Assembly (NCBI GenBank): GCA_041666945.1
Contig: JBAYFY010000001.1
Location: 182,627 to 246,626, forward strand
DNA from: Candidatus Buchananbacteria bacterium
Lineage (GTDB): Bacteria > Patescibacteriota > Patescibacteriia > 2-01-FULL-39-33
DNA length: 64,000 bases
Direction of reading: 5' to 3'
Below the pieces are notes generated by a model. The model was not told where the DNA came from, did not search any database, and worked only from the letters and a program-made list of their open reading frames with translations. Positions 1 to 64,000 of the stretch are shown piece after piece. The position numbers and the translations under genes are program-made. Numbering within the stretch: the first letter of the stretch is position 1; the number at the start of each line of letters is the position of its first letter.

Positions 1-210
1 ATCAAGGAAGACACGGTCATCAGGAGCTTGCGCGATTCAATTAAAATCAGCGATCTTAAATTGAACGATTTAGTGGTTATTATCGGCGACCCGGCGACCA
101 CCAGCGGCCAAATTATCGCTAAGCTTATCAGGGTTATGCCAACTCCGCCTGTCAGAGCGTCCGTTGTTGATTCCCCGGTTAATTCCATTACTGCTCCGGC
201 AATTAAATAA
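1..210 (+). CDS. C-terminal fragment of an unidentified protein (reading frame open from window edge)
   Basis: Frame 1 is open from nt 1 to the stop at 208-210. No recognisable motifs. Confidence 0.3.
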   Translation: MKEDTVIRSLRDSIKISDLKLNDLVVIIGDPATTSGQIIAKLIRVMPTPPVRASVVDSPVNSITAPAIK

Positions 211-248
211 TTTATTATTCATTCTTTCTGTTTTAATAATTGTAAATT

Positions 249-2018
249 ATGCTTAACAAGATCAGGGTTTTATTTAAAAAATTAGTTTTAGGCCATAAGA
301 TTATTTCCGGCATTGTTTTAGTCGCGATAATTGTCGGCGGTTATTTTGGCTGGCAGGCGTTATTCGGCGACAAACAGCAAGTGAGTTATGTTACCGCCAA
401 AGCCGCTAAAGATATTATCATTTCAACCGTCTCCGGCAGCGGTACCGTATCCGCCTCCAATGAAGTGGAGCTTAAAACCAAGGCCGCAAGCGATGTGACG
501 GCAATAAAAGTGAAGAAGGGCGATGCGGTCAAAGCCGGCGACGTTCTGATTCAGCTTAATGCCAAAGATGCGGCCAAATCGGTTCGCGACGCCCAGGCCA
601 ATTTGGACTCCGCCAAATTGTCATTGGAAAAATTGCAGCAACCGGCCGAGGAGTTGTCTTTGATTCAAGCGCGGAATTCCTTGATTCAAGCCCAACAAAC
701 TAAAGAAAACTCCCAATACGCTTTGACTAAGGCCTACGAAGACGCTTTTAACGACATATCCAACGCTTTTTTGGATTTGCCGACCATAATGACCGATTTG
801 GATAACATTTTATACAGCAAAGAGATAGGTACGGCGGAAAAATCAGTCGGCAGCAATCAAGATAATCTTTCCGCCTTGCTTTATACTTTGGAATCCGATG
901 ATCAGAATGAATTTCAAGGGTACGAATCGTCGGCGGAAAGCGATTATAAAACCGCTTATGCCAAATATCAGGACAATTTCAACAGTTTTAAGAATACTAA
1001 TCGTTATGCCGATAATCAAGCCATAGAAACATTGCTGGCTGAAACCATAGAAAACGTTAAAGCCGTAGCGCAAGCGGCCAAAAGCGAAAACAACATGATT
1101 GATGTTTGGGTGGAAAACAGATCGGAAAGCAATTGGTCCATCTTTGGCACGGTTAGCGGCTATCAAACAGATTTAAGCGCCGACATCGGTAAAATTAACA
1201 ATCACGTAACTGTCTTGTTGGCCATTCAGCAAACTCTAAAGACGGATAAAGACGCAATTGCCAATGCCGAGAGGACTATTATTGAAAAAACCGCCACCCT
1301 GGCTAACTTAGAGGCCGGAACCGACGCTTTGGACCTTAAGGCGCAACAAATGACCGTTCAACAACGGCAGAATTCTTTGGCTGACGCATTGGAACAATAC
1401 GCCAATTATTCTGTAACCGCTCCTTTTGACGGCGTGGTGGCTAATGTCGCCGTAACCAAGGGCGACACCGTTTCTTCCGGCGCGAGCGCCGTAACCCTGA
1501 TTACCGACCAAAAGATCGCCAATATTTCCCTTAATGAAGTAGATGTGTCTAAAGTCAAGACGGGTCAAAAAGTTACGATAACTTTTGACGCCGTCAGCGA
1601 TTTGACCGTTACCGGATCGGTGGCCGATGTGGATATGATCGGCACAGTCACTCAAGGCGTGGCCAGTTATGACGTAAAAATAGTTTTTGATTCGCAAAAT
1701 GATTTGATTAAATCGGGCATGACCGCCAACGTCAGCATCGTCATTGATTCTAAAGCCGATGCTTTGCAGGTCCCCAGTTCCGCCATTAAGACGCAAAACA
1801 GCATTAATTATGTCCAAGTATTAGTCAATGGCCAGCCCCAGCAGAAAGAAGTCGTTGTCGGCTTAGCCAGCGATACTATGACGGAAATTTTAAGCGGCAT
1901 AAACGAGGGCGATGAAGTGGTAACGCAAACCGTTACCGCGGGAAAATCCAGCGCTAAAACGACCAGCGGCTCCAACTCCGATACTCGTCCCCAGAGCGGG
2001 ATGATGATGGGGTTCTAA
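249..2018 (+). CDS. HlyD-family periplasmic adaptor / membrane-fusion protein of a MacAB-like efflux system
   Basis: N-terminal TM anchor, long coiled-coil-rich middle region, and C-terminal beta-barrel-like region (VTKGDTVSSG, VKTGQKVTITFDA). Sits immediately upstream of the ABC ATPase and FtsX permease genes. Confidence 0.75.
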   Translation: MLNKIRVLFKKLVLGHKIISGIVLVAIIVGGYFGWQALFGDKQQVSYVTAKAAKDIIISTVSGSGTVSASNEVELKTKAASDVTAIKVKKGDAVKAGDVLIQLNAKDAAKSVRDAQANLDSAKLSLEKLQQPAEELSLIQARNSLIQAQQTKENSQYALTKAYEDAFNDISNAFLDLPTIMTDLDNILYSKEIGTAEKSVGSNQDNLSALLYTLESDDQNEFQGYESSAESDYKTAYAKYQDNFNSFKNTNRYADNQAIETLLAETIENVKAVAQAAKSENNMIDVWVENRSESNWSIFGTVSGYQTDLSADIGKINNHVTVLLAIQQTLKTDKDAIANAERTIIEKTATLANLEAGTDALDLKAQQMTVQQRQNSLADALEQYANYSVTAPFDGVVANVAVTKGDTVSSGASAVTLITDQKIANISLNEVDVSKVKTGQKVTITFDAVSDLTVTGSVADVDMIGTVTQGVASYDVKIVFDSQNDLIKSGMTANVSIVIDSKADALQVPSSAIKTQNSINYVQVLVNGQPQQKEVVVGLASDTMTEILSGINEGDEVVTQTVTAGKSSAKTTSGSNSDTRPQSGMMMGF

Positions 2019-2027
2019 CCAATATTT

Positions 2028-2714
2028 ATGCTTAGATGCGAAAATATAAATAAGATTTATCAGATGGGCGAAGATAACGAGTTGGCAGTCCTGTCTGATA
2101 TAAATTTTAAGATAAACAAAGGGGAATTTGTGGCCATTATCGGTCCCTCCGGTTCAGGCAAGACCACCCTGATGAATATTTTAGGCGCCCTGGATCGTCC
2201 CAGCACCGGCAAGTATTTTCTTGACGATCAGGACGTATTCAGTTTGTCGGATGAAGAGATAGCTTTAATCCGTTGCAAGAAAATCGGCTTTGTTTTTCAA
2301 TCATTCAATCTGTTGTCGCGCTCTACCGTATTGCGCAATGTCATGGTGCCTTTAATTTATGCCAAAGTGCCGAAAGAACAGCGTTTGGCTTTGGCCGATC
2401 AAGCCCTTAAAGCCGTCGGCCTGGAAGAAAATCGCTGGCATCACTTGTCCAACCAGTTATCCGGCGGACAAATGCAACGCGTGGCCATCGCCCGGGCGTT
2501 GATTAACAATCCCGACATTATTTTAGCCGACGAACCGACAGGCAATCTTGACTCTAAGACGGGGGAGATTACTTTGGAGACCTTTAAGCGTTTGAACCGC
2601 GAATACGGCCATACGATAATCCTTATTACCCATGATCATAATGTCGCCAGCCATGCCGATCGGATAATTGAGATCAAGGACGGCCGGATTACCAGCGATA
2701 AAAAAATCAGATAA
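2028..2714 (+). CDS. ABC transporter ATP-binding protein (MacB/LolD-type)
   Basis: Walker [13 protein letters not shown] signature [15 protein letters not shown], Walker [13 protein letters not shown]-loop ITHD. Confidence 0.9.
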
Positions 2715-2717
2715 TTT

Positions 2718-3941
2718 ATGCTGTTTTACGATTTATCACAAGAAACATATTTTTCCTTGTTATCAAACAAATCTCGATCTGTTTTGACGATTTTAGGTAT
2801 TGTCATCGGTATCGCCTCGGTGATCGCCATGGTTTCCGTCGGCCAGGGAGCAACTTCAAACATTACCAGCAATATAGAATCTTTGGGCACTAATTTGTTG
2901 GTCGTTTCGCCATCTTCGCAGCGCCGCGCCGGTGAATTGGTCAAGGGCGGCATGGGTGAAGCAACCACTTTGACCTTGGAAGACGCGGAAGCGATTTATG
3001 ATTCCATTGGCGGCATTGACACTGTGGCGCCGACGGTAACTTCCCGCAAACAGGTTACGGCTAAAGGCACCAACACCAATACCAGTATTTATGGCGTCAA
3101 TGAGAATTATTTTATTGTCAAAAGCGTAACTACCGATGTCGGGTCTTTATTCGGCAATCAGCAAGTGGAAGCAAATGCCCGCGTAGCCGTAATCGGTCCC
3201 GATACCAGAGATGACTTATTCGGCGAGGAAGCCAATCCTATAGGACAGAAGATACGCATCAGCGGCCAGGAATTCACGGTTATCGGAGTTACCGCGAGCA
3301 AAGGCGGCAGCGCTTTGGGCAGTTCCGATGATTTGATTTATATTCCCCTTGGCGTGGCCCAGCAATATTTAAGCGGCAGCAAGTCCGTCAGCAATATAAA
3401 CATTCAGGTGTCCTCGGCTGATTTGATGGATGCGGTAGAACAGCAAATCTCCGATTTGCTTTTGTCGCGGCATGGCATTAGCAATGTTGATAATGCTGAT
3501 TTCCGCATTATGAACCAAGCCGACATGTTAAGCACGATGTCTTCAGTTTCGTCCACCCTTACCTGGCTTTTGGGAGCGATCGCCGGCATCTCGCTGGTGG
3601 TCGGCGGCATCGGCATTATGAATATGATGCTGACAACCGTAACTGAACGCACCAGGGAAATCGGCCTAAGGAAATCGTTGGGCGCCAAAAATTCCGATAT
3701 CAGCAGCCAGTTTCTGGCCGAGTCCGTGGCCCTGACCTTTATTGGCGGGTTCTTCGGCATTATTATCGGCTGGCTGGCGTCTTACGTTATCGGTGCTTTG
3801 GCCAGTATGACAACAAGCGTTACCTGGACTTCGGTTTTGTTGGCCTTCGGCATTTCCGCCCTCATTGGTATCGTGTTCGGCTATTATCCGGCGCGCCGCG
3901 CCGCCAAACTTAATCCGATTGACGCTTTGCGGTATCAGTAG
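2718..3941 (+). CDS. ABC transporter permease, FtsX/MacB-type with large extracytoplasmic domain
   Basis: TM1, then a roughly 230-aa periplasmic domain, then three C-terminal TMs with the typical FtsX tail (GIVFGYYPARRAAKLNPIDALR). Confidence 0.85.
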   Translation: MLFYDLSQETYFSLLSNKSRSVLTILGIVIGIASVIAMVSVGQGATSNITSNIESLGTNLLVVSPSSQRRAGELVKGGMGEATTLTLEDAEAIYDSIGGIDTVAPTVTSRKQVTAKGTNTNTSIYGVNENYFIVKSVTTDVGSLFGNQQVEANARVAVIGPDTRDDLFGEEANPIGQKIRISGQEFTVIGVTASKGGSALGSSDDLIYIPLGVAQQYLSGSKSVSNINIQVSSADLMDAVEQQISDLLLSRHGISNVDNADFRIMNQADMLSTMSSVSSTLTWLLGAIAGISLVVGGIGIMNMMLTTVTERTREIGLRKSLGAKNSDISSQFLAESVALTFIGGFFGIIIGWLASYVIGALASMTTSVTWTSVLLAFGISALIGIVFGYYPARRAAKLNPIDALRYQ

Positions 3942-3981
3942 GAATTAAGATTAATTATCAATTATTAATAATCAATAATTT

Positions 3982-4455
3982 ATGAAACAAAAATTACCCC
4001 TTCCTTTGATGATTCTGGCCGCCGTGGTCGTAATCGTGCTTGTCGGCGCCGCATCCTTTTATGCCGGCACCAAGTATTCTTCAGCCAAGAGATTCAGCTC
4101 GTTTGGCAATGGCAATTTTGGGCCGGGCCAACAGCAAGGCGATGCCGCTGCGGCCGGCCGGAAAATCAATGCCGGCGGGGGAATGATTAACGGCGATATC
4201 CTGTCTTTGGACGAAAAGAATATTACGGTTAAGGGTCGCGACGGCAGTTCCAAAATGGTTTTTTTCGCCACTTCAACGGAAGTGGGCAAGTTCGCCGTCG
4301 GAACCGTTAGTGATTTGGCTGTCGGACAGAATGTCATGGTAACAGGTAAAACCAATAGCGATGGCAGTATTGTCGCCCAGTCGATTCAGATTCGTCCGGC
4401 TGCGGCTAATCCCGATCTTGGCGCGCCCGCTGTTTCTGGCAATCCAGTTAAATAA
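3982..4455 (+). CDS. small secreted/anchored Gly-rich protein of unknown function
   Basis: N-terminal hydrophobic signal/anchor and a Gly/Ala-rich linker. No catalytic motifs. Confidence 0.5.
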   Translation: MKQKLPLPLMILAAVVVIVLVGAASFYAGTKYSSAKRFSSFGNGNFGPGQQQGDAAAAGRKINAGGGMINGDILSLDEKNITVKGRDGSSKMVFFATSTEVGKFAVGTVSDLAVGQNVMVTGKTNSDGSIVAQSIQIRPAAANPDLGAPAVSGNPVK

Positions 4456-4476
4456 TAATCAAATAATTTTGACCGC

Positions 4477-4511
4477 TAAAAGAACACTCCGTAGGAGGAG
4501 TGTTCTTTTTT
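4477..4511. terminator. bidirectional intrinsic terminator hairpin
   Basis: AAAAGAACACTCC-gtagga-GGAGTGTTCT followed by TTTTT. It has an A-tract on one side and a T-tract on the other, so it serves the + CDS and the minus-strand tRNA. Confidence 0.7.
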
Positions 4512-4512
4512 G

Positions 4513-4584
4513 TACCGCCACGGAGAATCGAACTCCGGTTCTCGCCTTGAGAAGGCGGTGTCCTAACCACTAGACGATGGCGGC
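4513..4584 (-). tRNA. tRNA-Glu (anticodon CUC)
   Basis: The reverse complement GCCGCCATCGTCTAGTGGTTAGGACACCGCCTTCTCAAGGCGAGAACCGGAGTTCGATTCTCCGTGGCGGTA folds as a cloverleaf. Anticodon loop is TTCTCAA and the T-loop is TTCGATT. It aligns closely to E. coli tRNA-Glu. Confidence 0.8.
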
Positions 4585-4830
4585 AAAAGCGTTACTTTTA
4601 TTGGCTAGTGAGCGAGCGAACCAGCGCTTTAAAGCGCTGGATTCCGAGCGAGCGACGCCAATATAGTCAAATACTGCTCGGCTTGCCGAGCTGTTAGTAC
4701 GCAAGTTCCACTATTACCCCGGGGCTTGTCCCGGGGGTTATATTATTAAAGACGAAATTATTATAGCATAAATTTTTGGAATAATCAAGTCGCCAGGCGT
4801 TTTTTTAATTTGCCGTCTTTGTCTGGTTGC

Positions 4831-4859
4831 TTGTTTCTGCCTTGTTTTTAGTGTAAAAT
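4831..4859 (+). promoter_or_regulatory. candidate sigma70-like promoter for the 4894 gene
   Basis: TTGTTT, then a 17-nt spacer, then TAAAAT with TG immediately upstream; about 35 nt before the ATG. Confidence 0.3.
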
Positions 4860-4893
4860 TAACTCTGTCAATCCGATTAATTTAATTAATTTT

Positions 4894-7134
4894 ATGAATC
4901 AAAAGCCGCTTTTGGCGTTGGCATTAAAAGCTGTAATCTGGGCTTGCTTGGGCGTTATTTTTTTCTCCGCCCTGTATGTCAGTTCGTATCTCTTTTTTCC
5001 TTTCATCACCACTAAAAATTTCGCTTTTCAAATCAGCGTAGAAATAATGTTTTTCGCTTTCCTGTTGCTGTGCCTGGTTGACGGTAGATACCGCATCCGG
5101 CTTAATCCCGCCGTGCTTTTGATTCTTCTTTACTTAGTGATTTTAACCGTGGCCTCGGCTTTTTCCGGCAATGATTTTTACCATTCTTTTTGGTCCAACA
5201 ATGAGCGTTGCGACGGCATCCTGCTTTTGTTGCACCTGTCTTTGTTCTGCGTGGTGCTGTCGGGTTTTTTCCGTTCCATTAAAGAATGGCTTTATGTGTT
5301 TGATTTGTTCCTTGTCGCTTCCTTCGCCGTCGCTCTGGTGGCGTTAGACCAATATTTGGCTTTGACTTTCGTCGGTTCCTGGTCGGATCATTTTATGCCG
5401 TCGTCAAACGGCGCGCGTTTGGCCGGCACAATAGGCAACTCCGGCTATGTCGGCGGTTATATGGTGTTTGGAATTTTTACCGCCCTGTTCATGTCTTTAA
5501 AGCGCTCGCAGTGGTGGGCCAAGGCCTGGTATGTCTTAGTGATGCTTTTAGAATTATTTATCGCCGTGCAAACTTTTACTCGCGGCGCTTATCTGGCTTT
5601 ATTGGTCGGAGCGGGCATTTCCGTGCCCTATTTGATGATATTTTATTATCGCAATCGCTACCTGAAAATCGCCGCCGTTTCGCTGATTGTTTTGTTCGTT
5701 TTGTCGTTCGCTTCCATTTTTGTTTTTAAAGATTCTGATTTTGTCAGGCAACAGCCGATTTTAAGCCGCATCTCCTCCATTTCCCTAAAAGACGGCACCG
5801 CCAACAACCGTCTCATCACTTGGGGGCTTGCCTTGCAGGCCGTAGAAGAAAAGCCGTTGTTGGGTTGGGGCCAGGAGAATTTTTATCAGATTTTTGACAA
5901 ATACTACACCACTAAAAACACCGAGCAATGGTTTGACCGTTCGCATAACATGATTTTTGATCGAGCCACTACCGGCGGCATTATCGGCCTGTTGAGTTAT
6001 CTGGCGTTATTGCTCCTGCCTTTTTATTTTATGTGGCGCTATTACTGGGGCGAATATAAAGAGAGGACGGACGACAAAGAGCATTTGGCCAGGCGTTTTC
6101 TTACGCCCGTAATTTTTTCCATTCTAATTCTGGCTTATATCATCCAGAACATGTTTATTTTTGAGGCCCTGGCGATTTATATCCCGCTGATTATGGTTCT
6201 AAGTTTTGTCGGACAGTACGGCCGGGGTTGGAATTTCGCCTTTTTGGACAATTTTAATTTCAAAGCGGGTTTGGCCGTGGTAATGGTTGTTTTATTGGCG
6301 CCCATGCTTTGGATTTTCAATCTTAAGCCGCTTTACGCCAATATAGATTTCATTAAGGCCCTGACTACGCCTTGGCCGACTTTGCAGGACAAAATAAACG
6401 CTTTTGAAGAAGTTATCGGCCGGGGTACTTTTGGCAATCAGGAATATCGCCGGCACTATTTTAATTTTTACGAGCAGACCATAATGGATTATCTCGGCCA
6501 GCAGGAAAATCGTACGGCGGAGAAAGACAAGCAAATGTCCGATTGGTCAAACTTAATGGAAAGCCAATTCCAGGCGCAACTGAAAGAGAACCCTAATAGC
6601 GTTACTAATTGGTTGCTTTTAAACCGTTTTTATAATATTTCCTATTATTTTGACGTGAGACGGCTGCAAAAGGCGACGGATATCGCTGAACAAGCCATCA
6701 GTTTGAGTCCGGGCCGGCCGCAGGGGTATTATGTGGCGGGCATGTCGTATTATTATTTCGGCGCTTATTTTTTAATGAACAAGAATGATGTTGAAGCGGC
6801 AAAATGCTACAAAGAAACCCTGGCATTATTCTGGCGCGGAGCCAATAAGAATGTCAGACCGGGCGAGGGTTTTGACCAGTTCGTTGATTTTATTCTGTCT
6901 TTGCAGAGCAATCCGGCCTCCGCTCCGATTTTCGCCCGACTGTTGGCCGAGGAGCCGATAAATAATTCAACCTCTATAGAGGTGATTAAAGAATTGGCCC
7001 GGTGGTCAAATTTATCCGCCGATCAAGAAATTATGGCGCAAAGGCAGGATAAGCTTAAGAGCATGGCGGCTTGGCTGATAGCTTCCAAGGCGGGCAGTCC
7101 AGAGCTAAGGCAATATTTGGAAACAATCAAGTAA
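4894..7134 (+). CDS. O-antigen ligase/polymerase-like (Wzy_C domain) polytopic membrane protein with C-terminal soluble TPR-like domain
   Basis: About 12 TM helices. Wzy_C-type motif RSHNMIFDRATTGGIIGLLSYLALL. About 250 aa of hydrophilic C-terminus. Confidence 0.65.
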   Translation: MNQKPLLALALKAVIWACLGVIFFSALYVSSYLFFPFITTKNFAFQISVEIMFFAFLLLCLVDGRYRIRLNPAVLLILLYLVILTVASAFSGNDFYHSFWSNNERCDGILLLLHLSLFCVVLSGFFRSIKEWLYVFDLFLVASFAVALVALDQYLALTFVGSWSDHFMPSSNGARLAGTIGNSGYVGGYMVFGIFTALFMSLKRSQWWAKAWYVLVMLLELFIAVQTFTRGAYLALLVGAGISVPYLMIFYYRNRYLKIAAVSLIVLFVLSFASIFVFKDSDFVRQQPILSRISSISLKDGTANNRLITWGLALQAVEEKPLLGWGQENFYQIFDKYYTTKNTEQWFDRSHNMIFDRATTGGIIGLLSYLALLLLPFYFMWRYYWGEYKERTDDKEHLARRFLTPVIFSILILAYIIQNMFIFEALAIYIPLIMVLSFVGQYGRGWNFAFLDNFNFKAGLAVVMVVLLAPMLWIFNLKPLYANIDFIKALTTPWPTLQDKINAFEEVIGRGTFGNQEYRRHYFNFYEQTIMDYLGQQENRTAEKDKQMSDWSNLMESQFQAQLKENPNSVTNWLLLNRFYNISYYFDVRRLQKATDIAEQAISLSPGRPQGYYVAGMSYYYFGAYFLMNKNDVEAAKCYKETLALFWRGANKNVRPGEGFDQFVDFILSLQSNPASAPIFARLLAEEPINNSTSIEVIKELARWSNLSADQEIMAQRQDKLKSMAAWLIASKAGSPELRQYLETIK

Positions 7135-7170
7135 TATAAAAATCCCCGGATAAAATCGGGGATTTTTAGT
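7135..7170. terminator. bidirectional terminator between convergent genes
   Basis: ATAAAAATCCCCGG-ataaaat-CGGGGATTTTTAG. Confidence 0.65.
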
Positions 7171-7188
7171 TAACTGATTTTTTGTTTT

Positions 7189-8340
7189 TTATTTCAAATA
7201 TGTCGCAAAGGTTTTTTCTACCATTTCGCTTAGGCCGAATTCTTTCTTTACCTTAGCCAGTCCCGCTTCGCCGAATTGTTTTCTTATCCGGTCGTCGGCT
7301 AAAAGCTTGATTTTTTCCGCTAACGATTCGGGAGAGCGCGGTTTGGCCAGATAGCCGGTAACGCCGTCGTCAATCATTTCCGGGATGCCGCCGACACGAG
7401 TCGTCACTATCGGCAAGCCGGCGGACATGGCTTCCAATATGAAATAGGGCAGGCCTTCTTTGACCGACGACATGACCGCCAAGTCCAGCGCCTTTAAATA
7501 TCTGGCGGCTTGCGGTTTGCCGCCGGCAAGAATAACGTCATCCTGTAATTCCAATTGTTTGATTTGCCGTTCCAATTCGCCTCTTAATTCTCCCTCGCCG
7601 ATGATTATCAGCTTATAGCTTAGGGCAGACGGCTTGCGGTTCAACAGCTTAATGGCATCAATCAGATAATTTAATCCTTTGGTGGCATAAAAATTAGCAA
7701 TCGTCCCAAGTATAAACTGTTGGCCGTTGATTATTGGCTGGCGGTTGAATAATTCGGCCGAAGCGATTTCTTTATCCCAAAAGTAATCTTCAGGAAAATC
7801 TACGCCATTATGGATAGTAATTAATTTATCGGGTTTGGCGATTTTTTTGTTTATGCCGATTTGCCGATCGTATTCGGAAACGCAGATAATGCGATGTTTG
7901 GTTCCGGCCGTCAGCCGTTCCAGCCAGAGGTACAACGACCGTTTAAGCGGATTCATTGGTTCATTGAAAACCCAGCCGTGAGCCGTGTAAATAAGCTTGC
8001 CCCGGATTGATCTGGGGCAAAACCAGAAGGCGAAAGTACCGACTACGCCCGCTTTGGAGCTGTTTAAATGGATTATGTCCGGTTTAATTTTTCGGTATAA
8101 TTTAGCCAATTCAAAAACAGCCAAAATATCGTTTAGGGGAGAGATGGCTCTTTTTAGGTGCTTTAGAGTCAAAAATTGGCTATTTTTAGCGTTAATTTGT
8201 TGACTAAGCCAATTACCGCTGTTTTCACCGACAGCCACGCTAACGTCCCAATTTTGGCCTGCAGCGGCCCTTGCTAAGGCGCTGATATAAAGTTGGGCGC
8301 CGCCGATTTCGCCCTGGGTTATGACATAAAGGATTTTCAT
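7189..8340 (-). CDS. glycosyltransferase family 4 (GT-B)
   Basis: N-terminal MKILYVITQGEIGGAQLY; EX7E-type motif EGLPYFILEAMSAGLPIVTTRVGGIPEMI. Confidence 0.85.
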   Translation of the reverse strand: MKILYVITQGEIGGAQLYISALARAAAGQNWDVSVAVGENSGNWLSQQINAKNSQFLTLKHLKRAISPLNDILAVFELAKLYRKIKPDIIHLNSSKAGVVGTFAFWFCPRSIRGKLIYTAHGWVFNEPMNPLKRSLYLWLERLTAGTKHRIICVSEYDRQIGINKKIAKPDKLITIHNGVDFPEDYFWDKEIASAELFNRQPIINGQQFILGTIANFYATKGLNYLIDAIKLLNRKPSALSYKLIIIGEGELRGELERQIKQLELQDDVILAGGKPQAARYLKALDLAVMSSVKEGLPYFILEAMSAGLPIVTTRVGGIPEMIDDGVTGYLAKPRSPESLAEKIKLLADDRIRKQFGEAGLAKVKKEFGLSEMVEKTFATYLK

Positions 8341-8359
8341 AATTTAAAACAAATGAAGC

Positions 8360-8389
8360 TTGAAATTTATAATCATTTTCTGCTATAAT
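8360..8389 (+). promoter_or_regulatory. strong sigma70-like promoter heading the long + strand gene array
   Basis: TTGAAA (8360-8365), then an 18-nt spacer, then TATAAT (8384-8389). Confidence 0.5.
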
Positions 8390-8423
8390 ATTAAGGTATT
8401 ATTTGACAATTTACAAGACCGCC

Positions 8424-9266
8424 ATGAATAAATTAATCGGTTTTATCGGCCAGGGCTGGATCGGCAAAAATTATGCCGACGATTTTGAAGTTAGGGGCTA
8501 TCAGGTAATCAGATATTCTTTGGAAGAACCGTATCTCGCCAACAAAGAAAAAATCAGCGAGTGTGATATCGTGTTCATTGCCGTGCCTACCCCGACTACC
8601 CGGACGGGGTTTGATGATTCCATTGTCAGAGGCGCCGTGAAGCTGGTCGGCCAAGGCAAGATCGCGGTAATCAAGTCCACGATTCTGCCCGGCACGACAG
8701 AGTCAATCCAAGCGGAAAATCCAAATATTTATTTGTTCCATTCGCCGGAATTTTTGTCTGTTTCCACCGCTTATGACGATTCGCGCCATCCGCAGAGGAA
8801 TATCGTCGGCCTGCCCATAGACAATGAAACATACAAAACCAAAGCCCGAGAGGTGATGTCGGTGTTGCCCCAGGCGGATTTTTCTCTTATTACTTCGGCC
8901 AAAGAAGCGGAATTATTCAAGTATTTGCGGAACTGCTTTTTTTATACCAAAGTCGTTTACATGAACATGCTTTATGATTTGGCCAAGAAGTTAGGTTGCC
9001 GGTGGGAAGTGCTAAGGGAAATCATGTCCAATGATCCCTGGATTGGCAACATGCATATTGATCCGGTGCATAAAAGCGGCCGGGGCGCCGGCGGAGAATG
9101 CTTTATCAAGGATTTAGCCGCACTTAGGCGTTTCTACAAACAGAATTTGAACGATGAAACGGCGGATTGGGTTTTTTCCGCTTTGGAGAAAAAGAATATT
9201 GAGTTGTTGTTAAAAAGCCAGAAAGATTTGGATTTGCTTAAAGGCGTTTATGGCGAGGATATTTAA
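8424..9266 (+). CDS. UDP-glucose/GDP-mannose dehydrogenase family protein, short form lacking the C-terminal UDP-binding domain
   Basis: N-terminal Rossmann motif IGFIGQGWIGKNYA. Catalytic-Cys motif GAGGECFIKD (UGDH GGxCxxKD). The ORF track starts at a TTG at 8403; the ATG at 8424 (MNKLIGF) is more plausible. Only about 280 aa, versus about 390-450 aa for typical UGDH. Confidence 0.6.
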   Translation: MNKLIGFIGQGWIGKNYADDFEVRGYQVIRYSLEEPYLANKEKISECDIVFIAVPTPTTRTGFDDSIVRGAVKLVGQGKIAVIKSTILPGTTESIQAENPNIYLFHSPEFLSVSTAYDDSRHPQRNIVGLPIDNETYKTKAREVMSVLPQADFSLITSAKEAELFKYLRNCFFYTKVVYMNMLYDLAKKLGCRWEVLREIMSNDPWIGNMHIDPVHKSGRGAGGECFIKDLAALRRFYKQNLNDETADWVFSALEKKNIELLLKSQKDLDLLKGVYGEDI

Positions 9267-9282
9267 GAGATAGTTTGTTATC

Positions 9283-9310
9283 TAACCTGTTACGTAGCAT
9301 GCTACGTAAC
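9283..9310. repeat. perfect 22-bp palindrome GTTACGTAGCATGCTACGTAAC, preceded by CCTGTTACGTA (minimal member of the same GTAACAGG element family)
   Basis: CCTGTTACGTA is the exact reverse complement of the TACGTAACAGG 11-mer found at 62712-62722. Confidence 0.6.
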
Positions 9311-9320
9311 AATTTATCGC

Positions 9321-10547
9321 ATGCCTGCGGAAAACAAAAAAAGAATTCTGATTTTTTCTTTGGCTTACCATCCTTTTGTGGGCGGAGCCGAAGTGGCCAT
9401 TAAAGAAATCACCGAGCGGCTGGGTGAAGATTTTGAATTTGACATGATTACGGCTAACTTGAGCGGCCATGAGCCGAAGGAAATTGAGAATTTTAACGGC
9501 ATCAGCCGGGTTTACCGTTTAGGCGCCGGAAAATTTGACAAGTATCGTTTTCCTTGGCTGGCGTACAACAAAGCGTTGGAGTTGCAGCAGAAAAACGATT
9601 ATGACGCGGTTTGGGCGATGATGGCCAATCAGGCGGGCTTGGCCGCCTTGAAATTCAAGCGTCGTTTTCCGCAGATTCCTTATTTATTGACTTTGCAAGA
9701 AGGGGACAGCGAACTGAATATCTGGCTGCGCACTTGGTTTATCCGGCCGATTTACAAGGCGATTTACCGCCGCGCCGATTATATTCAGGCGATCAGCAAT
9801 TTTTTGGCCAAGCGCGCCAAGCGTTTAGGCGCGAAATGTCCGATTGAAGTGGTGCCGAATGGCGGTGTTATCGAATTAAATTTAGTAGATTTAAAAGATT
9901 ACAGCAAACAAAAAAATAATGCCGAATTTGTTGCTGAATTTGATTCCACTATTGTGAAAGAAATAGAACAGATAAATAAAAATTTGAAAAAAGGTGATAA
10001 TTTAATCATAACTACTTCGCGATTAGTCAAGAAAAACGGAATAGTGTATTTAATACAGGCAATGAAATTTTTACCAAATAACTTTAAGTTAAGAATTATT
10101 GGTGACGGGAAGTTAAAATTAAAATTAAAAAAAACAGTTAAAAAATTAAATTTGAAAGATAGAGTTGAATTTATTGGTCAAATTGATTTTAGAAAATTGT
10201 ATAAATATTATTGGTATAAACCAATAATATTTGTCCGCCCGTCATTGTCGGAAGGATTGGGTAATGTTTTTTTGGAAGCGATGTCAATGAGTATTCCTGT
10301 AATTGGTACTAAAGTTGGTGGCATTCCTGATTTTTTGGTTGACGGCGAAACCGGCTGGTTCTGCAAAGTTAAAAATCCCGAAAGCATCGCGGAAAAAATC
10401 AATTACATTTTGTCTGAAAAAAATAAAGCCGAAGTTGAAAGAGTGGTTGAAAATGCCCAAAAATTAGTAGCCGAAAAGTATAATTGGAATAAAATAGCCG
10501 GCGAGATGAAAAATATTTTCAATAAATTGGCAAATGGACAAGAATAA
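9321..10547 (+). CDS. glycosyltransferase family 4, with an AT-rich mosaic C-terminal domain
   Basis: GT4 C-terminal domain motif EGLGNVFLEAMSMSIPVIGTKVGGIPDFLVDGETG. The segment from about 9860 to 10330 has sharply lower GC than its flanks. Confidence 0.8.
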   Translation: MPAENKKRILIFSLAYHPFVGGAEVAIKEITERLGEDFEFDMITANLSGHEPKEIENFNGISRVYRLGAGKFDKYRFPWLAYNKALELQQKNDYDAVWAMMANQAGLAALKFKRRFPQIPYLLTLQEGDSELNIWLRTWFIRPIYKAIYRRADYIQAISNFLAKRAKRLGAKCPIEVVPNGGVIELNLVDLKDYSKQKNNAEFVAEFDSTIVKEIEQINKNLKKGDNLIITTSRLVKKNGIVYLIQAMKFLPNNFKLRIIGDGKLKLKLKKTVKKLNLKDRVEFIGQIDFRKLYKYYWYKPIIFVRPSLSEGLGNVFLEAMSMSIPVIGTKVGGIPDFLVDGETGWFCKVKNPESIAEKINYILSEKNKAEVERVVENAQKLVAEKYNWNKIAGEMKNIFNKLANGQE

Positions 10548-11685
10548 CACAAAAATTTTAATCGCCACCGGCATTTATCCGCCGGATATCGGCGGCCCGG
10601 CCACGATGCTTGAAGCGCTGGCCTCGTCTTTGCGCGCCGAGGGTTTTGGCGTCAAGGTCATCACTTACTCCGGCCAAAAACGTTCAGAGCAAGACGTTTA
10701 TCGGGTGTTGAAAAACAGAATTTTCAGCCGCTTGCATTATTTTCTGGCTATGTTTTTTTTGTCTTTTGACGCCGATCTGATTTATGTAACCGATATTTAC
10801 AGCGTCGGCTGGTTTGCCAATCTGATAAAAAAGTTGACCGGCAAAAAATATTTGGTCAGGTTTGCCGGCGATGCCGCCTGGGAAACAGCCACTTCTAACG
10901 GTTGGACGACCGACTACATCACGGATTTTGAAAAAAATAATTATAATCAACGGATTGAAAAAATGAAAGCGCGCCGCCGCCGGATTTTAACGGAAGCTGA
11001 TGCGGTTATCGCCGTCAGTAATTTTATGGGCGACTTGGCCAAGCTGATCGGCGTTGATTCGGCAAAAATAAATGTCATATACAATGCGATTGATTTTAGC
11101 GATGAAACCGGCGTTAACGAGTCGGTTGCCGCCGATCTGCCCAAGGGCGGCCAAATTATCATGACGGTTTGCCGATTGACCAAATGGAAGGGCGTTGATC
11201 AGTTAATCAAGGCCATGCCGGAGATTATCAAGCGTTTGCCCCGGGTTTATTTGATTATTTTAGGCGACGGGCCGGAACTGGAAAGCTTGCAGGATTTAGC
11301 CCGGTCTTTGAATCTGGCCGATCAGGTAAAATTTCTTAACCGCATACCGCATGAAAACGTTTTGGAATATTTAAGCCGGGCCGACGTTTTCGTTTTAAAC
11401 ACCAATTATGAAGGTTTATCCCATACTTTACTGGAAGCCATAAAAGCCGGAACCCCGGTGATCGCCACCAATGTCGGCGGCAATCCTGAAGTTGTTACTG
11501 ACAACCAAAACGGACTGTTGGTAGATTATAACGATCAAAGCCGGTTAACCGAAGCGATTTGCCAATTATTGACTGACAGGCCGTTAGCCAAAAGATTGGC
11601 TGAAGCGGCGACGATTAAGTTAAAGGATTTTTCTTGGCGGCAAACAGTGGATAAAACTGTTGATTTATTGAAAAAATTGCGATGA
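10534..11685 (+). CDS. glycosyltransferase family 4
   Basis: EGLSHTLLEAIKAGTPVIATNVGGNPEVV. Overlaps the upstream gene by 14 nt. Confidence 0.85.
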   Translation: MDKNNTKILIATGIYPPDIGGPATMLEALASSLRAEGFGVKVITYSGQKRSEQDVYRVLKNRIFSRLHYFLAMFFLSFDADLIYVTDIYSVGWFANLIKKLTGKKYLVRFAGDAAWETATSNGWTTDYITDFEKNNYNQRIEKMKARRRRILTEADAVIAVSNFMGDLAKLIGVDSAKINVIYNAIDFSDETGVNESVAADLPKGGQIIMTVCRLTKWKGVDQLIKAMPEIIKRLPRVYLIILGDGPELESLQDLARSLNLADQVKFLNRIPHENVLEYLSRADVFVLNTNYEGLSHTLLEAIKAGTPVIATNVGGNPEVVTDNQNGLLVDYNDQSRLTEAICQLLTDRPLAKRLAEAATIKLKDFSWRQTVDKTVDLLKKLR

Positions 11686-13127
11686 AAAAAGTTTTATTGG
11701 TTAATCCCGAATTCAATATTGTCAAAGATAATTACGACAGCTCTATTTCTGTCGGTCTGTTGAGTATCGCGACGTATTTAAACAGCCAAGGAGTGGAAGT
11801 GAAAATAATAGACGGCGTCAGGCAAAAGGATTATCTGGCTTTATTGGAGCGAGCGATTAAGGAATTTGACCTTGTAGGCATTTCGGTCATGACCATGCAG
11901 ATTTCCAATGCTTTGAAGGTTTCCGAGTTGATAAGAAAGCTTAATCCCGCCGCGACGATTGTCTGGGGCGGCTCGCATCCGACTTTTTTTATTGAGCAGA
12001 CGGCCAAAAATCCCTTGATTGACGCGGTGTGTTTTGGCGAAGGGGAGGAAACCATGTTGCGATTGGCGCAGGGCCTGCCGTACGCTGAAGTTAAAGGCCT
12101 TGCCTATCGCGATTCCGGCGCGGTCGTCATTAATCAGCCGCAACCCCTGCATCGGCCGCAGTCCATGCCGCTGTTCAATTGGGATTTGGTGCCTCCGGAA
12201 ATCAGAGATCACTTGTATTTGATTCCCTCGCTGACTTCGCGCGGCTGTCCGCATCGCTGCACCTTTTGCATTAACGCGATTTTAAAAAATCAATGGCGCG
12301 CCCGAACCGTGGAACAAGTGCTTGAGGATTTGCGGATAATCAAAACCAAAGAATACTTCAAAGATAAAAAACTGCGTTTTTGGGACGAGAATTTTTTTGT
12401 GGATATCGGTCGCGCTAAAGCGATTATTGCCGGAATGATCAGGGAGAATCTGGTGTTGCCATGGGAAACCACCGTTCGCGCCGACTATATCAGGCCGGGC
12501 AAAATAGATGACGAATTTTTGGCCGAACTTAAGCGGTCCGGCTGTTATTTGCTGTCTTTTGGAGCTGAATCCGGCAGTAGCCACGTTTTAAAAATGATAA
12601 AAAAGGATGTTACGGCCGATGACATAGTCGCTTCCGCCGCCGCTTGCCTCAAACACGGCATCATACCCCAGTATTCATTTATGATCGGTTTGCCCGGCGA
12701 AACGCGAAGCGACATGCAGGATACCCTGAAACTGATTGACCGCTTGGTTGCTTTAAGCGACGAAGTCCAGATTTTGGGCCCGCAGGCCTTCCGCCCCTAT
12801 CCCGGATCGGAATTGTACGAGGAATGCGTTAAGGCCGGCTGGCAAGAACCGCAATCGCTGGAGGACTGGAAAAAAGTTTCGGAAAATGAATTGAGTTATA
12901 TGTCAGTCAAGAATTTCCCTTGGGTCAAAAACAAAGATTTTGTGGAATCAATGGAGGCCTATGTCAGGTTCGGCGCCCTGCCGTTTAAAAGCGCGATGAA
13001 TTCAACTATTTCTTCCAACAGATTGCTGAAATTTTGTTTCATTTGTTTATGCAAGTTGCGCTGGAAATTAAAGTTTTTTGCCTGGCCGTTGGAATTTAAA
13101 TTAGCCAAAAGATTTGTCACTAAATAA
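11682..13127 (+). CDS. B12-binding domain radical SAM protein (class B)
   Basis: N-terminal cobalamin-binding Rossmann region (LVGISVMT...VWGGSHPT, GEGEET) and radical SAM cluster SRGCPHRCTFC. ATGA overlap with the upstream gene. Confidence 0.85.
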   Translation: MKKVLLVNPEFNIVKDNYDSSISVGLLSIATYLNSQGVEVKIIDGVRQKDYLALLERAIKEFDLVGISVMTMQISNALKVSELIRKLNPAATIVWGGSHPTFFIEQTAKNPLIDAVCFGEGEETMLRLAQGLPYAEVKGLAYRDSGAVVINQPQPLHRPQSMPLFNWDLVPPEIRDHLYLIPSLTSRGCPHRCTFCINAILKNQWRARTVEQVLEDLRIIKTKEYFKDKKLRFWDENFFVDIGRAKAIIAGMIRENLVLPWETTVRADYIRPGKIDDEFLAELKRSGCYLLSFGAESGSSHVLKMIKKDVTADDIVASAAACLKHGIIPQYSFMIGLPGETRSDMQDTLKLIDRLVALSDEVQILGPQAFRPYPGSELYEECVKAGWQEPQSLEDWKKVSENELSYMSVKNFPWVKNKDFVESMEAYVRFGALPFKSAMNSTISSNRLLKFCFICLCKLRWKLKFFAWPLEFKLAKRFVTK

Positions 13128-13135
13128 TCATCGAC

Positions 13136-15334
13136 ATGAAAATATTAAATTTAGGCACGGATAAAGGCGTTTTTGTCCCGTCAGCGCCTGTGGCGCGGCG
13201 CTTGGTTGAGTATGGCGCCATGACCGACGGCTACGACATCATCGTGCCCGACAAACAGCCGAAAAAAAATAAATTGTCAGAAAAAGTAACCGCTTACGGC
13301 ACGGGCGGCAACAACAGATTGTCGGCTCTGCTCAAGACGTACCGGTTGGCGAAAAAATTATTCCGTCAAAACAATTACGACGTGATAACGGTTCAGGATC
13401 CTTTTGAATTGTCGCTGATAGGATTGTTGTTGGCCAAAAAATTCAATTGCGCCCTAAACATCCAAGAGCACGGCGATTTTTTCAGCACGACTCATTGGCG
13501 CAATGAGAATCCGATTAATTTTTGCCGTTACTATCTGGGACGCTGGCTGATCAAGCGGGCCGACAGCGTGCGCGCAGTCAGCGAGCGGATAAAAGATACG
13601 TTGATTAAGGATTTGCAGATAGCCGAAGATAAAATCGTGGTCGTCTCAGTTTACGTAAAAACAGACCGGCCGGCCGGGGGAAACAAGCCGGAAATCTTTG
13701 ACTGTTTGACCGGCAAGACCGTTTTTTTAACGATGGCGCGGCTGGTGAAGCAGAAAAATTTGCCGTTACTGGTTCGGTCTTTCGCTCTTGTCGTCAAACA
13801 GTCGCCGGACGCGGCCTTGCTTATTGTCGGCCGCGGTCCGGAAAAGGATAAATTGGCCAAACAAATAAAAGAATCGGGTCTGGAAGATAAAATTTTTCTG
13901 GTTGACTGGACCGACAGTATTTATGATTATTACAATTCGGCCGATGTTTATGTTTTAAGTTCCAATTACGAGGGCTGGGGGATGGTTGCAATAGAAGCCG
14001 CCAGTTGCGGCCTGCCCATAGTGATGACTGATGTCGGTTGCGCCGGCGAAGCGGTCAAGGACGGAGAGAGCGCTTTAGTCGTGCCTCTGGACGATGAGAA
14101 AAAATTGGCCGACGCCATGAAAAAACTTATCCAGGACGCTGATTTGCGCCGACGGCTTGGCCAATCGGCTAAGTTGGCGATTAACGCCCTGCCTACCCGC
14201 GAAGGGAATTTGGCGCTTTATTTAAAAAGCTGGCAAATCGCCAAAGACAAGAAAGGTCCGCAAACCTGCAAACATTTTTGGCCGGTTTTGGTACTCTTGG
14301 CGGTTGTGGCGTTAAATGTTTTCATGCGGCTTGATTTCGTCGGTTTTAGCGTCAATGGCGATGCCTATCAGTATATGGAAACGGCTAAATTGTTTATGAA
14401 CCAGCCGGCGGAAAGTTTTCCTTCCAGAATCTTGAAACCGTTGGGGCCGTTGGGCATTGCCTGGTTATCACCCTTAACCGGGGGCGATTTATCGGCGGCA
14501 TTTGAGGCGGAAGCGATTATATTTTATATTTTTTTGGCCTTGGCCGTTTATGCGCTGTTTAATTTGTTTTTTAAGGATAAGTGGCTGGCTTTGACAGGCG
14601 CATTGATTTATATTTCTTCCTATCCGTTGCTTAAATACGGCTTGGATTTATTCACTGAGTCGGGCGCGCAATTATTCTGGGTTCTGGCCGCCATCGGCGT
14701 TGTCAGGTTTTATAAGCGGCCGAATAATTTTAATTTATTTTTGACTTCGCTGATGGTTGTCGTCGGCATGCTGTGGAAAGAATACAGCAGCTTGGGCATG
14801 GTTTTCCTGTATTTGGTGATATTTTTCCATCCGCTGCTGCCCGCGGGCGAGAAATTTAAAAAAATATTTTTATCCACCGTTGCGGTCGGTTTGCCCCTGA
14901 TTGCCTGGCAGGTCGTGGTTTATTTCAATTATCATTATTCGTATTTGGACTGGTATAAGTTAGGTATCAGCGCTCCCAGCGGTTCGGAGTATCAGCCGTT
15001 TTTCGTCGTTAAGAGTATTGTCGGCGTTTATTTGGCCGCTTGGTTATTGGTGCCGCTGGGACTGATCAACTGGCGGGAGTTCACCGTTGATCAAAAATTC
15101 CTGATCAAGTGCATGATTTTGCCGTCTTTTATGTTTTTGCTTTGGACCGGCGTATCATCGCGTCTGTATTTTGTCCTGGCTTTGCTTTTAACTTTGCTGG
15201 CAATCAACGGATTAAAAAAATATTTTCACCGCTGCCCAAGCCGAGCCGCGGTCGTTGCCGTTATTATTTTGATTGATTATTTATGGTTGCTGACCAGCGA
15301 CGGGTTCAGGGAATTTTTCAGCAGATTTCTTTAA
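13136..15334 (+). CDS. fusion: N-terminal GT4 glycosyltransferase + C-terminal roughly 350-aa polytopic membrane domain
   Basis: GT4 motif EGWGMVAIEAASCGLPIVMTDVGCAGEAV in residues 1 to about 370. About 10 predicted TM helices from about residue 380 to the end. Confidence 0.7.
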   Translation: MKILNLGTDKGVFVPSAPVARRLVEYGAMTDGYDIIVPDKQPKKNKLSEKVTAYGTGGNNRLSALLKTYRLAKKLFRQNNYDVITVQDPFELSLIGLLLAKKFNCALNIQEHGDFFSTTHWRNENPINFCRYYLGRWLIKRADSVRAVSERIKDTLIKDLQIAEDKIVVVSVYVKTDRPAGGNKPEIFDCLTGKTVFLTMARLVKQKNLPLLVRSFALVVKQSPDAALLIVGRGPEKDKLAKQIKESGLEDKIFLVDWTDSIYDYYNSADVYVLSSNYEGWGMVAIEAASCGLPIVMTDVGCAGEAVKDGESALVVPLDDEKKLADAMKKLIQDADLRRRLGQSAKLAINALPTREGNLALYLKSWQIAKDKKGPQTCKHFWPVLVLLAVVALNVFMRLDFVGFSVNGDAYQYMETAKLFMNQPAESFPSRILKPLGPLGIAWLSPLTGGDLSAAFEAEAIIFYIFLALAVYALFNLFFKDKWLALTGALIYISSYPLLKYGLDLFTESGAQLFWVLAAIGVVRFYKRPNNFNLFLTSLMVVVGMLWKEYSSLGMVFLYLVIFFHPLLPAGEKFKKIFLSTVAVGLPLIAWQVVVYFNYHYSYLDWYKLGISAPSGSEYQPFFVVKSIVGVYLAAWLLVPLGLINWREFTVDQKFLIKCMILPSFMFLLWTGVSSRLYFVLALLLTLLAINGLKKYFHRCPSRAAVVAVIILIDYLWLLTSDGFREFFSRFL

Positions 15335-15337
15335 AGT

Positions 15338-16810
15338 ATGACGCAAGACAATCAAAAAAATTTGGATTGCCTGTTGATCGCTCCGCCTGATTATTACGGC
15401 GATGAGGATAATATTTGGCGGGAGATTAATTCTAATTTTCCTCCTTTGGGTTTGGCTTCCATCGCCGGCTATATTCGCCAACAGGGCCAGGCCGTGGAAA
15501 TAATCGATTGCGAGGTTTCCTGCCCTTCAGTCAGGGCTTTTGGCGATTATTTAAGGGATAATTTTATTAATCGCCGCAGAGACATCAGAGTGATAGGTTT
15601 TACCGCCACCACCGGCCAAATCAAAAAAGCTTATCAAGCCGCGGAAATTTGCCGGTCATATTATCCTAATGCCCTGATTGTTTTCGGCGGCGTTCACGCG
15701 ACCTTCGTTACTGACGAAGTTATTAATCAGCCGTTTATTGATTTGGCGGTAGTGGGTGAGGGAGAAATTACTTTGGGAGAAATATTATCCGGTAAAAATA
15801 TCGGGGAGATTGAGGGCGTGGTGTATAAGAAAGAGCTAAACGGCCAAAAGCAGATAATCCGCAACGCGCCGCGCCGGCGGATTGCCAATTTGGACGACTT
15901 GCCTTTGCCGGCTTATGATTTATTGCCGATTGACAAATATCGGCCGGCCAAAGGTTCATACAAAAAGCTGCCGGCTATGAGTTTGATGACCAGCCGCGGT
16001 TGTCCGGGGCGTTGCACTTTTTGCAATAAGACCCTGGGTGATCAGATGATTTTCAAATCGGCCGCCGGAATTTTTGCCGAAATAAAATATTTGGCCGCTA
16101 ATTACGGCATCAGGCAAATAATGTTTTATGACGATACTTTCACCGTCTTTCGCCAGAATGTCATTGATTTATGCGACCTGCTGTTAAAGAATAAAATGGA
16201 TTTGTCCTGGACATGTTTTGCCCGGGTGGATTACGTCGATGAAGCCATGTTGCGGAAAATGTCCGACGCCGGTTGCCATCAGATTATGTACGGCGTGGAA
16301 AATATTGACGAAGCCGTATTAAAAAATATCAATAAAAAAATAAATTTAACCCAAGTGATTAATGCCGTCAAATGGACCAAGCAGGCGGGGATAGAGTGCC
16401 GTTTGGCTTTCATGGTGGGCAACCCCGGCGATGATCGCCAAGTGATTGAGAAAAATATCCGCTTTATCAAAAAAATCAATCCCGATCTGCTGATCGTCAA
16501 TATCACCACGCCTTTTCCCGGCACGGCCATGTTTGATTGGGCCAAGGAACGCGGTTTGCTGTTGAGCGAGAACTGGGACGACTTTAATCTGGCCAAGCCG
16601 GTCATGAGATTGGAAAATCTTTCGGCGGCGGAAATAAAGGATTTATATAAAATCATGTACCGCAGTTTTTATTTTCGGCCGAAGTTCGTTCTTAAAAAAG
16701 TTTTTAGCATCAGATCGTTTGCTGACGCAAGAATTTTGCTTGACGGCTTTATGGCCCTGGTTTCATTTTTTATGCCCAAACGGTCGGGTGATGATATAAA
16801 AAGCGTTTAA
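15338..16810 (+). CDS. B12-binding domain radical SAM protein (class B)
   Basis: LPLPAYDLLP motif; cluster SRGCPGRCTFC; B12 region GGVHATF, GEGE. Confidence 0.85.
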   Translation: MTQDNQKNLDCLLIAPPDYYGDEDNIWREINSNFPPLGLASIAGYIRQQGQAVEIIDCEVSCPSVRAFGDYLRDNFINRRRDIRVIGFTATTGQIKKAYQAAEICRSYYPNALIVFGGVHATFVTDEVINQPFIDLAVVGEGEITLGEILSGKNIGEIEGVVYKKELNGQKQIIRNAPRRRIANLDDLPLPAYDLLPIDKYRPAKGSYKKLPAMSLMTSRGCPGRCTFCNKTLGDQMIFKSAAGIFAEIKYLAANYGIRQIMFYDDTFTVFRQNVIDLCDLLLKNKMDLSWTCFARVDYVDEAMLRKMSDAGCHQIMYGVENIDEAVLKNINKKINLTQVINAVKWTKQAGIECRLAFMVGNPGDDRQVIEKNIRFIKKINPDLLIVNITTPFPGTAMFDWAKERGLLLSENWDDFNLAKPVMRLENLSAAEIKDLYKIMYRSFYFRPKFVLKKVFSIRSFADARILLDGFMALVSFFMPKRSGDDIKSV

Positions 16811-16825
16811 TATTAATGATATTTT

Positions 16826-17521
16826 ATGAAATTGTCAGTTATTATACCGGTTTATAATGAACGGAAAACTATTTTGGAATTATTGCGCCGGGTTGAAGCG
16901 GTGCCTCTTTCAGGCGTAACCAAAGAAATCATCATCATTGATGACGGCTCCACCGATGGCACAAGAGAAGTCATTTCTGATTTTAGAGATAGATGCACGA
17001 TCATCCTAAAAGATAAAAATGAAGGCAAGGGTTCGGCCATTAAGCGCGGCCTTTCTGCGGCAACCGGCGACTTGCTGATCATCCAAGACGCCGATTTGGA
17101 ATATAACCCGCAAGAATATCAAGAAATTTTAGAGCCGATCATTAACGGCCAGGCCGATGTCGTTTACGGCTCGCGTTTCATCACCAGCAAACCGCACCGC
17201 GTTTTCTTTTTTTGGCATTATCTGGGCAACACTTTTTTGACAATCTTTTCCAATATTATGAGCAATTTGACTTTGACTGACATGGAAACTTGCTATAAGG
17301 CGTTTAATCGTCCGGTTATTGATTATTTAAAAAGCCGCTTGACTGCCAAGAGGTTCGGCGTTGAACCGGAAATTACCGCCTTGATCGCCAAAGGCAAATT
17401 TCGGATTTATGAAGTCGGCATTTCTTATTCCGGCCGCACTTATGAGGAAGGCAAGAAGGTTAATTGGAAAGACGGCCTGGCGGCGGTTTGGTATATTATT
17501 AAATTTAATTTATGGAAATAA
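16826..17521 (+). CDS. GT2 polyprenyl-phosphate sugar synthase (DPM1/GtrB/ArnC-like)
   Basis: SVIIPVYNE, IIIDDGSTDGT, DADLEY; about 230 aa. Confidence 0.85.
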   Translation: MKLSVIIPVYNERKTILELLRRVEAVPLSGVTKEIIIIDDGSTDGTREVISDFRDRCTIILKDKNEGKGSAIKRGLSAATGDLLIIQDADLEYNPQEYQEILEPIINGQADVVYGSRFITSKPHRVFFFWHYLGNTFLTIFSNIMSNLTLTDMETCYKAFNRPVIDYLKSRLTAKRFGVEPEITALIAKGKFRIYEVGISYSGRTYEEGKKVNWKDGLAAVWYIIKFNLWK

Positions 17522-18114
17522 CCAGTCCCGCCGCCCCCACCAGAGGTTACGGCGTGTTAGAGAAATATTTGGCTAAGCGGCGGGCGCAAAAAGTTGACCG
17601 ATTGATTCCCGCGAATTTAAGATCGGGAGCCATTCTTGATATTGGTTGCGGTTCTTATCCTTATTTTTTGACACAGATTAAGTTTGCCGACAAAGTCGGA
17701 TTAGACAAATCGGTGAACGAAGAAGGGATTGCCGGAATCAATCTGAAAAAATATGAATTCAAATCCGGCGACGATTTGCCCGTTGCTCTCGGCGGCTTTA
17801 CCGTTGTAACCATGTTGGCCGTTTTGGAACATCTGGATGAAACAGCGGCTTTAAATGTTTTAACCCAATCTTGCCGGGCGCTTGTTCCCGGCGGCTTGTT
17901 GATTGTAACGACGCCCTGGGGCAAAACCAAGGGTTTATTGACGTTACTGGCCGCGCTTAAGATAGTTTCGCCGGAAGAAATTAACGAGCATCAGCAGTTC
18001 TATAGCCGTCAAGATTTATTCAGGCAGCTTGTTGCCGCCGGTTTTACGGCTGATAAAATTACCATAGGAAGCTTTGAATTAGGTTTAAATTTATATGCCC
18101 TCGCCAGAAAATAA
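17512..18114 (+). CDS. class I SAM-dependent methyltransferase
   Basis: Motif I ILDIGCGSYPY; motif II-like VTMLAVLEHLDE; PGGLLIV. Confidence 0.75.
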   Translation: MEITSPAAPTRGYGVLEKYLAKRRAQKVDRLIPANLRSGAILDIGCGSYPYFLTQIKFADKVGLDKSVNEEGIAGINLKKYEFKSGDDLPVALGGFTVVTMLAVLEHLDETAALNVLTQSCRALVPGGLLIVTTPWGKTKGLLTLLAALKIVSPEEINEHQQFYSRQDLFRQLVAAGFTADKITIGSFELGLNLYALARK

Positions 18115-19180
18115 AAAATTGAAATTATTAATCCTGACCCAAAAAGTAGATAACGCCGACGGCTTACTCGGGTTCTTTCATGATTGGCTTAAAGAATTCG
18201 CCAACAATTTTTCCCAAGTAACCGTTATTTGTTTATTTAAGGGCGGATATGATTTGCCTGGCAATGTCAGGGTTTTATCTTTAGGCAAAGAAGACAAGCC
18301 GTCGCGTTGGCGGTATTTGTGGCGTTTTTATAAATACCTTTGGCTGGTTCGCCGTGATTATGACGCTGTTTTCGTCCATATCAACGTGGTTTACATTATC
18401 CTGGCCGGTTTAATCTGGCGCTGGCAGGGCAAGCCGGTCGGCTTATGGTACGCGCATAAGGCGGTTGATTTGAAATTAAGATTAGCCGAGCCGTTAACCG
18501 ATATGATTTTTACCGCCTCGCCCGAAAGTTTCCGCCTCGCCAGCGCCAAAGTGAAAGTCATCGGCCACGGCATTGATGTTGACAAATTTTCTTTAAAAGA
18601 TTGGGCGGAAGCAAAACAGGACAAAATCAAAATTATCAGCGTCGGCCGGATCAGTGAAATAAAAAATCAATTATTATTAATCAGGGCCGTTGATATTTTA
18701 GCGCATAAATCAGAAATAAAAAATCTAGCTGTGTCTTTTATCGGTTCGCCGCCGAATATTGAGGGTTTGGGTTATGCCGCTTTGCTGAAAGAGGAAGTAA
18801 AGAAGTTACAACTGGAGCCGTACGTTAGCTGGCTGGGCAATATTCCCAACAAGGATTTGCCCCGTTATTATCAACAAGCCGATTTAAGCGTTAATTTATG
18901 CCCCACCGGGGGATTAGACAAGGTGGTCTTGGAATCGCTGGCTTGCGGCGTGCCGGCCATAGTTTATAATCAAACCTTTTCCGCTATCTTGGGCGATTAT
19001 AAGGATTTGTTATTATTGACAAGCGCCGACGCTCAAGAGTTGGCTGAAAAAATCAAAAAAATCGTCGGGCTGGATTTACCCGGCAAACGGACTATGGCTT
19101 CTGATTTGCGCCGCATTGTCGTATCCTCTTACAGCATAAAAAATTTGGTTATTAACATCAGAAAGGCCTATGACAGATAA
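18095..19180 (+). CDS. GT-B glycosyltransferase (GT4-like)
   Basis: C-terminal ISVGRISEIKNQ ... ESLACGVPAIVYN. Confidence 0.6.
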   Translation: MPSPENKKLKLLILTQKVDNADGLLGFFHDWLKEFANNFSQVTVICLFKGGYDLPGNVRVLSLGKEDKPSRWRYLWRFYKYLWLVRRDYDAVFVHINVVYIILAGLIWRWQGKPVGLWYAHKAVDLKLRLAEPLTDMIFTASPESFRLASAKVKVIGHGIDVDKFSLKDWAEAKQDKIKIISVGRISEIKNQLLLIRAVDILAHKSEIKNLAVSFIGSPPNIEGLGYAALLKEEVKKLQLEPYVSWLGNIPNKDLPRYYQQADLSVNLCPTGGLDKVVLESLACGVPAIVYNQTFSAILGDYKDLLLLTSADAQELAEKIKKIVGLDLPGKRTMASDLRRIVVSSYSIKNLVINIRKAYDR

Positions 19181-19904
19181 AATAAAAATTTTTTTAAAGG
19201 ACCTTTTGGCCGGTTTGCTTGTTTTTTTGCCCGCTCGCCCTAATCGGGCGGTTATTCTGATGTACCATTCGTTGGGCGATAACGGCAAATTTTTTACCGT
19301 TAAGCCGGCTGATTTTTCTCTCCAGCTTGATTATTTAAAACGGCATAAATATAATGTGGTTTCTCTGGCTGTTTTGTCCGGTTATTTGACGGCGGGAAAA
19401 ATCCCGCCGCGAACGGTCGTAATTACCTTTGATGACGGTTACGCGGATAATTACTCAATCGCCTTCCCGGAGTTAAAAAAGCACGGTTTTCCCGCCACGA
19501 TTTTTTTGGCCACCGGCTTGCCGTTTTCCGGTTTGTCTTTGCTGACCAACGATCAAATTTCAGAGATGATTGCTTCCGCTTTGATTGATTTTGAACCTCA
19601 CACCGTCAGCCATGCCAAGCTGACTAAAATAGATTTGGCCGAGGCGCGACGGGAGATTGTTGAATCACGAATCTCCGTTGAACGTCTTTGCCAAAAATCA
19701 GCATCATATTTTGCCTACCCCTATGGTTGCTACAATCAGCAGATTATTGAACTGCTGAAAACCAACGGTTTTGAGCTGGCCCTAACCGTCGCTAAGGGCG
19801 TCGTTAGCCCTAAGAGCAACCGCTGGCTGCTCAAGCGTAACGCCATTGACTCCGCCGTCAGCCCGGTTCAATTTAAGGCCATCGTTAAATTCGGCAAAAG
19901 ATAA
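19170..19904 (+). CDS. polysaccharide deacetylase (CE4/NodB domain)
   Basis: VILMYHSL, VITFDDGYADN, HTVSHAKL. Confidence 0.8.
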   Translation: MTDKIKIFLKDLLAGLLVFLPARPNRAVILMYHSLGDNGKFFTVKPADFSLQLDYLKRHKYNVVSLAVLSGYLTAGKIPPRTVVITFDDGYADNYSIAFPELKKHGFPATIFLATGLPFSGLSLLTNDQISEMIASALIDFEPHTVSHAKLTKIDLAEARREIVESRISVERLCQKSASYFAYPYGCYNQQIIELLKTNGFELALTVAKGVVSPKSNRWLLKRNAIDSAVSPVQFKAIVKFGKR

Positions 19905-19908
19905 GATT

Positions 19909-20973
19909 ATGACTATTTGTTATTTTGGAATTTATGACCCCGGCTACAGCCGCAACAGGATTTTGCTGGCTGGCTTGCGTTTAAACAATATTAAAGTGAT
20001 TGAATGCCGGACTGCCGTTAAGGGACCGCTGAAATATTGGGACCTAATCGGTAAACACTGGTCAATCAGGAAAAAGTATGATATCATGATCGTTGGCTTC
20101 CCGGGGTTTCAGGCGATGATTTTGGCCCGATTCTTGACTTCTAAACCGATAATTTTTGACGCTTTTTATTCCTTTTTTGATTCCATGGTTGAAGACAGGA
20201 AAATCGTCAAAGCCCGGAGTTTCAGGGGCGGGTATTATTGGTTTTTGGATTGGCTGTCTTGCCGTTTGGCCGATAAGATTTTGTTAGATACCAACGCTCA
20301 TATTGATTATTTTGTAAAAAAATTAAAACTGGAACGAAGCAAATTTTTCCGAGTCCTGGTCGGTTGCGACGATAAAGTGATTTTCCCCGAGCCGCTTAGG
20401 AAAAAGGATTATTTTCTGGTTCATTTCCATGGCAGTTTCATTCCCTTGCAAGGCGTAGAGTATATTATTGAAGCGGCAAAAATTTTGGAAAATGAAAATA
20501 TCAAATTTAATATTATCGGCCGCGGCCAGACCTATGGAGAGATTATTGATTTGGCGCGCCGCCGGCAAATCCATAATGTTAATTTTTTAGAGCCGGTTCC
20601 CCTTGAAACCCTAAGGGATTATTTGGCACAAGCCGATCTCTGCCTGGGCGTATTCGGTTGCACCGATAAAGCCAAAAGAGTCATTCCCAATAAAGTTTAT
20701 GAAGGTTTGGCGGCGCGGCGGCCGGTTCTGACCGGTGATTCTCCGGCCGTCAGGGAGTTGCTTACGGACGGGCGGACTGCGGTTTTTTGCCGCTTGGCCG
20801 ATGCTCAAGATCTGGCCGCCAAGATTTTGGAGTTGAGAGAGGGGAGAATTGATTACGAAACGATTGCCGCCAACGGTTATGAAGTTTATCAGCGATTATG
20901 CCGGCCGGAGATCTTGGTCAAACAATTGTTAGATAGCCGTTTATTTGAAGGATTATTGAATCGAAAAAAATAA
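19909..20973 (+). CDS. GT-B fold glycosyltransferase (GT4-like, divergent)
   Basis: C-terminal Rossmann pattern NIIGRGQ ... NKVYEGLAARRPVLTGDSPAVRELL. Start taken at the ATG at 19909, directly after the upstream stop; the ORF track's 19846 start overlaps the upstream gene. Confidence 0.6.
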   Translation: MTICYFGIYDPGYSRNRILLAGLRLNNIKVIECRTAVKGPLKYWDLIGKHWSIRKKYDIMIVGFPGFQAMILARFLTSKPIIFDAFYSFFDSMVEDRKIVKARSFRGGYYWFLDWLSCRLADKILLDTNAHIDYFVKKLKLERSKFFRVLVGCDDKVIFPEPLRKKDYFLVHFHGSFIPLQGVEYIIEAAKILENENIKFNIIGRGQTYGEIIDLARRRQIHNVNFLEPVPLETLRDYLAQADLCLGVFGCTDKAKRVIPNKVYEGLAARRPVLTGDSPAVRELLTDGRTAVFCRLADAQDLAAKILELREGRIDYETIAANGYEVYQRLCRPEILVKQLLDSRLFEGLLNRKK

Positions 20974-20975
20974 TT

Positions 20976-23135
20976 ATGCTAAAAATCAATCAGGATAAGG
21001 ATTTAATTTTTATTTTGCCGCCCAAACGACTCAAAGAGCATCGTTATTCTTTGGGCTTGATGTATATCTCCGGCTATTTGCGGGATCATGGTTTTGACAA
21101 TTTGATTATTGACGGAAAATTCATTGCTACCCGGGGTTATCAATATGATAATCGCGAAAGGGCCAAGGAAGAAATCATCAAGGCGGTTGTGGAACTCAAG
21201 CCGCAAGTAATCGGTTTTACGGCTACGACTATGGAAATCGCCGAAGCCGTAGAAATGAATCGGAGAATCAAAGCGGAACTCGAAGTGTTCTCAATAATCG
21301 GCGGACCTCAAGCCACAGCCGATCCGGCCGGCGTGATTAATTCCGGTTTTGACGTGGCCGTTATCGGCGAAGGTGAAAAAACCGCGCTGGAATTGATGGA
21401 AGAGCTGCAAAAAGAACAACCGGATTTGCAAAGAGTGCGAGGCATTGCCTGGCCGGATCAAAACAATAATGTTGTCATTAATGAGCAGCGCGAGTACATG
21501 GATTTAACTGATTTGAGTTTGCCGGCTTATGATAAAGTGAACATGGCTTACTATACCAAGATCTGGGACGATATTATCAGGGGCATCCCCATGAAGGCGG
21601 TTATGGTCATGGCCTCTCGGGGCTGTCCGTATAGCTGCACCTTTTGCGCCTGCAACCAAGTTTTCGGGCGTCAGGTGCGTTACCGCGATTTGGAAAACAT
21701 CAAAAAAGAAATCAACCTTTTAAAAAATGAATATAACGTTGAGGGAATTTGGTTTGCTGACGACACTTTGACGACTAATTACGATCACGTGAGGAAAATC
21801 TGCCGGATTATGAAGGAGTCCGGTTTGTATTGGGGCGCGCAATCGCGGGTGGATTTGGTTAATGAGGAAATTATTAAGTTAATGGCTGAAAGCGGTTGTT
21901 TGCAGCTTGATTTTGGCGTGGAATCTGGCAGTCAGCGGGTTTTGGATGAAATCATCAATAAAAGAATAAAATTATCCGACGTGGAAAAGGCCTTTGAACT
22001 CTGCCAGAAATATGGCATTCGCCGAGAAGCGGGCTTTATGATCGGTTTGCCGAACGAAACCAAGGAAGAGATGCGACAAACTTTTGAATTCGCCAAAAAA
22101 ATCAAAGCCGATCATTACTCTTTCAGTATCTTTACCGCCCTGCCGGGAACGAAACTTTTCAATGATTTTTTTAAAGATCGCATCAGTGTCGCCGATTATT
22201 GCAATTTTTCTTTTTTTCAAAGCCAGGATAAATTCAATCGTTCCGGCGTCAGCGATTCCCAAGAATTAGAAAAATTATTCGAGGGTTGGCGCCAGGGCAT
22301 ATTTGAAGGCGTAAAAAAGAGAGGTTTGACCCATTTTTTAAGATTAGCGGCGATTTGGTTTAAACTGGGTAATAAAAAAGAACGCTGGGATTTTATATTC
22401 TTTAAAATTAAACGGGCTTTCAAATATTATTTTGGCAAGATTAGTAAAGGCATAGCGCGATCGTTTTTTTTCGAAGGTACGCGGCGCCCCGATTTTAAAA
22501 ATATTTCCAAGCATTTGGACTATAATCAGTATTGGCTGGAACGAGGATTCAAATTACGCAGCAAATTGATGGAAAGGGAAGTAATCTTTTTGGATTGGAT
22601 TAATCGGGGAGCGAAAGTTTTGGATTTGGGCTGCGGCAGTTCCCGTTTGCCTTACGAACTGAAAGAAAAGAAGGGTTGCCAAGTCAGCGGCCTGGATATT
22701 TCCAGTTTAGTGATTGATAATTTAAAGCGAGCCGGCATTGGCGGGGTAGTGGCTGATATTGAAAGCCCTGATTTTCACTTGGCCGATCAATATGATTACA
22801 TTGTTATTTCGGAAGTTTTGGAACACATCAAATATCCCGAAAATTTAATCGCTAAGATAAAGAATAGCGCCGACTATTTGGCGATTTCAATTCCCAATTC
22901 CGCTTTTTACCGTTATCGTTTCGGATTGATGTTCGGGGGTAGATTTTTTACCCAATGGATGACCCATCCGGCCGAACATCTGCGTTTTTGGAGCCATAAT
23001 GATTTTTTGCTTTGGCTGAACGATCTGGGTTTGGAAGTCGTTAAGTTTAAGTCGTCCAACGGTTTCCGTTTTAAGGACGTCTGGCCCAACATGTTCGGGC
23101 ATCAAATTTGCTATTTGGTAAAAACAAAAAAATGA
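20976..23135 (+). CDS. fusion: B12-binding radical SAM (N-terminal, about 470 aa) + class I SAM-dependent methyltransferase (C-terminal, about 200 aa)
   Basis: SLPAYD, SRGCPYSCTFC, GEGEKT; then VLDLGCGSSRLPYEL ... ISEVLEHIKYPENL. Confidence 0.8.
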   Translation: MLKINQDKDLIFILPPKRLKEHRYSLGLMYISGYLRDHGFDNLIIDGKFIATRGYQYDNRERAKEEIIKAVVELKPQVIGFTATTMEIAEAVEMNRRIKAELEVFSIIGGPQATADPAGVINSGFDVAVIGEGEKTALELMEELQKEQPDLQRVRGIAWPDQNNNVVINEQREYMDLTDLSLPAYDKVNMAYYTKIWDDIIRGIPMKAVMVMASRGCPYSCTFCACNQVFGRQVRYRDLENIKKEINLLKNEYNVEGIWFADDTLTTNYDHVRKICRIMKESGLYWGAQSRVDLVNEEIIKLMAESGCLQLDFGVESGSQRVLDEIINKRIKLSDVEKAFELCQKYGIRREAGFMIGLPNETKEEMRQTFEFAKKIKADHYSFSIFTALPGTKLFNDFFKDRISVADYCNFSFFQSQDKFNRSGVSDSQELEKLFEGWRQGIFEGVKKRGLTHFLRLAAIWFKLGNKKERWDFIFFKIKRAFKYYFGKISKGIARSFFFEGTRRPDFKNISKHLDYNQYWLERGFKLRSKLMEREVIFLDWINRGAKVLDLGCGSSRLPYELKEKKGCQVSGLDISSLVIDNLKRAGIGGVVADIESPDFHLADQYDYIVISEVLEHIKYPENLIAKIKNSADYLAISIPNSAFYRYRFGLMFGGRFFTQWMTHPAEHLRFWSHNDFLLWLNDLGLEVVKFKSSNGFRFKDVWPNMFGHQICYLVKTKK

Positions 23136-24250
23136 AAATAATTTATTTAGCCAACATCAGAATGCCGACCGAAAAAGCCCATGGTTGGCAAATCATGAAA
23201 ATGTGCGGGACCTTCTCCGCCTTGGGCCACCAAGTTGAATTAGTGGTCCCGCGGCGCCTTAATAATCTTAAGGCCGATCCTTTCGCGTACTATAATTTGC
23301 CGCCTAACTTCAAAATTACCAAATTGCCTTGTTTGGACCTGATTTTTCTGGATAAAATCATCGGCAATCTGGCATTTTGGCTGGCCACCGCGACTTTTTT
23401 GCTGGCCAGCAGATGCTACGTGTTTTTTAGGGAATATGATATTATATATACGCGCGAAGAACAATTCGGCTTATTTTTTAAATCGGCTTTTTTAGAACTC
23501 CACTCTTTACCCGCCGCCAGCAAATCGTATCATCGCCTTTTTTGGCGGCGTTTTAAGCGAATTATCGTTCTGACTGATTTCATTAAAACCGCTTTAATAA
23601 ATAACGGAATTGCCGCCTCTGAAATATTGATTGCTCCCGATGGCGTTGATTTGGCCGATTTTGATTTGGCTCTTTCAGCGCCGGCCGCCAGAAACAAAGT
23701 TAATCTGCCTTTAGATAAAAAACTGATTGTTTATACCGGCCATCTTTACGGCTGGAAGGGGGCTCAAGTTTTGGCTGAAGCCGCTAAATATTTGCCCGCC
23801 CAAGCCCTGGTCGTCTTTATCGGCGGCACCGAGGAAGATGTCAGGACGTTTCAAAAGAAAAACGAGGGCAACGCCAATATTTTAATTCTGGGTCATCAAC
23901 CTCATCAACAGATTCCGTTTTATTTGAAAGCCGCCGACGTTCTGGTTTTGCCGAATTCCGGAAAAGAAAAAATTTCTCAGTTTTATACCTCACCGCTTAA
24001 ACTTTTTGAATATTTAGCCAGCGGCGCGCCCCTGGTCGCTTCTAATTTGCCGTCGCTTCGGGAAATTTTAAATGAGCAGAACGCCGTTTTGGTTGAACCG
24101 GATAATCCTCGCCTGTTAGCGGAGGGGATCAGTAAGGTTTTAACACAGCGGCAATTGGCCGAGGCCATTTCCCGCCAGGCCCACAATGACGCCCAAAAGT
24201 ACAGCTGGGAAAAGAGAACTGAAAAGATTATTTCTTTCTTTAATTCATAA
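23132..24250 (+). CDS. glycosyltransferase family 4
   Basis: ATGA start/stop overlap with the upstream gene. GT-B C-terminal domain TGHLYGWKG ... LFEYLASGAPLVASNLPSLREIL. Confidence 0.75.
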   Translation: MKIIYLANIRMPTEKAHGWQIMKMCGTFSALGHQVELVVPRRLNNLKADPFAYYNLPPNFKITKLPCLDLIFLDKIIGNLAFWLATATFLLASRCYVFFREYDIIYTREEQFGLFFKSAFLELHSLPAASKSYHRLFWRRFKRIIVLTDFIKTALINNGIAASEILIAPDGVDLADFDLALSAPAARNKVNLPLDKKLIVYTGHLYGWKGAQVLAEAAKYLPAQALVVFIGGTEEDVRTFQKKNEGNANILILGHQPHQQIPFYLKAADVLVLPNSGKEKISQFYTSPLKLFEYLASGAPLVASNLPSLREILNEQNAVLVEPDNPRLLAEGISKVLTQRQLAEAISRQAHNDAQKYSWEKRTEKIISFFNS

Positions 24251-24259
24251 ACAGCCGAA

Positions 24260-24916
24260 ATGTTCAAAGAATTTTTAACCGCCAAATTAACCAGAAAAAA
24301 AATAGACAACTTCGTCGCTCGCTACGCTTCGGCCGACAAATTGGTTTTGGATTTGGGCTGCGGCGACGCTGCTTATAAGGATTTGTTTCCCCGGCGAATC
24401 GGTTTTGACCATCGGCCGGGAGTTAATGTTGATGTCGTCGGCGATGCCCATCAATTGCCTTTTGCCGACGAAAAATTTGATTTAATCCTGTGTACGGAAT
24501 TATTAGAACATGTTCATTCGCCGGTTGTGGTCATAAAAGAGATGAAAAGAGTATTAAAGCCCGGCGGACTGCTGCTTTTGACTACCAGATTCGTTTTTCC
24601 CCTCCATGACGTGCCGAATGATTATTATCGTTTCACCAAATACGGCTTGAAGTTTTTATTCAGCGAGGGCTGGGAAATTTTAGAATTACAGGACGAGGCC
24701 TCAACTAAGGATACTTTGGCCATACTCTTGCAGCGCATCGGCTTTCAAGCCGATTTATTCGGCGGTCCCATAATGAAAGTGCCCCTATTCTTATCAGTTA
24801 AGCTATTATATTTCTTGCCCTCGCTGATTAAAAAGGAATTCGGCGATATCAGGCATTCGCGTCCGGAAAAAAATATTTTATCCAGCGGTTATTATTTAGC
24901 TTGTAAAAAAAAATAA
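24260..24916 (+). CDS. class I SAM-dependent methyltransferase
   Basis: VLDLGCGDAAYKD; LLEHVHSP; PGGLLLLT. Confidence 0.75.
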   Translation: MFKEFLTAKLTRKKIDNFVARYASADKLVLDLGCGDAAYKDLFPRRIGFDHRPGVNVDVVGDAHQLPFADEKFDLILCTELLEHVHSPVVVIKEMKRVLKPGGLLLLTTRFVFPLHDVPNDYYRFTKYGLKFLFSEGWEILELQDEASTKDTLAILLQRIGFQADLFGGPIMKVPLFLSVKLLYFLPSLIKKEFGDIRHSRPEKNILSSGYYLACKKK

Positions 24917-24920
24917 TGTT

Positions 24921-25616
24921 ATGAAAATCAATAAACTTTCCATTGTTATCCCGGCTTATAATGAAGCAAAAACCATTGAAGCCATCTTGCAAAGAGTGGC
25001 GGAAGCCGATTTGGGCGTAGCCAAAGAAATCATCGTGATTAATGACGGTTCCAGCGATAATTCCAAGGAGGTGCTGGATCGTTACCGGGATAAATACGTT
25101 ATTATCCATTTCTCGCAAAATCAAGGCAAGGGAGCGGGTGTGGCTGCCGGTTACCAGGTGGCGACTGGCGATTACATCGTGGTGCAGGACGCCGATTTGG
25201 AATATGATCCGAATGATTTGAAGAAATTAATAAACGAAGTGGAAAATTGCGGCGCTCAAGCGGTTTACGGTTCCAGGCGCTTGGGGCTGACCAGAAAGAA
25301 AAGCCCTAAAGCCGGTTGGTTTTATTATTTGGGCGGAGTTTATCTGACCTGGTTGACAAATTTCCTTTATGGCACGGCCATAACCGATGAGGCGACTTGC
25401 TATAAGATGGTCAGCAAGCAAGTTCTGGATAAGATAAACATTAAAGCCAAGGGTTTTGAATTCTGTCCGGAAGTAACGGCTAAAATTTCCCGGCAGGGCG
25501 TTAAAATCTATGAAGTGCCGATCTCTTATATTCCCCGCTCGCAAGAAGAAGGCAAAAAAATAAAACTTCGCGACGGTTTAATCGCCATTTGGACATTAAT
25601 CAAATATCGTTTTTAA
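24921..25616 (+). CDS. GT2 polyprenyl-phosphate sugar synthase (DPM1/GtrB-like), paralog of 16826..17521
   Basis: SIVIPAYNE, VINDGSSDNS, DADLEYD. Confidence 0.85.
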   Translation: MKINKLSIVIPAYNEAKTIEAILQRVAEADLGVAKEIIVINDGSSDNSKEVLDRYRDKYVIIHFSQNQGKGAGVAAGYQVATGDYIVVQDADLEYDPNDLKKLINEVENCGAQAVYGSRRLGLTRKKSPKAGWFYYLGGVYLTWLTNFLYGTAITDEATCYKMVSKQVLDKINIKAKGFEFCPEVTAKISRQGVKIYEVPISYIPRSQEEGKKIKLRDGLIAIWTLIKYRF

Positions 25617-25647
25617 TTTTTATCGTCTTTATTTTTAATTTATCGTT

Positions 25648-27111
25648 ATGAAAATAATTTTAGTCCAACCCCCGCTTACTTTGGAAGAGAGGTATGGAAT
25701 AAAAAGCAAAAGCGGAGGAGAGTCCATTCCCTTGGGGTTGGTATATTTAGCCGCCGCCGCCAGAGCGGCCGGGCATCAAGTGGATATTATTGATGCGGAG
25801 ATTTTAAATTTGAATACGGCCTCGACGGTAGAAAAGATTTTGGCGGCTGATCCCGCCGTTGTCGGTTTTACGGCAGTCACCATTTCAATAGACAACGCGG
25901 CGGCAGTCGCTCGGGAAATAAAAAAAATCAAACCGGAAATAATCACGTTAATCGGCGGCCATCATTTAAGCACGGCGCCGGAGGAGACCCTGAAACTTTA
26001 TCCTCAATTCGATTTGGGAATCATCGGCGAAGGCGAGAAAACTTTGGTGGAGCTGTTAGCGGCATTGGCCCGGGGCGCTTGGGATAAAAATCAGCTAAGG
26101 GAGATTAACGGTTTGATTTTTAAATCCGATGATTCCGATGAATTTATCATTACGGCTCCGCGAGACAGAATTATTGATTTGGACACCTTGCCGCAGCCGG
26201 CTTTTGACCTGTTGCCGGATTTAATCAAATACTCTCCGCCGGTTCACACGGTTAAAAAATTTCCCGCCTCCACCTTAGTCACCTCGCGAGGTTGTCCCGG
26301 CCAATGCACTTTCTGCACCAGAAGCGTTTACGGCAATATCCTGTCATCCCATTCGGCGGAATATATGATGGAATTGGTTTTATTGCTTTATCATAAATAC
26401 GGCATCAGAGAGATCCAATTTCGCGACGACAATTTTACGGTTTTCAAACCGCGCCTTTACAAATTCTGCGAACTGTTGAAAAAGGAAAAATTGGATTTGG
26501 TTTGGACGGCCCTGGCTCGCGTTGATATGGTTGAACCGGAGATGTTTAAAGCGATGAAAGCGGCCGGCTGTTGGCAGGTTTGGTATGGCGTGGAGTCGGG
26601 CAATGAAAATATTTTGAAATTAATCAAAAAAAACACTACCAAGGAACAGATTAGAAACGCCATTAACTGGACGAAGAAAGCGGGAATCGACGTGGGAGCG
26701 TTTTTTATCATGGGTCATCCCGGAGAAACCAAAGAAACGCTGCAGGAAACCATTGATTTTGCCTTAACTTTAAAAATAGACGAATTTCATTGCACCCTCA
26801 TGACGCCCTTGCCCGGTTCGGAGATCAGCGGCAATTACTCCCGCTACGGGACATTTGAAAAAAATTGGAAAAAAATGAATGAATGGGAGCCGGTTTTCGT
26901 GCCCTTCGGCTTAACGAAAGAGGAACTGATAAAATACAACAGATTATTTTTCCGTAAATTTTATTTCCGCCCCCGGATCGTTCTAAATTATATGAAACGC
27001 TTGAGAAGTCCCAAGCATGTTAAAATTTATTTTTTGGGTTTTTTGGCGCTTTGTGAATGGATTATTAGCGGTAAAAAGCGGCAAGAACAGAAAATCGTAT
27101 GTCAACAATAA
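25648..27111 (+). CDS. B12-binding domain radical SAM protein (class B)
   Basis: LPQPAFDLLP; SRGCPGQCTFC; GGHHLS, GEGEKT. Confidence 0.85.
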   Translation: MKIILVQPPLTLEERYGIKSKSGGESIPLGLVYLAAAARAAGHQVDIIDAEILNLNTASTVEKILAADPAVVGFTAVTISIDNAAAVAREIKKIKPEIITLIGGHHLSTAPEETLKLYPQFDLGIIGEGEKTLVELLAALARGAWDKNQLREINGLIFKSDDSDEFIITAPRDRIIDLDTLPQPAFDLLPDLIKYSPPVHTVKKFPASTLVTSRGCPGQCTFCTRSVYGNILSSHSAEYMMELVLLLYHKYGIREIQFRDDNFTVFKPRLYKFCELLKKEKLDLVWTALARVDMVEPEMFKAMKAAGCWQVWYGVESGNENILKLIKKNTTKEQIRNAINWTKKAGIDVGAFFIMGHPGETKETLQETIDFALTLKIDEFHCTLMTPLPGSEISGNYSRYGTFEKNWKKMNEWEPVFVPFGLTKEELIKYNRLFFRKFYFRPRIVLNYMKRLRSPKHVKIYFLGFLALCEWIISGKKRQEQKIVCQQ

Positions 27112-29663
27112 AAAGCATTTTTTCCCGGTACCGATCATGGCTGATTATTGCCGCCGCTTTTTTGGCGGTGCGAATTTTGGTTTTTATCACTTTTTGGCAG
27201 GCCAGCGTAAGTCGGGGCGGTTGGCAGAATTTTTATAACCAAGCCCAGCCGGCGGTCTCCGTGTTGCTGGGTATTTTCCATGATTACTGCGATTGGCATC
27301 CGCCGCTTTATTATATGGCAACTTCCGTTTTATTGCATTGGCTGGGAGGGGAGTGGATGATTTATCTGGCGCAGGTGGCCTTAGCTTTCGTGACTTTATT
27401 CATCGGTTATAAACTGATCCGCTTGTTTTTTAGCGAAAGGATTTCTTTGTTGGTCACTTTTTTAGTCGCCATTGAACCTTATTGGGCTTGGCACAATTTT
27501 TTATTAGTCAGTGAAAATCTCGCCATCCCGCTGTTTTTGGGCGGCGTTTATTATTTTTTGAAATTTTTTCTATTTCCGGAAAATAAGCAATTAATGATTA
27601 GCGGGTTATTGCTGGGCTTGTCTACTTTGGTCAGGCAAAACACCTCGCCTTTGATGGCGATTCTGCCGGTTTTTCTCATCTTGGCCTATGTTTTTCGAAA
27701 AATATTAGCTTTAAAGGAATTGGAGCGGATTAATTGGCGCAAAATAGTTTTAGGCGCCGCCGCTTTTATTTTGGTTTTTGCCGCCGTTATCTCGCCTATT
27801 TTAATCAAGAATAAGATTGTTTATCAACGCTTGACCCTGGTTAATTTATTGGCGACGAATATTTATTTTTATAATCTGCCGGCGTTGATTTCTTATCAGA
27901 AACAAATTCCCTATGCTGATGCCTACAATCTTATCGTTAAGCAAGCTGATGACGCTTTGGGAGCGAATATTGGCAATCAAGGCGACTGCCTGTCGGTTAG
28001 TTTGCCTGAATTCAACCGTGAATTGGATTATTACAGCCAAACGGCCAAAACCTACATCTTAGGTAATTTTGCCGATTACCTCAAAGTGCATTTGATCAGA
28101 ACAGTGCCTTTCTTTTTCCAGCCCGGCTATTTTGAAATGTGGTCGGCTTACACCGGGGAATTTTCCAAACCGGATATTACCGGTTTCATTTTAAACGGCA
28201 ATTGGCAGGGGATTTTTGATTTTCTCAAGCAGATTAATCTTAAATTATTGACGTACTTTTCCGGCATCGCCCTGTGGGGCATCTGTTCCGTCGCCTTGCT
28301 TGCGGCCTTGGTTTACTCGTGTTTTAAAGATCGGGACAAACTGCTGTTTTTCGTTTTTTCGGCCATGATTATCCTTTATACCGCTTTGATGGTGTCGCCT
28401 TTTGTTTTGGCGCGTTATCGTTTGCCGGTTTATATTTTTTTCTTCTCTGCTTTAGCTTATTGCTGCGGCCTGCTTTTGGTCTTTTTGAAAAAGAATAAAC
28501 ATCAGGTGAAAAAAATTATTAAAGCTGTACCGATAATTTCTCCCTTAGCGAAATTATTTTATGATTGGCGCCGCGATAAACTGGCCGACGGCAAGATTAA
28601 AAAATTTATTGAATTGTCGGAACTGCCTTTTAAAACCGTCGCTCCGCCGATTTATGAAATCGGTTATGAGCCGACAATCAAATGCAATTTGCGTTGCAAG
28701 ATGTGCTATCAGGGCGAGAACAGGAATTTGCGCCAGCAGGAACTGTCAACCGAACAAATCCTGGAGGTTTTTAAAAAGATATCCGGTAAAACCAAAGAAA
28801 TAAAACTGGTCGGCGGCGAACCTTTCGCGCGACAGGATATTTTGGAACTGATTGCTTTTTGGGATTCTTTAGGCAAGAGAGTAATCCTCCAGACCAATTG
28901 CACGCTTATTAATGAGGATAATATTGATCGCTTGGCCGAATATAAACATTTGACCGATATTTTAACCTCATTAGACGGTCCCAAGGAATTGCATGATGCC
29001 ATTAGGGGCGTGCCAGGGACCTTTGACAGATTGGAGCGCGCTCTGGGGCTTTTACGGGTCAAGATGCCCCAGGTTCCGATTACTATTTTTGCCACCTTGC
29101 TGATTAATGACAACGTTGATAATTTTTTTGAATTAATCGATACGACCAAAAAATTAGGCATTACCACAATCAATGTTTTGTTTGAGCAGGTTTATTCAGC
29201 GGAAGAGGTCGCTCAAACCAAAAATATTTTTAATCAAGAATTCGGCTGGGAGGACGGCCGCGATTATCGTCTGAATACGCAGGTTCGGAATCCGATTTTC
29301 CCCTCCGATCTTGATGCCGGCGAATTGAAGAAAAAATTAGCTAAAATCAGATCGTATGGCCTTAAAAACGGTTGTTTCGTTAATTTTTCTCCGTTTAATT
29401 ACTACCACAATCTGCCGCAATATCTGGGTCGCCAGCCCGCCAGGCCCTTCTGTTTGAAACTGCTGCAGCCGGAATTGCGCATTAATCAGCGCGGCGAGGT
29501 TGTCTGGTGCGATATTATTGAGAAATCATTTGGCAATCTGTTGGATAAAACCCCGGATGAGATTTGGCTGTCTGATGATTATCAGAAATTCCGCCAGTAT
29601 TTGTTCAAGCATTCATTGTCCGTTTGTTCCAGATGTTGCAAGGCGGTTTATATTAATAATTAA
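27099..29663 (+). CDS. fusion: N-terminal GT-C-like (PMT/ArnT-like) polytopic membrane glycosyltransferase domain + C-terminal radical SAM domain with Cys-rich SPASM/twitch-like tail
   Basis: About 11 TMs in residues 1 to about 470, with an acidic first loop HDYCDWHPPLYY. Then YEPTIKCNLRCKMCYQ, GGEPF, and a C-terminal CxxC/CC cluster. Confidence 0.65.
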   Translation: MSTIKSIFSRYRSWLIIAAAFLAVRILVFITFWQASVSRGGWQNFYNQAQPAVSVLLGIFHDYCDWHPPLYYMATSVLLHWLGGEWMIYLAQVALAFVTLFIGYKLIRLFFSERISLLVTFLVAIEPYWAWHNFLLVSENLAIPLFLGGVYYFLKFFLFPENKQLMISGLLLGLSTLVRQNTSPLMAILPVFLILAYVFRKILALKELERINWRKIVLGAAAFILVFAAVISPILIKNKIVYQRLTLVNLLATNIYFYNLPALISYQKQIPYADAYNLIVKQADDALGANIGNQGDCLSVSLPEFNRELDYYSQTAKTYILGNFADYLKVHLIRTVPFFFQPGYFEMWSAYTGEFSKPDITGFILNGNWQGIFDFLKQINLKLLTYFSGIALWGICSVALLAALVYSCFKDRDKLLFFVFSAMIILYTALMVSPFVLARYRLPVYIFFFSALAYCCGLLLVFLKKNKHQVKKIIKAVPIISPLAKLFYDWRRDKLADGKIKKFIELSELPFKTVAPPIYEIGYEPTIKCNLRCKMCYQGENRNLRQQELSTEQILEVFKKISGKTKEIKLVGGEPFARQDILELIAFWDSLGKRVILQTNCTLINEDNIDRLAEYKHLTDILTSLDGPKELHDAIRGVPGTFDRLERALGLLRVKMPQVPITIFATLLINDNVDNFFELIDTTKKLGITTINVLFEQVYSAEEVAQTKNIFNQEFGWEDGRDYRLNTQVRNPIFPSDLDAGELKKKLAKIRSYGLKNGCFVNFSPFNYYHNLPQYLGRQPARPFCLKLLQPELRINQRGEVVWCDIIEKSFGNLLDKTPDEIWLSDDYQKFRQYLFKHSLSVCSRCCKAVYINN

Positions 29664-29676
29664 TCTTAAAGGCAAA

Positions 29677-31026
29677 ATGAAAATATTCTTATTGGTTCCC
29701 AATTTCAATCGGGAAAAAAAATCCATTATGAACGTCAGAGCCAGACAGCCGTTATCAATGGCTATAATCGCCTCCGGCTTGAGGCAATCCGGCCATGACG
29801 TTAGTTTGCTGGATGCCAATGTTTTAAATTTTTCATTAGAGCAGATTGGGCAGGCGATTAAAAATTTTAATCCCGAAATCCTGATTGTCACTTCTACGCC
29901 GATTGATCGCTGGGAATGCCCTAATTCCCATATTGAAAATGTTTTTAAGATCATCAACCAGGCGACGGCTCAATATAAAGTTTTAATCGGCAGCCATGGC
30001 ACCACTATGCCCGAGTGGGTGTTTGATAATTGCCAAACGGATTTTATCATCAGGGGCGAGCCGGAATTAGCCGTAGAAAAATTGATTGCCGCCTTATCGG
30101 CTAAGCAGTCCGCCGCAGGCGTTGCCGGCTTATCCTATCGCCAAGACGGTAAAGTTATAAATAATCCCGGTGAAAGAATCCTTGATTTGGACGCCTTGCC
30201 GCTGCCGGCTTATGATTTGTTGCCCATGGATAAGTATTCCAGCAATGATTATGAAAGGCCGTTTTCCATTATGATGACTTCGCGCGGCTGTCCTTACAAT
30301 TGCGTTTTTTGTCTCAAAGAAATGATGCCCGGCCGTTATATTGTCAGAAGCGTTGATAAAGTGATTGAGGAAATTGAATATTTGATAAAAAATTTCCAAA
30401 TCAAATCGATTTTTTTTCAGGATTGGGAATTTTTCATTGATGGCGACAGAGTAAAGAAGATTTGTTCCGCCATTGTTTCCCGGGACTTAAAATTTTCTTG
30501 GGGCGCCAATGCCCGGGCGACTGATATCATTAAAAGCAGGGAAATCATGCCATTAGTCAAACAAGCCGGCTGTGTTAACGTGAACTTGGGCATGGAATCA
30601 GCCAGTGATCGGGTTTTGACTAAAATCAATAAAAAAATAACCGCCGCTGATTTGCAATTGGCGATTGATATTTTGAAAGAAAATAATATCGCCGGAGGAT
30701 ATTGCGTTTTATTAAACGCGCCCGGGGAGAATCGGCAAACCATTAAAGAAACCATTGACTTTATTGTTAAAAATGATTTGCAAGTCAAGCAATTTTTACC
30801 TGTCATTCCTTATCCCGGAACGGTTCTTTTTGAGCAAATAAAAAAGAAATTTCCCGGAAAAAACATAAATTGGAATAACATTGAAAAATACGCGGGCTTG
30901 ATTGATACTGGATCAAAGCCGTTTTGGAGTTTTTTGTTTTTAAGAAATTATAAGCAACGCCTTAAGTATGGCCGGGGATATTGGCTGAAACCGGTTTTTT
31001 GGCGGGAAGTTATTTTTAAAGATTGA
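29677..31026 (+). CDS. B12-binding domain radical SAM protein (class B)
   Basis: LPLPAYDLLPMDKY; SRGCPYNCVFC. Start taken at the ATG at 29677 (MKIFLLV); the upstream extension in the ORF track overlaps the preceding gene. Confidence 0.85.
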   Translation: MKIFLLVPNFNREKKSIMNVRARQPLSMAIIASGLRQSGHDVSLLDANVLNFSLEQIGQAIKNFNPEILIVTSTPIDRWECPNSHIENVFKIINQATAQYKVLIGSHGTTMPEWVFDNCQTDFIIRGEPELAVEKLIAALSAKQSAAGVAGLSYRQDGKVINNPGERILDLDALPLPAYDLLPMDKYSSNDYERPFSIMMTSRGCPYNCVFCLKEMMPGRYIVRSVDKVIEEIEYLIKNFQIKSIFFQDWEFFIDGDRVKKICSAIVSRDLKFSWGANARATDIIKSREIMPLVKQAGCVNVNLGMESASDRVLTKINKKITAADLQLAIDILKENNIAGGYCVLLNAPGENRQTIKETIDFIVKNDLQVKQFLPVIPYPGTVLFEQIKKKFPGKNINWNNIEKYAGLIDTGSKPFWSFLFLRNYKQRLKYGRGYWLKPVFWREVIFKD

Positions 31027-31027
31027 T

Positions 31028-32443
31028 ATGAGAATAGCTCTAATTTTTCCTCCCTCGCTTTATCAAACCAAAGAAACTATGCCGCCGCTCGGCTTGGCGT
31101 GGTTAGCCGCGGTTTTGCGAAACAACGGTTTTGACGATATTTATATTATTGATAGCGTCATTAATCGGTATGACAATAAAAAAGTGGTGGAAATCCTGAA
31201 AGAAAAGGGCGCCGATATGATCGGGCTGTCTTTCGGCACGCAAAATCGTTTTCATGCTTTTGAATTGGCGGAATTGATTAAAAAAAGTTTTCCCGCGACA
31301 CCCATTGTGGCCGGCGGGCCTCATCCGACCCTAACTGCCGCCGATACGCTAAAGCATATTAAATCAATAGACATAATCGTCAGAGGCGAGGGGGAATTGA
31401 CTTTTTTGGAGTTGGTTAAGGCGGTTGTCGCCGGGGAAGATTTAGCCGATATCAAGGGCTTGTCTTACCGCAACAGCCAAGGAGAAATCATCCATAACGC
31501 TAACCGTCAAGCGATTGCTGACTTGGATGGCTTGCCGTTGCCGGCCAGGGATCTGCTCCCCATTGATGAATACCGACAAACAATACCGTTATCAACGAAG
31601 ATTTGCACCAGCATTATCAGCAGCCGCGGCTGCCCGTATAATTGCGTTTATTGCTCTACTGCCGAGCAATGGGGCCATAATATCAGATATCGCAGCGCCA
31701 AAAATGTGGTTGACGAAATAGAATTTTTAATGGACAAATACAAATTGGAGGGAGTGGGTTTTTTTGATGATTGTTTTACCATGAATAAGCAAAGGGTAAT
31801 TGATATTTGCCAGGAAATAATCGCCAGACAACTGAAGGTTGGTTGGTGGTGCGAAGCCCGAGCCAATAATATTGACGTTGAGTTGATTGATTGGATGAAA
31901 CGGGCCGGTTGCGAGCATATCGCCATGGCTGCGGAATCGGGCAGCGATGAAATTTTGAAAAATATAAAAAAAGCCATTACCGTCAGCCAGGTTATTGAAG
32001 CGATAAAAATAATCAAAGGGGCGGGGATAAAATTGAAAGTATTTTTCATGCACGGCTTGCCGGGGGAAACTTATAAGGATATCAAGAAAACCGTTTATTT
32101 GAGCCGATATCTGGAAAATAAACTCGGTGTTGACGAAACAACCCAAACCTTGACAATGATTTATCCCCATACTGCGATTGAGTTGGAAGCCAAAAGAATC
32201 GGCACTCTGCCGGAGGATTTTTCCTGGGCGGAATATTACGAAGAAAAGCGATCATACCCTCCCTTGATATCTTGCGCTCATGTGCCGATTTTTGAGCAAC
32301 CCGGTTTAAGTTATGAGAAAATTTTTCAATTTGCCCGGCGAGCCAAGATAGAATACTATTTATCGCATCCGTTTTTTTCAACACGAAAACTTTGGAAGAA
32401 CAGAAAGAATATCCTTAAGTGGCTTACCACTAAAACTCCCTGA
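31028..32443 (+). CDS. B12-binding domain radical SAM protein (class B)
   Basis: LPLPARDLLPIDEY; SRGCPYNCVYC; GGPHPT, GEGE. Confidence 0.85.
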   Translation: MRIALIFPPSLYQTKETMPPLGLAWLAAVLRNNGFDDIYIIDSVINRYDNKKVVEILKEKGADMIGLSFGTQNRFHAFELAELIKKSFPATPIVAGGPHPTLTAADTLKHIKSIDIIVRGEGELTFLELVKAVVAGEDLADIKGLSYRNSQGEIIHNANRQAIADLDGLPLPARDLLPIDEYRQTIPLSTKICTSIISSRGCPYNCVYCSTAEQWGHNIRYRSAKNVVDEIEFLMDKYKLEGVGFFDDCFTMNKQRVIDICQEIIARQLKVGWWCEARANNIDVELIDWMKRAGCEHIAMAAESGSDEILKNIKKAITVSQVIEAIKIIKGAGIKLKVFFMHGLPGETYKDIKKTVYLSRYLENKLGVDETTQTLTMIYPHTAIELEAKRIGTLPEDFSWAEYYEEKRSYPPLISCAHVPIFEQPGLSYEKIFQFARRAKIEYYLSHPFFSTRKLWKNRKNILKWLTTKTP

Positions 32444-32445
32444 TT

Positions 32446-33606
32446 ATGAAAATTTACTCGCTTGATTCAATTAGAAAAATATTTTTACTGCCCTTGGCTT
32501 TTTTCTTGCGTTTTTTGGGCCGGTTTTATTTTAGAAAAAAGAGGGGACGGGCGATCGTAGTTTTCTATACCGGCAAACTGGGGGATATGGTTTGTTTGAC
32601 TCCGATTTTGGAAGCCCTAAAGGATAATGATCGGGAAGCGAAATTGATTGTTTGCGCCAGGAGCAAATTTTTGGATATTTGGCGGAATAATCCTTTTATT
32701 GACGAGAAGATTGGGTTTGTTCATGAACGGGAAGCGGGCGGCGTTAAATGGCTGCTCAAACAATGGCGGTTTTTGAGTCGGTTTGAAATCGCAGCTTACT
32801 TCAATTTGGTGAATAATTTTGAAGGCGGTATTTTGGGTTTGACTTTGCCCGCCCTTAAGTCATATTTGGTCACCACGCGATTGGATGGCCGATTGTCGCG
32901 CCTGCTCTACCCATATTACTCAACCAAGGATTATAAGTTTGACCGCCCGATCAAGGAATTTTATTTTGAGTTGTTACGAGAAGCCGGTTTTAGCGTTAAA
33001 AATAAAAGCAACCGATTGTTTTTTCCTGATGTCTGCCAGGAGGCGGATGATTTTTCCCGCCTGAATTCTTTAAGCGGCAGAACGGTTGTCGGCATTGTTA
33101 TTTCATCAGGCAAGGACTACAAAGTTTGGCCTAAGGATTATTGGATAAAATTGATACAAAAAATTCATGCCGAATATCAGTCAGTTTTTTTATTATTCGG
33201 CTTACAGGAGGAAGAAGAATATTTGGAACAAATCAGGCGGGCCACCGGCGGGGAAATTCATTTGATTTTAGGCAAGAATTTAGATATCTTGCCGTACTAT
33301 TTGAAAAAATGCCATTTATTCATCAGTGTTGATACCGGCTTATTGTATATCGCTGACGCTCTGTCAGTCCCCGTAGTTGATATCCTCGGCCCTTGCGATG
33401 ATAACAATCAACGGCCGGAAAATAACTACCGTTTAGTTACCGATCGCCAGGTTTGCCGGCCGCAATGTAGAATGCTATATAATGCGGATATAAATATCGC
33501 CGAAGTAAGGGCTTGTTTTTCAGCCATAACCCCGGATCAAGTATTAAACGCTTGCCGAGAGTTATTGCCCCCGCCCCATTCCGAAGTTGCCGTTAAAAAC
33601 CATTAA
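32446..33606 (+). CDS. glycosyltransferase family 9 (heptosyltransferase-like)
   Basis: N-terminal GKLGDMVCLTPILEALK and C-terminal VDTGLLYIADALSVPVVDILGP, matching the GT9 LGD...P..L / D.G..H.A.A...P.V..FGP patterns. Confidence 0.65.
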   Translation: MKIYSLDSIRKIFLLPLAFFLRFLGRFYFRKKRGRAIVVFYTGKLGDMVCLTPILEALKDNDREAKLIVCARSKFLDIWRNNPFIDEKIGFVHEREAGGVKWLLKQWRFLSRFEIAAYFNLVNNFEGGILGLTLPALKSYLVTTRLDGRLSRLLYPYYSTKDYKFDRPIKEFYFELLREAGFSVKNKSNRLFFPDVCQEADDFSRLNSLSGRTVVGIVISSGKDYKVWPKDYWIKLIQKIHAEYQSVFLLFGLQEEEEYLEQIRRATGGEIHLILGKNLDILPYYLKKCHLFISVDTGLLYIADALSVPVVDILGPCDDNNQRPENNYRLVTDRQVCRPQCRMLYNADINIAEVRACFSAITPDQVLNACRELLPPPHSEVAVKNH

Positions 33607-33661
33607 TTATTTGATTTTTCCTTGAAAATGTGTTATAAAATATACTCTTACTGTTGTATGT

Positions 33662-35197
33662 TTGACGATATTAATCGGCAGGCAATACGCAAGTATACTT
33701 ATGAAATTTTTGTTAATCTCAATTAATCAGCAGGACGTTGAAGAGTTTAAAAAAGCTCCGACTGATATTAGCGCTTTGGGTGCCAGATATCTTTCTTCCT
33801 ACCTTAAAAGCCATGGCCGAGAAGTGGCGATTTTATTTTTATCCAAACCCCACGGAGAATTGGAAACCGCTGATGAATTGTGGCAGATCAATAACCTTGT
33901 TAAAAAATATCAGCCGGATTTAGTCGGCCTTAGTTTGATGTCAAATCATTTTTTTCGCGCCAAGAATATCACCATGGCCATCAAAAAATCTTTTCCGAGT
34001 TTGCCGATAATTTGGGGCGGAATTCATCCCACTATTGATCCGGAAAACTGCCTAAAGTACGCTGATTTGGTCTGTGTCGGGGAGGGCGAGTCGGCTCTTT
34101 TGCAATTAACTGAAAATAATAACTGGCTTGATTATCGGAGAGTTAACATTCCCGGCTTGTGGTACAGGGACGGCGATCAAATTGTCAGTGGCGGCAAATC
34201 GGTTTTAGTTGAAAATATCGACGAGTTGCCTTTTCCGGATTATGATTTTTCCGATCATTATATTATTCATCAGGGCGAATTACTGGCCATGACGGAGAGT
34301 ATTTTTCGGCAGTATTATCCGGCCGCGCGAGGCGATCATCGCTTATTATCTTCGCGCGGCTGCCCTCACGCCTGCGCTTATTGTTGTAATTCGGTTTTCC
34401 GTAACATTTATAGCGGTGTTTTTTTAAGGAAGCGTTCTGTCGATCAATTGATTGCCGAAATGAAAGCGATTAAAGAAAAATTTCCCTTTATCCATTCATT
34501 TAAAATCATGGATGACAGCTTTGCTGTCAATGACCTGAATTGGATCAATGAATTCAATCGGCTTTATAAAACAGAGATTAATTTGCCATTTTTTTGTTTG
34601 GCCAGCCCCACCACCATTGACGCCGTTAAATTGGAACTATTGGTTGATGCCGGACTGGAGACCATTCAAATAGGCCTGCAGAGCGGCAGCGACCGGGTAA
34701 ATCAAGAGGTCTACTTGAGATATGCCAAATCCGATCAGTTTTTAGCCGCTATGGCTCTCTTAGATAAATATCGCGGCAAGTTGCATGTCATCGTTGACGT
34801 CATCCTGGATAATCCCTATGAAAATGAAGCCGATTTGCTTTCAACCATCGCCGTTCTTAATCAGATTAAAAAACCTTTCCATCTCTCGTTATTCTCCCTG
34901 ACCTTCTATCCCGGTACGGAATTATACCGTCGGGCCATTGCTGACGGCCATTTGATCGACGGCCAGGAATATTTGAAGAAGCAGTTTCATTTGTTGAACA
35001 AGAATTATTTAAACAAAGTCATTTATCTTATTCCTCGGCTTCAGAAGAATCAAATTGATTATTTGGCGAAAAATCGCAATAATCCCTTTATCCGTGCGGG
35101 TGTTTCCATTTTGTATTTGTTTTTTATGAAGAAAAACAAGATTCCCCAACCCTTAATCAAGATTATGTTTTCCGTCAAAAAATTAATCAGCCATTAA
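33662..35197 (+). CDS. B12-binding domain radical SAM protein (class B)
   Basis: LPFPDYD; SSRGCPHACAYCC; GGIHPT, GEGES. The true start may instead be the ATG at 33701. Confidence 0.8.
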   Translation: MTILIGRQYASILMKFLLISINQQDVEEFKKAPTDISALGARYLSSYLKSHGREVAILFLSKPHGELETADELWQINNLVKKYQPDLVGLSLMSNHFFRAKNITMAIKKSFPSLPIIWGGIHPTIDPENCLKYADLVCVGEGESALLQLTENNNWLDYRRVNIPGLWYRDGDQIVSGGKSVLVENIDELPFPDYDFSDHYIIHQGELLAMTESIFRQYYPAARGDHRLLSSRGCPHACAYCCNSVFRNIYSGVFLRKRSVDQLIAEMKAIKEKFPFIHSFKIMDDSFAVNDLNWINEFNRLYKTEINLPFFCLASPTTIDAVKLELLVDAGLETIQIGLQSGSDRVNQEVYLRYAKSDQFLAAMALLDKYRGKLHVIVDVILDNPYENEADLLSTIAVLNQIKKPFHLSLFSLTFYPGTELYRRAIADGHLIDGQEYLKKQFHLLNKNYLNKVIYLIPRLQKNQIDYLAKNRNNPFIRAGVSILYLFFMKKNKIPQPLIKIMFSVKKLISH

Positions 35198-35209
35198 CAT
35201 TTAAAAACC

Positions 35210-36544
35210 ATGGCGGCAATAAAACAAAAAATTACCCAGGCCTGGCGGTATTTGTGGCAGTTGAATTTTTTTCGCGACCTATTGGTTTTGCAATGGGGTT
35301 CTTTTTGGGATTTGGGTTTATCACTGATCGCTTCCGTTATTTATGCCCGAGTTTTGGGCGTCGGCGCTTATGGCGACTATGCCTTGATTTTTGCTTTAGC
35401 CAGCTTCGCCGGATTATTCATGGATTGGGGCACCGGTTACGCCACTTTGACGCTTTTGGCCGAGGCCTATGCCAAAAGAAGCCGCCAGGATATCAAAGAC
35501 ATCATTACTTATTTTTTTAAATTGAATTTGATTATCGCGGTAACTTTTGGTTTGTTAGCCATTCTTTCGGCTCCGACTCTGGCGCAATATTTTTACCACA
35601 ACCGCCTGATTGGCGAATTGGCTCGGTTGATAATAGTCGGCTACATTTTCCAAATATTTTTCGGCTTATTGGTGAATTTGCTTCAAGTCATGCGGAAGAT
35701 AAAATACCTAACCATTATAGAAAATGTTAACAAATTTTTTGCCGTTTTTTTACCCGTAATTTTTGTCTTCATGGGGTTCGGCTTGGCTGGAATCGCCTGG
35801 GGTTATTTGCTGACTATCATCGGCACCATGGTTTTTTCTATTTTAGTTTATCGAAATTTTGCGCGCCGCAATGAATTGGTGCCGTCATTTCGCGAAATTT
35901 TGATTAACTTCCATCAAGTTAGAATTAAGAAATATTTTAATTTCGGTTTCGTTATGGCCGCGGATAAAAATATCTCTAATTTATTCAATATTCTGCCCTT
36001 ATTAATTCTTGGTTATCTGGCTTCTTCAGTTGAAGTGGCTAATCTGAAAATCGCCTTAGCTTATTTGGCTTTGTCTAATGTTTTTTTAACTCCGATCAGC
36101 CGTTTATTGCAGGTGCAATTGCCCAAAGCTAAAGTTGCCGGCATTAAGGATTTGAAGGTTAATTTTTATAAATCCTCGCTTTTTGCCGGATTGATTTTCT
36201 TTTTTATTGTTTTGGCTTCTTTGATTGTTGCTCCCTATGTTATTAGAATCGTTTATGGTTCGGCGTTTGATTTAAGCATTAAATTGGTTTATCCGCTGTC
36301 GTTAAGCGTTATTTTTTCCGGTTTCGCCATCGGCTTAGGAGCAGTTTATCGAACAATCAATAAAAATATCTATGCTATTGCCATAAATCTCGCCAATCTG
36401 ATTTCTGGTTTTATCTTGATGTTTTTTCTCTTGCAGTTCATTTCTCCGTTAAGCGCTATTATTATTTTAATAATTTACTGGTCGTTTTTTAGCTTAGCGG
36501 CCCATTTTTCGTATTTAAAGAGTTATTTTTTGAAACTATATTAA
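35210..36544 (+). CDS. polysaccharide biosynthesis protein / Wzx-like flippase (MOP superfamily)
   Basis: 444 aa, about 12-14 TM helices, no soluble domains. Confidence 0.65.
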   Translation: MAAIKQKITQAWRYLWQLNFFRDLLVLQWGSFWDLGLSLIASVIYARVLGVGAYGDYALIFALASFAGLFMDWGTGYATLTLLAEAYAKRSRQDIKDIITYFFKLNLIIAVTFGLLAILSAPTLAQYFYHNRLIGELARLIIVGYIFQIFFGLLVNLLQVMRKIKYLTIIENVNKFFAVFLPVIFVFMGFGLAGIAWGYLLTIIGTMVFSILVYRNFARRNELVPSFREILINFHQVRIKKYFNFGFVMAADKNISNLFNILPLLILGYLASSVEVANLKIALAYLALSNVFLTPISRLLQVQLPKAKVAGIKDLKVNFYKSSLFAGLIFFFIVLASLIVAPYVIRIVYGSAFDLSIKLVYPLSLSVIFSGFAIGLGAVYRTINKNIYAIAINLANLISGFILMFFLLQFISPLSAIIILIIYWSFFSLAAHFSYLKSYFLKLY

Positions 36545-36547
36545 GTT

Positions 36548-37777
36548 ATGAAAATATTATTCGTTTCCGATGATTTCCCGCCGGTAACTCATACGGGGCC
36601 GTCCATCGTGACTTATAATTTAGCCCAAGGCCTGATTAAATTGGGCCATAGTATTTTCGTCATCGCCAGCGTTCAAGATAAACAACGGGCCGGAATGGAG
36701 ATTTACGACGGCATAGAAGTCCATCGGATTTATGCTTGCTATCCGGATCGTTGGAATAGTTATGTGAGTTTGTTCAATCCCCAGGTCGTTTTCAAATTTA
36801 AGAAGATAATCAAGAAAATCAAGCCGGATATTTGCCATTTTCATAATGTCCATGGCCATATATCGTACCATACTTTTTCTCTCGGCCGGCGATATTCCCG
36901 AGCGGTTTTTTTGACGGCGCACGATACGATGCTTTTTAATTACGGCAAACTTAATTTAAAAAACGGCACCTGCCGTTATAAAGTGAGTTTTGTGGATAAT
37001 TTAAGAAACGCTAAAAAAAGATACAATCCCTTGCGTAATATTTTAATTAAGCATTATCTCAAATATATAGACAAAATTTTTTGCATTACTAATGCGCAAA
37101 AAGAACTTTTGGCTTTAAACGGTATTACTAACACAGCCACGATCCATAATGCCATTGCCAGCGATTATTGGCAAAATAATAATTCGGAGATTGAGGCGTT
37201 TAAGGAAAAATTCAAATTGGCCGGTAAAAAGGTGGTTATGTTTGGCGGACGATTGAGCGAGGCCAAGGGCGGCGGCGCCATTATTGAGGCCATGACTCGG
37301 GTGGTGAAGGAAGTGGATAATGCAGTATTAGTGGTAGTCGGAGAGATGACCGGTTATGCCAAGGATTTAATTAATAAAATTAATAATACCCGACTTGCCG
37401 ACAAGGTTTTATTTACCGGCTGGCTAAGTCGTCAAGAAATAGGGTTGGCTTTTTTTTCGGCTGACGTTTGCGTCACGCCGTCAATTTATTTCGATCCGTT
37501 TAATCTGTTTAATATCGAAGCCATGTCAGCCGGCAAACCGGTGGTCGGGACTTGTTTTGGCGGGACCCCGGAGATTGTAGTTGACGGCGTAACCGGCTAT
37601 ATAGTTAACCCGCTTAAAACCGAAGAATTCGCCGATAGAATCGTGGACTTATTGAAGCAGCCGGATCTGGCCGAGAAATTCGGGCGGGCTGGCCGCCAAA
37701 GAGTGCTAAAAGATTTTTCCCTTAATGAACAGATGACCGAAACTCTTGGCTGGTATAATAAGTTTATAGATAAATAA
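36548..37777 (+). CDS. glycosyltransferase family 4
   Basis: MKILFVSDDFPP; EAMSAGKPVVGTCFGGTPEIVVDGVTG. Confidence 0.85.
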   Translation: MKILFVSDDFPPVTHTGPSIVTYNLAQGLIKLGHSIFVIASVQDKQRAGMEIYDGIEVHRIYACYPDRWNSYVSLFNPQVVFKFKKIIKKIKPDICHFHNVHGHISYHTFSLGRRYSRAVFLTAHDTMLFNYGKLNLKNGTCRYKVSFVDNLRNAKKRYNPLRNILIKHYLKYIDKIFCITNAQKELLALNGITNTATIHNAIASDYWQNNNSEIEAFKEKFKLAGKKVVMFGGRLSEAKGGGAIIEAMTRVVKEVDNAVLVVVGEMTGYAKDLINKINNTRLADKVLFTGWLSRQEIGLAFFSADVCVTPSIYFDPFNLFNIEAMSAGKPVVGTCFGGTPEIVVDGVTGYIVNPLKTEEFADRIVDLLKQPDLAEKFGRAGRQRVLKDFSLNEQMTETLGWYNKFIDK

Positions 37778-37785
37778 TTATTACT

Positions 37786-39234
37786 ATGGATCTGTTGCTG
37801 ATTGAAGTCAGGGGTATAAACAAATACATCAATAACGGCTTGGCTTATTTGGGCGGCTCGCTGATCGGGCGTTGTGCTTTTAATATTATTGATTTGAATT
37901 TTTTGGCTTGGTCGCCCGATCAGTTGAAAGATTTTATCATTGCCGTTAATCCCAAAGTTTTGGGTTTTTCGGTCAAATCCACCAATGCGGCAGCAGTTGA
38001 GGATTTAATTGCCGAACTGAAAGGAAAAATCAACAGCTTGATCATTGTTGGGGGGCCGCATGTTAGTTTGTTGGGAACGGAATATTTGCGGGCTAACCCT
38101 GACATTGATTATGGCTTGCAGTTTGAGGCCGAACGATCCCTGCCGCTTTTTTTTGATTTTTTAGCCGGTCAAAAAAAAATTGATGAGGTCCCCGGATTGG
38201 TTTACAGGGCTAACGGAGAATGTCTCGCCAATCCTTACTCTTTTACCGTTGACTTGGATAAATTGAATTTTCCCGATTACGATCATTTTGCCGAGTTTAA
38301 TCCCAGCCGATATTTTAGGGATCATCCTTATCCGCTGTTAACCAGCCGCGGCTGTCCGTATAATTGTATTTATTGTTCGGTTAAGTTTGTCAGCGGCCGA
38401 CTTTGGCGGTTTAGGAGCGTGGAAAATATTATTGAAGAAATAATCGCCGCTAAGGAAAAATATCAGATAAGCAGCTTTGAATTGGTTGATGATAATTTCA
38501 CTCTGGATATTGATCGGGCTTTGCTGTTCTGCCGCTCATTGGTTGATCGGCAATTAAATCTCATTTGGGGCTGCCCCAATGGCATCAGGGCCGATCGGGT
38601 TAATCAGGAACTGTGCAAGGCCATGTATGAGTCAGGTTGCCGTCATGTCGCTTTGGGCATAGAAAGTGGCGTACCCGAAATTTTTGACCGGATAAAAAAA
38701 GGCGAGAAATTAGAAGATGTCGCCAAGGCCGCTAAGATGTTGATGGAAAGCGGCATCAAAGTTACGGGGTTTTTCATTGTCGGTTTGCCTGGCGATAGCA
38801 TCAAGCATACCAAACAAACGGTGAAATTTTTCAATCAATTAAAATTAAACGGCGGCATTAAGTGGAATTTTTTAATTCCCTATCCCCATACCGAATTGTG
38901 GGATTGGATTAAAAAAGAAGGGAAATTATTGAATAATTTCGCTTTAGGCCGTCATTTTTCTAAAACGGGGGATAGAATTATCCCGATTTTTGAAACTGCC
39001 GATTTTAGCTCTCAAGCTCGGTTGAAAGCTTGGAAAATTGCCAATTTATCCACCGAGTCGTATTCAGCCGTCTTTAAAATACCAAAAAATCCGATCGTTT
39101 TCAGGCTAAAAATGGCTTATTTTTTATTATTGTATGCCCCGCAAGTGTTGTGGCGGAAATTATCAGGGATAATCCCAAAATTGTTAAGGAATCAGCGGAA
39201 TATTAAAGCGGCTTCCAAGAAACATGATTTATGA
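37786..39234 (+). CDS. B12-binding domain radical SAM protein (class B)
   Basis: NFPDYD; TSRGCPYNCIYC; GGPHVS. Confidence 0.85.
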   Translation: MDLLLIEVRGINKYINNGLAYLGGSLIGRCAFNIIDLNFLAWSPDQLKDFIIAVNPKVLGFSVKSTNAAAVEDLIAELKGKINSLIIVGGPHVSLLGTEYLRANPDIDYGLQFEAERSLPLFFDFLAGQKKIDEVPGLVYRANGECLANPYSFTVDLDKLNFPDYDHFAEFNPSRYFRDHPYPLLTSRGCPYNCIYCSVKFVSGRLWRFRSVENIIEEIIAAKEKYQISSFELVDDNFTLDIDRALLFCRSLVDRQLNLIWGCPNGIRADRVNQELCKAMYESGCRHVALGIESGVPEIFDRIKKGEKLEDVAKAAKMLMESGIKVTGFFIVGLPGDSIKHTKQTVKFFNQLKLNGGIKWNFLIPYPHTELWDWIKKEGKLLNNFALGRHFSKTGDRIIPIFETADFSSQARLKAWKIANLSTESYSAVFKIPKNPIVFRLKMAYFLLLYAPQVLWRKLSGIIPKLLRNQRNIKAASKKHDL

Positions 39235-40187
39235 ATCAGATTAATCCCCGAGTTGACATCGTTATTTGCAGTTATAAGAATAAAGAATTGACCGCAAAAT
39301 GCCTTGACTCCTTGTTGGATTCAACGTATATTAACTATAATATTATTTTAGTTGATGACCATTCCCCGGATGATTCAGTTGATTATTTTCAACGACATTA
39401 CCCGGAAATCACTGTTATTGCAAATGAAGTTAATCTGGGTCCGGCGGCATCGCGCAACCGGGGAATTAATCATGGACAAGCCGAATATATCGTAACCATG
39501 GATAATGATGCGACGCTGTCTAAAACCTGGCTGACCGAAATGATCCGATTAATGGATTCAGACGAAAGCATAGGACAGGCCGTAGGAAAAATTTTGTTTG
39601 CCGGTGAACCCGGGAAAATAGCCGCTGCCGGCGGCAGCATGTTATTCCGCGGCAAGGGTTATGATATCGGTCTGGGCGCGGAAGCGGATAACCCCCGGTA
39701 TAACCAATTCAGACAGGTGCTTTATGCCTGCAGCGCTTCAATGATTATCAGACGCAGCGTCCTAGAGAAAATCGGCGGTTTTTACGAGGGCTACTATCAT
39801 GGTTATGAAGATACCGATTTGTCATTAAGAGCCAACATCGCCGGTTTCAAAGTCGTTTATCAGCCGAACAGCATCAGTTATCACGGCCTTAGCGCGACCG
39901 TAAATAAGACCATTGATAATAAACGAACAACTTATCTTTGGATGCGGAATCGGTTGCTAATCATGTTAAGAAATTATCCCTGGCCGTTTTTGATTAAATT
40001 TTTTCCGCTTAATATTCGTTTTAATATCGGCCATTGCCTAAGCGAGCCCGACGATTTCTTGCCGTTTATCAGAAGTATTATTTCCATTATTATTAATGCT
40101 TTCAATATCCATTCTGCTCGTAAAGAAAATAAACGGTTGAAAAAAATCAGCGACGAGCGGCTGGAACAATTATTCAATTTAAATTAA
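39231..40187 (+). CDS. glycosyltransferase family 2
   Basis: DIVICSYKN, ILVDDHSPDDS, DNDA. Confidence 0.8.
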   Translation: MNQINPRVDIVICSYKNKELTAKCLDSLLDSTYINYNIILVDDHSPDDSVDYFQRHYPEITVIANEVNLGPAASRNRGINHGQAEYIVTMDNDATLSKTWLTEMIRLMDSDESIGQAVGKILFAGEPGKIAAAGGSMLFRGKGYDIGLGAEADNPRYNQFRQVLYACSASMIIRRSVLEKIGGFYEGYYHGYEDTDLSLRANIAGFKVVYQPNSISYHGLSATVNKTIDNKRTTYLWMRNRLLIMLRNYPWPFLIKFFPLNIRFNIGHCLSEPDDFLPFIRSIISIIINAFNIHSARKENKRLKKISDERLEQLFNLN

Positions 40188-40190
40188 TCT

Positions 40191-41267
40191 ATGGAGTTTA
40201 TTAAGAGATTGAAGATAATCAAGCAGTATTTGCCGGTAAGTAAATTTTATTTTTATTATTTATTAAAAAAAGATTGGCCGCTTTACGGGTTGATTTTTCA
40301 GGTGACTAATAAATGCAATTCCCGTTGCTTGATGTGTTTTAATTGGCAGGTAATCAATACGGAAACCGACGAGCTTTCTTTGGCGGAGATAGAAAAGTTT
40401 GCCAAAACCGTCGGCGCCATAAGAAGCGTTACCTTGGGCGGCGGCGAACCGTTCTTGCGATCTGATTTGCCGGAAATTTGTGAGATTTTTTACCGTTGCA
40501 GTGCCACCCGAAAGATCGCCATACCGACAAACTGCCTCCTGCCCGACCGGATAATAGAACAAACCCAAAAAATATTAGCCGCCGTACCAATCAAACTGAA
40601 AGTCGTCTTATCTCTGGACGGGATCGGCGAAGTGCATGATACGATCAGGGGAATAGCCGGAAATTTTGAACGTTTCTCGGAGACCTATGAAAAATTAATG
40701 GAATTGGCCAAAGTTAATGAGGCCTTGCAAGTCAGCGTCAACTCCACTATTTCCAATGTTAATAAGGATAATATTGCCGACATTATTGATTTTATTGATC
40801 GGCATCCCGGCATTAAGTATCATACCGCCGAAGTTATCCGCGGCTCGTTTGACCCGCAAAAAATTGCTCCGCTGGATTTAAAGCAATACGAAGATTTGCT
40901 TAATCGGGTTTTGTTTAAAAGCAAGACCTTGGCTAATGATTTTGCCAATAAGTTGTTTTACGTTTATTATCATAAGATAGCCCTGCGGATAATGAAGCAA
41001 AAAAGGCAAATTTTACCGTGCCGCTCCGCTTCCTTTTTCCCGGTTGTTGATGCTTGGGGCAATGTGTATAATTGCGAAATGCTGCCAAAAATTGGGAACT
41101 TAAGAAACGCCGATTATGATTTTAAAAAAATCTGGCAATCAGCGGCTGCCAAACGGCAACGATTGGACATTAGGAATAAAAAATGTTGGTGTACCCACTA
41201 TTGCTATCAATTGCCCAATATTATAATGAGCCCCTGGCATCTGCTCCGGGCTGTTTTGGGGATTTAA
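40191..41267 (+). CDS. radical SAM / SPASM-domain protein (no B12 domain)
   Basis: FQVTNKCNSRCLMCFNW, GGEPFL. C-terminal Cys-rich CRSASFF...YNCEM...CWCTHYC. Confidence 0.75.
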   Translation: MEFIKRLKIIKQYLPVSKFYFYYLLKKDWPLYGLIFQVTNKCNSRCLMCFNWQVINTETDELSLAEIEKFAKTVGAIRSVTLGGGEPFLRSDLPEICEIFYRCSATRKIAIPTNCLLPDRIIEQTQKILAAVPIKLKVVLSLDGIGEVHDTIRGIAGNFERFSETYEKLMELAKVNEALQVSVNSTISNVNKDNIADIIDFIDRHPGIKYHTAEVIRGSFDPQKIAPLDLKQYEDLLNRVLFKSKTLANDFANKLFYVYYHKIALRIMKQKRQILPCRSASFFPVVDAWGNVYNCEMLPKIGNLRNADYDFKKIWQSAAAKRQRLDIRNKKCWCTHYCYQLPNIIMSPWHLLRAVLGI

Positions 41268-41287
41268 ATTATAAATAATCTAAAGTT

Positions 41288-43117
41288 ATGTGGCAACAGT
41301 CAAATAATCGTTTTAACCGATTGATTATCTTAATTTTACTGCCCGTGGTTTTTTTTATGGCGGCCGCCTTTTGGTATTTCCCGGTTTTTTTCAAAGGCAG
41401 CACCGCTCAGCCCGCTGAAGCGGAAAATTTTATCTTGGCCAGGAATCTGGTCCGGACCGGGTTTTACGGCATGGAAGACAGCCGCAATATCGTTTTAGCG
41501 CCGTCCTTAGTCAGTCAGCACGCCCAGCCCAGCACCCAGGGAAATAAGTTCACTACTTGGTCTTATGCCGCCTTGTTCAAATACATCGGCCTGCCCGATT
41601 TTAATGTGTTGATAATTATTGCCGTGATTATCCAAGCGCTGGCTTTAGTTTTATTTGCCGCCGTTGTTTTTTATTTATTCGGCTGGGAAGCGGCTATAAT
41701 TTTTTCTTTGGTTTATATCCTATTGCCGTTTAATTCCCAGATGGTTCAGACAATCGGCACTTATGAATTTGCCATGTTATATTTCGCAATTTTTTCCGTT
41801 TTGTTTTTTCTGGGCCGAAAAACCAAGGGTAAATATATTTTTTTGCCTTTAGCCGGTATTTTTCTATCGCTATCTTGTTTGGCGCGGGAAGTGATGTTTT
41901 TATTCCCCCCCGTGTTTTTCTGTTGGCTTATTTTTCAACCCCAGCAACAGCCCGTTGCCGCTTCAAAGATTTTATCGTCCCTGCAGTCGGTTCGGTCATG
42001 GTTTAAAACAACCGCGACTAATCTTAAAAAAAATGTCACTAAAATTAATTTAATAAACGCCGGCCTGGTTTTTGTTCCTTTCTTCGTCATGCTGGCGGTT
42101 TTTTGGTTGCCGGCGATAGTCGGTCTTCGCGGCACCAATGATTATTTCAGGGTTTTTGTCGCTAATAAAACACAGACCGGTAATTGGTCGGAATTTAATT
42201 TTTACGGCCATCTTTTCCCCGATCCTTATACCTTTTATTTCGATCAAAAAACCGTACTGGATAAATTCAATTCAGACATTGCCAGCCGGGGAATATTGGA
42301 ACGCATTGATTTAATCAAGGTGGGAGCCAATATCGGCATCCGCCCCATTAACTTAATGGAGAGAATGATTGTGGGGTCGAATAATTTACTCGCCCATCTT
42401 TCCCGCTTTGTTGCTTTGGAGTATATCGGCGGATCGTTGTTTTTCATTTTAATGCTGTTGGGCATTAAAGAATTGAGCCGTCGCGATAAGAATTTAACCG
42501 TTCTTTTTGCCAGTTGGCTGGTGTTCTCCATCTTAATTTCCAGTTACGTTGTTTTGGCTTCGCGCGACCATTTAATGGACTGGGGTTGGGCGATTGCGCT
42601 TTTTATCAGTTTTGGTTTAACGGGTTTAGTAAAAATTATTAGCGATCGTTATGTCGCCAACAAATTCAGCCGATTAGCCGGCTGGTTAGCCATTTTCTTG
42701 CTTATTTACGGCCTGATCCAGGCGAATCATGTTTATTGGGGGCGAGGATATGATGATAACGTCAACTTAAAGATCGTCTATTTGGCAGAACAGGTTCGTT
42801 CGCGGACCGAAGCCATCAAGCCGGAGGAAACGGTAGTCGTGGGCAATAGGGCGTTGCACCCCCTGTTGAATTATTTGACGGGAGTGTCAGCGGTTTATTT
42901 TTCTCCCGAGACCGTCGGCCGTTTACTGCAAGAGCAGAAACTTCAGTCGGCATTTGAAGCTTATAACGTGAAATACGTGATTGGTTATGACAGTGAATTG
43001 GCGCAACAAATCTCTTCCAGCAGCCAAGCAATAAATATCGCTGATTGGCCCCGGGCCGGAGTAGTGGAAGCCAAAGCCAGCCCCGGGAAAATGTGGTTTC
43101 TTAATTTGATAAAATAA
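41288..43117 (+). CDS. large polytopic membrane protein of unknown function (possible GT-C-like transferase)
   Basis: About 12 TMs with loops in between. No soluble catalytic motifs recognised. Confidence 0.45.
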   Translation: MWQQSNNRFNRLIILILLPVVFFMAAAFWYFPVFFKGSTAQPAEAENFILARNLVRTGFYGMEDSRNIVLAPSLVSQHAQPSTQGNKFTTWSYAALFKYIGLPDFNVLIIIAVIIQALALVLFAAVVFYLFGWEAAIIFSLVYILLPFNSQMVQTIGTYEFAMLYFAIFSVLFFLGRKTKGKYIFLPLAGIFLSLSCLAREVMFLFPPVFFCWLIFQPQQQPVAASKILSSLQSVRSWFKTTATNLKKNVTKINLINAGLVFVPFFVMLAVFWLPAIVGLRGTNDYFRVFVANKTQTGNWSEFNFYGHLFPDPYTFYFDQKTVLDKFNSDIASRGILERIDLIKVGANIGIRPINLMERMIVGSNNLLAHLSRFVALEYIGGSLFFILMLLGIKELSRRDKNLTVLFASWLVFSILISSYVVLASRDHLMDWGWAIALFISFGLTGLVKIISDRYVANKFSRLAGWLAIFLLIYGLIQANHVYWGRGYDDNVNLKIVYLAEQVRSRTEAIKPEETVVVGNRALHPLLNYLTGVSAVYFSPETVGRLLQEQKLQSAFEAYNVKYVIGYDSELAQQISSSSQAINIADWPRAGVVEAKASPGKMWFLNLIK

Positions 43118-44091
43118 TGATAAAAATTGGAACCAGGTGGAAAAAAATAATTTCTTTAATCATAACTTTGGCTTTAGTGGCCCTGCTTTTAACGCAGATT
43201 GATTTTACCCAAGCCAAAGATATTATTTTAAAAATATCGTGGCCCTACCTTTTAATCGCGTTTATTTTTTATTTTGTTGGCGTTTGTTTGCGGGCTTGGA
43301 GATGGCAAATTTTGATTCTTTCCAAGAAAGTTGGTTTTTTAAATTCTTTAAAAATCACTTTAGGTTATACTTTTTTCTGCAACTTGCTGCCCTTTAGAAG
43401 CGGCGAGTTAAGTTTTGTTTATTTTATAAAAAAACGCGAAAACATAGCCGTGGCTGAAGGCCTTAGTGTCTTGTTGATAGCCAGATTTTTTGATCTTTTA
43501 GCGGTGGCCGTTTCGTTTTTAGCCGGTTTTATTTTGCTTAATCCCGGCTATATTCCGCCCAATAAGATTTATTTAAGCTGCATTGTATTGGGTTTAGGCA
43601 CGATTGCCGTTTTATTTTACCTTGATCAACTGATTAAAGCGGCTATCGTTTTAATGGACAAGGCAGGATTGACTAAGTTTAAATTCGGTGCTAAGCTAAT
43701 CATCAAATTGAAAGAAGCTATAACCAGTATCAAAGCAATTCGCTCCCTGCCCGTTTATTTGATTAATTTATTGATTTCATTTTTATGGTTAGCGTCCGCC
43801 TCTTTAATGGTTATAGCATTCTTTCGTTCCTTAAATATCGATTTTGGCTGGTTAAAGGTAACCTTGGGGCTTATTTTCAGCCAGTTGATAAGCTTTCTGC
43901 CCGTTCAAGGACTGTGGGATTTCGGCACTTATGAAACCGGCTGGGCCATTGGTTTTGGCTTATTGGGCTTGAATAAGGAAGCAGCGATTATTTCCGGTTT
44001 TATGGTGCACTTATTCAGCTTGGCCTATCTTTTAATTTTGATTATTATCTTTTTACCCGTCAGAAGTATTTTAAAAAAGACCAATTTATGA
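43117..44091 (+). CDS. flippase-like / lysylphosphatidylglycerol-synthase-TM-region family membrane protein
   Basis: 8 TMs. N-terminal WKKIISLIITLALVALLL...ISWPYLLIAFIFYFVGVCLRAWRWQIL is typical of the family. ATGA overlaps with both neighbours. Confidence 0.6.
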   Translation: MIKIGTRWKKIISLIITLALVALLLTQIDFTQAKDIILKISWPYLLIAFIFYFVGVCLRAWRWQILILSKKVGFLNSLKITLGYTFFCNLLPFRSGELSFVYFIKKRENIAVAEGLSVLLIARFFDLLAVAVSFLAGFILLNPGYIPPNKIYLSCIVLGLGTIAVLFYLDQLIKAAIVLMDKAGLTKFKFGAKLIIKLKEAITSIKAIRSLPVYLINLLISFLWLASASLMVIAFFRSLNIDFGWLKVTLGLIFSQLISFLPVQGLWDFGTYETGWAIGFGLLGLNKEAAIISGFMVHLFSLAYLLILIIIFLPVRSILKKTNL

Positions 44092-45515
44092 AATATAAAC
44101 TCTTATTGATCAATCCTCCTTTCACTAATTATGACGGCATTGAAGGTCAGGGCGGCAAAACCGCCCCGCTTAATCTGGCTTATCTGGCGGCTTATTTGCG
44201 CCAATACGAAAAGGATGTGGAAATAACCATTCTTGACTGCGAAGCGCTGGAAATGTCTTACGACCAGATAGATGAAAAAATTAAGGGGATTGGGCCGCAT
44301 TTTGTCGCTTTAACATTTCCTACCCCGGTTTATAAGCAGCTTAAGGAGATTACGCGGCGAATAAAAGCCATTGATCAGAATATAAAAATTATTGTCGGCG
44401 GACCACATCCGACGATTGCCGCCCAAGAAACAATGCAAGACATGCCGGCGATAGATTTTTCCGTTTTAGGCGAAGGAGAAGTCACTTTTTTAGAGCTTAT
44501 CCGCGCCCTCATCGCCGGGCAAACCTACTTCAAGGATATTAAGGGTATTGCTTATCGCGACAATGGCGCGGTGCTGGTAACGGAATATCGCCCGCTGATT
44601 GATAATTTGGATACCATACCCTTTCCGGCTCGCGATTTATTGCCGATTGAAAAATATTATTTGCCGCCCACAAGGACAACGGATTCGGGGCAGGCGATAA
44701 ATATTATTTCCGGCCGCGGTTGTCCTTATTGCTGCACTTTTTGCATGGCGGAATCGGTTTGGAAAAGAAAATATCGCACCAGAAGCGTAGATAATGTTCT
44801 GGGTGAGATTGAAGAATGCGTTAGGAATTATCAGGCAACCTCCTTTAATTTCCATGATGAGCTTTTTACCGCCAATAAAGAAAGAGTGAGAAGATTTTGC
44901 GAAGAGATTATTAGGCGAAAACTTGATATTTCTTGGGTAGTCATGGCCCGGGTTGATTCGGTAAACGACGAAATACTAAAATTAATGCGACAGGCCGGCT
45001 GCAAAAGAATCGGCTTCGGATTTGAATCAGGTTCACAGAAGATTTTAGACAAAATGCGCAAGGGCGCTACTTTGGAGCAGGCCAGACAGGCCGTTGCTTT
45101 ATGCCGCAAGAATGACATTTTAGTTTCCGGAGCGTTTATCATCGGCTATATTGACGAGGACCCGGAAACAGTTAACCAGACGATTGATTTCGCCTGCAGT
45201 TTGGATTTGGATACGGCGGCTTTCTTCGTGGCCATTCCTTATCCCGGGACCAAACTCTACGAAGAGGCCAAAGCCCGGGGGTATATCAGGAAAGATTTTG
45301 ATTGGAGCGATTTTTGCTCGGTTTCCAATCATATACCGCCGATGGATCTGCCCGGTTTAAGCAGCGACACTCTATTGAAACTGAAGCGCCGGGCCTTTAT
45401 CAAATTTTATTTGCGGCCGAAATATATTATTTATCGGCTAAAAAAAATAAAGTCCTTGGCAGATTTGAAGGATATCTTGCTAGGACTTAATATTTTTAAA
45501 AACGTTCTCAAATAA
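44088..45515 (+). CDS. B12-binding domain radical SAM protein (class B)
   Basis: IPFPARDLLPIEKY; GRGCPYCCTFC; GGPHPT, GEGE. Confidence 0.85.
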   Translation: MKYKLLLINPPFTNYDGIEGQGGKTAPLNLAYLAAYLRQYEKDVEITILDCEALEMSYDQIDEKIKGIGPHFVALTFPTPVYKQLKEITRRIKAIDQNIKIIVGGPHPTIAAQETMQDMPAIDFSVLGEGEVTFLELIRALIAGQTYFKDIKGIAYRDNGAVLVTEYRPLIDNLDTIPFPARDLLPIEKYYLPPTRTTDSGQAINIISGRGCPYCCTFCMAESVWKRKYRTRSVDNVLGEIEECVRNYQATSFNFHDELFTANKERVRRFCEEIIRRKLDISWVVMARVDSVNDEILKLMRQAGCKRIGFGFESGSQKILDKMRKGATLEQARQAVALCRKNDILVSGAFIIGYIDEDPETVNQTIDFACSLDLDTAAFFVAIPYPGTKLYEEAKARGYIRKDFDWSDFCSVSNHIPPMDLPGLSSDTLLKLKRRAFIKFYLRPKYIIYRLKKIKSLADLKDILLGLNIFKNVLK

Positions 45516-45528
45516 GATCAGATAAGAT

Positions 45529-46947
45529 TCAGAATTTCAGAACTTGCCAGCCGGCTTTGGCCTTCCTGGCCAATTCATCCCAAGATCTGACGGCGAGAAG
45601 CTTTTTGATGATGTATTTGGGGCGGCGATAGAAAGAGGCGTAGAATTTTCTCATTAGCGCCAGTAATTCGTCACGGGTAAAATTCTCCGTCCATAATGGC
45701 GGGATGAATTGCGCCGCAGGGTTGGCGGCGAATTCTCGCCAAACGTCGGTTTTTATTATGCCCTTTTCCAGCGCGAGAGCGTATAATTGAGTGCCGGGGA
45801 AAGGGGTGGTGATAGAGACGTTAATGTAATCCGGATCGAGTTTTTTGGCGAATTTTATGGTTTGCTTGATGTCATCAAGCGTTTCCGAGGGGTTGCCAAT
45901 CATAAAGTAGGCGAGGGTTTCAATACCCTCTTTTTTTGTCCAGCGGATCGCTTTTTCCACCATTTCCAGAGTGATGTCTTTCTTGAGCGCGTCAAGAATT
46001 TTTTGGGTTCCTGCTTCAACGCCGAAATGAATTCTTTGGCAACCGGCCATTTTAAGCAGATGGAGCAGTTCCTCATCAACCGTATTGACGCGAGCACGGA
46101 TATCCCAATTGATTTTTAATTTCCTGTTGATTATTTCGCGGCAGATATCTACTGTTCTTTGGCGATTAATGGTGAAAGTGTCGTCGTAAATGAATATTTC
46201 CTCAATGCCCATTTTTTTGATTTCTGCCATTTCATCAACAACGTTATTAGCGCTGCGGGCGCGGAAAACCTTGCCTAAATGCGGACGGTCGCAAAACAAG
46301 CAGCGGTAAGGGCAGCCGCGTGAAGTAAACATCGTGGTAACCGGCGATTTTTGCGCGATAATGGAAAAATATTTATCGTATTTTGTCAGCTGGCGAGCCG
46401 GAAAGGGCAATTCGTCCAAATTATTGATCAGTCCGCAATGCCCGGTGTTGATAATTTGCCCGTTAGATTTAAAAACTATGCCGGGGATAGTTTTTAATTT
46501 TTCCCGGTCATTGATATTATCAATTAATTCTTTGAACGGTTTTTCGCCTTCCCCCAAAATAATAAAATCCACGCCCGGCAAATTAATTGTTTCATCCGGG
46601 TATAAATTAGGATGAGCGCCGCCTAAAACAATCGGGGTATCGGGCAATGCCGCTTTGATTGATTTAATAATGGCCATAACGTCCAGAAGGACGAAGGTTA
46701 AAGCGGTTATCCCGATTATGTCCGGCTGGAATTCTTTGGCCAGGCGGCCGATCTCATCGTAACTTATGTTTTCTACGCCGCAATCCGCGATTTTAATCTC
46801 GCAGTCGTTGAATTTTTTTAAATAAGCGGCTAAGTAGAGGATCCCCAATGATGGCAGATAATCAATTTCTTTGTCGTAGATTTCCGGCTGATTGGCAGCA
46901 ATCGGCTGAAATTGAGCGGGGTTAATCAGTAATATTTTCTTGGTCAT
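45529..46947 (-). CDS. B12-binding domain radical SAM protein (class B)
   Basis: LPFPARQL; TSRGCPYRCLFC; GGAHPN, GEGEK. Confidence 0.85.
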   Translation of the reverse strand: MTKKILLINPAQFQPIAANQPEIYDKEIDYLPSLGILYLAAYLKKFNDCEIKIADCGVENISYDEIGRLAKEFQPDIIGITALTFVLLDVMAIIKSIKAALPDTPIVLGGAHPNLYPDETINLPGVDFIILGEGEKPFKELIDNINDREKLKTIPGIVFKSNGQIINTGHCGLINNLDELPFPARQLTKYDKYFSIIAQKSPVTTMFTSRGCPYRCLFCDRPHLGKVFRARSANNVVDEMAEIKKMGIEEIFIYDDTFTINRQRTVDICREIINRKLKINWDIRARVNTVDEELLHLLKMAGCQRIHFGVEAGTQKILDALKKDITLEMVEKAIRWTKKEGIETLAYFMIGNPSETLDDIKQTIKFAKKLDPDYINVSITTPFPGTQLYALALEKGIIKTDVWREFAANPAAQFIPPLWTENFTRDELLALMRKFYASFYRRPKYIIKKLLAVRSWDELARKAKAGWQVLKF

Positions 46948-46951
46948 AATT

Positions 46952-47953
46952 TTAGGGCAGATATTTCCTTAATTTGGGCCCGATTAAGGCAGTGATATTC
47001 AAGGGCAATAAGCGGTAGATTTTTGACGCATAACGCAAACAGGATTTTTGAGGCGTTTTAATTGTTTTTTGATCGGATGAGATAAGATAATAGGGCAGAG
47101 TGATGTTGCGGCAATTCCATTGGCTTTTGAATTTGGCCACGGGGGAGCCAATTTGCGATCGGCCGAGATCTATCTTTTTGATTTCCGGCCGGCAAGATTC
47201 CGCCATTATTCGCCAATATAAGTAATCGTTAAAATTAAAAGATTTTAGCTTGCGGTCAGAAGCGGCCCAGGGTATATGCAACGTGTTTTTATAAACAAAG
47301 GTTAAAGCGGCGGCGGCTATCTTATCGTTGTATTTAACGGCGCAGATAGCGCCGTCAAATTGTTTCAATATATCCGCAAAAAAACCGATTTTATGCGCCG
47401 GCGTGCCGTGTCGTTTCATTGATTTAAGATAAAGCAGATAGAAATCCGGCAGTAATTCCTTTTGTTTTAAATATTCCGGGTTGTACTTTTCCGCCTTGCG
47501 CACTTGGTTCCTGGCTTTTTTATCAATCCTTTTCCATAAATCATCCGCCGTAACTCCCAAATCTATCAATGAACATATGTTATCAATGTTCGGCGATGCT
47601 TGGCCCAGGCCCGTTTCTCTTGACTGGCGTAATTCGTACTTTTCTCCCTGATTCAGGGATCGGTTGATTAAATAATCATTAAATTCCTTTTTAGCCGATT
47701 CAGCGCCGACAAATCCCGCCCAATCGGTAAAGGGTAGCGAGATGAAATTTTTTTTGCCGGTTTTAAATAATGGCAAAATTCCGGTGATTGAATCCCGGTT
47801 ATCAATATTAATCAAATAATGATCTGCCAGGCCGTAATTGTCCCGGATAATTTTTCGCATTCCAATACTATGGGAGAAATTTGCTTGCTCCTGGGCGGTT
47901 AAGAAATCTTCCCAAGCTTGTTCCCGGTCTTTTGTTAATTCTTTAATGGCCAT
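46952..47953 (-). CDS. FemAB-like / GNAT-fold acyltransferase family protein (EPS-locus associated)
   Basis: Overall resemblance to FemAB-related proteins that pair with a CE4 deacetylase in EPS loci. Weak motif support only. Confidence 0.45.
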   Translation of the reverse strand: MAIKELTKDREQAWEDFLTAQEQANFSHSIGMRKIIRDNYGLADHYLINIDNRDSITGILPLFKTGKKNFISLPFTDWAGFVGAESAKKEFNDYLINRSLNQGEKYELRQSRETGLGQASPNIDNICSLIDLGVTADDLWKRIDKKARNQVRKAEKYNPEYLKQKELLPDFYLLYLKSMKRHGTPAHKIGFFADILKQFDGAICAVKYNDKIAAAALTFVYKNTLHIPWAASDRKLKSFNFNDYLYWRIMAESCRPEIKKIDLGRSQIGSPVAKFKSQWNCRNITLPYYLISSDQKTIKTPQKSCLRYASKIYRLLPLNITALIGPKLRKYLP

Positions 47954-48785
47954 GGCGCATTCTATATTGTTCTATGCTTTCAATGGAAAAATCGTCCAGC
48001 AATCGATTAAATTTATCCCAACCCCTTTTAACGCCGAAATACTTAAGGGTTTTTCGCCAACGGGGGATTTTTATATCCGGTATTGATTCGTCCAAATCCA
48101 TCAGATGGAAATAAAGCACAATCAATTCGTTTTTTGCGGCCTTTCTTTTCAGAAGATAGGAGAAAATCCTATAGGGCAACAAACGGAAATAAAAACCGCC
48201 CGATATCGGCCAGTTTATTCCGGCCTGGCGGAAGGTGGAAACAGGGTATTCCAGAAACGGTCCGGCAGTCAGCGGCGGATAGGGTTTAGTCGGCAGCGGT
48301 TTTGTCGGATCAGAAGAAAAGGCGAAATAACTTGAATCATAGATGAAATCGTTTTTTTCTAAAATTTCCCAGGCCCATTTGTTATCCTGATTGATTGAAA
48401 AATTAGGCGCTCTGAATCCCTTAGGTTCTTCACCGATCACGCGCAAAAATATCTCTTTTGATTTGTTAAGATCATTCTCAAATTCAGCGGGGCTTAAGCG
48501 ATTAATCGGCGTATGATTGAGGCCATGCAAGCCGATTTCGTGGCCGACGGCCTTAATCGCCTTCAGTAAATCGGGGAAGCGATCCATCAGCTCGGCTAAG
48601 ACAAAGAAAGTCGCGTTGGCACCGGCAGAATCGCCCAGCCGGGATAAAATTTTTTCCAAAAGAACCGTATTGAGCGGCGGGGTGTCAGCTTGATTTCCGG
48701 ACAGGTATTTTTCCAGGAATTTGCTTGAGTGCCAGTACTCCAAATCGAAAGAAAGGATAATTTTAGGTTTATTGACATCAGTCAT
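47943..48785 (-). CDS. polysaccharide deacetylase family protein (CE4-like)
   Basis: ILSFDLEYWHS N-terminus; HGLNH. Confidence 0.65.
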   Translation of the reverse strand: MTDVNKPKIILSFDLEYWHSSKFLEKYLSGNQADTPPLNTVLLEKILSRLGDSAGANATFFVLAELMDRFPDLLKAIKAVGHEIGLHGLNHTPINRLSPAEFENDLNKSKEIFLRVIGEEPKGFRAPNFSINQDNKWAWEILEKNDFIYDSSYFAFSSDPTKPLPTKPYPPLTAGPFLEYPVSTFRQAGINWPISGGFYFRLLPYRIFSYLLKRKAAKNELIVLYFHLMDLDESIPDIKIPRWRKTLKYFGVKRGWDKFNRLLDDFSIESIEQYRMRHGH

Positions 48786-49473
48786 GCGGATTGTTTAATG
48801 ATGATTTTTCAAATAAGACGTTCGCGTCCAAACCCAAAAGAGAGCTTAAGTTGGTTTGATCCAGATAACGCATAACCGGAAAAGCCCACAATGGCGTTTT
48901 ATTGGGCGGAATCATGGCATCAATGAAAGTTTTTGCCGGCCGCAAGCCGGCCGCTTCGCCCAGGCCCTTAAGATAGGTTAATGAAAAGTCCAGTCCGCCT
49001 AATTCTTCCCGATTTAACAGGGAGAATGCCATTACAGCTGGATTCTTGCCGTTCGGTTCGCATAAAAACACATGCTTTTTTGCCACCCTGGTCATTTCTT
49101 TTACGGCCTTAGTCCTATCTTCTTTATTCATGTGATGAAGCAACGCGCTGCAGGTGACCAGATCAAAAGAATCATCCGGAAACGGTATTTCAGTTACCGA
49201 GGCGACCATTTTTCGCGGATTGGGATTATTGTCAATCATTTCTTTTGAGTAATCAATTCCCAGACAGTCCACCCCAAAGACATTGGTTAGAGCTTTTTGA
49301 AAAAAACCATTGCCGCAGCCGCAGTCAATAATACTGCCGATATTATCCGGCAGCAGATTTTTTAATTTTTTTGCTTTGTCTTGGAAAATGTAACTTACAA
49401 TCGGATGTTCTGGAGAACGGCGGGAAGATTTGTTTTGATTCCAGAATTTTTCTTGCAGATCTTCAGTTGGCAT
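48778..49473 (-). CDS. class I SAM-dependent methyltransferase
   Basis: IIDCGCGNGFF; LLHHMNKED. Confidence 0.75.
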   Translation of the reverse strand: MPTEDLQEKFWNQNKSSRRSPEHPIVSYIFQDKAKKLKNLLPDNIGSIIDCGCGNGFFQKALTNVFGVDCLGIDYSKEMIDNNPNPRKMVASVTEIPFPDDSFDLVTCSALLHHMNKEDRTKAVKEMTRVAKKHVFLCEPNGKNPAVMAFSLLNREELGGLDFSLTYLKGLGEAAGLRPAKTFIDAMIPPNKTPLWAFPVMRYLDQTNLSSLLGLDANVLFEKSSLNNPHD

Positions 49474-49487
49474 AAAAATTTAATGTT

Positions 49488-50414
49488 TCATTGGCGATTA
49501 TTAATCTCTCTTCTTAGGGCGGAAATCTGATCGGCAATCAAGCCGAAAAAGAAAATCAGTATTGAAGATAACGATATTAATACCGTGCTGGCGCTGATTC
49601 TGCCTTGATTAAGAATATCAAAGATCAATAAACTTCCGCCCAAGAGGAACAATAGCAAGCCAATGGGCAAAAATATTCTTAAGGGCGAGAAAAGCATGAT
49701 TAAACGCAGAATTAAAAATAAGTAAGTTATAAATTCCCTCGGTTTAACCATGCTTTGCCCGCTTTCTCTTTTGTTTATTTGAATGGGTATGAATTTAACA
49801 TTCAGGCCTTCACGCAAAAAGGCGAACAGGGTGGTGGTTGAGCAAGAAAAGCCATTAGGCAAAATATGAGTGAATCTTAAGAATTCTTTCTTCTTTATCA
49901 ACCTTAAACCGCAATTGAAATCGGCTATCTTTTTACCCAATAAATAAATGGCCAGCAAGTGGATTAATTTTTTACCCGGTTGGCGAATCCAGGGTCCTTG
50001 ATAGCCCATTCGTTCGCCCGATATCAAATCGAAATTTTCCGTATAAACCAGCATTCTTTTGATGTCTTCGGCCTGATGCTGGCCGTCAGCGTCAAAAAAC
50101 ACCAGCCAGTCATATTGAGCGTTCTTGGCCCCGGTTTTTAAACTGGCGCCATAGCCCTTATTGTAAGGATGATTAATCGTCTTTATCCTGTCATCTTGCT
50201 TTAATATTTCTCCGCTCTGATCCGTTGAACCGTCGTTAACGACAATAATTTCGTGGATTATTTGATTTCCAATCAATTCTTTGGTTAAGGAATCAATAAC
50301 CTTGGGCAGGGCTTCGCCGTCGTTAAAATTAGGAATGATTATTGATAATGCCGGAAATGTATTCATAATTATCGCTATTATTTGGTCTCTATTGGCCTCG
50401 GCCGCCCAGAACAA
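49488..50414 (-). CDS. GT2 polyprenyl-phosphate sugar synthase with C-terminal TM helices (GtrB/ArnC-like)
   Basis: SIIIPNFND, VVNDGSTDQS, DADGQHQ. Two C-terminal TMs. Confidence 0.85.
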   Translation of the reverse strand: MFWAAEANRDQIIAIIMNTFPALSIIIPNFNDGEALPKVIDSLTKELIGNQIIHEIIVVNDGSTDQSGEILKQDDRIKTINHPYNKGYGASLKTGAKNAQYDWLVFFDADGQHQAEDIKRMLVYTENFDLISGERMGYQGPWIRQPGKKLIHLLAIYLLGKKIADFNCGLRLIKKKEFLRFTHILPNGFSCSTTTLFAFLREGLNVKFIPIQINKRESGQSMVKPREFITYLFLILRLIMLFSPLRIFLPIGLLLFLLGGSLLIFDILNQGRISASTVLISLSSILIFFFGLIADQISALRREINNRQ

Positions 50415-51738
50415 CCCTGATGGTTTTTAGGGCAATGCTTAAATCAAGAAGCGGGGAACGATTTTTGACGTAATATAAGTCGTATTTGATTTTTTCCACC
50501 GTTTCTTCTTTAGAACCGCCGTAAGACGGGCCCATCAATTGCGCCCAGCCGGTTAATCCCGGTTTAACCAAGAGCCGCTCGCTGTAAAAGGGGATTTCTT
50601 GGGACAAGGATTGGATAAATTCCGGCCGCTCCGGCCTGGGACCGATTAATGACATTTCACCGCGCAGAACATTAAGCAATTGGGGAACCTCGTCCAATCG
50701 GGTTTTTCTCATTATCCGGCCGAAGCGGGTAACGCGGGCATCGTTTTTGGTCGCCCATTGAGCGCCATTTTTTTCCGCGTCCCGAACCATTGAGCGGAAT
50801 TTTTTGGCCAGAAATTCCTTGCCATTCTTGCCCACTCTGATTTGCCGAAAAATTATCGGGCCGGGGCTTTCCAATTTAATGATTAAAGCGATAAGAGGCA
50901 CAAGCGGCGCCGTCACCATCAAGCCGATGACGGCTAAAATGATATCTATTAGTCGCTTTAACAGCTCGTATGATTTTTTGGAATTTTCAGTTAAGTTCTC
51001 CAAAAACCAACCCAGCTCAATTGACTCTATCGGCACTTTCTGGGTGATGGTTTCATAAAAATCAGTCAGCCGGTGCACATCAATGCCCAGCGACAGGCAA
51101 TCAAATATTTTTTTGGCCGTGGCGGCGTCGGTATGCAAGCTATTGTCGGTGATAACAATGTCAATATTATTGTCCAGGCAATATTTTTTCAGATCTTCCG
51201 GCGCCCGTTCAAGCAATGTAGCCACGTAACCTAATTGCGGCCGGCGGACTATTTCTTTCATTAGATTTTCGGCTAAACTGTTTTGCCCGATGATTAAGAT
51301 ATAGTTAGCTATTTGCGGCGATTTGATTAAGCCGTAAAAAATTCTGCGCCAAGAAAAAATGAAAATAAAGGTAATGATCAAATCAATGATTAAAACTTTC
51401 TGCGGCTTGATGGCGGGGAAAAAAGGAGCCAGAAAATAAAAAGCGAACACCGCGATAATGCCGTTGATTATCGTGGCCCTGAATAAGACGGAAAACAGAG
51501 AGAAATTATTGTAACTGGTTTTTAGATCGTAAAAATCGCAGATGTAAAAAACCAACAGCCATAAGGCAAAAATAAAAGTCAGAGCCCGGTAATGAATCTG
51601 CCAAGAATTGGCATCAAAACCCGAGCCGTAGCGAATCCAAAGAGTCAGCCAAAGCGCCAGATAAAGGCAGGCAATATCGCCTAAAATTAGAAGTAATTTT
51701 TTGGTTTTTAGGATAAGGCCGGTCATAATTCCAGTCAA
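50389..51738 (-). CDS. polyprenyl-phosphate hexose-1-phosphate transferase (WbaP/sugar transferase family), priming enzyme
   Basis: Five N-terminal TMs. C-terminal bacterial sugar transferase domain PGPIIFRQIRVGKNGKEF...DEVPQLLNVLRGEMSLIGPRP. Confidence 0.85.
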   Translation of the reverse strand: MTGIMTGLILKTKKLLLILGDIACLYLALWLTLWIRYGSGFDANSWQIHYRALTFIFALWLLVFYICDFYDLKTSYNNFSLFSVLFRATIINGIIAVFAFYFLAPFFPAIKPQKVLIIDLIITFIFIFSWRRIFYGLIKSPQIANYILIIGQNSLAENLMKEIVRRPQLGYVATLLERAPEDLKKYCLDNNIDIVITDNSLHTDAATAKKIFDCLSLGIDVHRLTDFYETITQKVPIESIELGWFLENLTENSKKSYELLKRLIDIILAVIGLMVTAPLVPLIALIIKLESPGPIIFRQIRVGKNGKEFLAKKFRSMVRDAEKNGAQWATKNDARVTRFGRIMRKTRLDEVPQLLNVLRGEMSLIGPRPERPEFIQSLSQEIPFYSERLLVKPGLTGWAQLMGPSYGGSKEETVEKIKYDLYYVKNRSPLLDLSIALKTIRVVLGGRGQ

Positions 51739-51782
51739 TTAACAGAACTATTTATACCATATTTAGATGAAAAAAACAAGTT

Positions 51783-51809
51783 TTGACTTAATTTAATTTA
51801 TGTTATAAT
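51783..51809 (+). promoter_or_regulatory. sigma70-like promoter for the GtrA/UXS/GT2 array
   Basis: TTGACT (51783-51788), then a 15-nt spacer, then TATAAT (51804-51809); about 28 nt upstream of the 51837 start. Confidence 0.45.
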
Positions 51810-51836
51810 GAAATAGGGTTAAATGCCCCGATTTTT

Positions 51837-52265
51837 ATGTTAAGCATGATTAAAGAAAAATTTTGCCAACTGCCGTTTTTCCGCCGGCCAATTTTCAGGC
51901 AATTCATCAAATTTTGCCTTGTCGGCGCTTCTAATTTTTTTATTGATTTTTCAGTGTATTTGCTTTTTACGCGTTTATTCGGCTTGCATTACCTTCCCGC
52001 CTCGGTGATTTCTTTCGTTGTCGCCGTAACCTGGAGCTTTGAATGGAATCGCAAGTGGACTTTCCGTTATCGCAACGAGGGTTTGAGATGGCAATATATT
52101 AAATTTTTTATTGCCAATATCATCAGCTTGTCGCTGAATCTTGGTCTTTTGAGTTTATTGATTGAATTGGTCCATATCCCTGATTTGTGGGCCAAAGCCG
52201 TTTCCTCGCTTATAGTCGCCGTCTTTAATTTCAGTTTGAACCGCTTTTGGACTTTTAAAAGATAG
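51837..52265 (+). CDS. GtrA family membrane protein
   Basis: 142 aa, 4 TMs. FIKFCLVGASNFFIDFSVYLLF is the GtrA signature. Confidence 0.8.
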   Translation: MLSMIKEKFCQLPFFRRPIFRQFIKFCLVGASNFFIDFSVYLLFTRLFGLHYLPASVISFVVAVTWSFEWNRKWTFRYRNEGLRWQYIKFFIANIISLSLNLGLLSLLIELVHIPDLWAKAVSSLIVAVFNFSLNRFWTFKR

Positions 52266-52338
52266 TTGTTCGGTAAGGGCAAATCATGTTATAATTTATG
52301 TATGAACTAAATATCCATTTAAGGAATAAATTAAATCT

Positions 52339-53379
52339 ATGCCAGTCAAAAAGGCGATATTTGACAAAAAAAACATCTTAGTCGTTGGCGGAGCCGGATT
52401 TGTCGGTTCCAATCTTTGCGATGAATTGGTCAAAACCGCCAAAGTCATCTGCTTGGATAACTTTATTACCGGCGATTCCGCCAATATCTCTCATTTATTG
52501 GCCAATCCCGATTTTAAATTTATTAACCACGACATTATAAACCCCATTAATCTGGAGAGCCGTCCGGAATTGGCCGAATTCAAAGTTGCTTTCCAGGGAG
52601 TGCAAGAAATTTATTTTTTGGCCTCGCCGACTTCACCCAAGGCCTATGTCGCTCATCCGGTAGAAACGCTGTTGGTTAACTCGGTCGGTCTGCGTCACGC
52701 GTTGGATTTGGCGGTTAAGTATGAGGCCTCGATTTTATTCGCCTCCGCTCCGGCGGTTTACGGCACCGGCACCGGCCCCATGCCGATTAAAGAGGATTAT
52801 ATCGGTCCGGTTGACCAGCTTGGCCCGCGGGCTTGTTACGCCGAAGCCAAGCGTTTCGGCGAGTCGCTGGTTAATAATTACCGTTTGGCTTATAAGCTTA
52901 ATACGAAAATCGCCAGAATTTTCAATTGTTACGGCCCGCGGCTGGGATTAACCGACGGCCGCATGATTCCGGAAATGATTTCTGCCGCTTACAGCGGAAC
53001 GCCGCTTACCATTTACGGCCGCGAAAGCGAGTTCGCTTCTTATTTTTATATCACTGATTTGATCCGCGGATTAATGAAACTCATGGAGAGCGGGGAAAGC
53101 GGTCCGGTGAATATGGCGTCAGAATGGAAAATGGGCGTAACGGAAATCGCCAAAAAGATAATCGCCTTGACCAACTCCGTATCCGCGATTGAATTTAAGG
53201 ATCGGCCGGCTCATTTTGAGGCCCAACCCTTGGCCAATATCTCTTTAGCTAAAGAAAAATTGGGCTGGTTTCCGATAATCCTAATGGATGAAGGCCTGCA
53301 AAAAACCATTGATTACTTAAGCGCGCAAAAGGGGATAAGGCGGCCTGAAGCAACTCTTAGTTCCGTCCAGACGGTTTAA
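52339..53379 (+). CDS. NAD-dependent epimerase/dehydratase (extended SDR), probably UDP-glucuronate decarboxylase-like
   Basis: ILVVGGAGFVGSNLCDELV; catalytic YAEAK (YxxxK). Confidence 0.75.
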   Translation: MPVKKAIFDKKNILVVGGAGFVGSNLCDELVKTAKVICLDNFITGDSANISHLLANPDFKFINHDIINPINLESRPELAEFKVAFQGVQEIYFLASPTSPKAYVAHPVETLLVNSVGLRHALDLAVKYEASILFASAPAVYGTGTGPMPIKEDYIGPVDQLGPRACYAEAKRFGESLVNNYRLAYKLNTKIARIFNCYGPRLGLTDGRMIPEMISAAYSGTPLTIYGRESEFASYFYITDLIRGLMKLMESGESGPVNMASEWKMGVTEIAKKIIALTNSVSAIEFKDRPAHFEAQPLANISLAKEKLGWFPIILMDEGLQKTIDYLSAQKGIRRPEATLSSVQTV

Positions 53380-53383
53380 ACTT

Positions 53384-54046
53384 ATGAAATTGGCGATAAT
53401 TATCCCGGCTTACAATGAAGCGGAAAAAATAAGCTCTGTTGTTTTAGCGGTCAAAGCCGCTCAGCCCGAATCCTTGATTATAGTTGTGGATGACGGTTCC
53501 GGCGATGCGACGGCTGAACTGGCCGCTTCGGCCGGCGCTGATGTTTTACGGCATAAAATCAACCGCGGGCAGGGAGCGGCGCTTAAGACCGGCGTAGAAT
53601 ACGCTTTTCGCCGCTACATTGACGCGGCTGTTTTTTTTGACGCGGACGGGCAGATGGAGCCGTCGGAGATTAAATTGCTGGCAGCCGAACTGTCCCAAGG
53701 TTATGATGTGGTGCTGGGTTCCAGAAATTTGGGCCGCGCCCTGAATATGCCGCTGGCTAAAAAAATCGCCAAGAAATTAGCTTTGTATTTCACCCGCTTT
53801 ACCACTGGTTTGAAATTGACTGATACGCACAACGGTTTTCAGGCCTGGACCAGCGGATCGTTAAAACGCTTGAATTTAGGTCAAGATCGTCAGGCCTATG
53901 CCAGCGAGGTGTTGCACGAAATTAAGCGCCTTAAGTTAAAATACTGCGAGGTGCCGGTGACGATTCGTTATACCGGCTATTCCATAAAAAAGGGCCAAAG
54001 CATCTGGAATGCGTTTGGGATTTTGTGGGACCTGTTAATAAAGTAA
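53384..54046 (+). CDS. GT2 polyprenyl-phosphate sugar synthase (DPM1-like)
   Basis: AIIIPAYNE, VVDDGSGDAT, DADGQ. Confidence 0.8.
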   Translation: MKLAIIIPAYNEAEKISSVVLAVKAAQPESLIIVVDDGSGDATAELAASAGADVLRHKINRGQGAALKTGVEYAFRRYIDAAVFFDADGQMEPSEIKLLAAELSQGYDVVLGSRNLGRALNMPLAKKIAKKLALYFTRFTTGLKLTDTHNGFQAWTSGSLKRLNLGQDRQAYASEVLHEIKRLKLKYCEVPVTIRYTGYSIKKGQSIWNAFGILWDLLIK

Positions 54047-54100
54047 CAGGTAATAAGTAACAAGTAATTTTTAATAATTTATTACATATTACGTATTACT
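54043..54100. repeat. inverted heptamer-array element (GTAAYAN)x3 ... (NTRTTAC)x3, copy 1
   Basis: AAGTAACAGGTAATAAGTAACAAGTAA, then tttttaataat, then TTATTACATATTACGTATTAC; immediately after the GT2 stop codon. Confidence 0.6.
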
Positions 54101-54113
54101 ATTTATAAACAAT

Positions 54114-54449
54114 ATGCTTATACAAATCATCCTGCTTATTATTATCGCCGTTATTGTTTTACGCTTAGCGGTTAAATACCGCGCCAAGGAATTGCCCGGC
54201 AAGCAATTCATCAGTTGGCTTGTTTTTTGGCTGGCGGCTTCCGCGGCCGTGATTTGGCCCCAGTTGACAGTTAATATTGCCAATCGCGTGGGTGTGGGTC
54301 GCGGTTCTGACTTGGTAGTTTACTTGGCCTTGATATTTTTGTTTTATATCCTCTTCCGCTTGTTTTTGCGCATTGAGAAACTGGAGAAAAACTTGACTAA
54401 AGTCGCCCGGGCTGAAGCCCTAAAAGAAAAAAATGATTCAACCGAATAA
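54114..54449 (+). CDS. DUF2304-like small membrane protein
   Basis: 111 aa, three TMs plus a C-terminal amphipathic helix. Commonly paired with GT2 genes. Confidence 0.55.
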   Translation: MLIQIILLIIIAVIVLRLAVKYRAKELPGKQFISWLVFWLAASAAVIWPQLTVNIANRVGVGRGSDLVVYLALIFLFYILFRLFLRIEKLEKNLTKVARAEALKEKNDSTE

Positions 54450-55485
54450 AAAGATCGTCATTGGCATCGTAACTTATAATTCCCGCCATAAAATCGCCGA
54501 TTGCCTTAACAGCGTTAATCGGCAGAATTATCCGCGCGAATTGGTGCAGGTGGCGGTAGTTGATAACAACAGCAATGACTCAACTAAAGATTATTTGGCT
54601 GAAGCTTGGCCGCAAGTGACGGTTATTGCCAATAACAATAATACCGGTTTTGCCGCGGCCAATAATCAGATCTATGCCTTCGCCAAAGGCCAAGCCGATT
54701 ATCTGGTCCTGCTTAATGATGACACGATAGTAGAGCCCAATTGGCTGACACGACTGGTTAACGCCGCCTTAAGCGATGATAAAATTGCCGCCGTTCAGTC
54801 AAAATTATTGCTTTATCCGGAAAAGAATTTGGTCAATAGCTTGGGCAACTCCATCCAGTTTTTGGGTTTCGCTTTTTGCAATCACTATCGCGAGCCCGAT
54901 AATCATGATTACACCGCCTTGTTTGATTTGCCTTACGCTTCCGGCGCCGCCGTGTTGTTAAAACTTTCAGCGCTTGAAGAAATTGGTTTATTTGATGAAA
55001 AATTATTCATGTATCACGAAGACGTGGACTTGGGCTGGCGCTTGCGGCTTTTGGGTTACCGCGCGGTCATTGATCCGCTCTCCGTCGTTTATCACAAATA
55101 TAACTATTCCAAAGCCAAGTACAAGTTCTACTACATGGATCGCAATCGCTGGATCGTCCTGCTGAAGAACTACCGCTTAGCGACTATTATATTATTAGCG
55201 CCCATGCTATTGATAATGGAATTCGGCATTACGCTTTATTCTATTAAAAACGGCTGGTTTAAGGAAAAACTTAAGGGCTGGGCCTGGCTGATAAAAAATC
55301 TCGGCTATGTTTTGAGCGAACGGAAGAAAATTCAAGGCCTGCGGCAAACATCCGACCGTAAAATTTTGAATTTGTTTGTCGGTTCAATCACCAATCAGGA
55401 AGTGGAAAATAAATTATTGTCTTGGATAGCCAATCCTCTAATGGAGATTTATTTTCTTTTAATCCGCTTGGTTGTTTTTTGGTAA
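54433..55485 (+). CDS. glycosyltransferase family 2
   Basis: VIGIVTYNS, VAVVDNNSNDST, LNDD; C-terminal membrane-associated tail. Confidence 0.8.
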   Translation: MIQPNKKIVIGIVTYNSRHKIADCLNSVNRQNYPRELVQVAVVDNNSNDSTKDYLAEAWPQVTVIANNNNTGFAAANNQIYAFAKGQADYLVLLNDDTIVEPNWLTRLVNAALSDDKIAAVQSKLLLYPEKNLVNSLGNSIQFLGFAFCNHYREPDNHDYTALFDLPYASGAAVLLKLSALEEIGLFDEKLFMYHEDVDLGWRLRLLGYRAVIDPLSVVYHKYNYSKAKYKFYYMDRNRWIVLLKNYRLATIILLAPMLLIMEFGITLYSIKNGWFKEKLKGWAWLIKNLGYVLSERKKIQGLRQTSDRKILNLFVGSITNQEVENKLLSWIANPLMEIYFLLIRLVVFW

Positions 55486-55633
55486 CGGCCGGACTTGATT
55501 TTTTTTTAATTTTACATTATAATTCACCCTGTTAAATGCGCTAAAGCGCAATTCGCTTTGGGCGAGTTATTTAACGGGTTAACAAAATTCACGGTATTTT
55601 ATTCAAATATCGTGATTTAGGAAGGGACAAAAT

Positions 55634-56413
55634 ATGGATCAAATTACGCAACCGATCAAAAGAATGGGGGCCGGCAAGATTGCCGTTTACATTGTTTTGA
55701 TCTTGGCACTTTCTGCCGTCGCCATTATTTCCATTGTGCGCGATCGCATTGTCAACTACCCGCAGAATTCGGTTTCCGTCACCGGCCAAGGCAAAGTCAC
55801 TTATCAGCCGGACATCGCCATTATCACCTTGGGCGTACAAATTGACAAGGTGGCCAAACCGGATGAAGCTCTCAATCAGTTGAATGATAAAATCACCAAG
55901 ATTGTTGCGGCGATTAAGGCCTTGGGCATAGCGACGGAAGATATTGTCACGCAGAGTTATTCCCTGTATCCGCAATATGATTATGTCAATAACGTCAGCA
56001 GCTTATCCGGCTATAGCGCCAATCAGCAGATTACCGTCAAAGCGCGGGATATCAAAGTTAGTCCGGATAAAACCAGCAAGGTGATTGCCGAAGCCAGTAA
56101 GGCCGGCGCCAATCAGGTTTTGGGAATTTCTTTTGACGTTTCCAATTTAGATGATCTTAAGCAGCAAGCCAGGGTTGAGGCCTTGGGCGACGCCAATAAT
56201 AAAGCGATCAAAATGGCTTCGGCGGCTGAAGTGAAGTTGGGAGAGATTACCGGCTGGTGGGAGAATTATCTCCAGGGTCCGGGGCAGTCGCAGAATTATT
56301 ACGGTGGCAGCGATAAGGGCGGCCTGGGCGGCGGCGGCAGTGTCAGCGCCACAATTCCGACCGGCAGTTATGAGATTGTTATGGAGATGAATGTAAATTA
56401 TAAATTAAAATAA
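55634..56413 (+). CDS. SIMPL-domain (DUF541/BP26-like) secreted protein
   Basis: N-terminal TM/signal; SVSVTGQGKVTYQPDIAIITLGVQ; C-terminal Gly-rich region. Good SD GGAAGGG. Confidence 0.65.
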   Translation: MDQITQPIKRMGAGKIAVYIVLILALSAVAIISIVRDRIVNYPQNSVSVTGQGKVTYQPDIAIITLGVQIDKVAKPDEALNQLNDKITKIVAAIKALGIATEDIVTQSYSLYPQYDYVNNVSSLSGYSANQQITVKARDIKVSPDKTSKVIAEASKAGANQVLGISFDVSNLDDLKQQARVEALGDANNKAIKMASAAEVKLGEITGWWENYLQGPGQSQNYYGGSDKGGLGGGGSVSATIPTGSYEIVMEMNVNYKLK

Positions 56414-56420
56414 ATTCCTC

Positions 56421-56446
56421 GGGGGCTGTTACCAAACAGCCCCTTT
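56421..56446 (+). terminator. intrinsic terminator hairpin
   Basis: GGGGGCTGTT-acc-AAACAGCCCC, then TTT. Confidence 0.5.
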
Positions 56447-56448
56447 AA

Positions 56449-56519
56449 GGGCCTATAGTCTAGTGGTACGACGCTACATTCGCATTGTAGAGGCGGCGGT
56501 TCGATTCCGCCTAGGTCCA
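56449..56519 (+). tRNA. tRNA-Ala (anticodon CGC)
   Basis: Cloverleaf GGGCCTA/TAGGTCC with the G3:U70 Ala identity pair. Anticodon loop TTCGCAT; T-loop TTCGATT. Confidence 0.8.
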
Positions 56520-56570
56520 CTGCTTCGCTAAAGCTACGCAGTGCAGGTATTTTAAAAGATTAATTTAAAT

Positions 56571-56647
<77 letters not shown>

Positions 56648-56654
56648 TTTATTT

Positions 56655-57398
56655 ATGTCTAATCTTATTTGGGCGTTGCTGGCGGTCGCGTTAATCAGCG
56701 TTATGTCTTTTTCCGGCGCCTTGGCTCTGATATTAAACGATCACCGGCTCAAAAATTTTTTGATTTATTTCGTGTCTTTCGCGGCCGGATCAATGATGGG
56801 CGCGGCCTTTTTTCATTTATTGCCCGAGGTTTTGAACTCTATCCCGCCGCTGGAAGCGTTTATTGCCGTACTCGTCGGCTTTTCCCTCTTTTTTATTTTG
56901 GAAAGATTCCTGCGTTGGCATCATTGCCATGAAGAGTCCTGCGAAACCCACGACCATTTGGGCTGGCTTAATTTGATCGGCGACGGCTTCCATAACATGA
57001 TTGACGGCATGATTATTTTTGCCTCTTTTTTAGGCGGTCCGGTTCTGGGCATACCGGTAACTTTGTCCATAATCCTTCACGAAATTCCGCAGGAATTGGG
57101 TGATTTCGGGGTTTTATTGTATTCCGGATTCACCAAAAAACGCGCTTTGTTTTATAATTTGCTTTCCGCCTGCGCGGCTTTTATCGGCGTTTTGCTGGGC
57201 TGGATGTTTTATCGGCAAAGCGAAATGCTTTTTTCTTTGCTCCTGCCTTTTGCCGCCGGCGGGTTTATTTACATCGCCGCCTCGGATTTGATCCCCGAGT
57301 TGCATAAAGACAGGAATTTGACTCGCGCTGTTTTTTCTTACATTTTGTTTATTTTAGCTTTAGCGTTTATGTATTTGATGAAAATATTGTTTGAATAA
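56655..57398 (+). CDS. ZIP family metal (Zn/Fe) transporter
   Basis: 8 TMs; HEIPQELGDFGVLL ZIP signature; His-rich loop HHCHEESCETHDH. Confidence 0.85.
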   Translation: MSNLIWALLAVALISVMSFSGALALILNDHRLKNFLIYFVSFAAGSMMGAAFFHLLPEVLNSIPPLEAFIAVLVGFSLFFILERFLRWHHCHEESCETHDHLGWLNLIGDGFHNMIDGMIIFASFLGGPVLGIPVTLSIILHEIPQELGDFGVLLYSGFTKKRALFYNLLSACAAFIGVLLGWMFYRQSEMLFSLLLPFAAGGFIYIAASDLIPELHKDRNLTRAVFSYILFILALAFMYLMKILFE

Positions 57399-57643
57399 CC
57401 CTCCTGTCATCCTCTTGAATAATCCCCACTGTCATCCTCTTGAATAATCCCCACTGTCATCCTCGCGGAGGCGAGGATCCAAGAGGTTAAAATTATATAA
57501 TAATGGATTCCCGCCTACGCGGGAATGACGGATAAAAAATTGAAACAGCAGGAACAATGCGGAGGCGAGGATCCAAGAGGTTAAAATTATATAATAATGG
57601 ATTCCCGCCTACGCGGGAATGACGGATAAAAAATTGAAACAGT
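57389..57643. repeat. composite repeat cluster: about 2.5 tandem copies of a 25-bp unit, then two identical 84-bp direct repeats separated by 10 bp
   Basis: Two perfect copies of the 25-bp unit CTGTCATCCTCTTGAATAATCCCCA (57404-57428 and 57429-57453); a degenerate half-copy in the ZIP 3' end (57389-57403) and a partial copy at 57454-57464. 84-bp unit GCGGAGGCGAGGATCC...ATTGAAACAG at 57465-57548 and 57559-57642, 100% identical. Internal palindromes ATCCTCGC-gga-GGCGAGGAT and TTCCCGC-ctac-GCGGGAA. Confidence 0.85.
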
Positions 57644-57901
57644 AATACTCGATCGGAATGGCAATAAAAAGGATGCTCAAGCTGGGCATGACTTATAATT
57701 ATTACTATCTGTTTTGTCTATTAAATATAAAAATTATCTAAAATTATATAAAAAGTGATAATCGCTAATTATAAAAATAGATAAATCTATTGACAAAATA
57801 TTTAAGGTATGATATGACATTCACAGCACGTTACATTGGCAGGCCTTAGGCCGGGGACTATTTCTCTGGTAGGAGGTAAGCCGCAATATGGGAGAAAAAC
57901 C

Positions 57902-58600
57902 ATGAAAAAGAGTGAGTTCTTGAGCGCGTTGGGTGTTATGTGGGAAATTTGGAAGTCGCTGACGGATGAAATTTTGTCTTTAGGCGGCGACGATGAGGCG
58001 ATCCGCCTCATTAAGACGGATGACGGTCTGCGGCGGAGAATCGCCGAATTGGTGATGGCTAAAGCGCGTGGCGTCAAGGTTGCCGCCAAGCAAATTGGCG
58101 CTGATATGTCCGCCGGCAGCTACGATGTAATCGTTGACTTTAGCCAGAATCTTGAGCAGATGATCGCCGCCGGTCGCTATAATAGAGCGAGCTCGGACAT
58201 CAACGCCAATAATTTTTCGCTAAACGGAGCGGGTAAACGTAGAGTCAAAGTGGAATTGCTCCACTTTAATCAGAGTTTAGAAAATGGTGACCAAATCTTC
58301 GCCAAACTAAAAGAAGTCAATGATTGGCTGGCGCAACAAGGAGTGAAGTATCGCTACCGTTTTGCCCAAATAGAAGAGCTTCTGGCTCTGGGCGCGACTC
58401 AACCCGAGTTGCAACGGCAACTCCTGATTGCTGCTTTGGGTTCAATTTGGCACCATTATGGCAACCGCGACTTCGTTTGCCTTGGCGGGAATATTATAGA
58501 GCGCCACCTGCTCTTGGGTTCTCTTAAGGGTCGCTTCTCCGGTGACTACTGGCGGTTCGCTGTTGTCCGCGAGGTTTTTGATGACACCTTGAAACCTTGA
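57902..58600 (+). CDS. hypothetical protein, paralog A of a duplicated pair
   Basis: Shares a C-terminal module with 58631..59248 (SDINA..F..NG.GK, ELLALGA.QPELQRQ.LIAALGSIW, YWRFAVVR). The ORF track starts at 57836; MKKSEF at 57902 is more plausible. Confidence 0.45.
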   Translation: MKKSEFLSALGVMWEIWKSLTDEILSLGGDDEAIRLIKTDDGLRRRIAELVMAKARGVKVAAKQIGADMSAGSYDVIVDFSQNLEQMIAAGRYNRASSDINANNFSLNGAGKRRVKVELLHFNQSLENGDQIFAKLKEVNDWLAQQGVKYRYRFAQIEELLALGATQPELQRQLLIAALGSIWHHYGNRDFVCLGGNIIERHLLLGSLKGRFSGDYWRFAVVREVFDDTLKP

Positions 58601-58630
58601 ATCAGAAAAAATCGGGAAAAGGAGAATAGC

Positions 58631-59248
58631 ATGAAAACTGCAAGTAAAACTGGAAATAGAAATAAGAAAGTCGGAACCGGGATTATCACCGCTATTACCG
58701 TCGCAGTTGTAAGCCAAGGCGGAAAAGCCGAGGACTTGACTGCGGTTGTCGGGCACAATGAGTTGCTCAAGCAATTAGCCGCGGCCGTCATTGAGCTTTC
58801 CCGTAAGATCATCCAACTCGTCATTGACTATCGTATGACTTTGGCGCAGATGATCATCGCTGGCAAGTATGACCGGGTGAATTCGGACATCAACGCCGAA
58901 CATTTCCCGATCAATGGGAAGGGCAAGAAGGCGGTCGACATTGAACTCTGGCATCCGAACAGATATTTTAAAAACGGCGACGAAGTGATTGCCGAGCTGA
59001 AAAAGTCCAAATATGGTTATCGTTTCGCCACCCTGCCGGAACTTTTGGCTCTGGGCGCGGCTCAACCCGAGTTGCAACGGCAATTCCTGATTGCCGCTTT
59101 GGGTTCAATTTGGCGCCGCACCGGCTACCGCCGTTTCGCCTACCTCCACGGGTCTGACGCTATGCGCGACCTGGACCTGGGCTTTCTCGGGGGTGCTTTC
59201 CACGGCTATTGGCGCTTTGCGGTTGTCCGCGATCCTGCCTGCCGGTAG
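58631..59248 (+). CDS. hypothetical protein, paralog B of the duplicated pair
   Basis: SD AAGGAGA 7 nt upstream. N-terminal TM. Conserved C-terminal module as in paralog A. Confidence 0.5.
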   Translation: MKTASKTGNRNKKVGTGIITAITVAVVSQGGKAEDLTAVVGHNELLKQLAAAVIELSRKIIQLVIDYRMTLAQMIIAGKYDRVNSDINAEHFPINGKGKKAVDIELWHPNRYFKNGDEVIAELKKSKYGYRFATLPELLALGAAQPELQRQFLIAALGSIWRRTGYRRFAYLHGSDAMRDLDLGFLGGAFHGYWRFAVVRDPACR

Positions 59249-59285
59249 GTAAGTAATTTTGATTAGACATTGACCTCTGAATTTT

Positions 59286-59318
59286 CCGCGCGATAACCCT
59301 TATCGCGCGGCTTTTATT
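59286..59318 (+). terminator. intrinsic terminator
   Basis: CCGCGCGATAA-ccc-TTATCGCGCGG, then CTTTTATTT. Confidence 0.65.
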
Positions 59319-59486
59319 TGATAAAGCTCATAAAAAATTGGCACGGAATTGGAAAGTATGTTATACTGTATATATTGCGGGGTTAATTGCCCGGCCAAAA
59401 TAGATTGGCAGGTATGATACTGGTGAAATTTCAATAAATTTACTTATTAAATCAATTTTTATAAATTTTTATTTAACAGGGTAAAT

Positions 59487-60422
59487 ATGAAAAAAATTAT
59501 TTCTAAAATTTCCGACTGGTGCAAGAATGTTTGCGCCAAGCGCGAGGGGCAAAGCAATTTTAAACGCGGCCTGATAATCGGCCTGATCGTTGCCGTAATC
59601 ATTATTATCATTTTAGTATTGGTTTTATGGCTATCCGGCGTTTGGGACGGCAAAAAAGACGATTCTCAGCCGGCTAATCCCGTCGCCGAAGCCAAAGTAA
59701 TCATTTTGACTTCCACTCATTGCGGCAACAAATGCTGGGATACTGATTTGTTCATAGACGCCCTAAAAAGCAGGAGCATAAAAATCACCGATACGGAAAC
59801 GCTTAAGGTTGACGGTTGGTGGCCTTGGAGTAAAGGCAAGGCCTTGGCTAAAAAACTGCAGGTAACCAAAGTCCCGACGGTCATAGTGGAAGCCGATTTT
59901 AGCAAAAATCCAGATTTGGCGGCTTTTTTCACCAGCACTTTAGGCAACACGGTGGATAACCAGTTTGTCTTAACTAAAATCCTGGCACCCTATTATGATT
60001 TGGCTCTAAAAAAACTTAAGGGCGAAATTTTGATTACTTACTTGACCGACGCTTCATGCAAAACCTGCTATGACGTCAAGACCCATGAAACGGCTTTGAA
60101 GAATTTGGGCATGCCGACCAACCGATCCAAAACCGTGGACATTTCCTCATCTGCCGGCAAGGCCTTGATTGATAAGTATAAGATCACTAAAGCCCCGACA
60201 GTCATAATTAGCGGCGAAGTCAGCGAGTACCCGGTGTTTATTCAGGCCTGGGTTGACGTGGGAACTGTTACCGGCGATGGCGTTTATATTTTTACCAATC
60301 TGGATTTGATGGGTGATTATAAGGATTTGACTACCGGCCAAGAGGTGAAAGCGGACGCCGCCAAGGCCTCCGGTTCGCAGACAACGCAAACCACGGCAGC
60401 CGCCAAAACAACAACCAAATAA
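59487..60422 (+). CDS. membrane-anchored protein with two tandem thioredoxin-fold-like domains and Thr/Ala-rich C-terminal tail
   Basis: N-terminal signal anchor. Domain 1 has CGNKC ... TKVPTVIV; domain 2 has CKTC ... TKAPTVII (CxxC-type motif plus cis-Pro loop). Tail QTTQTTAAAKTTTK. Confidence 0.5.
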   Translation: MKKIISKISDWCKNVCAKREGQSNFKRGLIIGLIVAVIIIIILVLVLWLSGVWDGKKDDSQPANPVAEAKVIILTSTHCGNKCWDTDLFIDALKSRSIKITDTETLKVDGWWPWSKGKALAKKLQVTKVPTVIVEADFSKNPDLAAFFTSTLGNTVDNQFVLTKILAPYYDLALKKLKGEILITYLTDASCKTCYDVKTHETALKNLGMPTNRSKTVDISSSAGKALIDKYKITKAPTVIISGEVSEYPVFIQAWVDVGTVTGDGVYIFTNLDLMGDYKDLTTGQEVKADAAKASGSQTTQTTAAAKTTTK

Positions 60423-60434
60423 TTTGTAAAAGCT

Positions 60435-60465
60435 TCAACCTCGCTAAAGCGAGGTTGATTTTTTT
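60435..60465 (+). terminator. intrinsic terminator
   Basis: TCAACCTCGC-taaa-GCGAGGTTGA, then TTTTTTT. Confidence 0.75.
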
Positions 60466-60497
60466 CGGTTAAAATGTTATATTTTAATCATCCGATT

Positions 60498-61187
60498 ATG
60501 AAGTTATACATCGTGGCTACGCCGCTGGGCAATCTAAAAGATATCACTTTGCGGGCGTTGGAAGTCCTAAGATCAGCGCCTTTAATCGCCTGCGAAGACA
60601 CCCGCGTTTCCGGCAAATTGTTAGCGGCTTACAATATTAAAACCCCGACCGTTTCTTATCACCAGCACAGTTCTTCGGGCAAGGTGGATTTTTTGTTGAA
60701 TAAACTGGCTGAAGCGGGGGAGATGGCAATTATCACCGATGCCGGCACGCCGGGCATTTCCGATCCCGGGAATTTGTTAGTGGAAGCGGCGGTTAAAAAG
60801 TTTGGCTTAAAGTGCGAAATTATACCCATTCCCGGGCCTTCAGCCATTATCGCGCTGCTATCAATTTCCGGCTTGCCGACCGACCGATTTTTGTTTTTGG
60901 GTTTTTTGCCTCATAAAAAAGGCAAAGAAACCATGCTGAAACGAATTATAGACAGCGAAGAAACCGTTGTTTTTTACGAGTCCACCCATCGGATTATCAA
61001 GTCCCTGGAAAAGTTAGGGGAGTTGATGTCTTTGGGGGCGAATAATGACAGACGAATCGTGGTCGGCCGCGAGCTGACGAAAAAATTTGAAACCGTCCAT
61101 CGCGGCAATATTAAGCAAATTTTAGAGCAATTAAAATCCGATACCGCTAAGGGTGAATTTGTCGTGGTGGTGGAAGGAAAGAAATAA
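60498..61187 (+). CDS. rsmI: 16S rRNA (cytidine1402-2'-O)-methyltransferase RsmI (tetrapyrrole-methylase fold)
   Basis: MKLYIVATPLGNLKDITLRALEVL...ACEDTR matches the RsmI N-terminus. Start taken at the ATG at 60498. Confidence 0.85.
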   Translation: MKLYIVATPLGNLKDITLRALEVLRSAPLIACEDTRVSGKLLAAYNIKTPTVSYHQHSSSGKVDFLLNKLAEAGEMAIITDAGTPGISDPGNLLVEAAVKKFGLKCEIIPIPGPSAIIALLSISGLPTDRFLFLGFLPHKKGKETMLKRIIDSEETVVFYESTHRIIKSLEKLGELMSLGANNDRRIVVGRELTKKFETVHRGNIKQILEQLKSDTAKGEFVVVVEGKK

Positions 61188-61188
61188 T

Positions 61189-62694
61189 ATGTCCAAGTTT
61201 TATATTACAACGCCAATTTATTATTCCAACGCCGAACCGCACATCGGTTCGGCTTATCCGACGATTGCCGCCGATGTTTTGGCTCGCTATCACCGCTTGC
61301 GCGGCGAAGAAGTGCGCTATCTGACCGGAGTGGATGAACACGGCCAGAAGATGTCCGATTCGGCCGCGGCCGCGAATAAATCGCCGCAGGAATTTTGCGA
61401 TGAAATGGCGGCCAAATGGCAATTCGCCTGGGACGCGCTTGATATCTCTAATGATGATTTTATCCGCACCACTTCCAATCGCCATAAGGACGGCGTGGCC
61501 AAGTTGCTATTGAAATTAAAGGAAGCCGGGGCGGTTTACGAAGGCAAATATGAGGGTTATTATTGCAAAGGTTGCGAGGCCTTTGTGACGGAAAAGGACT
61601 TGATTGACGGCAAATGCCCGGTGCATCAAACCAAGCCGGAATTGATTGAAGAAAAAAATTATTTTTTTAATCTGAAAAAATATCTGCCGGAAGTGGAGCG
61701 GCTGATTGATACGGATAAAATCAGAATTTTGCCGGCCAGCAAAAAGAAAGAAGTGCTGGGGTTGTTCAAACAAGAATTATCTGATTTTTCCATTTCCCGC
61801 CAAAATCTCAAATGGGGCATACCTCTGCCCTGGGATCCGACCCAGGTTGCTTACGTCTGGGCCGATGCTTTAAGCAATTACATTAACGCTTTGGGATATG
61901 GCTCCGATGATGAGACAATGTTAAACAAATTCTGGCCGGCCGACGTGCACGTCATCGGCAAGGATATTATCAAATTCCACTGTATTTTTTGGCCGGCCAT
62001 GCTTTTGGCTGCGGAAATACAGCCGCCCCAGACCGTTTTTGCCCATGGATTTTTTACGGTTGACGGCCAGAAAATGGGCAAATCACTGGGTAACATCATT
62101 GACCCGCTGGAGTTAGTAAAAGGATTTGGCGCCGATGCCGTCAGATATTTGTTATTGTCGCAATTTCCGTTCGGCCAAGACGGGGATATCAAAGCGGAAA
62201 AATTCGTTACCCAATATAATTCCGATTTAGCCAACGGCATCGGTAATTTTTCTTCCCGCGTAACCGCCATGGCCGAGAAATATTTTAACGGCTCGGTGCC
62301 CGGCAATCGCGACAGCGAATTAAAGGCGGAAACGGAAAAGATTATCGGCCAGTATGACCAGGCCATGGCTGATTTCTTGCCTGACGGAGGCATTGAAGCG
62401 GTCAAGGCGCTGGTTGCCTTAGGCGACGCTTATGTGGAAAAAAACAAGCCCTGGGAATTGGCCAAGTCCGATACCAAAAGATTGGAAGAAGTGATTTATA
62501 ATCTGTTGGAATTATTGCGCCATGTCGGTGTTTTGCTCTGGCCCGTGATGCCTGAAACCGCCGGTAAAATCCTGTCATCCTTGGGCCAGGATAAGTTTAC
62601 CGGCCAGGATTACAAAAACTTGATCGTCTGGGGGCTACTGGAACCGCAGGGCAAGGTAGAAAAGATTTCCGGCTTATTCCCTAGAATTCAATAA
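61189..62694 (+). CDS. metG: methionine--tRNA ligase, short form without C-terminal tRNA-binding extension
   Basis: HIGH motif PHIGSAY. KMSKS motif QKMGKSLGN. Zinc knuckle CKGCEAF...CPVHQ. Starts 1 nt after the rsmI stop. Confidence 0.9.
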   Translation: MSKFYITTPIYYSNAEPHIGSAYPTIAADVLARYHRLRGEEVRYLTGVDEHGQKMSDSAAAANKSPQEFCDEMAAKWQFAWDALDISNDDFIRTTSNRHKDGVAKLLLKLKEAGAVYEGKYEGYYCKGCEAFVTEKDLIDGKCPVHQTKPELIEEKNYFFNLKKYLPEVERLIDTDKIRILPASKKKEVLGLFKQELSDFSISRQNLKWGIPLPWDPTQVAYVWADALSNYINALGYGSDDETMLNKFWPADVHVIGKDIIKFHCIFWPAMLLAAEIQPPQTVFAHGFFTVDGQKMGKSLGNIIDPLELVKGFGADAVRYLLLSQFPFGQDGDIKAEKFVTQYNSDLANGIGNFSSRVTAMAEKYFNGSVPGNRDSELKAETEKIIGQYDQAMADFLPDGGIEAVKALVALGDAYVEKNKPWELAKSDTKRLEEVIYNLLELLRHVGVLLWPVMPETAGKILSSLGQDKFTGQDYKNLIVWGLLEPQGKVEKISGLFPRIQ

Positions 62695-62696
62695 AA

Positions 62697-62790
62697 AAGT
62701 AATAAGTAATACGTAACAGGTAACAAGTAAATAAATAGCTATAATAAAAAATTGCTTTTTACTTTTTACTTATTACATATTACGGTTATC
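62697..62790. repeat. inverted heptamer-array element, copy 2 (contains TACGTAACAGG core)
   Basis: GTAATAAGTAATACGTAACAGGTAACAAGTAA, then an AT-rich spacer containing TATAAT, then TTACTTTTTACTTATTACATATTAC; between metG and cvpA. Confidence 0.6.
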
Positions 62791-62798
62791 ATAAATTT

Positions 62799-63320
62799 AT
62801 GACATTCACGCTTGTCGACGTTATCTTAATCATTATCGTTTTGATTTTCGTGATGTGGGGGTTTGTCATGGGCCTGATACGTTCCATCGGCGCTTTAGTC
62901 GGCATAGTTTTGGGCACTTGGCTGGCCGGCCATTATTTTATGCCGGTGGCCGATTGGCTGACGCCGGTGCTGATGGGTCACGCCGTGGCCGCGAAGATCA
63001 TCGCCTTTCTGCTGGTTTTTATTATAGTCAATCGTCTAACAGTCCTGCTGTTTTACCTGATTGACCGCGGTTTCAAGCTGATTTCCATCATTCCTTTTCT
63101 GGGCTCTTTAAATCGGCTGGGCGGCATGCTTTTAGGGCTGGTTGAGGGCGTTTTGACTTCCGGCATCATGATATTCGTTTTAGCCAAAATCGCCCCGGAT
63201 ATTTCCTTAGTCAAGGACTCCTTGGCTAATTCCCAGGTGGCGTATTGGCTGGTTTTGTCAGCTACTTGGCTGACTAAGCTTTTGCCTGAAGCGTTTAACA
63301 AGATCCAGTCAATATTTTAG
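62799..63320 (+). CDS. cvpA: CvpA family membrane protein
   Basis: 173 aa, 4 TMs, typical CvpA N-terminus MTFTLVDVILIIIVLIFVMWGF. Confidence 0.7.
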   Translation: MTFTLVDVILIIIVLIFVMWGFVMGLIRSIGALVGIVLGTWLAGHYFMPVADWLTPVLMGHAVAAKIIAFLLVFIIVNRLTVLLFYLIDRGFKLISIIPFLGSLNRLGGMLLGLVEGVLTSGIMIFVLAKIAPDISLVKDSLANSQVAYWLVLSATWLTKLLPEAFNKIQSIF

Positions 63321-63358
63321 GATTTTTCAATTTTTTTAAAAGTCGCGATTAACCGGCT

Positions 63359-64000
63359 ATGTTAGTTGATTCCCATTGCCATTTGAATTTTATCTCTTTC
63401 AAAGACGACGCCGCTAAAGTGGCGGCTGATTTTTTGTCGTCCAATTACGCTTTAATCAATGTGGGCGCGCAATATTCCACTTCCCAACGGGCAATCAAAT
63501 TGGCGGAAACATTCAAGCGCGGCGTTTATGCCGCGGTCGGTTTGCACCCGCTGCATCTGATTGAGGACGGCGAGGAAACCGTAATGCTTGACGGCCAGCC
63601 CCATACTTTTAAAACCGCGCAAGAGGACTTTGACCCTGACAAGTACCGCCAATTGGCCAAATCTTCGGTTAAAGTCGTGGCCCTCGGGGAAGTCGGCTTG
63701 GATTATTATTATTTTGATAAATTTTCCGCCAGCGAAATTGCCGATCTTAAAATTAAGCAGGAGCGGGCTTTTCGCGGTTTCATCGCTTTAAGCGAAGAGT
63801 TGAATTTGCCCCTGATCATTCACACCCGCGGTTCGCGGCAAGCGCCTGACGACGCTTATGATGACATTTTACGCCTGCTGCAAGATGAAATTAATTCCGG
63901 CCGGAAGATTAAAGGGGTGGTGCACTGTTTCGGCGGCAATGCCGAACAAGCTAAAAGTTTTCTTCAGCTCGGATTATTTTTGGGTTTTACCGGCATCATA
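63359..64000 (+). CDS. TatD family metal-dependent hydrolase (5' partial; continues past window end)
   Basis: Hand translation from the ATG at 63359: MLVDSHCHLNF...GEVGLDYYY...IIHTRGS...VVHCFGG. It has no in-window stop, so it is absent from the ORF track. Confidence 0.8.
   Translation, partial: MLVDSHCHLNFISFKDDAAKVAADFLSSNYALINVGAQYSTSQRAIKLAETFKRGVYAAVGLHPLHLIEDGEETVMLDGQPHTFKTAQEDFDPDKYRQLAKSSVKVVALGEVGLDYYYFDKFSASEIADLKIKQERAFRGFIALSEELNLPLIIHTRGSRQAPDDAYDDILRLLQDEINSGRKIKGVVHCFGGNAEQAKSFLQLGLFLGFTGII

Follow-up and report, generated by a model that had tools for sequence, protein, structure and literature searches.

A repeat cluster of NTS/dRS3/SRM-type hairpins behind a ZIP transporter gene in a Candidatus Buchananbacteria genome

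By their sequence, the palindromes of a repeat cluster located immediately downstream of a ZIP metal transporter gene in a Candidatus Buchananbacteria genome belong to the known NTS/dRS3/SRM family of CGTC-tagged REPs. The cluster was studied in a stretch of 64,000 nucleotides (hereafter, the window), and its hairpin doublet reproduces, in shortened form, the 3' flank that ssn (small GIY-YIG nuclease) cassettes have in other Patescibacteria. With a probability of roughly three in four, we propose that the cluster is an SRM array devoid of its own ssn gene, in which a doublet derived from an ssn-cassette flank was inserted and then locally duplicated, the neighbouring SfLAP gene being lost.

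Results

All the palindromes of the cluster are copies of one motif

The features of the region are listed below, with positions relative to the first nucleotide of the window.

56655-57398, + strand: ZIP metal transporter gene (Pfam PF02535), intact; its last 8 nt (TTGAATAA) start tandem unit 1
57391-57414, 57415-57439 and 57440-57464, + strand: three 25-bp tandem units (sequence reading, Tandem Repeats Finder)
57455-57482, + strand: H1, SRM-like hairpin TGTCATCCTCGCGGAGGCGAGGATCCAA
57464/57465, no strand: breakpoint between CCTC and GCGG, in the 5' arm of H1
57465-57548, + strand: 84-bp copy 1, composed of the H1 3' part (57465-57480), an AT-rich 24-nt spacer (57481-57504), H2 and an 18-nt tail
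57503-57530, - strand: H2, CGTCATTCCCGCGTAGGCGGGAATCCAT, an exact match to the SRM expression
57549-57558, + strand: 10 nt between the 84-bp copies, CAGGAACAAT; the counterpart in the related locus L257, right after its module, is TAGGAGCAAT
57559-57642, + strand: 84-bp copy 2, which opens with the H1 3' part only (57559-57574), without the 5' arm
57597-57624, - strand: H3, same sequence as H2
57643-57739, no strand: AT-rich 97-bp stretch that, with the cluster, fills the place of SfLAP in relatives; homology to locus L122 resumes at 57740
57902-58600 (232 aa) and 58631-59248 (205 aa), + strand: two paralogous genes; a single 255-aa gene in relatives
59330-59411, + strand: remnant of a LUD-domain gene, the CCG and LUD genes present in relatives having been lost by deletion

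The 25-bp tandem units reported in a preliminary description of this DNA are present as three units: Tandem Repeats Finder returned a 25-bp period at 57391-57464 with 3.0 copies, 94% matches and the unit TTGAATAATCCCCACTGTCATCCTC, the same array amounting to about 2.4 copies in the rotation chosen in that description. Each unit joins the end of ZIP and its flank (TTGAATAA and a C-rich stretch of 6–7 nt) to the first 9 nt of H1 (GTCATCCTC). Unit 1 begins within the last codons of ZIP (TTG TTT GAA TAA, stop codon at 57396-57398), and the units indeed hold the last 8 nt of the gene, as had been claimed. Likewise, the two 84-bp direct repeats exist as described, with 100% identity and 10 bp between them. 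The 25-bp array ends where the first 84-bp repeat starts, and this breakpoint (57464/57465) is common to both local duplications, with no microhomology on either side as read from the sequence. The 10 nt that separate the two 84-bp copies are probably native flank, judging from their counterpart in L257; a nested self-insertion at the breakpoint was dropped for this reason. As had also been noted, the cluster does not have CRISPR architecture: its copies are contiguous and in tandem, whereas a CRISPR alternates identical repeats, regularly placed, with unique spacers of about equal length, and no cas genes were found.

The perfect identity of the 84-bp copies might be taken to mean that the repeat units were spuriously duplicated during assembly, and an independent assembly breaks 1.6 kb downstream (59213-59227). 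However, the whole cluster is reproduced base for base in a separate ENA megahit contig; contig names begin with k141, which we take to denote a final k-mer of 141, in which case it exceeds both repeat periods; and a module related to the 84-bp unit is found in single copy in two other metagenomes. An assembly artefact is therefore very improbable.

The palindromes of the cluster are all built on one motif composed of GTCAT, an 8-bp stem, a GNAG loop, the return stem and CC. The H1 palindrome (ATCCTCGC-GGAG-GCGAGGAT, 57459-57478) pairs 57459-57466 with 57471-57478 around the loop GGAG, whereas that of H2 and H3 (ATTCCCGC-CTAC-GCGGGAAT) is found at 57508-57527 and 57602-57621; H1 is a compensatory stem variant of H2 (CCTCGC/GCGAGG versus TCCCGC/GCGGGA). 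When folded as single-stranded DNA, the H1 and H2/H3 palindromes yielded 8-bp stems with energies of -8.7 and -8.9 kcal/mol and z-scores of -3.3 and -3.5, respectively. Both palindromes had been noted in the preliminary description; their common motif family had been missed.

A 25-nt version of the motif has 3 matches in the window against 0.00 expected from shuffles, and the published SRM expression, HGTCWYN(0-2)YYVSBRHN(0-5)WNVSBRGN(0-2)RNCYNB, has 3 matches against 0.125 expected by chance. H2 and H3 satisfy this expression and differ from the Neisseria NTS consensus CGTCATTCCCGCGMAVGCGGGAATCYRG at 2 of 28 positions, while H1 misses the strict expression at the second loop base only. The 5' tag is a full CGTC in H2 and H3 and TGTC in H1, the L257 counterpart of H1 carrying CGTC. 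The C that follows the palindrome, reported as critical in the Ssn/NTS paper (PMC11893778), is present in H1, H2 and H3. About 2 kb past the window, the same genome carries two more copies (L127), which match the NTS consensus exactly; these two copies, as well as H2 and H3 (57507 and 57601), conform to the dRS3 definition ATTCCC-N8-GGGAAT, which H1 (ATCCTC...GAGGAT) does not fit. Two SRM loci were seen in the ~83 kb of this genome, and the motif is not a high-copy family there. Within the cluster, H1 (+), the AT-rich spacer and H2 (-) form a dimer with the tags outside ("HH").

The doublet corresponds to the 3' flank of ssn cassettes

Ssn-related motifs are substrates of the SsnA-family GIY-YIG single-strand DNA nucleases (Nat Commun 2025;16:2388, PMC11893778). 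The ssn genes encode a single GIY-YIG domain of the cd10448 type and often have the motif on their flanks. Small GIY-YIG ORFs adjoin motif matches at 7 IMG/VR loci and 5 GTDB loci, and profile scoring placed these ORFs above the PF01541 cut-off. In L199, L251 and L252, the TAA of ssn is followed, after ~10 nt, by an H1-like hairpin (+), then by a spacer and by H2 (-); the H1-spacer-H2 doublet of the window has the order of this ssn-cassette 3' flank in other Patescibacteria. Around H2, the L199 flank and window positions 57504-57539 are identical at 36 of 36 nt; by eye, the beginning of the L199 spacer (~18 nt) looks similar to the spacers of the window and of L257 (e.g., GCAATAATG). An H1-like hairpin directly follows the 3' end of ssn in L199 as well as L251, and lies directly upstream of ssn in L254-L256. 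Two such cassettes (P0125 and P0129) come from the ENA sample and metagenome of the window itself, and a metagenome scan for the TAATCCCCAC...H1 junction had the L199 contig as its sole match.

Across ~83 kb of this genome (window and flanks), neither tblastn nor an HMM profile built from 120 homologues detected an ssn gene or a remnant of one; the GIY-YIG tblastn probes were validated by their retrieval of the real ORFs adjoining the motif, and the positive controls of the profile scored 168–178 bits. The nuclease may be absent here, and the array may be no more than an inert relic. The Patescibacterial Ssn-like protein had no match when its sequence was searched against the PDB.

The ZIP locus exists in three states

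Comparison of orthologous loci, a check put forward in the preliminary description, showed that the cluster is absent from L122 and L124, in which SfLAP directly follows ZIP; in relatives without the hairpin, the ZIP-SfLAP spacer is 10–31 bp long. L257 carries one doublet, as a single ~100-bp module between ZIP and SfLAP, and SfLAP is kept. In the window, the doublet is enlarged and SfLAP is gone. The first 84-bp copy and the single-copy module of L257 share 92% identity, and no other copy of the 84-bp unit was found in the ~83 kb of this genome. As no target-site duplication is visible around the doublet, it is from the three site states that we infer its insertion. The earlier proposal of a small non-autonomous mobile element fits these loci. 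The locus constitutes a natural series (empty, single doublet, expanded array with gene loss), which suggests that in Patescibacteria the hairpins become inserted and afterwards favour rearrangements nearby.

All 30 homologues inspected share the ...FE* C-terminus of ZIP. An origin of the TTGAATAA of the tandem units from the 3' end of ssn (the ssn gene of L253 ends with ...TTTGAATAA) was considered, and is not separable from an origin from the ZIP end. The latter is preferred because ...FE* is native to ZIP and because in L257 the TAA of ZIP is followed directly by the flank and H1.

The same site states suggest mobility, and a REPIN- or MITE-like element could have been moved by a transposase other than Ssn (RAYT/Y1, or an IS110/Piv-type recombinase acting on dRS3-like palindromes), the Ssn link being incidental. 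Indeed, the doublet as a whole can fold into a single long hairpin (-20 kcal/mol, z -5.5), as in REPINs, and dRS3 is a known phage-recombinase target in Neisseria. However, Pfam revealed no Y1, IS110 or other transposase among the window ORFs or flanking loci, and the survey by Di Nocera et al. (PMC3733652) identified no transposase specific to CGTC REPs. Moreover, the doublet is homologous to the ssn-cassette 3' flank, and neither further copies of the 84-bp unit in the ~83 kb nor a target-site duplication accompany it. We consider this explanation unlikely.

A role at the RNA level, the hairpins acting in the 3' untranslated region of the ZIP mRNA as terminators or 3'-end stabilisers, or as a small RNA, is also improbable. 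H1 begins 57 nt after the ZIP stop codon and the first half-copy 7 nt after it, the hairpin is stable, REPs have been proposed as mRNA stabilisers and transcription terminators (PMC3733652), and a terminator scan scored H2 and H3 as terminator-like, on the - strand only. However, none of the three hairpins has a T-run behind it on the + strand, and the promoter and terminator scan gave nothing convincing for ZIP. Only tRNAs reached the gathering threshold of Rfam 15; the best hit in the region was FtrB, with 27.6 bits against a cut-off of 66, and a search at E<=10 over 57200-58000 returned sub-threshold noise only. Furthermore, relatives manage with the hairpin-free 10–31-bp spacer, and Neisseria SsnA acts on single-stranded DNA and is inactive on RNA (PMC11893778). 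The structured RNA or riboregulator suggested in the preliminary description is therefore disfavoured by the Rfam results and by the substrate of the related Neisseria enzyme. In a genome-collection scan (TATCC and NTS), more than 10 phyla among the matches listed carry the exact motif, whatever the neighbouring genes; such a distribution argues for recognition by a protein rather than for a local RNA role.

Half-hairpin units recur upstream of hairpins in other genomes

We refer to the 25-bp tandem units as a "5' half-hairpin stutter", a name of our own. Tandem 5' half-hairpins upstream of a full hairpin recur across phyla and in many other genomes: among 443 motifs, solo 5' half-hairpins were found 49 times upstream and 4 times downstream, a strongly one-sided distribution. 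The stutter copies break off after nt 8–13, with periods mostly of 16–28 and three outliers at 35–38; the values for the window are a break after nt 9 and a period of 25. The main text of the Ssn paper (PMC11893778) makes no mention of such units. Stalling or a break at the hairpin, and then re-annealing that slips along the C/T-rich 5' flank, are the probable source of the stutter. The reported cut site of Neisseria SsnA lies 3 nt upstream of NTS (PMC11893778), whereas the breakpoint of the window lies in the 5' arm, so the duplications are not simply readable as Ssn cuts. If the stutter does reflect nuclease action, it would offer a simple genomic read-out of Ssn activity in unculturable organisms.

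The rearranged region starts past ZIP

The duplicated gene pair that had been noticed downstream of the cluster consists of paralogues, the 232-aa and 205-aa products sharing 43% identity; neither matches a family in Pfam, PADLOC or NCBIfam. On the other side, tRNA-Ala and tRNA-Val do lie upstream of the cluster, as the preliminary description stated, at a distance of ~750 bp and with ZIP in between. That description had further raised a scar of site-specific recombination near a tRNA integration hotspot. A recombination scar is in keeping with the position of the cluster where SfLAP was lost and with the single breakpoint of the two duplications, but site-specific integration at a tRNA hotspot found no support. 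The proximity of the two tRNA genes and a downstream gene content unlike that of relatives could be explained by an attachment-site scar left by integrase-mediated insertion of an island. However, the same tRNAs precede ZIP in syntenic, cluster-less relatives, the tRNA 3' ends share no sequence with the repeats, and the rearranged region starts past ZIP and not at a tRNA. Pfam searches of all but two short ORFs of the window (a few through precomputed matches only) detected no transposase or integrase, and none was seen in the ~83 kb of this genome. The attachment-site explanation is thus close to refuted.

Discussion

The repeat cluster, formerly unexplained, now has a specific and testable identity within a family of Ssn-substrate hairpins. 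In our preferred scenario, a gene-less insert of ~100 bp would have entered the ZIP-SfLAP spacer before the lineage of L257 and that of the window separated. Three changes would have followed in the latter: reiteration of the segment comprising the ZIP end, its flank and the first 9 nt of H1, which gave the three 25-bp units; one further copying of everything from nt 10 of H1 through the tail, which gave the second 84-bp copy; and loss of SfLAP. Replication, repair or DNA uptake would expose single-stranded DNA, in which each copy would fold into an 8-bp hairpin; by analogy with the Neisseria system, Ssn would bind this hairpin and cut the strand reading GTCAT a few nt to its 5' side. Such cutting would make the site a hotspot of breakage and recombination. 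The sequences show the identity of the motif, its relationship to ssn cassettes, the three site states, the common breakpoint and the wide spread of the stutter; Ssn cutting in this organism and the mechanism of the duplications are what we infer.

A broader and rather doubtful hypothesis is that SRM doublets are miniature, Ssn-dependent partners, comparable to REPINs and their RAYTs, that spread among co-resident Patescibacteria, the polar stutter of many phyla being an in vivo footprint of repeated Ssn-dependent breakage at the hairpin. If so, such breaks would drive the loss and duplication of genes in the very small genomes of these bacteria, as exemplified by the loss of SfLAP and by the paralogue pair. 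As the kind of element is already known, the cluster is of moderate interest rather than a surprise.

Comparison with known systems

The cluster resembles REPIN-RAYT systems and BIMEs in having two inverted palindromic units able to form a long hairpin, in its clusters with tandem reiteration, and in being a non-autonomous element that presumably relies on a single-copy enzyme acting on single-stranded DNA. However, REPINs have a GTAG tag and an HUH/Y1 transposase, whereas the tag here is (C)GTC (the GTAG in the loop of H2 and H3 is not a terminal tag), and no RAYT or Y1_Tnp was present among the Pfam results for the window ORFs or flanks.

With dRS3 and NIME, the cluster shares the ATTCCC-N8-GGGAAT signature of H2 and H3, the alternation of GC-rich palindromes with short AT-rich spacers (24–44 nt), an array size that varies between related genomes, and an array-adjoining gene more diverged than its neighbours (61% versus 83–89% identity). 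NIME are defined by long dRS3 arrays flanking RS-element families of 19–214 bp at many loci; in contrast, the array of the window is tiny (three hairpins, with H1 outside the dRS3 definition) and occurs in another phylum, it has no RS-element families common to many loci, and its 84-bp unit is unique within ~83 kb. The resemblance to NIME is thus one of architecture only.

CGTC-tagged REPs are palindromic repeats of 20–40 bp with a terminal CGTC tag (PMC3733652), and the window elements share with them the tag, the palindromic body and the HH dimer, the tags-outside organisation that predominates among CGTC REPs (Di Nocera et al. 2013, PMC3733652). These REPs were described mainly in Alphaproteobacteria and other Proteobacteria, with no dedicated enzyme reported (PMC3733652), whereas the present case is in Patescibacteria and has a candidate partner enzyme family.

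Compared with NTS/SRM and SsnA (PMC11893778), the window array differs by its low copy number, by the lack of an ssn gene nearby or in the ~83 kb seen, by H1, a stem variant outside the strict expression, and by its host, a Candidatus Buchananbacteria MAG; the words "Patescibacteria" and "Candidatus" are absent from the main text of that paper. Nevertheless, the motif CGTCATTCCCGCG.AGGCGGGAATCC is found in both, with the same hairpin, the same oriented flanks and the same clustering in intergenic arrays, and small single-domain GIY-YIG genes flanked by the motif also exist in Patescibacteria.

The repeat cluster downstream of the ZIP gene is reproduced in a second assembly

The preliminary description had placed, downstream of the ZIP metal transporter gene (56655-57398, + strand), 25-bp tandem units seeded from the 3' end of the gene and followed by two 84-bp copies. 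Tandem Repeats Finder recovered the units at 57391-57464 (3.0 copies, 94% matches, unit TTGAATAATCCCCACTGTCATCCTC) together with a 94-bp period at 57465-57642, and a repeat finder confirmed the two 84-bp copies, 57465-57548 and 57559-57642, 100% identical and 10 bp apart. The first 25-bp unit does start within the 3' codons of ZIP (TTG TTT GAA TAA; stop codon at 57396-57398). Such repeats might be an assembly artefact; however, an independent ENA contig of 300.5 kb (ERZ27249449 k141_1081614) is identical to the window over 46655-59227 except for one base, at 59013, and the cluster thus stands in a second assembly as well. The independent assembly is interrupted further downstream, at a pair of paralogous genes, where k141_1081614 ends (59227) and k141_1019211 begins (59213, in the 3' end of the 205-aa paralogue). 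Strain heterogeneity at the paralogue pair may lie behind this break and the base difference at 59013.

The palindromes are copies of one oriented Ssn-related hairpin

The palindromes described earlier are present, not as separate elements but all as copies of one oriented motif, made up of GTCAT, the two arms of an 8-bp stem around a GNAG loop, and a final CC.

Hairpins of the repeat cluster
57456-57480, + strand: hairpin H1, GTCATCCTCGCGGAGGCGAGGATCC
57505-57529, - strand: hairpin H2, GTCATTCCCGCGTAGGCGGGAATCC
57599-57623, - strand: hairpin H3, GTCATTCCCGCGTAGGCGGGAATCC

Five positions differ between H1 and H2: four form two compensatory stem pairs and the fifth is the second loop base. A degenerate pattern covering both has 3 matches in the window versus 0.00 in shuffles. 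Folded as single-stranded DNA, the hairpins reach -8.7 and -8.9 kcal/mol (z-scores, -3.3 and -3.5), and the H1-H2 doublet can be folded as a single long hairpin (-20 kcal/mol, z -5.5). A further sequence, GTCATGCCCAGCTTGAGCATCC on the - strand at 57671-57692, combines the GTCAT head and the ATCC tail of the motif with a stem of only 4 bp; it may be a decayed copy, within a 97-bp stretch that stands in place of SfLAP, the gene following ZIP in relatives.

A full-text search with the stem sequence traced the motif to a study of the Ssn nucleases (Nat Commun 2025;16:2388; PMC11893778). There, the Neisseria Transformation Sequence (NTS), CGTCATTCCCGCGMAVGCGGGAATCYRG, includes the classical dRS3 repeat ATTCCC-N8-GGGAAT, a wider class is defined as the Ssn-related motif (SRM), and the motif usually flanks ssn genes. 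SsnA, which has 94 aa and a single GIY-YIG domain, binds to this hairpin and makes its cut in single-stranded DNA, 3 nt upstream; double-stranded DNA, RNA and the opposite strand are left uncut (PMC11893778). When the published SRM expression was coded as a test, H2 and H3 matched it exactly (chance expectation in the window, 0.125 matches) and H1 fell outside it, the second loop base being the sole failing position; H2 and H3 also conform to the dRS3 definition. The cluster itself has no ssn gene; it is a genuine array of NTS/dRS3-type Ssn-related hairpins in a Patescibacterium, and NCBI annotation assigns the ZIP protein to a Candidatus Buchananbacteria MAG. The structured RNA proposed earlier as an alternative is not supported: none of the Rfam families scored above threshold, and on the ZIP strand none of the hairpins is followed by a T-run.

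The 25-nt pattern occurs in at least 120 IMG/VR contigs with a G+C content of 0.39-0.72 (window, 43.8%). The 30-nt string formed by TATCC and the NTS, TATCCGTCATTCCCGCG.AGGCGGGAATCC, is exact in GTDB genomes (L131-L249) of more than 10 phyla among the matches listed, including Proteobacteria, Dehalococcoidia, Nitrospirota, Planctomycetota, Bacteroidota and Actinomycetota as well as Candidatus Roizmanbacteria and Candidatus Paceibacterota; among the same matches, some Dehalococcoidia chromosomes carry dozens of copies (e.g. OY282371.1). Such constancy of the string over this G+C range is unusual for a REP-type repeat. The same genome holds a second intergenic SRM array, ~2.0-2.2 kb past the right end of the window.

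Second array in the same genome
6837-6965 of L127: SRM array between a 595-aa gene and a HIT-family gene

Two of its hairpins are exact NTS copies with the same orientation; the third is split at the loop, where a 23-nt palindrome, CCTTGCCTGCCGGCAGGCAGG, has been inserted between the arms.

The cluster resembles the 3' flank of ssn cassettes

GIY-YIG probes found no ssn in the window; the same probes retrieved ~90-aa ORFs adjoining motif matches at 7 IMG/VR and 5 GTDB loci, and these ORFs score above the Pfam GIY-YIG cut-off. With a profile built from 120 homologues (controls at 168-178 bits), neither an ssn gene nor a remnant was found in ~83 kb of the genome. Homologues of the cassette Ssn protein are common in Patescibacteria, and the window's own ENA sample contains contigs with two of them, P0125 and P0129. 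Another homologue, P0202, has a predicted N-terminal extension (...VIPAKAGIQ...) that translates the NTS hairpin lying upstream; ORF calls evidently run on into such repeats.

In the cassettes of a Paceibacterota contig (L199) and of L251 and L252, an SRM (+), a second dRS3-like palindrome and ssn (97 aa, ending in TAA) are followed by ~10 nt, an H1-like hairpin (+), CGTCATCCTCGCGAATGCGGGGATCCAG, an AT-rich spacer of ~67 nt and H2 (-). The H1-like hairpin of L199 has T instead of the CG tag. The window has the same order, H1 (+), spacer and H2 (-), and is identical to L199 at 36/36 nt around H2. Compared by eye, the two spacers have stretches in common, GCAATAATG among them, which would fit the loss of an internal part of the spacer. 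From these similarities, the cluster appears to derive from the flank of an ssn cassette.

The 25-bp array and the 84-bp repeat share one breakpoint

One phosphodiester bond, 57464|57465 (CCTC|GCGG), marks both the end of the 25-bp array and the start of the 84-bp repeat; in H1 it lies six base pairs inside the 5' arm. Microhomology is absent on both sides of this bond, which differs from the cut site reported for Neisseria SsnA. The 60 nt on either side of each full motif were surveyed (443 motifs, 239 loci). The first 10 nt occurred as solo copies 49 times upstream versus 4 downstream, and solo 3' halves 7 versus 2. The arrays consist of one to five copies of [C/T-rich flank + 5' arm] and then a complete hairpin. 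Copies stop after motif nt 8-13 (mode 11; window, 9), with a period mostly of 16-28 nt and three outliers of 35-38 (window, 25). Such arrays often precede complete NTS/SRM hairpins in many phyla (L009, L103, L164, L191, L195 and ~35 other loci, beside 57391-57464 in the window); the 25-bp units are thus no peculiarity of the ZIP gene. The main text of the Ssn paper (PMC11893778) does not mention them. Since the C/T-rich flank is similar to the 5' arm, slipped re-annealing after a stall or break at the hairpin is a plausible origin of these arrays.

Gene order in relatives suggests insertion, expansion and gene loss

In the related loci L122 and L124 the gene order is SIMPL, tRNA-Ala, tRNA-Val, ZIP, SfLAP, a hypothetical gene (a 255-aa protein in L122, an unrelated acetyltransferase in L124), CCG, LUD and a thioredoxin-like gene, followed in L122 by TP-methylase and MetRS. 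ZIP of L122 is 83% identical to that of the window, and the ZIP-SfLAP spacers of L122 (31 bp) and L124 (10 bp) lack the motif. The tRNAs and ZIP are thus syntenic in relatives without the cluster, and no integrase or transposase was found among the window ORFs (Pfam), which argues against the tRNA integration hotspot put forward in the preliminary description. L257 and L258, from two other metagenomes (ZIP 83% identical), have a single module between ZIP and an intact SfLAP, ZIP-TAA-ttccccctgc-CGTCATCCTCGCGGAGGCGAGGATCC-24 nt-GGATTCCCGCCTGCGCGGGAACGACGG-tail, 92% identical to the window unit, with neither 25-bp units nor a second 84-bp copy at this site. The 10 nt between the 84-bp copies of the window, CAGGAACAAT, correspond to the L257 bases after the module, TAGGAGCAAT, and are probably native flank. 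In L259, a related population from the same ENA sample (ZIP 81% identical), a different 83-nt spacer (814-896, starting GCGCCCGTCATTAC...) may be a decayed hairpin; the ZIP-SfLAP spacer seems to be a recurrent small-insertion site.

The window lacks the SfLAP and CCG genes of the relatives. The CCG-LUD deletion area spans 59278-59411, with LUD reduced to a remnant at 59330-59411 (88% nucleotide identity to L122 14547-14598). In place of the 255-aa gene stand two paralogues, 57902-58600 and 58631-59248 (43% identical), neither with a match in Pfam, NCBIfam or PADLOC. Their single L122 orthologue is only 61% identical, versus 83-89% for the flanking genes, and the gene adjoining the array is therefore unusually diverged. 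Elsewhere, the window holds a very large glycan-biosynthesis cluster (~11680-46950), in which nine radical SAM genes of the B12-binding type and two others (one with SPASM and PMT_2 domains) are interspersed with many glycosyltransferases and methyltransferases.

In the simplest history of the locus, a gene-less doublet of ~100 bp would have been inserted and then expanded locally, before the neighbouring gene was lost. Of the mobile element or recombination scar suggested earlier, the link to the tRNAs falls, and what stands is a cluster that appears to have been inserted as a miniature doublet and expanded around a fixed breakpoint, with associated local gene loss.

Comparison with known repeat families

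The hairpin family is already known, and the cluster is a further case of it, in a Patescibacterium. An element of the RAYT/REPIN type would be another source of paired hairpins; however, RAYT-associated REPs carry a terminal GTAG tag whereas that of the window cluster is (C)GTC, and a Y1 transposase was not found among the ORFs of the window and its flanks. The same repeats were described by Di Nocera et al. (2013; PMC3733652) as CGTC-tagged REPs, with the CGTC-1 family equated with dRS3 and no dedicated transposase known. Dimers with the tags outside ("HH") predominate among them (PMC3733652), and H1 and H2 likewise form a tags-outside dimer.

Follow-up and report, generated by a model that had tools for sequence, protein, structure and literature searches.

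A tandem pair of variable-protein genes in Candidatus Buchananbacteria with signs of gene conversion, loss of a local DGR and apparent service by a remote one

The gene pair and its protein family

The window analyzed here is a 64,000-nucleotide stretch of a Candidatus Buchananbacteria contig (JBAYFY010000001.1). It carries two adjacent genes on the + strand: ORF A (WCT16_01125, 57902..58600), which codes for a protein of 232 aa, and ORF B (WCT16_01130, 58631..59248), which codes for a protein of 205 aa. We assign them to a family of C-type-lectin-like variable proteins, ORF A as an A-type paralog that is apparently a former DGR target and ORF B as a B-type paralog that is a probable remote DGR target. 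A fourth paralog, WCT16_02665, is present in the same WCT16 bin. The 66 nt before the ATG of ORF A (57836-57901) form an in-frame, TTG-started extension (MAGLRPGTISLVGGKPQYGRKT) that is kept as protein in L004 and P0037. This extension may be the longer true N-terminus or a conserved leader.

Neither protein gave a usable match in Pfam, PHROGs, NCBIfam or PADLOC. The Pfam and NCBIfam searches stayed negative at E-values up to 1, including for PF03781, PF07603 and PF00059, and a PDB sequence search with the single sequence and with the family profile returned no match. A word-seeded search found 43 relatives, and all those with a named source came from Patescibacteria or Candidatus Buchananbacteria. 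The full profile search retrieved 4,591 representatives (50% identity clusters) at E ≤1e-3, with 252 at ≤1e-30; no significant Pfam domain was found in the 10 distant family members that were scanned. The AlphaFold model of ORF B adopts a C-type-lectin-like (CLec) fold, and we count this predicted fold among the established results. The A and B proteins presumably function in ligand binding. Some family members, among them P0004, P0045, P0048, P0126 and P0128, have the domain two or three times in tandem; in P0004 the first copy is shorter and ends in CRFAVVREP, after which the full domain follows.

We compared the pair with its relatives at other loci. Separate orthologs of A type and of B type occur in L001 and in L004, with the order and synteny seen in the window, those of ORF A lying at L001 5254-5940 and L004 270-1022 (73-84% nucleotide identity over the N-terminal and core segments). 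Over these segments, orthologs are 73-84% identical and paralogs only 39-68%. The N-termini of A and B had been described as unrelated; they do align, weakly, at 39-49% nucleotide identity, and they represent two distinct orthologous types.

A segment of elevated identity

The gene pair is 58% identical over 582 aligned bases, and the best 70-nt window reaches 66/70 (94.3%) at about 58381-58454 versus 59044-59117 (binomial P for the spike about 8e-12). This per-window profile is not one of uniform divergence, and the identity spike noticed in the first-pass annotation is real. Its count of four differences in 70 positions agrees with the best window, but the first copy that it named (58376-58445) differs at 5/70 positions from the sequence at offset 663. 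The second copy had been misplaced: 48/70 positions differ when 58376-58445 is set against 59038-59107, and the correct partner is 59039-59108. We define block copy A as 58376..58451 on the + strand, encoding ELLALGATQPELQRQLLIAALGSIW, and block copy B as 59039..59114 on the + strand, at an offset of 663 from copy A and with 5 mismatches in 76 nt.

Identical degenerate amino acids use the same codon in 19/22 cases within the block versus 34/66 elsewhere (Fisher p = 0.005), so the spike exceeds what amino-acid conservation would give. An independent assembly from a different run (L010, SRR6484324) reproduces 58386-60762 with one mismatch, so the region is not an assembly artefact; the L010 contig begins inside the repeat, at 58386. 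The protein encoded by the block (ELLALGA.QPELQRQ.LIAALGSIW) comprises two scaffold helices and a strand. Most of the invariant or near-invariant columns of the family fall within it (E137, I154, G158, S159, L138, L139, G142, Q149, A156 and L157).

DGR context of the family and loss of a local cassette

A diversity-generating retroelement (DGR) has its template repeat (TR) copied into RNA, and reverse transcription of that RNA introduces errors only opposite adenines; the resulting cDNA is then substituted for the variable region (VR), which lies at the 3' end of the gene being targeted. Family members adjoin bAvd and RVT_1 reverse transcriptase (RT) genes in L001, L004, L005 and L008, and the RTs at these loci carry LGNLTSQ and YADD motifs. 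At each of the four loci, the last ~125 nt of the gene also occur as a third copy that is non-coding. This copy is the TR, and it is rich in AAC/AAT codons. Between cognate TRs and VRs, 12-26 of about 30 adenine sites are mismatched, compared with 0-3 of about 90 other sites; such adenine confinement is the signature expected of a DGR. Because the family genes have bAvd and RT neighbors and a TR copy from which they differ at TR adenines, we identify them as DGR targets. In L001 and L004, the local TR writes both gene copies. The DGR context was absent from the first-pass reading and proved to be the key to the drop in identity 3' of the block.

Synteny between the L001 locus and the window extends from SIMPL to the TP-methylase and MetRS genes. 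At 59322..59411 (no strand assigned), L001 colinearity jumps from 6698 to 10062, and two segments, 59332-59380 and 59383-59411, are 92-93% identical to the 3' portion of the LUD-domain gene of L001. Because colinearity jumps here and fragments of the LUD gene remain at the junction, about 3.4 kb has evidently been lost in the window lineage, taking with it the TR, the bAvd, RT and CCG genes and the greater part of the LUD gene. Searches of the 64-kb window by tblastn and blastn found no RT, Avd or TR.

The surroundings had been read as a small variable islet on the strength of adjacent repeats and tRNAs. That description suits the lineage-specific indels, namely the deleted DGR cassette and the repeats that stand where the relative has an SfLAP gene. 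It does not suit the tRNA pair: tRNA-Ala(CGC)/tRNA-Val(CAC) (window 56449-56647) is syntenic in the relative (L001 308-460; L002 431-1915) and so is no island marker. The relative has a serine recombinase gene after tRNA-Val; the window has none, and its Zip gene begins 8 nt past the tRNA. The spacer between Zip and ORF A is filled by repeats (57404-57642) at the place where L001 carries the SfLAP gene. A 25-nt unit occurs there in two tandem copies (57404-57453), followed by exact 84-nt direct repeats at 57465-57548 and 57559-57642, each of which contains the hairpin TTCCCGC-CTAC-GCGGGAA. No further copies of the 84-nt or 25-nt repeats were found in the window or in any retrieved locus. The repeats gave a weak, sub-threshold Rfam match to FtrB on the minus strand.

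Variable regions of the two genes

We used as diagnostic sites the seven non-adenine sites that separate the L008 TR from the L001/L004 TRs. VR_B (59109..59230, + strand) has the L008 state at 7/7 of these sites. Compared with the L008 TR (L008 6986-7112), it differs at 22/32 adenine sites and 1/90 other sites, the pattern of a DGR target and its template, and the sole non-adenine mismatch lies in the 3' IMH-like segment. VR_B and the VR of L008 itself are equally clean, the latter's mismatches to the L008 TR falling at 24/32 adenine sites and 1/90 others. L008 is an intact DGR with bAvd and a 326-aa RT. It encodes WCT16_01655, a gene with the window's locus-tag prefix that is about 105 genes from B and has an accession 104 later than that of B. 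L008 and B co-occur in SRR6484324, and we place L008 in the same genome by metagenome-bin membership, the sequence match and this co-occurrence in a second sample, not from a closed genome.

VR_A (58446..58570, + strand) gave a different result. It has an L001/L004 TR-type backbone (6/7 diagnostic sites) and differs from its best-matching TR at 15/91 non-adenine sites, 13 of them GC to AT, with a 3-nt insertion in addition. On these numbers, at best 15/91 with an indel, ORF A alone does not show the TR/VR relationship of a DGR target. Because of these mismatch patterns in VR_A and VR_B, we interpret A as a fossil and B as rewritten from a remote TR. B appears to be a remote target of the L008 DGR that is served in trans, now or in the recent past, and we infer that the DGR may still act on it. 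A looks like a fossil of the deleted local DGR, in which VR_A would keep the backbone of the old local TR and drift by ordinary GC-to-AT mutation. Among the observations that count against this explanation is that VR_A has not been rewritten by L008, although VR_B appears to have been.

We also looked for VR variation between samples. A single variant turned up (P0044/L010); its VR_B is identical, and the L008 VR from that sample shows no change either, so these comparisons give no direct sign of ongoing diversification. Scanning metagenomes twice with block patterns returned 0 matches; consensus assemblies of this kind cannot show minority variants.

The 3' end of VR_B contains a putative IMH (59210..59233, + strand) that reads TGGCGCTTTGCGGTTGTCCGC and is followed by GAT. 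We place it by its position and by the point of VR/TR divergence. Its equivalent in A is 58550-58573. The VR copies of this segment read GTTGTCCGCGA(G/T), and the TR copies read GTTGTCCGC(CAG/TAT), ending in ...CCGCCAG or ...CCGCTAT. In L001, a perfect 11-bp hairpin (GCATGCCTGCC-GGTA-GGCAGGCATG) follows both VRs. The counterpart of this hairpin in the window is a residual, decayed 6-bp stem-loop immediately 3' of VR_B (59234..59249, + strand). The post-VR hairpin is long in L005, and it is absent after A and after the L004 and L008 targets. Further downstream, a terminator-like hairpin (59286..59319, + strand; CCGCGCGATAA-CCC-TTATCGCGCGG, then a T run) is common to the orthologous loci. Folding of 59225-59320 gave z = -3.6.

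The most durable alternative to remote service is that VR_B was last written by a deleted, L008-like local TR, with L008 being, for example, a duplicate of that cassette, and that A and B are both frozen relics. The identity of VR_B in two samples, the degraded hairpin after B and the demonstrable cassette deletion all fit this account, although the hairpin carries less weight because the L004 and L008 targets also lack one. The backbones argue against it: A is of L001/L004 type at 6/7 diagnostic sites and B of L008 type at 7/7, and a single local TR cannot have written both. In addition, the mutagenized part of VR_B contains no non-adenine change compared with 15 in VR_A, which speaks for a much more recent rewriting of B. 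We consider the frozen-relic account unlikely, and we retain B as an apparent remote target of L008.

Two loci of the WC668 genome show the same mix of a remote target and a fossil as the window does. L013 (WC668_00310) has no RT within 5 kb and shows 4/91 non-adenine mismatches to the L001 TR; it is likely a remote target. L017 (WC668_00340) is a fossil with 25-27/91 non-adenine mismatches. Elsewhere, the L015 RT was recovered as two tblastn pieces, for which a frameshift or insertion is possible, and L016 contains a TR-like repeat with no RT or Avd within 5 kb.

Two further sequence features recur at the DGR loci. The TR flanks (L001 ~6830-6885 and 7010-7060, with equivalents in L004, L005 and L008) are conserved between genomes. 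GCGGGTTTAAAGACCCCGAATAAAATACAGCCGGAAGATAC lies upstream, and downstream a CCGTCCTCGC...GGCGGGGATG hairpin precedes a T run; both flanks probably serve as structural elements of the DGR RNA. Short tandem repeats of CCTTGA(A/C)CC lie directly 3' of variable-protein genes in the window (58586-58606), L001, L004 and L008, with six overlapping copies in L004 at 1012-1062 and 1667-1731. They may be part of a target-recognition or terminator region.

Evidence for gene conversion in the high-identity block

TR/VR homology begins at TTTGGC, the final 6 nt of the block. The block is thus the invariant scaffold segment lying directly 5' of the VR. Identity drops on its 3' side because the sequence there is adenine-mutagenized VR, and on its 5' side because the paralogs diverged there long ago. 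A TR that covers the block itself was ruled out: identity between it and the 60 nt that precede the TRs is only 27-28%, and 11 of its adenines are identical in both copies, untouched by adenine mutagenesis.

We examined quartet site patterns for the two window genes and their orthologs. The ratio of sites supporting orthology to sites supporting within-genome grouping was 47:1 (versus L001) and 48:0 (versus L004) in the N-terminal segment and 30:4 and 40:3 in the core, but 1:10 and 1:5 in the 75-nt block. The difference between core and block is significant by Fisher test (p = 3e-6 for L001 and 2e-4 for L004). The switch to within-genome grouping occurs at about 58378-58388, which marks the 5' breakpoint, and the orthology signal is back at 58555-58561. 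Over the block, A and B are 93% identical to each other and only 75-83% identical to their own orthologs. Both carry a derived CTG (Leu) codon at a position that is Pro in all other sequences, and they share derived synonymous states at 5-10 sites that are absent from all orthologs. Discordance is therefore limited to the tract and is accompanied by shared derived states, as in a conversion tract, in a 75-nt block that offers 5-10 informative sites per quartet.

Because the block groups the window copies while its flanks follow orthology, we favor gene conversion over a functional site at the nucleotide level. The near-identity of the block, synonymous sites included, indicates conversion between the tandem copies, probably after the split from their relatives. 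The "recent gene conversion" proposed in the first-pass annotation is thus upheld by the flip in quartet patterns. Type-specific sites in the block are too few to give the direction of transfer (A to B or B to A). The tract may have reached into the VR, with later retrohoming overwriting B from TTTGGC onward. Retrohoming into B after conversion, an order of events that we infer, would explain the sharp 3' edge of the block.

Protein constraint combined with codon preference at synonymous sites could in principle keep the block alike with no conversion at all. The concentration of invariant and near-invariant family columns in the block fits such an account, as does the L004 pair, whose paralogs are only 80% identical there, so that homogenization is not universal. 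Yet orthologs with the same amino acids differ in 30-50% of block codons, and the window paralogs differ in 3/22. The quartet patterns also flip exactly in the block, and the derived Leu CTG is present in both window copies. These comparisons make the constraint-only account improbable.

The block could also be a nucleotide-level element, either a cis site for 5' cDNA integration or target recognition or an RNA structure. Its position against the VR and the near-identical VR-adjacent sequence in three of four genomes are what such an element would predict. However, the block of the L008 target, the third paralog, is only 65-69% identical to those of A and B, yet the L008 TR fits VR_B as well as it fits that target's own VR. 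The L004 pair has diverged across the block, and both of its members are nevertheless cleanly cognate to their TR (0-1 non-adenine mismatches). Orthologs vary freely at synonymous block sites, the predicted folding of the block is not more stable than that of shuffled sequence (z = -0.9 to -1.1), no Rfam match was found, and the 5' boundary in Bordetella phage is governed by TR/VR homology only (PMC5758913). We regard a nucleotide-level element as very improbable, and the "embedded recombination or RNA site" offered earlier as the other reading of the spike falls with it, given the divergent third-paralog block, the free synonymous change and the negative fold and Rfam results. Recent duplication of one gene followed by rapid divergence elsewhere, which the tandem arrangement and common C-terminal module might suggest, is scarcely credible given the A- and B-type orthologs in L001 and L004 (73-84% identity versus 39-68% for paralogs).

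Gene conversion thus remains the preferred reading of the block. L001 and L005 likewise show near-identity up against the VR, over 38 and 91 identical nt respectively; L004 does not. We entertained the more speculative idea that DGR retrohoming itself drives concerted evolution of the scaffold beside the VR, with a co-target serving to repair nicks, breaks or intermediates of cDNA integration at one VR and so producing tracts that run upstream from the VR. We think this rather improbable. If true, it would account for the VR-abutting near-identity of 63, 38 and 91 nt that three of four genomes show, it would keep co-targets compatible with a shared TR, and it would mean that a target that had lost its own cassette could be "adopted" by another DGR.

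Discussion

We propose that A and B are an old tandem paralogous pair of DGR variable proteins with a helical N-terminal part. The joint explanation, in which both genes are DGR targets, their block was homogenized by conversion, the local cassette was lost, B is served in trans and A is drifting, is one that we hold as probable with good confidence. The locus would then be a clean natural case of DGR turnover, in which a cassette was lost, a second DGR apparently took over one target in trans and the neighboring gene is decaying. A large protein family that lacks any Pfam model gains a member, and two "hypothetical proteins" become interpretable. The same family is a DGR target in several Patescibacteria genomes.

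Much of this biology is already known. Remote targets and paralogs that retain remnant TR/VR homology after cassette loss have been described, as have variable 5' boundaries that are set by TR/VR homology (PMC5758913, PMC7517822). CPR bacteria are enriched in DGRs whose targets lack recognizable domains, and surveys that require a VR beside the RT miss remote targets (PMC8144416). DGR targets, remote targets and relics are thus established categories, and the A/B pair belongs to this known kind. What our analysis adds is modest: a readable history of cassette deletion, adoption and decay, a conversion tract beside a VR, and a large family outside Pfam models. The conversion signal beside the VR provides a small, testable lead on how co-targets stay compatible with their template.

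The block has the usual features of interlocus gene conversion between tandem paralogs, including a short within-genome tract, orthologous flanks and shared derived synonymous states. It is unusual in that the tract abuts a segment rewritten by a retroelement, and its 3' end would be hidden or reset by retrohoming.

Among CLec-fold DGR variable proteins, Mtd from Bordetella phage, TvpA from Treponema denticola, TaqVP from Thermus and archaeal AvpA have the fold modeled here. Unlike these proteins, A and B show no profile similarity to named families, are about 200 aa long with a short helical N-terminal part, and lie in a window from which the retroelement itself is absent. The pair resembles the remote targets and relic paralogs of Treponema, Legionella and cyanobacteria (Wu et al. 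2018, PMC5758913; Vallota-Eastman et al. 2020, PMC7517822) in that B lies far from an RT and shows adenine-only TR/VR differences, and in that its neighbor A keeps remnant homology only. It differs from those known cases in that its history can be read from synteny, and in that B carries the TR backbone of another DGR and A does not.
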